The translations under genes and the position numbers were made by a program. Positions 1 through 64,000 of a stretch of DNA of 64,000 nucleotides are shown here, piece by piece. The first letter of the stretch is position 1. The number at the start of each line of letters is the position of its first letter. The stretch covers positions 86,986,001-87,050,000 of the forward strand of contig NC_043000.1 of the NCBI RefSeq assembly GCF_006345805.1, written 5' to 3'. The stretch is from Octopus sinensis (Eukaryota). The notes under the pieces were generated by a model that was given only the letters and a program-made list of their open reading frames with translations, was not told where the DNA came from and made no database searches.

Positions 1-41660: not shown

Positions 41661-42313
41661 GATAGGTTGTAAGGGATATATTGCAAATAGCGTTATACTA
41701 GTTTTTAGCTCGAATAAATAAGTTAAATTAAATTGAATAGACCATTGGTTACATTTGGAGGGAGTGAAGAGTAGTCATATTTTTAAACAAAGTAAAATAT
41801 ACTAATACAATGACATCTCCTATGGAAAGGAATAAAAATATTTTTAAAATGTGAAAGCTGTGTAGGACTTGAAACCTTTTCTCATCGATACCTTGGTGAA
41901 ATTACACAGTGTAACAAAATTTTAATTTTTCTTGTCTTTGGTCAGTAAGTGTTATTTCCTATTTACTTCTGTTTAGAAATTAAAGGAAATGACGTATTAT
42001 TTCTTTCAAACTTTGCTTTTGTGACCTGGACATCAATATTTTGAAACTGACCTACTTTGCATTACATTTCACACAGATTCAGTACTGAGTTGCTGAAGCA
42101 GAATTATCGTTGTAGCTAATATTCTGCTCAATACCACTGATTTGCTTGTCAATTGCTTGACCTTAACCATGTATATCCTTTACAGTATCTTCTTTATTTA
42201 TTACTATCTTTACATCTGCTGAAAAGATAGAGAAAAAGATGGTGATGAGGTGTTAGGAAGTACCCTCAAAGTACAAGGATAGAGTAAATATGTGTGTATA
42301 ATTATATGTGTGC

Positions 42314-42735
42314 GTTTGGGTTTGTGCCAGGGAGAAGTACCACTGATGCTATATTTCTGGTAAGACAGCTGCAGGAGAAATTCCTAGCCAAAGATAAATC
42401 TTTGTACTTGGCTTTCATTGACATGGAGAAAGCCTTTGACAGGGTTCCCCGATCCCTTATCTGGTGGTTAATGCAGAAAGTAGGGACAGATGAGTGGTTA
42501 GTAAGAGCCGTACAAGCCATGTACAAGGACACTGATAGTAAGGTGAGGATTGGCAATGATTATAGTGAAGAATTCCGGGTAGATGTAGGGGCTCACCAAG
42601 GATCAGTCCTCAGCCCTCTCTTATTCATCATAGTCCTCCAGGCAATAACAGAGGAATTCAAGACAGGCTGCCCCTAAAAGCTCTTCTATGCTAATGACCT
42701 TGCTCTAATAGCTGAGTCACTACCAGAACTAAAGT
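42314..42735 (+). mobile_element. RTE LINE reverse transcriptase fragment
   Basis: FGFVPGRSTTDAIF, LAFIDMEKAFDRVPR, HQGSVLSPLLF; YADD has decayed to YAND. Confidence 0.92.
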
Positions 42736-42933
42736 GACCTTTAGCATTCAGATTACTCTGTCAAATGTAATGCTTATTTATTTACATTATTTTGAATTAA
42801 TTTATTATTTCAAAGTCTTAAGACTTTGATAATGTGACTGTTTATTACTAGAAGGACATAGTGGGGTAGGTTTGAGAGGTTAGATCTAGTCAGTTTGGAT
42901 ATAAAACAGGTGGGATGAATATGGCTGGTTTAA

Positions 42934-43150
42934 CCCATTCATTACTGTATTTATTTTGAGATGCTCTGTGTGTCTTTCAATTACTTTAATAACAAAGAAT
43001 TTAGTAAAATAACTTAGTTATCATTCAGCTAGTATTAGGAACATAAATTGTGACTCAAGTTTGGTGGAAGATTTTAATTCAAAACTTATGAAAACAAGAC
43101 ATTTGTACTCAGAGTCAGAGCTGGTTTCAGCCAGGTTGGTATCGAAAGGG
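42934..43150. mobile_element. piggyBac-type MITE, 217 bp
   Basis: TTAA|CCCATTCATTAC...GTATCGAAAGGG|TTAA: TTAA target duplication, CCC/GGG termini, imperfect TIR. Confidence 0.7.
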
Positions 43151-44535
43151 TTAAATGTCAAAGGGTTATTCTTTTAATCCCTGAATGAATGAAAACAACA
43201 AAGCAGTGTTAGCATCTGCCAGGCTGTCTAGTGAGTAGAAAACCTATCATCATCACAGACGCTTAATGTCCACTTTATCATATTCATTGCATTGGTCAGA
43301 TGGAGTTTGTTGAGGTAGATATCCTTCAGCCAGGGAGCCAGTGAGATGTCCTTCTTGTTGCCAAACCTTTGTTGCATTTTCCAAGCAAGGTAATATTTCC
43401 CCATGGCCAGAGATGTTTTTTTCATGGAAGACTGGAAATGAACAACCACATTTGTATGATGATACTCATTTAGAGTCATCACATGATGTCAATACAGGGA
43501 TACACACATACACCTACCACCACCATCACCACCGCACATATATAGGAGGGACTTTTTCACTTTCTGTCTACAAAATCCACTTACAGGACTTTGGTTGACC
43601 TAAGGCTGTAGTAGAAGACACTTGCCTGCCTGCCTGTATGCATATATATATGTATGTATCTACATTTATCTGTCTATGAATAAATATAGGTATGTACGCA
43701 CATATATATATGCATAAATATATATGTATGCATGCACATGCATATATATATATGCATGTATGTATATGTAGGAAGTCAACGATGAAAGGCTTGAGTGTCA
43801 GGTTGAGAAATTTTAAAATACAATCTTTTAGAAATAATGCAACTCACCATTTATTTTATTTATATTTCAGACCATCCCACCTTCCTAAAAAAATTTTATT
43901 AACTAATTAAGATGAGATAACAGTTAAGAAATGTTACTGAATGAAATGGCTATTGTATTTAACTTTACAGTTTATCTTAATGTAAAATATTTGTAAAATA
44001 TATACTAAGTTTTATGATTCAACATACAGACTCTGTGTGTGCATATATATATAAGTGCAAACAAGCTCATACTGAAAAAGCAGTCAAAAACATGGACAAG
44101 AAAATTTAAAAAAGAATATCTTCAATGAAAGCTTATTATATAAACCTCCAACCTTTTCTTTTTATTATGAAGTTTAGATACAAGCAAAGAAATTCAATAT
44201 ATTAACAAAAAAAAAACAAAATAAAAAAAGCAGACCAACAAAACATTATAGAATCTCAATAACTCTTTTTGACAATCATTATGAAATTGTATACTGTTAT
44301 TTTCTTCAAAATTAAAAAAATAAAATGTTTAAATTGTATTCTTTTTGTCAGAAAACAGCCAAATTGTCTTGAAGACTGTACCAAAGACACACTTGGTGTA
44401 TCACAAAAATCTAATATGCCTTGTACAAGATAAAATTACTTACTTTACACTTGACTAAACTAGTTTTAGTTGTTTTCTTTTTTATGAAATTAATTCACTA
44501 CATGTTTTATTTTGTTCTTGTGCGATATATATATA

Positions 44536-44866
44536 GGGAAATCCCCCATCCCATCAGGAATCACTGCTGCATTGCTTAAAATATATGGTGGTGTAGGTTA
44601 TGGTCTAGTCACCCGTATTGTAAATCAGCTGGTTCACAAAGGAGTCATTCCCAATGATTGGTATAGCAGCACTATAATCACCTGCTACAAAGGTAAATGT
44701 GCTGCCTTAGACAGAAATAATTACAGAGGTATCAAATTGTTGGATCAGGTGATGAAAGTTACAGAGAGAGTCATAGCCCAACTAATTAGGGAGAGAGTTA
44801 GCTTAGACGAGATGCAGTTTAGTTTTGTGCCAGGGAGAAGCACCACTGATGCTATATTTCTGGTAA
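44536..44866 (+). mobile_element. Internal RTE RT fragment flanked by direct repeats of about 165-175 bp
   Basis: YKGK...RNNYRGIKLL...MQFSFVPGRSTTDAIF; the flanks 44361-44535 and 44865-45026 are near-identical. Confidence 0.88.
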
Positions 44867-45051
44867 ATTGTCTCAAAGACACTTGGTGTATCACAAAAAT
44901 CTAATATGCCTTGTACAAGATAAAGTTACTTACTTTACACATGACTAAACTAGTTTTAGCTTTTCTTTTCTTTTCTTTTTTATGAAATTAATTCACTACC
45001 TGTTTTGTTTTTGTGCAATATATATACATACATATATATATATATATATCA

Positions 45052-46445
45052 ATAATAAAAGGGTAAAATCAATTAATTATTAATTAATTTCACCAAGTAG
45101 TGTTCAGTATGTAAAAGGACCATTCAAGGTATATTCAAAATATTACGTTATATAATTAGGGCTCAGTAAAATAATTTACTTTACCACATACTGAAACTTT
45201 TAGAAATAGCAGCCAAAAAGTTTTTTTAGCCATTTCTTCTACTATAAGAAAAGTCTCCCAGATAGTGTTTACTCAAAAATAATTCCCGTAGATATGGAGG
45301 GAAAAACAAAATATAACATGTACAAAGATCATTTGAGAACGTTAATGTTTCTAGATTGTCGAATTAAAATTCGACATTTCTTTCGTCAGCTCAACATTTC
45401 TTAATTTGGATTTGAAAGCACTAAAAATTGAACATACCCGTCTGATATGAGTAACCTCAGACAAATCATCTCCAAACTGCCAGTGCCAGCAAATTCAAAA
45501 CGTATGAGTGAAGATTCGTATTCTTCCTGCTTCCATCCACGTGAGTTATAGAGTAAACAGATTATTACGGTGAGAACCGCAGTAAAGAACAGGGAGAAAG
45601 GAATTGTATTATCAATAATAAAAGGGTAAAATCAATTAATTATTAATTAATTTCACCAAGTAGTGTTCAGTATGTAAAAGCGCCATCCAACCAAAATGCA
45701 AATATATGGGAAACTACCACCTGTGTCATCTCTTGTGAAAAGTAGGAGAGTCCAGTTTGCTGGACATTGTTGTAGAGCTGAAAAAGAAGTAATTTCTACT
45801 CTTCTCCTCTGGAAGCCATCTACTCGCAGTACCAGAGGGCGCACACTCTCCTACCCTGATGTAATCTCCAGGGATACAGGCATCCAGCAACAGGACCTCC
45901 GTAATGCCATGATGGACCGTGAAGTCTGGCGTAGCATGGTAAATTCCATTGTCTCGACCACGGTCGAACAATGACGATGATGATGTATATTCAAAATATT
46001 ATGTTATATAATTAGGGCTCAGTAAAATAATTTACTTTACCACATACTGAAACTTTTAGAAATAGCAGCCAATCTTCACTCGTACTTTTTGAATTTGCTG
46101 GCACTGGCAGTTTGGAGATGATTTGTCTGAGGTTACTCATATCAGACGGGTATGTTCAATTTTTAGTGCTTTCAAATCCAAATTAAGAAATGTTGAGCTG
46201 ACCAAAGAAATGTTGAGTTTTAATTCGACTAATCTAGAAATGTTAACGTTCTCAAATGATCTTTGTACATGTGATATTTTGTTTTTCCCTCCATATCTAC
46301 GGGAATTATTTTTGAGTAAACACTATCTGGGAGACTTTTCTTATAGTAGAAGAAATGGCTAAAAAACTTTTTGGCTGCTATTTCTAAAAGTTTCAGTATG
46401 TGGTAAAGTAAATTATTTTACTGAGCCCTAATTATATAATATAAT
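45052..46445. mobile_element. Penelope-like element end with a tandem partial repeat and an inverted copy, interrupted by an RTE 3' end (45681-45985)
   Basis: ataataaaagggtaaaatcaatt occurs at about 45052 and 45615; 46072-46440 is the reverse complement of about 45145-45515; hammerhead motif at 45333-45394. Confidence 0.75.
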
Positions 46446-46499
46446 ATATATATATGTATATATATAAGTTTTAGAAAAACATAAATCCAGAGAAGCACA

Positions 46500-47060
46500 C
46501 TCTAAGAAGTAGAGCAGTCTATATTTTTCCCTGGTGAAGGCCAGTTTATGGGGTTACCCTGGGTTTCCCATCCATAAAGGGTTTAACTTTATGGCATATC
46601 GTCAGACCCCAAGACCTGTTGACCTATGAGCTCTTTAAAATATGGAGGAGAAAGTCTGGATTATCTCCTTTTGCCAATGGCTATTGACTTCTGGCTGCAC
46701 TGTCATTGATCAGCTGTGAGAGTAAATGATAGGGGATTATCTGCCTCTCCCATTAGCTATCAACTTCTGGTGGTTCCCAAAAGGCCAGCAGAGAAATCTC
46801 CTAAAGTGCAAACATGGCCTGAAAATCTCTATTCTGGAGTTAAGTATAGTCCCTGGCTCAAGTGAGTCCCTTAGGATTCTCATGTCTTCAGCTATGCATA
46901 ACTTGCAGTGTTCGTCCCATCAATGTAGGGGCATGGGTTTTTGAGGATTTTTCTTGAGATCAAGTGTGGTACTCCATTGTCTTTTAGTTGCCAAACATGG
47001 ATGGCCAGTGATGTTACATATCTCCTTTCCGGGACTCTGAGGGAGGATTGATGGTAGGAA
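46500..47060 (-). mobile_element. Penelope-like element 3' part: GIY-YIG endonuclease C-terminus plus UTR with hammerhead
   Basis: Minus-strand translation gives YHQSSLRVPERRYVTSLAIHVWQLKD...HCKLCIAE...LNSRIEIFRPCLHFRRFL. Confidence 0.82.
46549..46611 (-). ncRNA. Type I hammerhead ribozyme motif with intact core
   Basis: 5'-TGGGGT CTGACGA TATG CCATAAAG TTAAACC CTTTATGG ATGG GAAA CC CAG GG TA ACCCCA-3'. Confidence 0.8.
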
Positions 47061-47169
47061 AAATGTTTCTTGAATGAATTTTCAGTACAACCAATATATT
47101 ACTGTGGACGTGAGATCTCGGAACTGTACCTATTATTGTTGTTGTTGCCACTGTTGCTGCTGCTGCTGG

Positions 47170-47620
47170 CAAAAAAGGGCCTCTTTCTCAGAGTGAAAGG
47201 CAGATTGTATGATGCCTGTGTACAAAAAGCTATGCTATATGGCAGTGAAACATGGGCTGTGACAGTTGAGGACATGGGTGGGCTTGAAAGAAATTAAGCC
47301 AGTATGCTTCGCTAGATGTGCAATGTCAGTGCGCATGTTTGACAGAGTGTAAGCATCTTGAGAGAATAGTTAGGCATAAGAGGGATGACTGCGCTAGTTT
47401 GGTTATGTGATGCACATGGATGAGGACGACTGTGTACAGAAGTGCTGATCTCCAACTGTGGAGGGAACCTGTGGTAGAGATAGACCCAGGAAGACATTGG
47501 ACAAAGTGGTGAAGTATGATCTTTGAACTTTGAATCTCGCAAAGGCAATGACTAGTGACAAGTCCTCTGTGATACACTGTGCTTGAGAAGATCTGTCAAG
47601 CCAAGTGAAATCATAGTTAT
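47170..47620 (+). mobile_element. RTE LINE 3' fragment
   Basis: LFLRVKGRLYDACVQKAMLYGSETWA...RDRPRKTLDKVVK. Confidence 0.85.
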
Positions 47621-47764
47621 GGCTGATGCTGGTGTCATGTAACTGGCATCTGTGTTAGTGGTGCGTAAAGAGCACCTTTTGAGTGTTGGGCCTCACAGAG
47701 GCAAAAAGGCTGAGTTCTTTTCAAGCATTGGACCTTGTTTGGGTTTGCCATTTATTATGATCAA

Positions 47765-47935
47765 TTCCTTTCCTCTTCATTTTTCTTTTTGCAAATCTTT
47801 GAATCTCAGTCTAGGTCTTCCAAGGTTTCTTTTCCCCTTGCATAGTTGGGAGTAAAGGATTTATCTGGGGAGTCTGTTGTTCATCCTATGTACATGACCC
47901 AACCAATGTAAATTTCTATCAATGAAAATTTCCAT
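47765..47935 (-). mobile_element. RTE LINE C-terminal remnant
   Basis: The minus frame reads LPR*ILYSQLCKGKRNLGRPRLRFKD. Confidence 0.7.
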
Positions 47936-48561
47936 CATAGTTGATAACTAACTACTCAAGATATTCTGCAATGGGACTGAACTCAGGATTATGTGGTTGC
48001 AATGCAAGCTTCTTCATCACATGCCTATACTTACAATGATTGAATAAGTGAATGTAAATTGTAAGGTAATTGGGTTCCTCTGAAGGATCTCTGGAGTAGT
48101 GTTACTTGACATGATGTATATCTCGGAGATCAGGAAATCTCTCCAGGTTGGACCTTTACTTTTCTATATTGAGACATCTGGTATTACAGACATGTGTTAT
48201 AATGTCACAACAGGCAGGAGACACAGGGATAGACCAAGAATGAAACAGTTGGATAATATCCATAGTCTGTGATGGCCACACATGGGAATCTAGTCAAAAA
48301 AGTGTAATGATGGTTGCTTCTGATAGGAACTTAAAGGGGAGGTGCTTGAGGATTCTACCCTCATGACTCTCCCAGGAATAGTGGAAGAAAATGGAGGGAT
48401 GATTATAAAGCTAATGACTTTATTGGGGAAAAACTAATATCATTCTGGAGTAGATGGTGTCTGATATTTAATTATGGTTCCAAATTAAAAAATGGTATGA
48501 AATTCTAAATCCTCTAAATATATATATTAGCAACAGAAGCAGTATTGATACCGAGATCACA

Positions 48562-49172
48562 CCCACTTAAACATGGATGTTTTGTTAGAATAAACTATAG
48601 TGTGGTAAAGAGAAAAACGACTTGTTTTAAATCTCTGAGTGAGAGATATGCAGTAACAGTACTGAATAGTAAAGTTTGTTTGCCAACATAATTTGGCAGT
48701 CCTATACAAGGATGGTGTTACTGTCTTTTAGCCCCAGGAAAACATCTTTTCCAGTTGGTTATTGGCACACAGTTTGTGCCCGTATAGTATATGCAAGGGA
48801 GGTAATCGCTCCCATATCTAGCCTTACATGATACTCACAGACCTAGGTTTCTGAGTGGTTACCTGTCCTCAGTGTGAGGTAATCGGTGGCTAGTGATGAA
48901 GGGCACAAACTGTGTGCCAATAGCCAACAGGAAAATATGTTTTCCTGGGGATAAAAGACAGTAACATCATCCTTGTATAGGACTGCCACATTATGTTGGC
49001 AAATAAACTTTACTATACCGTGGCAGATTTGGCTTTTGGTGCAAAATGCACTCTTGTTTATAAACAATAAACAAGAGTGCATTTGTGCCCCCAAAAGTCA
49101 ATTTGAGAGTTTCTCTCATGGTAACTACTGCAGTATAGCTTCCTCTAATAATACATGCATGTTTAAGTGGGC
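48562..49172. mobile_element. Foldback MITE-like element with nested inverted repeats
   Basis: Terminal cccacttaaacatg / catgtttaagtggg; internal inverted pair of about 115 bp at 48668-48782 and 48901-49015; 17-bp hairpin at 49046-49084. Confidence 0.65.
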
Positions 49173-49319
49173 ATAAATATTATCTCTCTAAACTTGCTAA
49201 GAAAATAACTATTATCTGACTTATACCATGCTTTCGCTATTTACAATATTTTAAAAATTAAACCTTATATACAAGTATTAGAATATTTCAGTTACCACAT
49301 CTTTCTTTGTCTCTTATTT

Positions 49320-50020
49320 GGAAGTCACTTACCAGTAACCTATGTTGAGTGGTACATTCTTTATGAAAGAAGGGAAGGACTAAGTATTTACAACCATCTG
49401 TTTATCTCAAGTCCTTGCATGTTCACCTGTTTCAAAGGTAATCAAATGTCTGACTGAATTCTTGAAATTTATGTTACAGAGAATTAGTTTATTTGCATCA
49501 CAGAAATTCAAACACTGTGACTCCTCAGCATTCCTAGAATCATATTTCATAACAACTGTATACTCCAGAGTAGCCATCATGGCTGCCTGACATGTCCATA
49601 CAGGTATGAAAATGTGTTGTCATTTATTATTGATATTTTTTGTTACAGAATCTCAAAGCAATTCTTTTCATATCAGTCAGTCTTAATCCATAAGTAGAGT
49701 TTCCATTGTGCTACTTACAAATGATTTAATCTTGATTTTCCTGTCATATATTTTGGTTACTTTATGTACTTGGCTTCTTTGTCACAAGTAAAACTACCTC
49801 TCTTTTACCTACCCATAAAAATTTGAATTTGTGTTCTTTGCCTATGAGGTTATCTGGCTGAGGTGCCTCTCCCTCTCATTTCTTGCTAGGATTACACATC
49901 TACTCATCTCTGATCAGCTTTATAATCACACAAGATCTACCTTTCATCGTGCTAAACTTGATAGCTACAACCGAGGTTCTCGTAGTAGATGGCCTGATTT
50001 TCAAGGCCTGTTGTCTATAA
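49320..50020 (-). mobile_element. Highly decayed RTE APE-endonuclease region
   Basis: Minus-strand frames give STMKGRS, SRNAEES..EFCDANKLILCN and TTQHRLLVSDF, with many disruptions. Confidence 0.7.
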
Positions 50021-50745
50021 ATGGAAGGAAGTGTGTAATCTTTGACAATAGTTGAAGAATTCTGGCACATGGTCAGTTGGTTCCACCTGACCATCCAACC
50101 ACACTAATATGGTAAGTGTCAGCCCTATGCAGTTAGACTTTATCAGTATATAGGAATATTTCTTGTTTTAGGTTTTGGTTTTAAAATTCAGAATATGATG
50201 TGAGAGACTTGGCTGCTGTTTGTAGCAGATAGAGTGACCTCATAGAAAAGTAAACATCTAGTGAAATGTTTTAATAAATAATATAGATTCCAACTTATTT
50301 CAATGAGATGATGTCAATATAAATCAAAAGCATATCCTTTAATGAACCAACAGAGTTCTTATATGTTGCTCCAATTGTTAGAAATAGAAATTAAATTACG
50401 CCCTACCAATTTGAAAAAGAAGAGACACTTCTATATCATTACTAAGCATTTCAACATGAAACAAAATAAAAAAAAATACCCTACTGCATATGAATACATA
50501 TACAAGTTGTCCTTAAAGTCTGAACACAGGAAATCTCATTAACTATATATTTTTAACCTATATATATATGCTATATATATTTTATATGTGATATTTTACC
50601 TATATATTTTATATTCAATGAAAATCACAGATGCAATGCACTTAATGGAATGCATAAAGAGTGAATATGCCCAAATTAACGACAGTGTGGAGTTATTGCA
50701 TCGGGTTCATGTAAAATTTGCAAAGTGCATTGACCTTTGCGTCAC

Positions 50746-51545
50746 ATCATCATTATCGTTTAACATCTGCTTTCCATGCTGGCATGGGTTGGACGGCATG
50801 ACTGAGGACTGGCGAGCCAGAAGTCTGCATCAGGCTCCAATCTGATCTGGCAAAGTTTCTACAGCTGAATGCCCTTCCTAACACCAACCACTCTGAGAGT
50901 GTAGTGGGTGCTTTTTACGTGCCACCGGCATGAAGGCCAGTCAGGTGGTACTGGCAACGACCATGCTCAAAAGGTGTTTTTTTACATGCCACCTGCATGG
51001 AAGCCCGTCCGGCGGCAATGGCAACAACCACGTTTGAATGTTGTTTTTCATGTGCCAGTAAGGCGATGCTGGCAACAATCACGCTCGAATGGTGCTTTTT
51101 ATGTGCTACTGGCATGAGAGCCAGTCAGCGGCCCTGGCAATGATCATGCTCAGATGGTGCTTTTAAGATTCCACTGGCGGATGAGTGCCTATCAGGCGGT
51201 ACTGTCATCGGCCAATCAGCGATTTTGATTTCACTTTCCTCAACAGGTCTTTGCAAGCAAAGTTTATTGTCCAATGAATGAAGGGTACTCATAAGTGGGC
51301 TGATTGTACACCACTGGGATAGGCCATGAGTTATGGTCTCACTTGGCTTGTCGGGTCTTCTGAAGCACAATATATCTCCAAAGGTCTCAGTCACTAACTC
51401 TTGCCTTGGTGAGGCACAATGTTCGAAGGGTGTACTTCATCACCTTATCCCAGGTCTTCCTGGGTCTACCTCTTCCACAGGTTCTCTCAACTGCTAGGGT
51501 GTGACCCTTTTTCACACAGCTGTCCTCATCCATTCGCAACACATG
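50746..51545 (-). mobile_element. Longer RTE-tail retroposon with internal short repeats, joined to an RTE C-terminal remnant
   Basis: (cat)n cgtttaacatctgctttccatgc...; the minus strand near 51450 has gaggtagacccaggaagacctggg (GRPRKTW). Confidence 0.8.
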
Positions 51546-52393
51546 ACTATACCAGCGGAGTCGTCTACCAGCGCAAAATGAAGGAAATCATATTGAAGAT
51601 ATTATTTGTTAATATTCCAATTGAATAAAATGTTGAAGATTTTGCATTTATTTCTTGAAAATATACATTTTGCCTATGTGTCCAGACTTTAGGCACATCC
51701 TGTATAATATCTTCATTACTTCTTCCAATTTCAAGGTGGTGAATTGGCAAAATCGTTAATGCCTGGTGGTATTTGAGTATCTTTACATTTTGAATTCAAA
51801 TTTCGCCAAACTCAACTCTACCTTTCATCCTTTTGGGGTCAATAAAATAAAGTACCATTCAAATACTAAGAGTCAATGTAATCGAACAACTTCCCTCCTC
51901 CTAAAATTGCTGGCCATGGACCAACATTTGAAACAAGTGTTATAATATATAGTCAAATCAAAAGGACCAATGAAAATAACAACATGCAATAAAAAGTGGC
52001 AATAAGAATGATGTAGCCCAGTGCTAGTTGTCCAACCCGTGCTAGCACGGAAAACGGACGTTAAACAATGATGATGAGAAAAAGATGGGATGGCCATTAC
52101 TGCAACGTCATAGATCAGTTAGGGCTGTCCTACGGTTAAACAACAAAACATGCTTAATAGTTTCCAACAATTTAAGTGGTACCTCGGTAGCTCGTTAGGC
52201 CAATAATAAACACTAGTTTTATTTCAGTTCTTTATCATTCGACAATTGGTTTACTATTTAACTATGAATGCTCGATTAATTATTTGGCTAGTCAAACAAT
52301 CTCAGAGCCGAAGATGACCTACAGTAGAGAGAGAGAGCATGTCATTGAAGAGGTCGCATAATTGGAGAGAAAAGGACTTCGACAAACATAACT

Positions 52394-53871
52394 GGGTACT
52401 TGTCTATTGTCGTGGTCCCGGTTTCGCACGCGCCAGACGTAGGTATTCGATACTCGAGATCCTACGAGGTGACTTGCGCATGCGCAGTGCAGAATTCGCG
52501 CATGCGCGTTACCACCCCCTAAAAAAAAAGGTGTTGGATTTCACTAAAAATATATATGTGTGTGTGTGTGTGTGTATATATAACATTTTCAATTTTACAC
52601 AAAAAAATTACATAGTTGCTTTCCTCGCGGATTTACAGATAAATGAATTAATTACTATTTTACAGAATAAAATTAATGAATTAATTATATAAATTAAATA
52701 ATTCTTGAAAATTAATTAATATTAATAATATTTTTTGAACAAAGTAAATAATTTATAAAACTTGGTTAATAATTTTTTTTACACAAACGCGAACGTATAT
52801 AATTTGTGAAACTTTTTTTTTTTTTACAGACGTATATAATTTGGTAAACTTAATGAATTAATTTCTTCTCATCATCATCATCGTTTAACGTCCGTTCTCC
52901 ATGCCAGCATGGGTTGGACGGTTCGACCGGGGATCTGGGAAGCCAGAAGGCTGCACCAGACTCCAGTCTTATCTGGCAATGTTTCTACAGCTGGATGCCC
53001 TTCCTAACGCCAACCACTCCGAGAGTGTAGTGGGTGCTTTTTACATGCCACCCGCACAGGTGCCAGGAGAGGCTGGCAACGGCCACGGTCGGATTGGTGC
53101 CAGTCGAGGCGGCTCTGGCATCGGCCACGATTCGGATAGTGCTTTTTACGTACCACCAGTCCAGGGGTCCTGGCATTTGCCGGGTACCACACTTGCCCCA
53201 ACATGTCTTCGCAAGCAAAGGGGGTTGGCGTGGGTGCCTGTCGTGGGATGAGGTTCGATATCAACTTCGCTTGCCTCAACAGGTCTTTGTGTATAAATGT
53301 ATAAATTTTTCGCACTAAATTCTTTCCGTAGAATTTATCAAAAAACGCGCAAAATTATTCCGTAGAATTTATCAAATTAAAAAACGCAAAATTAATATAT
53401 TTTTTGAAATTGCAAATTATTTAGAATATAAAACAAATGAAGTTAAATTTTAAAAATAAATGTCATATACTTATACTCTGTAAGGTGCTGTGTTCACACT
53501 TCAATTTACTATTTTCTAGAAATGTTGCTTTTCTAATTGAAACAATTTTTCTCAATCTCCATTTAAAAGTCCATAATGCCTCTTGAACCATATCAAAATG
53601 AACAACTTTGAATTACGCGGCGGCGGTGGTGGTGGTGTGAGGTTCTAATTTTTTTTCTGATCTCTCTTTGCCCCCTCTTTATCTCAGTTGTTCATTCCGC
53701 TAATATTTAGAAAAATTTTCGCGCCCAATTTTTGTTGTCGCGGGAAAAGATGAACGATTTAAAATAAATATATCTTAATTGTAGTGTGAGAAAGTATATA
53801 TATTCTGATGACAAAATATATTATCTTTCAAAAACATCCCAAATTTATAGACTATATCGTGTAGGTTTAAG

Positions 53872-53916
<45 letters not shown>

Positions 53917-55268
53917 AGAATGAAACATCTTTCATCTGTCTCCCCACCACACCTCCATCTAGGGGGGCAAAGAGAGATCAGAAAAAAAATTAGAACCTCA
54001 CACCACCACCACCACCGCCGCCGCCGCGTAATTCAAAGTTGTTCATTTTGATATGGCTCAAGAGGCATTATGGACTTTTAAATGGAGATTGAGAGAAAAA
54101 TTGTTTCAATTAGAAAAGCAACATTTCTAGAAAATAGTAAATTGAAGTGTGAACACAGCACCTTACAGAGTATAAGTATATGACATTTATTTTTAAAATT
54201 TAACTTCATTTGTTTTATATTCTAAATAATTTGCAATTTCAAAAAATATATTAATTTTGCGTTTTTTAATTTGATAAATTCTACGGAATAATTTTGCGCG
54301 TTTTTTGATAAATTCTACGGAAAGAATTTAGTGCGAAAAATTTATACATTTATACACAAAGACCTGTTGAGGCAAGCGAAGTTGATATCAAACCTCATCC
54401 CACGACAGGCACCCACGCCAACCCCCTTTGCTTGCGAAGACATGTTGGGGCAAGTGTGGCACCCGGCAAATGCCAGGACCCCTGGACTGGTGGTACGTAA
54501 AAAGCACTATCCGAATCGTGGCCGATGCCAGAGCCGCCTCGACTGGCACCAATCCGACCGTGGCCGTTGCCAGCCTCTCCTGGCACCTGTGCGGGTGGCA
54601 TGTAAAAAGCACCCACTACACTCTCGGAGTGGTTGGCGTTAGGAAGGGCATCCAGCTGTAGAAACATTGCCAGATAAGACTGGAGTCTGGTGCAGCCTTC
54701 TGGCTTCCCAGATCCCCGGTCGAACCGTCCAACCCATGCTGGCATGGAGAACGGACGTTAAACGATGATGATGATGAGAAGAAATTAATTCATTAAGTTT
54801 ACCAAATTATATACGTCTGTAAAAAAAAAAAAAAGTTTCACAAATTATATACGTTCGCGTTTGTGTAAAAAAATTATTAACCAAGTTTTATAAATTATTT
54901 ACTTTGTTCAAAAAATATTATTAATATTAATTAATTTTCAAGAATTATTTAATTTATATAATTAATTCATTAATTTTATTCTGTAAAATAGTAATTAATT
55001 CATTTATCTGTAAATCCGCGAGGAAAGCGACTATGTAATTTTTTTGTGTAAAATTGAAAATGTTATATATACACACACACACACACACACATATATATTT
55101 TTAGTGAAATCCAACACCTTTTTTTTTAGGGGGTGGTAACGCGCATGCGCGAATTCTGCACTGCGCATGCGCAAGTCACCTCGTAGGATCTCGAGTATCG
55201 AGTACCTACGTCTGGCGCGCGCGAATTCGCGTGTGAGAAACCGGGACCACGACAATAGACAAGTACCC
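52394..55268. mobile_element. 2,875-bp non-autonomous foldback DNA element; arms about 1.3 kb, 284-bp spacer, 6-bp TSD ATAACT
   Basis: ATAACT|GGGTACTTGTC...GACAAGTACCC|ATAACT; arms 52394-53676 and 53961-55268 are near-perfect reverse complements. Confidence 0.92.
52870..53290 (-). mobile_element. RTE-tail retroposon in the left arm, mirrored at about 54352-54778
   Basis: (cat)n cgtttaacgtccg...; mirrored ORFs 52901-53251 and 54395-54745 differ by one residue. Confidence 0.9.
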
Positions 55269-55807
55269 ATAACTGAATGATTTTAAAAAGTAAATCAATT
55301 GATGAATAATAAAAAATCAAAAAAGAACCAGCGCGTGTTTTTATTATAGGTAAAATGACCGCTCTCCCTGAAAATACAAAATTTGTTTCAATACACGAGT
55401 TCACATTCAGAATCTTGCAAATCAAATAATAACGATAAAAAAAAACGTTCAGGGGAAATAACGTCTGTTTTATGACAACAGTAAATAAATCAATACAGTG
55501 TTGCCTCCCCTGGTTTCATACCGGTCGGTAATCTGAAATGTAACTTGAAATCTTTACACCGGTATGTAGATATCTGAAAGGAAAAAAATCATTGATACAT
55601 CTCCGTTACCTTCAAATACTTGAGATCTTGATATACTTAATAACCATAATAATTTAATGAAAATAAAAGTAAAAACACAAAATATCAAATGGCATTTCTT
55701 TTTATATAAAATATTTCCACTGTTACTAACTTATATAATCGTAAAAAGAAGAAAACAAAAGAACAGTGACTATCAAAGAGTTCATGACATAGACAAATAA
55801 AGTTTTC

Positions 55808-55975
55808 TCAGAGGTCATACTGACTCTTAGAACGTTTTTGGTAGAGCAAACGAGCTTCTTTCTCGATAGTACGGTGTTTAGCCTTGGAATATACATCATA
55901 CATGACGTAAAAAAAGCCAGCAGATACAACAACTATTGACGTATAACCAAAAATCTTTAACTTCGGCGGAGCCAT
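55808..55975 (-). CDS. Unassigned 55-aa single-pass membrane microprotein (MAPPKLKIFGYTSIVVVSAGFFYVMYDVYSKAKHRTIEKEARLLYQKRSKSQYDL)
   Basis: Hand-translated ATG-to-TGA ORF in non-repetitive DNA; hydrophobic segment at residues 8-26 and a basic/charged tail; candidate acceptor ttttaaattttag 16 nt upstream; ATTAAA at 55653-55658. Confidence 0.6.
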   Translation of the reverse strand: MAPPKLKIFGYTSIVVVSAGFFYVMYDVYSKAKHRTIEKEARLLYQKRSKSQYDL

Positions 55976-56086
55976 TGGTGAGACTTGAATACTAAAATTT
56001 AAAAACGTGAGGCATTCAAGACTAAAATATCAATAAGTTCTGGAATAACCTTGAGGTGGGGTTAAGTTTAATCCGTGTAGCTGCTT

Positions 56087-56260
56087 CTACTCCGATTCTG
56101 ATTTTGATTCCTCAGTATTAGTGCACGCCTGCTTCTTCAATACTTCTTCATTGTATTTTTCAAAATTTGGTTTCCAAATATATATTCCACCAAGCACGCC
56201 GATTACGGTTGCAACAATTATTTGGTCCCAGCTCAGTCGACGACGAGGAAGAATTCGCAT
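56087..56260 (-). CDS. PIGBOS1: PIGBOS1-like microprotein, 57 aa (MRILPRRRLSWDQIIVATVIGVLGGIYIWKPNFEKYNEEVLKKQACTNTEESKSESE)
   Basis: RRLSWDQIIVATVIGVLGGIYIWKPNFEKY aligns ungapped with human [30 protein letters not shown] (16/30 identical; human sequence recalled from memory). Preceded by a GTAAGT...TTTCAG intron. Confidence 0.88.
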   Translation of the reverse strand: MRILPRRRLSWDQIIVATVIGVLGGIYIWKPNFEKYNEEVLKKQACTNTEESKSESE

Positions 56261-56271
56261 AGTTGACGAAT

Positions 56272-56372
56272 CTGAAAGCGAACTGTAGTTATCTCCCTTG
56301 ATATAACATCTTTTGCATTTAAAATATTTACCAGTTACTTCACTGTTACGAAGCGTCTCTATAGAAACTTAC
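56272..56372 (-). other. 101-bp 5'-UTR intron of the PIGBOS1-like gene
   Basis: Minus strand ttcg|GTAAGTtt...cgctttCAG|attcgtcaactATG. Confidence 0.75.
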
Positions 56373-56470
56373 CGAATAACTGCTGTTTGTTTAGAACAAG
56401 CGGTCAAAACAGCGATATAGATGATGAGAGGGGAACCCGCGATCTTTTTGGTTTTTAAGATCGGCTTTCT
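56373..56470 (-). promoter_or_regulatory. Putative non-coding exon 1 / promoter-proximal region
   Basis: CpG-retaining unique sequence directly upstream of the splice donor; the transcription start is not determinable. Confidence 0.45.
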
Positions 56471-56784
56471 GGAAGAAGTTTGGATTTATAAATAAAAAAT
56501 TATTTTTGTTGATTACACCCCCTCCATACGCACACACACATACATTAGTATACCCGTGTCAAAAAAATGATGCTATTTTAAAACAAATTAACTGAAACTA
56601 GTATTTAAAAATGCATCGACATCAAAGTACATTCTTTATATCTTATATAGTTTTGTTACAATCCGTCATATATTGCTAGGTTAAGTAATGATCTTGTTCA
56701 TTTACCTTATTATTATGAATGTATTATATTCACTCCATAGTCACTGTAGCATGCAATCCATACACATAAATATCATGTCATGTC

Positions 56785-56822
<38 letters not shown>

Positions 56823-56867
56823 GCACACCACACCTTTTTTAGAACAGTGGATCTCGAAATACTTAAA

Positions 56868-57255
56868 ACTATAATAAAATGTAAATATTAGTTTCAAATT
56901 TTGGCATAAGGCCAGCAATTTCGGAAGAGGGGTCAGAAAGGATGGAAAGCGAAGTTGACCACGGTCGAATTTGAAGGCAGAATGTAAAGACGGGCGAAAT
57001 GCTCGCCGTGCCAACGGTTCTGTGTTCCCATGGCTTTGATAGTACGTAAGTATTGGTTTCAAATTTTGGCCCAAAGCCAGCAATTTTGGGGGAGGGGTAG
57101 ATCGACTTCAGTGCTCAACTGGTACTGATTTTATTAACCCCGGAAGGATGAAAGGCGAAGTCGACCACCTCGGTGGAATTTGAACGCAGAACGTAAAGAC
57201 GGACGAAATGCTGCTAAGCATTTTACCAGGTGTGCTAACGGTTCTGCCAACTCAA
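56868..57255 (-). mobile_element. Family C SINE copies
   Basis: aaggatgaaaggcgaagtcgacc...ggaatttgaacgcagaacgtaa is the reverse complement of the 58.3-kb SINE. Confidence 0.8.
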
Positions 57256-57399
57256 TACTTTGATAGCACGTAAATATTGAGATGAAAAACCCTTTTGGAA
57301 ATGTGAGTTCGTGTCCTTCGACTTTTTCTAATCCGATATTTATATATTATTATATATTATTATTTATAGCTTTATGTAGTTCAAGATCTACTGTTCCAA

Positions 57400-57670
57400 A
57401 GATATCTTTTATTTGTTTCAGTTATTTGACTGTGGTCATGCTGAGGTACCACTTTGAAGAGTTTTAGTAGAATAAATCGACCCCCAGGACTTTTTTTTTT
57501 AAGCCTAGTACTTATTCTATCAGTCTCTTCTGCCGAAAACAATAAGTAAACACACCAACACCGGTCGTCAACCGGTGGTGAGAGACAATCACAGACACAA
57601 ACACATACGCGCGCGCGCGCTTCTTTCAATTTCCGTCTATCAAATCCACTCACAAGGCTTTGGTCGGCTC
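57400..57670 (-). mobile_element. Family B SINE, 3' part
   Basis: cttctttcaatttccgtctatcaaatccactcacaaggctttggtcggc. Confidence 0.75.
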
Positions 57671-57912
57671 GCGTGTGTGAGTGAGCATATGTATATATGC
57701 ACATGTATGTGGGTGCACGTGCACGCATGTGTATGTATGTACATGCGCGCATACGCGAATCCTATGAGCTGTTTTTACTTTCTCCCCTTTCCGGTTTTTT
57801 CCCTTTATTTAACGGTCATTCTAATAGCCCTTTTGTTTGTCTTAATAACGGTAAACTTCATAGTAATTTCCCTTTGTTTAACGGTCATTTTCATAGCATT
57901 TTTGTTTTGTCT

Positions 57913-57975
57913 TAATAACTGACGAGATGCCGGAGCAGATTTCCGCCCCGACATCCGAAACTCGGAGTTTTATTA
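57913..57975 (+). ncRNA. Type I hammerhead ribozyme motif at a Penelope-like end
   Basis: TAATAA CTGACGA GATGCCGG agcagatttccgcc CCGACATC C GAAA CT CGG AG TT TTATTA. Confidence 0.75.
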
Positions 57976-58098
57976 TAGCAATCTAATAATTGTCACATAT
58001 TTTACAGATAAATTCCTCTATTTATATAATGTCGAGGTCTCATTCATTCTTCTGTTGTCGTACTATTACTATTAATAAAGTAGATATAATATATAAAG

Positions 58099-58152
<54 letters not shown>

Positions 58153-58306
58153 CGCAATGTACAAATTTTATTTTCATTTACTTTTCTACTACGTGCAATG
58201 GAACAAAAAACTAAAACAAAAGGGAAGCAAACACGGAAGAATTGATTAATTAAATTAAACAAATACAATATAGTTTCAAAAATAAGTGAAGACATGGGGT
58301 AAGAAT

Positions 58307-58722
58307 AGAAGGCGGCGAGCTGGCAGAATCGTTAGCACGCCGGGCGAAATGCTTAGCGGTATTTCGTCTGCCGTTACGTTCTGAGTTCAAATTCCGCCGA
58401 GGTTGACTTTGCCTTTTATCCTTTCGGGGTCGATTAAATAAGTACCAGTTATGCACTGGGGTCGATGTAATGGACTTAACCCGTTTGTCCCCTCTGTGTT
58501 TAGCCCCCCCCCTGTGGGTAGTAAAGAAATAGGTATTTCGTCTGCCGTTACGTTCTGAGTTCAAATTCCGCCGAGGTCGACTTTGCCTTTCATCCTTTCG
58601 GGGTCGATTAAATAAGTACCAGTCACACACTGGGGTCGATGTAATGGACTTAGTCGCTTTGTCTGTCCTTGTTTGTCCCCTCTATGCTTGGCTCCTTGTG
58701 GGCAATAAAGAAATAAGAAAAA
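58307..58722 (+). mobile_element. Family C tRNA-SINE with internal duplication
   Basis: aaggcggcgagctggcagaatcgttagc...gagttcaaattccgccgagg occurs twice. Confidence 0.88.
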
Positions 58723-61079
58723 AGAAATAAAAGGTGTTGTACTTGTTTGGGAAGCAAGTTTATCCGAGAACAGAAATACGTACATCGTTGAAGTTTCTTT
58801 GTTGCCATTCCACCCCGTCCCCATAACACACACGCGCGCACACAAACACACGTACACACACACATACACACACATACATACATGCACGCACACACACACA
58901 TAGTTGTATTCACTTTTTGTATATACTGGTTTCAAATTTTCGCACAAGACCAGGAGGTCTTAAGTCGATTACATCGACCCCAGCGCTCAACTGGTACTTA
59001 GTAGAAGGTAAGTTCTTGGGGAAACTCTGGACGTCGACGGGAATCAACTAGCTGGTTTATTCCGGTGGACTTTCGGCCAGGGCCAATGGATACTTTTCAG
59101 ATATCTTTGACCTGGCAGTGTCACCGATATGGTTTTTCAAAAGCCTTAAATAATATTTTTTAAAAAATCGCGGTGTACCTAGAATTGCAGCCAGAATTAT
59201 CTTTAGATGTTCCAATGCCAGTACGCTGTCCCGATGAAGTAGGCCTCTCCTTCTACTCATGTTAAACTGTGTCCCCCTCTTGGGCTTCGATGCTACAACA
59301 CCCATTGCAGCTTTAAGCCATCACTGCTTTCCACTCACCAACATGTGAAACACTGCTTGGGAACAATTGCCCTATTGTCTTTAAAGAAGAAAAGTAGTTT
59401 GAAAAATGTAGTTCTAAATGAATAACATCATTTTATAATGGTTCACTTTTCATTCTTTCCCCGTGTATTTTATATTGTACTCATACAAATATACAATTAT
59501 TCTCGCGCATTCGCCATTACTATCAATGTCAGTGTTTATTGTGCATAAGAATTAAACAATTTGTGACACAGAGGTCTATAGATGGTGCGGTAACCCCAAC
59601 TCCACTCAAAGAAACTACGTACATTATATACAAGAAGACACCCTTACCACCTGCCTAGGTTCACTCGCAGCACACCAATGGTCGTTGAAATATGAAGTTT
59701 TCCTATCGCACCCTATATAACATTCAACAGCTGCTCAACAGGTCCACAGATACATTCAATTTAAAAATATAAATTTAAAAGATTGGTTGGATGCACACTA
59801 AAACACCTCAATGACTTTCTTGTAGACTGCATCAACTAATTGCTGACCCATGTTCTAGCTATCGTATGGTCGGAGAAAAATAGACGTGATGGACACGGGT
59901 ACAACGTCGTTTTAACTTCAAATTTACGCGTTTAGGACGGACCGGGGCCTAAACGACAACAAAACCAAATAACAACAAGAGTAGAAACAAAAACAACAAC
60001 AATAGTTTACTTTCTCATTCTACCCTTTATTTCAAGGATTTAAATAGCAGCAATTAACCATTTTTGCCCAAAACAATGCATTGCTGACGATCTTATCTAT
60101 TCTTCTAGTTATGTGTAACTGAACCACAGAAAGAATGGTTAAGTATCCAGTTCCTAATTTACCTGATAACATCGTATTCTTGTTTGACAACGGCAGTTTT
60201 CTTGTCAATTAACCACTTAATTAATTAAGCTAATTGCTTAAAGACTAGAACAAATTAATTAATTTATTTCTATGTGAAACAATACAAGCATGGCTCAGAA
60301 ATCGTCATATTACTTATTTTAATACTGTAGAGAGTTTCACACCTGGTTAGTATTGTTTGTTTTCTAGTTATCGTGACTCTGTCTAGTCAGGTAGGCATGA
60401 ACTAAATTTACAGCATAACACAACTATTGATTCATTGGACAGAATTTGTAGAATTCAGAGAAGCGTCGCTGTGAAGACGTCTACTTTGGCACGTCTTGTA
60501 CACCACCATTATGCCAACCACCACTTCCAGCAGTAGCAACAGTAACAACAATCACAACAACAACAGCAACAGCATCAACAACAATAGTAGCAATGGCAGC
60601 AGCAATCATATCTTATTATCTTCAATAGCTTTCAACAAGCTATAACCATGATCTGCTAGAAGTAGCAATCAAATCTCCCACAAATCCTCCATGTTTTCAA
60701 TAGTTTTCAACTAATAATAACCCTATCTTGGATACCCCTCGTTGGGTCTGATATCGACTAATGTAAGACAATGACATATAGTAATGTATCTTAAAACATT
60801 GGTTGGCAACGGCTGGAATGCATTTAATCATAAGTCAGGATTGATGTGGGCCGAAATAATAAAAAAATTACAATAGCGACATTAAGAAACGAGCCATCCG
60901 CTTCATTGTCGTTTGGCCAGCTAAAGCATTAGCCAACTGTCCCTCATACCACACCGTACCGTCTTATAAAAGAAGAATAAATCTGCATAAAGTCGGGATG
61001 GTCATGACTGAAATGCTTTTGTCTTTTAGATTAGAATTGACCCAGAACTCCTCCTCCTCCTCCTCCTCCTCCTCATCAA

Positions 61080-61111
<32 letters not shown>

Positions 61112-61436
61112 ACAGTAGCAGTAGCAGCAGCTTTACTTAACAACCATTCACTATTTGTGACGCTCCCAACATTTACAAAGTTGAGCTATGTCTAGTGTGA
61201 TAGACTAATGAAATAATAATCAGTTACTGTATATAGTCCACTTTACTGAATTTAAGTTAATGTATATAACACACATTTTCATTTAGGTGCCTAAACTGTT
61301 TCGAAAAGTTCTTCTAATATCATATATAATATGCAGTGTTGTAGCACTGATAATTGATCATAAGCCGACATACTATTTTTAATATTTCATAATATAAAAA
61401 TATATTAATATAGAATAAAAGAGCGGGCGAACTTTT

Positions 61437-61600
61437 ACACGTGGCTGTGTGGTAAGCGGTTAATTTTCTAACCACATGGTCCCGGGTTCAATCTTTCTGC
61501 GTGATACCTAGGGCAAGTGTCTTCTTGTCCTAGCATCGGGACGGCCAAAGTCTTGCGATTGGATTTGGTGGAGGGAAACTGAAGAAAACGCATCATACAG
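61437..61600 (+). mobile_element. Family B SINE
   Basis: gtggctgtgtggtaag...ggttcaat...ctagggcaagtgtcttc...ggatttggtggagggaaactgaag. Confidence 0.75.
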
Positions 61601-61699
61601 TATATATATATCGTCAGTATATCATATATCCGAAAAAGACGCACACTCAAAAGCATAGAGTAGTAATATATCTATATGGAGTTAAATCTATGTCCGGTC

Positions 61700-62430
61700 A
61701 TAAGGTGACCAATGGTTTTGGATCTACAAAGGCCTTAGCCCTGTGAACTTATCGTAAAATTCTAAAACCAAATGCAAATGTAACTCTTCACCTCTGGGAG
61801 GTAGGTCTCCGTTACGGTCATTTGGTCAGTTAGTCACCAAAGAATAGCCCGGGATCAGCGAGGACGGGTTATTTCTCTTAGACCAGGATTTTCGTGGTCC
61901 AAAAGCGGGGGAACAAGGGATTTATCTCTTGGGCTGCTCTTGGATCGTGAGGACCCTCCCGGGTCTGATCGGAGAACGAGGAATCCCATGCTTGCAGCAG
62001 GTAGCGTTTGAAATGGATGCAAAGAATGTAAATTTCCTGGCGAGTGTTCAGTGATTCAGGTTTCAGGGAGTCTTTGAATATCCTTACTCACTCAGCTATA
62101 CAAAGCTTGCAGCTTTCGCTCCCGTTAGTGTAGTGTCCCGGCCGCTCTAAGATTCTCTACTTGATATTGTATGGGGGCCCCTTCATCTTTAAGGCATCAC
62201 ACGTCGCTGGCCAGGGATGTGACGAATCGTCTTTCCGGAATCCTGAAGGAAGACCTGTGGTTGTACAAGTGTCTATACAAAATCTTCCTGTATTTGTGGT
62301 TTGCTGGGAAATGTTTATTTAAAAATTCTGTATTTTGCGGCTTGGTAGACGATTCATCGTGAAAAATGCACTCAAATTTGGGAAATACAATTCTTGGAAA
62401 AACGCTTTTATAGCTAAGAAAACTCCATCA
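61700..62430 (-). mobile_element. Decayed Penelope GIY-YIG endonuclease region plus 3' UTR
   Basis: Minus frames give IVYQA, YNHRSSFRIPERRFVTSLA, YTNGSESCKLCIAE and LNTRQEIYILCIHFKRYLL. Confidence 0.82.
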
Positions 62431-63180
62431 AAATAATTAGGTACTCTCAAGCGGGCATGCGCTAAGTATCTGTTATATAAAACTGGTGCTCCTACCGTCG
62501 TTGAATGAAATCACCGGACAATGGCCTCCTACATGGTAGGGTGCTACCGAGTATTATTGTAGTACACAAAAATATAATCTTTGCTTTATGTCCTCTGCGA
62601 TTGTTAATGCGACGCATCATGGTGATCGTTTACACACTCGCCAACGTTGACCAGCTAATAACAGCTGATTACTACTACTACCAGCCTGTTGATCCCATGC
62701 GGCTTCCATACCATAAAATACAATATTTGCGTGTGTGTGTTTGTTTGTGTGTGCGTGCGTGTGTGTTTATACACACACACACACACACACACACATACAT
62801 ACTTTCATATTTATATATATGCATGTATGTACGTACGTACGTATATTTATCTCTGTCTGTCTATCTGCGTGCGCGCGCGTGTGTAAAAACAAAAAATCCA
62901 CAGGAAATGTGATACGCAGAATAGTTTCCGTTACAGCTATTTCAGAATTTACTCAGGTTACATCATTAACTCTAATGCCTAGGAACATATACAATATATA
63001 TGCGCAGACGCAACGTTATACAATAAGACGAATTCGAAGTGTTCAGGAATATGGTCTAATGCATGACTATTCAATTGTATTGTATAATGTGCGCGTGCAT
63101 AGATAGATAGATGGATACATAGATACATACATACATACACACGCATGTGTGTATGTGCGTGTGTTTGTGTGTGTGTGTGT

Positions 63181-63510
63181 GTGAAGGCGCATGACTCAGT
63201 GGTTAGAATGTCGGGCTCTCAATCACGTGGTAGTGAGTTCGATTCCCGGACCGGGCTGTGTGTTGTGTTCTTGAGCAAGGCACTTTATTACACATTGCTC
63301 CAATTCACTCAGTTGTAAGAACGAGTTGCGACGTCACTGGTGCCAAGCTGTATCGGTCTTTGCCTTTCCTTTGGCTAACATCAGTGGCGTGGTATGCATG
63401 AGTGACTGCTGGCCTTGCACAAAAACAAACTTTCCCGGTTGTGTCTCAGAGGATAACTTTGTAGGGGCAATCCCATGGTCATTCATGACCGAAAGGGGTC
63501 TTTAAACCTT
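63181..63510 (+). mobile_element. Family A tRNA-SINE
   Basis: A-box-like tgactcagtgg, B-box gttcgattcc, then gtgttgtgttcttgagcaaggcactt. Confidence 0.88.
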
Positions 63511-63523
63511 TATATACCCCCCC

Positions 63524-63554
<31 letters not shown>

Positions 63555-63561
63555 ATATATA

Positions 63562-64000
63562 TACGAGCAAAACGCCCTCCGTCCAATGGACGGTGTTGAG
63601 TTGTCAAACATTAAACCAAATTTTCTCAAAACAACTTGTCCGGCCGTCCCATAGGCCTCCTCTTTGAGAAACACTGATTTAACCTAAATTTGGGACACCA
63701 GCAAAAGAAGAAATAAAGATAGACTTTTTTTTAGTCCCAAGAAAAGCGATTTTATTCACACAAATATGCAACCGAAGAGTTTAAAGTACCTGTAATGATA
63801 AGGCTGTTGACTAGGGGAACACAAATATGGTTTAAACAGTAAGCTTGGCAGGAAAGAAACGTGCACGTTCCCACGGCTTTATCGTTCGTATTCTCACCTG
63901 GAATCGATTTTTGTCTTTTTTTCAAGACTTATACACGCCCTGATACCGTCGGTATCTACATATCAAATTTGAGCGCAATCGGATGGAGGATGCCCAAGAT
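63562..64000 (-). mobile_element. Helentron/HINE-like element running off the window end
   Basis: Terminal hairpin ccgtccaatggacgg next to (TA)n; caaatttgagcgcaatcgg core-like motif at the window end. Confidence 0.4.

What the first reader, a model, noticed from the sequence alone, without database searches (positions are those of the whole stretch)
55640..56470. One non-coding leader exon apparently feeding two different membrane microproteins
Seen: on the minus strand, a GTAAGT donor at 56372 can join acceptor 1 (56272, 11 nt before the PIGBOS1-like ATG) or acceptor 2 (ttttaaattttAG at 55992, 16 nt before the ATG of a 55-aa ORF). Each ORF is followed by its own ATTAAA (56067-56072 and 55653-55658). 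The ORFs are 111 nt apart and share a layout: short basic N-terminus, one hydrophobic segment, charged tail. Known: bicistronic pairs of mitochondrial microproteins exist in animals (Drosophila sloth1/sloth2). Inference: an alternative-last-exon or bicistronic locus that co-regulates PIGBOS1 with an unknown partner. I know of no such arrangement for PIGBOS1. Both ORFs are under 60 aa, so the ORF track misses them.
Basis: partly seen in the sequence, partly recalled or inferred. Interest (0 to 1): 0.85.

Follow-up and report, generated by a model that had tools for sequence, protein, structure and literature searches.

The report
PIGBOS1 gene with unproven downstream ORF
The window holds a genuine, apparently unannotated copy of the mitochondrial microprotein gene PIGBOS1, followed by a second small membrane-protein-like reading frame that is also intact in one related species, but neither that frame's coding status nor the proposed shared-leader splicing can be shown from sequence alone.

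Summary
ORF1 (56260-56087, minus strand, 57 aa) is a real PIGBOS1 homologue: Pfam PF23670 scores 52 bits against a cut-off of 27, it is 44% identical to ape PIGBOS1, and omega is 0.24 with no second-codon-position changes against the only relative found. ORF2 (55975-55808, 55 aa) has no homologue in any search. It is intact in the relative, with the same start and stop and no indel. Its substitutions look almost neutral, though: omega 0.55, changes 8/7/9 across codon positions, not significant. The flanking non-coding sequence is about as conserved as ORF2.

The splice model fails the one comparative test available. The relative lacks the GTAAGT donor, the acceptor-1 AG and both ATTAAA signals. 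The "leader exon" is the least conserved stretch of the locus. The relative keeps only acceptor 2, which is weak in the window, and a different donor, GTAAAT at 56331.

No RNA data were reachable, so transcript structure is unresolved. The most likely reading is one collinear PIGBOS1 transcript with ORF2 in its downstream tract. I put the chance that ORF2 makes a functional protein at about 0.3. Interest is modest.

The parts
56087..56260 (-). ORF1: a 57-aa PIGBOS1 homologue with a short basic N-terminus, one hydrophobic segment and an acidic/basic tail.
   Evidence: Pfam PF23670 gives E=6.9e-14 and 52.2 bits against a cut-off of 27. It is 84% identical to P0001 and 44% identical to ape PIGBOS1 P0003. 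Omega is 0.24, codon-position changes are 9/0/10, and the BLOSUM simulation gives P<1e-4.
55808..55975 (-). ORF2: a 55-codon ATG ORF with one TM-like segment (residues about 8-26) and a basic tail. Its coding status is unproven.
   Evidence: Listed. No hit in Pfam, the word-index search, the exhaustive phmmer search or PDB. It is intact in L001 at 765-932 with 73% aa identity. Omega is 0.55 with changes 8/7/9, not significant.
55976..56086 (-). The 111-nt spacer. Its 5' half is poorly conserved and has indels. Its 3' half (56033-55994) is 92% conserved. It contains a conserved 7-codon mini-ORF (ATG at 56015 to TAG ending at 55992).
56367..56372 (-). It is strong in this genome and absent from the relative.
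   Evidence: Weight-matrix 99.3rd percentile. It lies in a 9-nt gap of the alignment with L001. The surrounding 40-nt windows are 45-55% identical.
56272..56273 (-). The AG of acceptor 1, 11 nt before the ORF1 ATG.
   Evidence: 95.9th percentile. The relative reads TTTCAT here, and has no acceptor at or above the 85th percentile between its donor at 419 and its ORF1 ATG at 491.
56273..56336 (-). A 90-92% conserved block directly upstream of ORF1. It contains the conserved CTG|GTAAAT donor-like site (G at 56331) and an A/T-rich TAAATATTTTAAA stretch. It could be the 5'UTR or core promoter of ORF1, or a conserved donor region.
55992..55993 (-). The AG of acceptor 2 (TTTTAAATTTTAG), 16 nt before the ORF2 ATG.
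   Evidence: 78th percentile in the window. Conserved in the relative, where it is stronger: TTTTTACATTTTAG, 92.7th percentile.
56067..56072 (-). ATTAAA lying 15 nt after the ORF1 stop.
   Evidence: The relative has ATTGAA here and a TATAAA about 25 nt further on.
55653..55658 (-). ATTAAA lying 150 nt after the ORF2 stop. A 97% conserved U-rich block (55695-55657) precedes it.
   Evidence: The relative has ATTAGA here, followed by an insertion carrying AGTAAA and AATATA.
55490..55574 (-). A highly conserved block (92-100%). It is entered by the strongest acceptor-like site in the region (TTTTTTCCTTTCAG|, last intron base at 55574). A conserved donor-like CCG|GTATGA follows 53 nt later (G at 55521). 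It could be a 52-nt exon of this or a host transcript, or a conserved non-coding element.

Best explanation
Shown: ORF1 is a genuine PIGBOS1 orthologue under purifying selection.

Inferred function: by homology with human PIGBOS it is a signal-anchored microprotein of the mitochondrial outer membrane.

Inferred gene model:
- ORF1 is expressed from a transcript whose proximal 5' region is the 90%-conserved 60-nt block directly upstream of the ATG. The poorly conserved GTAAGT 'leader' is not part of it.
- That transcript runs collinearly through the spacer and ORF2 to a 3' end near 55640.
- ORF2 is therefore an ORF inside the PIGBOS1 downstream tract (3'UTR). It has stayed open in two species, but its substitutions are close to neutral.
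- On present evidence PIGBOS1 is the only demonstrable protein product. ORF2 is at most a young, fast-evolving, weakly translated downstream cistron.

I put the chance that ORF2 makes a functional protein at about 0.3.
For: ORF1:
- Pfam hit above the gathering score.
- Omega 0.24, no second-position changes, P<1e-4.

Collinearity and site conservation:
- The relative's contigs align with the window across the whole locus.
- They lack the GTAAGT donor, the acceptor-1 AG and both ATTAAA.

Conservation profile:
- Lowest over 56432-56333, the 3' part of the leader and its donor.
- 90-92% just upstream of ORF1.
- About uniform, 83-89% without gaps, from the 3' half of the spacer through ORF2 to 55440. 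ORF2 is therefore no better conserved than its non-coding neighbours.

ORF2:
- Omega 0.55, changes 8/7/9.
- Amino-acid changes no fewer than in simulation (P=0.35), and BLOSUM score P=0.18-0.19.
- No homologue anywhere, and no relatedness to ORF1.

Context:
- ORFs of this size are common here, at 1.1 per kb per strand.
- In human PIGBOS1 the whole CDS lies in the terminal exon (PMC6814811).
Against: - ORF2 kept its ATG and its stop, gained no in-frame stop and has no indel in the relative. My rough joint neutral probability is 0.02-0.04. It combines P(no indel)=0.07 and P(stop-free)=0.40 with my own estimate for ATG retention.
- ORF2 has a microprotein-like layout that 86 other ORFs in the window lack.
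- Its ATG has G at +4 in both species. ATGs between the two starts are mildly depleted: 2 seen against about 6 expected.
- The 3' half of the spacer, including acceptor 2, is 92% conserved. This would fit a real splice site.
- In this genome the GTAAGT donor and acceptor 1 are jointly unlikely by chance.
- All comparative evidence rests on one relative at dS of about 0.25-0.3.
- No RNA data were available.
Confidence: 0.45

Rival explanations
1. This is a true two-protein bicistronic mRNA. ORF1 and ORF2 sit on the same mature transcript and both are translated. ORF2 would be reached by reinitiation after the short ORF1 or the mini-ORF, or by leaky scanning. The pair would work like Drosophila sloth1/sloth2.
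For: - The ORF pair is collinear, on the same strand, and kept intact in two species with similar spacing: 111 nt and 100 nt.
- The relative's ORF2 has no frameshift or stop.
- ORF2 has a TM-plus-basic-tail layout.
- Its start has +4 G in both species and -3 G in the relative. Intervening ATGs are mildly depleted.
- There is precedent for single-TM smORF pairs on one transcript (PMC9681215).
Against: - ORF2 omega is 0.55 with a flat codon-position distribution, not significant.
- The C-terminal half is conserved at synonymous and non-synonymous sites alike, by my count of substitutions in the alignment.
- ORF1's ATG has A at -3, so it is not a weak start.
- A conserved ATG mini-ORF lies between the cistrons, and ORF1 contains an out-of-frame ATG.
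- The spacer is 111 nt, against 5 nt in sloth.
- The two ORFs are not paralogues.
- ORF2 has no homologue anywhere.
Confidence: 0.25
2. This is an alternative-last-exon locus. A non-coding 5' exon is spliced from GTAAGT (56372, this genome only) or from the conserved GTAAAT (56331) to acceptor 2 (55992). That isoform carries ORF2 alone. ORF1 mRNAs keep the ORF1 segment and end at a poly(A) site in the spacer.
For: - The GTAAGT donor is at the 99.3rd percentile and acceptor 1 at the 95.9th in this genome.
- The GTAAAT donor is conserved in both species (96.8th and 97.3rd percentile).
- In the relative, the next acceptors at or above the 85th percentile after that donor are at 698 and 748, and 748 is acceptor 2.
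- The 3' half of the spacer is 92% conserved and pyrimidine/U-rich. It fits a 3' splice site, a downstream element of an ORF1 poly(A) site, or both.
- Each species has some poly(A) signal variant after ORF1 and after ORF2.
- Human PIGBOS1 has a non-coding first exon.
Against: - The GTAAGT donor, the acceptor-1 AG and both ATTAAA are absent from the relative.
- The leader is the least conserved segment.
- Acceptor 2 is only at the 78th percentile in the window, one such site per 85 nt.
- GTAAAT lies in an A/T-rich conserved block that could equally be a promoter or 5'UTR.
- ORF2 lacks coding constraint.
- The relative's contigs run unbroken through every proposed junction. They look genomic, so this says little either way.
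Confidence: 0.2
3. Both ORFs lie inside an intron of a larger host transcript on the minus strand. Its exon would be the conserved 52-nt block 55573-55522. PIGBOS1 would be a nested gene and ORF2 would be irrelevant intronic sequence.
For: - The strongest acceptor-like site of the region is at 55574: 100th percentile in the window and 99.6th in the relative.
- A conserved donor-like site follows 53 nt later (97.2nd percentile in both).
- The sequence between and after them is 92-100% conserved.
Against: - No coding exons or Pfam domains were detected nearby.
- The 32 nt after the putative donor are 100% conserved, more than the 'exon' itself. This suggests a non-coding element rather than an exon.
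- The fold is not unusual, z=-0.86.
- There is no Rfam family.
Confidence: 0.1

Closest known systems
Human PIGBOS1 (PIGB opposite strand 1): a 54-aa signal-anchored mitochondrial outer-membrane microprotein that binds CLCC1 and modulates the unfolded protein response (PMC6814811)
   Same: ORF1 matches the Pfam PIGBOS1 family over residues 6-54 and is 44% identical to ape PIGBOS1. The size is similar (57 aa against 54). The layout is the same: short basic N-terminus, one TM segment and a charged C-tail. The whole CDS sits in one exon.
   Different: PIGB was not detectable head-to-head within 7.6 kb, but that test is insensitive. A non-coding first exon is possible in this genome, but its splice sites are not conserved in the relative. 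No ORF2-like sequence follows primate PIGBOS1. Localisation and CLCC1 binding are untested.
Drosophila sloth1/sloth2 (SMIM4 / C12orf73 orthologues): a bicistronic pair of single-TM mitochondrial smORFs translated by leaky scanning (PMC9681215)
   Same: There are two tandem same-strand smORFs of 55-80 aa. Each has one predicted TM segment. The linkage is kept in a second species.
   Different: sloth1 and sloth2 are paralogues separated by 5 nt, and the upstream Kozak sequence is weak. Here the ORFs are unrelated. They are 111 nt apart with an intervening ATG mini-ORF, and ORF1 has A at -3. ORF2 lacks demonstrable purifying selection. A shared transcript has not been shown.
Downstream (3'UTR) ORFs of animal mRNAs
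   Same: ORF2 follows a conserved main CDS on the same strand. Its sequence conservation is no higher than that of the surrounding non-coding tract.
   Different: ORF2 is long for a chance downstream ORF in AT-rich sequence. It is kept open in a relative and has a membrane-protein-like layout.

Membership tests
PIGBOS1 (Pfam PF23670), for ORF1 | Sequence match to the family profile above the curated gathering score | tested here: met
   52.2 bits against a cut-off of 27, E=6.9e-14, residues 6-54 on profile positions 2-51 of 54. The relative's copy P0001 carries the same precomputed Pfam domain.
PIGBOS1 (Pfam PF23670), for ORF1 | A protein of about 54 aa with one TM segment near the N-terminus (aa 7-29 in human) and a charged C-terminal region | tested here: met
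   57 aa. The best 19-residue Kyte-Doolittle window averages 1.52 and starts at residue 10. The tail is rich in K and E. The human features are taken from PMC6814811.
PIGBOS1 (Pfam PF23670), for ORF1 | Protein-level purifying selection | tested here: met
   Omega 0.24, substitutions 9/0/10 by codon position, and none of 30,000 simulations reached the observed BLOSUM score.
PIGBOS1 (Pfam PF23670), for ORF1 | Head-to-head arrangement with PIGB | tested here: inconclusive
   Apes have PIGB (PF03901) on the opposite strand 1.45 kb upstream. No Glyco_transf_22 hit was found in the three + frames of 56400-64000. However, ape PIGB exon 1 is an open stretch of about 56 aa that gave only weak chance-level tblastn hits (E at least 0.44), so the test cannot detect it.
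PIGBOS1 (Pfam PF23670), for ORF1 | Two-exon gene: a non-coding exon 1 and the whole CDS in exon 2 | tested here: inconclusive
   A good donor (56372) and acceptor (56272) pair exists in the window, but both are missing in the relative. No RNA data were reachable.
PIGBOS1 (Pfam PF23670), for ORF1 | Mitochondrial outer-membrane localisation and CLCC1 interaction | not testable with these tools
   These are experimental properties (PMC6814811).
Bicistronic smORF pair (sloth1/sloth2 type) | Both ORFs present on one mature transcript | not testable with these tools
   The exact products are not on record in the assembly index. The relative's contigs look genomic: they are collinear, end next to microsatellite sequence, and carry contig indices in the millions.
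Bicistronic smORF pair (sloth1/sloth2 type) | Both ORFs under purifying selection | tested here: inconclusive
   ORF1 meets this. For ORF2, omega is 0.55 and P is 0.18-0.35, although the ORF is intact in the relative.
Bicistronic smORF pair (sloth1/sloth2 type) | The two ORFs are paralogues | tested here: not met
   hhalign probability 0.3% over 8 aligned columns.
Bicistronic smORF pair (sloth1/sloth2 type) | Very short intercistronic gap and a weak upstream start, allowing leaky scanning | tested here: not met
   The gap is 111 nt and holds a conserved ATG mini-ORF. ORF1 has A at -3 in both species. sloth has a 5-nt gap.
Bicistronic smORF pair (sloth1/sloth2 type) | Linkage conserved in other genomes | tested here: inconclusive
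   Kept in the single relative found. Absent downstream of primate PIGBOS1. No other invertebrate PIGBOS1 loci could be retrieved.
Alternative last exons fed by one leader exon | Shared donor conserved | tested here: not met
   GTAAGT at 56372 lies in a 9-nt gap in the relative. A different donor-like site, GTAAAT at 56331, is conserved.
Alternative last exons fed by one leader exon | Both acceptors conserved | tested here: not met
   The acceptor-1 AG is lost in the relative (TTTCAT). The acceptor-2 AG is conserved, but it is only at the 78th percentile in the window.
Alternative last exons fed by one leader exon | A separate conserved poly(A) signal for each terminal exon | tested here: not met
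   ATTAAA becomes ATTGAA at the first site and ATTAGA at the second. Only non-positional variants lie nearby. A[AT]TAAA is common here.
Alternative last exons fed by one leader exon | Junction-spanning reads | not testable with these tools
   No transcriptome data were reachable.

The most novel reading that the evidence does not exclude
PIGBOS1 in this lineage is physically and transcriptionally coupled to a lineage-restricted second single-pass membrane microprotein (ORF2). ORF2 would be either a downstream cistron or an alternative terminal exon that uses the conserved GTAAAT donor and acceptor 2. This would be the first known partner gene or co-regulated pair for PIGBOS1.
Probability: 0.3. 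Interest if true: 0.55.

Novelty: new member of a known kind. Interest (0 to 1): 0.3.

Why it matters
PIGBOS was described as having no paralogues or homologues (PMC6814811). In the databases searched here, only mammalian copies and one unnamed sequencing-run contig were found. A clearly constrained copy in this repeat-rich animal genome extends the family. The case also shows how annotation misses such genes.

If ORF2 proved to be translated, the locus would give a natural handle on PIGBOS1 function through a co-expressed membrane partner. It would also add a non-paralogous example to the few known animal two-smORF loci. If ORF2 is only a 3'UTR ORF, the finding is ordinary.

Tried and rejected
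- **Exact-product look-ups.** Looking up ORF1 and ORF2 in the assembly index to find transcript contigs gave nothing; neither is on record.
- **ORF2 homologue searches.** All were empty: the word-index search, an exhaustive phmmer search of 1.84 billion representatives (its single hit P0002 did not align), Pfam for both species' ORF2, a PDB profile search (only chance SecE TM matches at E of about 1), and a metagenome scan.
- **More PIGBOS1 loci, to test linkage.** A single-sequence search found only P0001. It retrieved only mammalian PIGBOS1. A metagenome scan found nothing.
- **Identity of the relative.** I searched papers for the SRA run numbers SRR11869384/85/91/94. The only hit was to an unrelated shorter accession.
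- **PIGB synteny.** A Pfam scan of three frames upstream was negative. tblastn with ape PIGB exon 1 gave only weak chance-level hits (E at least 0.44), so the test is too insensitive to count.
- **Tandem duplicates.** Rejected.
- **Repeat or TE origin.** Rejected: the locus is unique in the window.
- **Conserved block at 55574-55490 as a known RNA.** There is no Rfam hit and the fold is unremarkable.
- **ORF2 as a continuation of an upstream coding exon.** Rejected: the relative has an in-frame TAA between acceptor 2 and the ATG (read).
Full report
**Observation**

- ORF1 runs 56260-56087 (57 aa).
- ORF2 runs 55975-55808 (55 aa), 111 nt downstream.
- TCG|GTAAGT has its G at 56372.
- An AG acceptor ends at 56272, 11 nt before the ORF1 ATG.
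- A second AG ends at 55992, 16 nt before the ORF2 ATG.
- ATTAAA lies at 56072-56067 and at 55658-55653.

The locus is unique within the window. It sits in repeat-rich, AT-rich sequence.

**Are the elements more than chance?**

I used a crude splice weight matrix, built from approximate consensus frequencies, and ranked each site against all GT or AG sites in the 38-kb non-satellite part of the window.
- The GTAAGT donor is at the 99.3rd percentile (0.39 such sites per kb per strand).
- Acceptor 1 is at the 95.9th percentile (2.2 per kb per strand). Having both in the right order within 112 nt of an ATG is unlikely by chance.
- Acceptor 2 is only at the 78th percentile, about one such site per 85 nt.
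- A[AT]TAAA occurs 2.1 times per kb per strand, so neither poly(A) hexamer is informative.
- ATG-ORFs of at least 55 aa occur 1.1 times per kb per strand, and 0.42 per kb per strand carry a TM-like segment.
- Only ORF2 passes a post-hoc filter of 'N-terminal TM plus charged tail' (1 of 87). ORF1 itself fails that filter's hydrophobicity threshold.

**ORF1**

ORF1 is a PIGBOS1 homologue.
- Pfam PF23670 gives E=6.9e-14 and 52.2 bits against a gathering score of 27, covering residues 6-54.
- It is 44% identical to ape PIGBOS1.
- Its exact sequence is not on record in the assembly index.
- The only non-mammalian relative retrievable was P0001. It is 84% identical and sits on four ~1.7-kb Logan contigs from runs SRR11869384/85/91/94.

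**The relative**

Those contigs (L001-L004) have the following properties.
- They align collinearly with window ~56766-55273 at 79% identity.
- All four start at the same base, and three of them end at the same base.
- They end next to microsatellite sequence.
- Their contig indices run into the millions.

I therefore take them as genomic DNA of a related species. Its identity could not be established. They give no transcript evidence.

**Comparative test of the two ORFs**

Both ORFs are present in the relative, at L001 491-664 and 765-932, with a 100-nt spacer.

| | ORF1 | ORF2 |
|---|---|---|
| Nucleotide identity | 89% | 86% |
| Indels | none | none |
| Omega | 0.24 | 0.55 |
| Substitutions by codon position | 9/0/10 | 8/7/9 |
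| Simulations reaching the observed BLOSUM score | 0 of 30,000 | P=0.18-0.19 |
| Amino-acid differences | 9 (simulated mean 13.0; P=0.03) | 15 (simulated mean 16.2; P=0.35) |

ORF1 shows clear purifying selection. ORF2 keeps the same start and stop but shows no significant constraint.

Evidence in favour of ORF2:
- Staying stop-free has probability 0.40 under neutrality.
- Having no indel in 168 nt has probability 0.07, or about 0.17 if in-frame indels are allowed.
- With retention of the ATG, my rough joint probability is 0.02-0.04.
- The one polymorphism inside ORF2 among the four contigs is synonymous.

Evidence against ORF2:
- Ungapped identity runs at about 83-89% from the 3' half of the spacer through ORF2 and on to 55440.
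- ORF2 is therefore no better conserved than the non-coding sequence around it.
- By my count of substitutions in the alignment, its well-conserved C-terminal half is conserved at synonymous and non-synonymous sites alike.

**Homology of ORF2**

Nothing was found in any of these searches:
- Pfam, for both species' sequences.
- The 5.8-billion-protein word-index search.
- The exhaustive phmmer search of 1.84 billion representatives. Its one listed hit did not align.
- A PDB profile search, which gave only chance TM matches.
- Metagenome contigs.

ORF2 is also unrelated to ORF1 (hhalign probability 0.3%). A 55-aa query has little statistical reach in databases of this size, so distant relatives are not excluded.

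**Comparative test of the splice model**

The relative contradicts most of the model.
- GTAAGT lies in a 9-nt deletion.
- The acceptor-1 AG reads TTTCAT.
- No acceptor at or above the 85th percentile lies between the relative's only good donor (CCG|GTAAAT at 419) and its ORF1 ATG.
- ATTAAA is ATTGAA after ORF1 and ATTAGA after ORF2.
- The 'leader exon' is the worst conserved segment: 61% identity including gaps, and 45-55% in 40-nt windows over 56432-56333.

The conserved features are different ones.
- A 60-nt block directly upstream of ORF1 (56332-56273) is 90-92% identical. It contains CTG|GTAAAT and an A/T-rich stretch.
- The 3' half of the spacer is 92% identical and includes the acceptor-2 AG, which is stronger in the relative (92.7th percentile).
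- A U-rich block just before the second ATTAAA is 97% identical.
- A block at 55574-55490 is 92-100% identical. It is entered by the strongest acceptor-like site of the region and contains a conserved donor-like site.

**What this leaves**

Four gene models remain.
- (a) Collinear transcript, confidence 0.45. The conserved proximal block is the 5'UTR or promoter, PIGBOS1 is the main CDS, and ORF2 is a 3'UTR ORF.
- (b) Bicistronic mRNA, 0.25. The same transcript as in (a), but ORF2 is translated by reinitiation or leaky scanning.
- (c) Alternative last exon, 0.20. Splicing runs from GTAAGT or the conserved GTAAAT to acceptor 2. ORF1 isoforms end in the spacer.
- (d) Host gene, 0.10. The exon is 55573-55522 and both ORFs are intronic.

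Model (a) needs no unconserved signal, and it fits the near-neutral substitution pattern of ORF2. Across the models, I put the chance that ORF2 makes a functional protein at about 0.3.

**Comparison with known systems**

Human PIGBOS1 has a non-coding first exon, and the whole smORF lies in exon 2. The protein is a signal-anchored mitochondrial outer-membrane protein with a TM segment at aa 7-29, and it was reported to have no paralogues or homologues (PMC6814811). ORF1 matches it in sequence, size and layout.

The head-to-head PIGB arrangement seen in apes could not be tested here. PIGB exon 1 is short and gave only weak chance-level tblastn hits, E at least 0.44.

The sloth1/sloth2 precedent differs in every testable respect. 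Those ORFs are paralogues, 5 nt apart, with a weak upstream Kozak sequence (PMC9681215). Here the ORFs are unrelated and 111 nt apart, a conserved ATG mini-ORF lies between them, and ORF1 has A at -3. Nothing ORF2-like follows primate PIGBOS1.

**Verdict**

The PIGBOS1 call is correct and is a modest novelty: an unannotated family member outside mammals, at least in the databases reachable here. The headline claim, one leader exon feeding two microproteins, is not supported by the only comparative evidence available. It cannot be settled without RNA data. ORF2 is a candidate, not a demonstrated gene.

Noticed in passing
window 55490-55574 (minus strand): A 92-100% conserved non-coding block. 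It is entered by the strongest acceptor-like site of the region (TTTTTTCCTTTCAG|, last intron base at 55574). A conserved donor-like CCG|GTATGA follows 53 nt later. The next 32 nt are identical in the relative. It contains a 9-bp hairpin (CAUACCGGU...ACCGGUAUG). It is unique in the window, has no Rfam hit, and its fold z-score is -0.86.
   Followed up: partly
window 52423-55225: A near-perfect inverted repeat. Its arms reach 741 nt at 100% complementarity (52813-53553 and 54093-54833) around a 369-nt centre. It starts about 580 nt downstream of ORF2. It could be a recent inverted duplication or a foldback assembly artefact. The relative's contig diverges from the window near its edge.
   Followed up: partly
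window 2777-17919, 19070-22524 and 4-1255: There is a 382-bp satellite (39.6 copies, 99% matches), a 109-bp satellite (31.8 copies) and a (TA)n tract of about 1.25 kb. These explain the strongly skewed base composition of the first 26 kb.
   Followed up: partly
window 55657-55695 (minus strand): A 97% conserved U-rich block lies immediately upstream of the second ATTAAA. It is possibly an upstream element of a 3'-end processing site, although the hexamer itself is not conserved.
   Followed up: no
window 56512-56690 (minus strand): A stretch 250-430 nt upstream of ORF1 is 80-87% conserved. That is better than the putative leader exon lying between it and ORF1. It could be a promoter, an enhancer or another exon. 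A conserved acceptor-like AAAG|C site lies next to it at about 56465.
   Followed up: no
window 44512-44904 and 45696-45974: Both ORFs look by eye like fragments of a LINE-type retroelement. The first has reverse-transcriptase-like motifs.
   Followed up: no
window 52339-52692 and 55031-55425: Repeated tRNA-like SINE-looking segments (translated motif VLVYCRGPGF...) flank the locus, together with (GT)n microsatellites.
   Followed up: no
L005/L006 (ape PIGBOS1 loci): PIGB (PF03901) ends 1.45 kb upstream of the PIGBOS1 CDS on the opposite strand, which confirms the head-to-head arrangement. The first ORF downstream of PIGBOS1 is Alu-like, not ORF2-like.
   Followed up: yes

What the first reader, a model, noticed from the sequence alone, without database searches (positions are those of the whole stretch)
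55808..55975. Unassigned 55-aa single-pass microprotein next to PIGBOS1
Seen: an intact ORF (MAPPKLKIFGYTSIVVVSAGFFYVMYDVYSKAKHRTIEKEARLLYQKRSKSQYDL) in unique, non-repeat DNA with +4 G at the start codon. I cannot place it in a family. There is only a faint resemblance to small mitochondrial inner-membrane assembly factors (COX14, PET100 or SMIM types), too weak to call. Inference: a novel or highly diverged mitochondrial microprotein.
Basis: partly seen in the sequence, partly recalled or inferred. Interest (0 to 1): 0.75.

Follow-up and report, generated by a model that had tools for sequence, protein, structure and literature searches.

The report
Conserved small ORF downstream of PIGBOS1
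A 55-codon open reading frame lies 111 bases behind a genuine PIGBOS1-like microprotein gene and stays open in one related species, but its changes look close to neutral, so it is unproven whether it makes a protein.

Summary
The ORF is real: 55808..55975 on the minus strand, 55 aa, in unique DNA. It lies 111 nt downstream of a true PIGBOS1-like ORF (56087..56260, Pfam PF23670, E 6.9e-14) on the same strand.

In the window alone it is not unusual. ATG ORFs of 55 aa or more occur about 1.1 times per kb per strand.

It has no detectable relative in Pfam, PDB sequences, a 5.8-billion word-indexed protein set, or 1.84 billion representatives searched exhaustively. It is not a detectable paralogue of PIGBOS1.

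One orthologous locus was recovered: four Logan contigs from a related species, about 82% identical in non-coding DNA. There the ORF is intact with the same start, stop and length and no indels (73% aa identity). Neutral simulation gives this 0.7-13%, depending on the criterion.

The substitutions carry no coding signature. Codon-position differences are 8/7/9, pN/pS is 0.55 (p=0.17), and nucleotide identity equals the flanks. PIGBOS1 next door gives 9/0/10 and 0.24 (p=0.0016).

Verdict: coding status is unresolved. I put about 45% on a non-functional 3'-flank ORF, about 35% on a real second-cistron membrane microprotein, and about 12% on a regulatory downstream ORF. Nothing supports "mitochondrial".

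The parts
55808..55975 (-). ORF2, the finding: a 55-codon ATG..TGA ORF. It has a predicted N-terminal hydrophobic helix (residues 8-26) and a net-basic C-terminal tail.
   Evidence: Searches give the sequence. One search gives Kyte-Doolittle 19-mer 1.63 and tail net charge +4. (AF2, single sequence) gives one helix at residues 4-51, pLDDT 76. Searches show an intact orthologue of identical length at L001 765..932.
56087..56260 (-). ORF1: a PIGBOS1-like microprotein gene (57 aa), clearly under purifying selection.
   Evidence: Pfam PF23670, E 6.9e-14; homologue P0001, 84% identical; pN/pS 0.24, codon-position differences 9/0/10, Fisher p=0.0016, BLOSUM simulation p<1e-4.
55976..56086 (-). 111-nt spacer between the ORF1 stop and the ORF2 start (100 nt in the related species).
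   Evidence: 84% identity with 2 indel events. ORF1 and ORF2 are in the same frame in the window (285 nt apart) but not in L001 (274 nt apart), so read-through or fusion is excluded.
55992..56015 (-). Conserved 7-codon mini-ORF (ATG..TAG) in the spacer, ending 16 nt before the ORF2 ATG. Its TAG lies in a conserved T-rich ...ATTTTAG that could also be read as a 3' splice-acceptor-like motif (inference only).
   Evidence: ATG at 56015 in the window and at 725 in L001, 7 codons in both; this is the best-conserved part of the spacer (93% identity over 56033-55994).
55706..56036 (-). Longest indel-free stretch of the window/L001 alignment (331 nt). It contains ORF2 plus 61 nt upstream and 102 nt downstream.
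   Evidence: 84.0% identity. The next longest runs are 209 nt (containing ORF1) and 165 nt.
55701..55706 (-). Candidate poly(A)-signal variant: TATAAA in the window, GATAAA at the aligned place in L001. A conserved T/GT-rich block follows. Inference only.
   Evidence: Read directly. The conserved block 55695-55657 is 97% identical. No RNA evidence is available.

Best explanation
ORF2 is most likely a non-functional open frame in the 3' flank, probably the 3' UTR, of the PIGBOS1-like gene. On this reading it arose by chance in a somewhat GC-richer, stop-poor stretch. It has stayed open in two fairly close species because divergence is limited (about 14% in the ORF) and because this part of the transcription unit tolerates few indels for reasons unrelated to the reading frame. 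Any translation would be incidental, and the peptide sequence is not what selection sees. Shown: the ORF, its position, its retention in one relative, and its neutral-looking substitution pattern. Inferred: that it lies in the PIGBOS1 3' UTR, and that it is not translated to any functional effect.
For: (1) ORFs of this size are common here: 87 ATG ORFs of 55 aa or more in 38 kb. (2) The 24 nucleotide differences from the orthologue fall 8/7/9 on codon positions 1/2/3, against 9/0/10 for ORF1. (3) NG86 gives sd 7.5 / S 35 and nd 16.5 / N 130, omega 0.55, Fisher p=0.17, against omega 0.24 and p=0.0016 for ORF1. (4) Other frames of the same DNA give similar pN/pS, 0.55-0.85. (5) Given an intact ORF, the amino-acid changes are no more conservative than random ones: BLOSUM sum 203 against a simulated 194+/-13, p=0.24, while ORF1 gives p<1e-4. 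(6) Nucleotide identity of ORF2 (85.7%) equals that of the spacer (84.0%) and the next 200 nt (84.1%). (7) Conservation peaks cross the ORF borders, and the last 16 codons have 0 synonymous and 2 non-synonymous changes. That points to constraint at the nucleotide level, not the protein level. (8) The indel-free run extends 61 nt before the start and 102 nt past the stop. (9) No relative was found in Pfam, PDB, or the 5.8-billion and 1.84-billion protein sets. (10) ORF2 lies behind a 57-codon ORF whose start has A at -3, and its own start has C at -3 in the window. Scanning ribosomes should therefore reach it poorly (established scanning model).
Against: (1) Retention is better than the neutral model predicts. 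Using substitution and indel rates from the flanking non-coding alignment, an ORF of 50-65 codons from the same ATG survives in 4.7% of simulations (13% without indels). An ORF of exactly 55 codons survives in 0.7% (9.4% without indels). (2) The hydrophobic helix plus basic tail is kept despite 15 replacements, which happens in only 23% of retained simulated ORFs. (3) In both species GC content is 0.39-0.40 in ORF2, as in ORF1 (0.40-0.41), and falls to 0.24/0.20 right after the stop. (4) The only polymorphism inside ORF2 among the four Logan contigs is a synonymous third-position A/G. (5) Only 2-3 AUGs lie between the two start codons. (6) In the related species the ORF2 start has G at -3 and G at +4.
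Confidence: 0.45

Rival explanations
1. ORF2 is a real, lineage-restricted second cistron. The PIGBOS1-like transcript would be dicistronic. After translating the short ORF1, or after skipping its AUG, ribosomes would start again at ORF2. Alternatively, an isoform spliced to the conserved ...ATTTTAG 16 nt upstream would make ORF2 the first ORF. The product would be a fast-evolving single-pass membrane microprotein with an N-terminal anchor and a basic C-terminal tail on the cytosolic or matrix side. It could act with PIGBOS1 at the mitochondrial outer membrane or ER. A minor variant reads the hydrophobic stretch as a signal peptide, with the conserved QKR as a processing site.
For: The start, stop and length are identical, with zero indels, across about 18% non-coding divergence. 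The neutral expectation is 0.7-4.7% with indels. The helix and basic tail are retained. All nine replacements in residues 8-28 keep an uncharged residue (seven hydrophobic-for-hydrophobic, plus G20C and Y26F) (sequences). GC matches ORF1 and drops after the stop. The one SNP is synonymous. The interval between the starts is AUG-poor and holds a conserved 7-codon mini-ORF. pN/pS is 0.55, below 1 although not significantly. There is precedent: dicistronic smORF genes that encode pairs of single-pass mitochondrial peptides, Sloth1/Sloth2 in Drosophila, translated by leaky scanning (PMC9681215).
Against: There is no codon-level signature of selection. Conservation does not respect the ORF borders. 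The last 16 codons have no synonymous change. No homologue exists anywhere, and there is no similarity to ORF1 (hhalign probability 0.4%). The gene calls listed for the four Logan contigs include ORF1 but not ORF2. The window's start context has C at -3. It is not shown that one mature mRNA carries both ORFs: the Logan contigs are collinear with genomic DNA and end at repeats, so they could be DNA or RNA.
Confidence: 0.35
2. ORF2 is a translated downstream ORF, or overlaps an RNA element, whose role is regulatory. On this reading the act of translating it, or the conserved nucleotide blocks in and around it, tunes the output or stability of the PIGBOS1 mRNA. The peptide sequence would be free to drift.
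For: An open frame kept while amino acids change at 70-80% of the neutral rate is the pattern expected if translation matters rather than the peptide. Nucleotide-level conserved blocks lie at the ORF2 3' end across the stop codon, and just upstream of the ATG. Translated 3'-UTR dORFs that raise main-ORF translation independently of the peptide are described in vertebrates (PMC7459409, listed and known to me from its abstract).
Against: No expression or ribosome data are available. A dORF effect would not need a 55-codon frame of fixed length. The conserved blocks carry no supported RNA structure or Rfam match.
Confidence: 0.12

Closest known systems
Sloth1/Sloth2 (human SMIM4 / C12orf73-UQCC6) bicistronic smORF gene of Drosophila
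   Same: Two smORFs of about 55-80 codons lie on one strand. Each encodes a peptide with one predicted transmembrane helix. The upstream one is a conserved mitochondrial microprotein, and the arrangement exists in invertebrates (PMC9681215).
   Different: Sloth1 and Sloth2 are 5 nt apart, recognisably paralogous (27% identity), both conserved to human, and both shown to be translated and essential. Here the spacer is 111 nt. ORF2 shows no similarity to ORF1 and has no homologue outside one related species. Neither a joint transcript nor translation is shown.
PIGBOS1 (human 54-aa outer-mitochondrial-membrane microprotein that binds CLCC1)
   Same: ORF2 has the same size and layout as PIGBOS1: a short N-terminus, one helix at about residues 7-29, and a C-terminal tail of about 25 residues (PMC6814811). 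It lies directly beside the PIGBOS1-like gene.
   Different: There is no sequence relationship: no hit to PF23670 even at E<=10 and hhalign probability 0.4%. The ORF2 tail is net basic (+4), whereas the PIGBOS1-like tail is net acidic (-2).
Downstream ORFs (dORFs) in 3' UTRs
   Same: An ORF behind the main ORF on the same strand, with weak or absent peptide-level conservation (PMC7459409).
   Different: It is not shown that ORF2 lies within the mature 3' UTR or that ribosomes occupy it.
COX14, PET100 and SMIM-type small inner-membrane assembly factors
   Same: Small size and one hydrophobic helix.
   Different: No Pfam family matched at E<=10. A profile search of PDB chains gave only E~1 matches to SecE transmembrane segments. 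The resemblance is compositional only.

Membership tests
PIGBOS1-like (Pfam PF23670) | Significant match of ORF2 to the family profile | tested here: not met
   0 families for ORF2 at E<=10, while the neighbouring ORF1 scores 52.2 bits (cut-off 27). ORF2 profile against ORF1 profile gives hhalign probability 0.4%.
COX14 / PET100 / SMIM-type mitochondrial assembly microproteins | Match to any of the Pfam models for these families | tested here: not met
   no Pfam-A hit at E<=10 (HMMER filters may drop very weak matches); no PDB chain below E 0.77.
Mitochondrial microprotein (any) | Mitochondrial localisation or a targeting signal | not testable with these tools
   The only data are a moderately hydrophobic N-terminal helix followed by basic residues. 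This fits a signal anchor of either the outer mitochondrial membrane or the ER.
Dicistronic smORF gene (Sloth1/2 type) | Two smORFs on the same strand, close together | tested here: met
   111-nt spacer in the window; 100-nt spacer in L001.
Dicistronic smORF gene (Sloth1/2 type) | One mature transcript carries both ORFs | not testable with these tools
   The Logan contigs L001-L004 span both ORFs. They are collinear with genomic DNA and end at repeats, so DNA or RNA origin cannot be told. No conserved AATAAA or ATTAAA lies in the spacer.
Dicistronic smORF gene (Sloth1/2 type) | Both ORFs under purifying selection as coding sequence | tested here: inconclusive
   ORF1: omega 0.24, p=0.0016. ORF2: frame intact (neutral expectation 0.7-13%) but omega 0.55, p=0.17, and codon-position differences 8/7/9.
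Dicistronic smORF gene (Sloth1/2 type) | Both ORFs translated | not testable with these tools
   No ribosome profiling or proteomics is available. Start contexts are listed.
Translated 3'-UTR downstream ORF (dORF) | Location in the 3' UTR of a coding mRNA, with ribosome occupancy | not testable with these tools
   The position downstream of ORF1 is shown. The transcript end and ribosome occupancy are unknown.

The most novel reading that the evidence does not exclude
In octopods the PIGBOS1 gene is dicistronic. A second, orphan cistron would encode a fast-evolving N-terminally anchored membrane microprotein, made from the same mRNA by re-initiation or leaky scanning, that works with PIGBOS1 at the mitochondrion-ER interface. 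This would be a young microprotein born in the 3' UTR of an old one.
Probability: 0.3. Interest if true: 0.5.

Novelty: new member of a known kind. Interest (0 to 1): 0.3.

Why it matters
If ORF2 is translated, it would be an example outside insects and vertebrates of a dicistronic microprotein gene. It would also be a possible case of a new membrane microprotein arising in the 3' UTR of a conserved one (PIGBOS1). That would give a handle on how microproteins are born and how short first ORFs allow re-initiation. If it is not translated, it is a useful caution. At about 15-18% neutral divergence, an intact and plausible-looking transmembrane ORF beside a real microprotein gene can survive in two species without any codon-level signal. 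ORF retention in one relative is therefore not enough to annotate a microprotein.

Tried and rejected
Searches that found nothing:
- Exact look-ups of ORF2 and ORF1 in the public assembly index: not on record.
- Word-indexed search with ORF2: no candidate.
- Exhaustive phmmer of ORF2 against 1.84 billion representatives: one hit, P0002. It is a 1455-aa repetitive protein whose score is the sum of 22 sub-threshold fragments. It has no BLASTP alignment and is spurious.
- A third word-indexed search, using ORF1+ORF2 of both species joined into one alignment to catch either half: nothing, not even P0001.
- Two metagenome-contig scans, with the joined alignment and with the ORF2 alignment: pattern matches only, none confirmed.
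- PDB profile search: only SecE transmembrane noise.
- Rfam on the whole window and, permissively, on the locus: nothing relevant.
No paper on cephalopod microproteins turned up, and a search combining PIGBOS, bicistronic and smORF surfaced no report of a dicistronic PIGBOS1.

Hypotheses rejected:
- Stop-codon read-through or an ORF1-ORF2 fusion. The two ORFs share a frame in the window (285 nt apart) but not in L001 (274 nt apart).
- ORF2 as a tandem paralogue of PIGBOS1.
- ORF2 as part of a repeat or transposon. The locus is unique in the window.
- Coding on the opposite strand. All three antisense frames have 3-5 stop-containing codons.

Other steps that led nowhere:
The single-sequence model is one long helix and says nothing about family, so no fold search was run.
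- PIGB exons were looked for in all stop-free frames of 60-75 codons or more. None were seen, only LINE/RT fragments and SINE-like repeats.

Full report
OBSERVATION. The minus strand carries an ATG at 55975 and a TGA at 55808-55810. The base after the ATG is G. The -3 base is C in the window (caccaATGg) and G in the related species (cagcaATGg). The 1.46-kb stretch 55300-56760 has no other copy in the window. Repeats flank it on both sides: a SINE-like family upstream, and a repeat-rich segment of about 2.9 kb downstream that the related species lacks.

NEIGHBOUR. On the same strand, 111 nt upstream, lies a 57-codon ORF (56087..56260). It matches the Pfam PIGBOS1-like family at E 6.9e-14, 52 bits against a cut-off of 27. 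Human PIGBOS is a 54-aa outer-mitochondrial-membrane microprotein. It has a transmembrane region at residues 7-29 and a C-terminal tail that binds the ER protein CLCC1 (PMC6814811). No PIGB exons were seen in the window. The rest is satellite, LINE/RT fragments and SINE-like repeats.

IS THE ORF MORE THAN CHANCE WITHIN THE WINDOW? No.
- Positions 26001-64000 hold 87 ATG ORFs of 55 aa or more, about 1.1 per kb per strand. One within a few hundred bases behind ORF1 is therefore unremarkable.
- The layout is rarer. The ORF has an N-terminal 19-residue hydrophobic segment (Kyte-Doolittle mean 1.63) and a tail of net charge +4. Only 2 of 54 non-repetitive ORFs of 50-80 aa share this layout, including this one.

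HOMOLOGY. All searches were negative.
- ORF2 hits no Pfam family even at E<=10. The recalled likeness to COX14, PET100 or SMIM families is therefore not supported.
- No protein in the word-indexed 5.8-billion set shares three 5-residue words with it.
- An exhaustive phmmer over 1.84 billion representatives gave one hit, which is an artefact of a repetitive protein.
- A two-species profile against all PDB chains found only E~1 matches to SecE transmembrane segments.
- ORF2 is not a detectable paralogue of ORF1: hhalign probability is 0.4%.
- The single-sequence AlphaFold model is one helix at residues 4-51 with pLDDT 76. This fits any small membrane peptide.

ORTHOLOGOUS LOCUS.
- ORF1 found one relative, P0001, 84% identical and from Logan assemblies.
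- P0001 is encoded on four contigs of 1.6-1.7 kb from runs SRR11869384, -85, -91 and -94. These contigs are 99.5-99.8% identical to each other and collinear with the window at about 79% identity.
- I could not name the species, nor tell whether the reads were DNA or RNA. The contigs end where repeats begin.
- At the aligned place each contig carries an intact 55-codon ORF: MAPLKLKFFGYTSIAVASVCFMYVMFDLYSNSKHRTFEREARLLSQKRSKSQHDL. It has the same start, the same TGA stop, 24 nucleotide differences, no indel and 15 amino-acid differences (73% identity).

TEST OF CODING CONSTRAINT. ORF1 serves as the positive control.
- ORF1: 19 differences fall 9/0/10 on codon positions, omega is 0.24 and Fisher p is 0.0016. 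Its replacements are far more conservative than random (p<1e-4).
- ORF2: 24 differences fall 8/7/9, omega is 0.55 and Fisher p is 0.17. The BLOSUM sum is 203 against a simulated 194+/-13 (p=0.24).
- The five other frames of the same DNA give pN/pS of 0.55, 0.68, 0.84, 0.85 and 2.79. The ORF2 frame does not stand out, except that it alone has no stop.
- Nucleotide identity is 85.7% in ORF2, 84.0% in the spacer, 84.1% in the next 200 nt, 80.3% upstream and 89.1% in ORF1.
- Conservation peaks lie just upstream of the ORF2 ATG, across its stop codon, and in two blocks further downstream.
- The last 16 codons have no synonymous and two non-synonymous changes (P of no synonymous change about 0.04). 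This suggests constraint on the nucleotides rather than the peptide.

TEST OF ORF RETENTION. I took substitution rates (183/1007) and indel events (18, lengths as observed) from the non-coding part of the same alignment. I then evolved ORF2 neutrally.
- The ATG survives in 50% of simulations.
- An ORF of 50-65 codons from that ATG survives in 13% without indels and 4.7% with indels.
- An ORF of exactly 55 codons survives in 9.4% without indels and 0.7% with indels.
- Adding retention of the hydrophobic helix and basic tail gives 2.9% and 1.1%.
- So the intact frame is less likely than not under neutrality, roughly p 0.01-0.1.
- Part of this signal is not specific to the ORF. ORF2 lies in the longest indel-free run of the alignment (331 nt, 56036-55706), which extends 61 nt before the start and 102 nt past the stop.

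OTHER POINTERS.
- GC content is 0.39/0.40 in ORF2 and 0.40/0.41 in ORF1. It is 0.35/0.32 in the spacer and 0.24/0.20 in the 200 nt after the ORF2 stop, in the window and L001 respectively. This is partly expected for any long open frame in AT-rich DNA.
- The one polymorphism within ORF2 among the four contigs is a synonymous third-position A/G (L001 position 878).
- Only two AUGs (window) or three (L001) lie between the two start codons. They include a conserved 7-codon mini-ORF (56015..55992) that ends 16 nt before the ORF2 ATG.
- The ORF1 start has A at -3 in both species.
- The two ORFs are 285 nt apart in the window and 274 nt apart in L001. Read-through or an in-frame fusion is therefore excluded.

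HOW IT WOULD WORK, AND HOW LIKELY. The data split two ways. The frame is kept better than neutral drift predicts, but what changes inside it looks neutral. I weigh three points:
- a low prior for any one 55-codon ORF, raised somewhat by its place behind a short, real microprotein ORF and by its membrane-peptide layout;
- a likelihood ratio of roughly 10-20 for retention;
- a ratio of about 0.5 for the substitution pattern.
On that basis I put about 45% on a non-functional open frame in the 3' flank of PIGBOS1. I put about 35% on a genuine, fast-evolving second cistron. I put about 12% on a translated or structured regulatory element whose peptide does not matter.

If ORF2 is a second cistron, the likeliest route is re-initiation after the short ORF1. 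This is feasible because ORF1 has only 57 codons and the spacer is 100-111 nt. Leaky scanning could also contribute, because the interval is AUG-poor. A second possible route is an isoform spliced to the conserved ATTTTAG just upstream. The product would be anchored by its N-terminal helix, with the basic tail on the cytosolic side. All of these steps are inferred and none is shown. Nothing tested here supports a mitochondrial location.

COMPARISON WITH KNOWN SYSTEMS.
- The closest working analogy is the Sloth1/Sloth2 dicistronic gene of Drosophila. It encodes two single-pass mitochondrial peptides translated from one mRNA by leaky scanning (PMC9681215). Those two peptides are paralogous, deeply conserved and experimentally proven. 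ORF2 is none of these.
- The other analogy is 3'-UTR downstream ORFs (PMC7459409).
- ORF2 fails the membership test for the PIGBOS1 family and for every Pfam family.

NOVELTY AND INTEREST. If real, ORF2 is a new orphan member of a known kind: a single-pass microprotein in a dicistronic smORF gene. Evidence comes from only two species, and there are no expression data. Interest is therefore modest (0.3). The comparative test across octopod genomes would settle the question quickly.

LIMITS.
- Only one related species could be reached. All three word-indexed protein searches and the single exhaustive search were used.
- The joined-alignment search returned nothing, not even P0001, and must be regarded as uninformative.
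- I did not verify the organism of either sequence.

Noticed in passing
window 55490-55593 (-); L001 about 1186-1290: A 104-nt indel-free block about 250-300 nt downstream of ORF2 is the best-conserved part of the locus, with 40-nt windows at 93-100% identity. It holds a perfect 9-bp inverted repeat, CATACCGGT...ACCGGTATG. It is unique in the window and has no Rfam match. Its fold z-score is only -1.6, and there is no covariation because the stem is invariant.
   Followed up: partly
window 52385-55316: Relative to the related species' contig, the window has about 2.9 kb of extra DNA here. L001 1490-1691 aligns to window 52384-52186. The extra DNA is made of SINE-like repeats, including an inverted pair at 52889-53354 and 54292-54757.
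   Followed up: partly
window 2777-17919: A very homogeneous satellite: 382-bp unit, 39.6 copies, 99% matches, with strong GC and AT skew.
   Followed up: no
window 19070-22524: A second tandem array: 109-bp unit, 31.8 copies, 95% matches.
   Followed up: no
window 4-1255 and 31778-32283: Long degenerate (TA)n-type microsatellites of 632 and 256 copies. The 30.6-31.7 kb and 32.8-33.9 kb segments look like a tandem duplication of about 2.2 kb, because identical ORF translations appear in both.
   Followed up: no
window 25421-27096 (+), 35282-36301 (+), 42288-42674 (+), 44494-44901 (+), 45678-45971 (+): Stop-free frames with reverse-transcriptase-like sequence (LINE fragments), judged by eye from the translations. 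They were not scanned against Pfam.
   Followed up: no
window 56642-56648 (-); L001 about 131-137: A conserved TATATAA motif about 385 nt upstream of the PIGBOS1-like ATG, inside a well-conserved stretch (56700-56560, 80-90% identity). It may be the core promoter. However, 8 upstream AUGs follow it in the window (11 in the 400 nt upstream of the ORF1 ATG in L001), so the true 5' end or an intron remains unknown.
   Followed up: partly
window 55729-55932 (-), +1 frame over ORF2: A second frame overlapping ORF2 is also open for about 48 codons in both species. The ATG-started ORFs are 57 aa in the window and 39 aa in L001, with different ends. This shows that partial retention of an open frame in this DNA can occur without being the selected frame.
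   Followed up: partly
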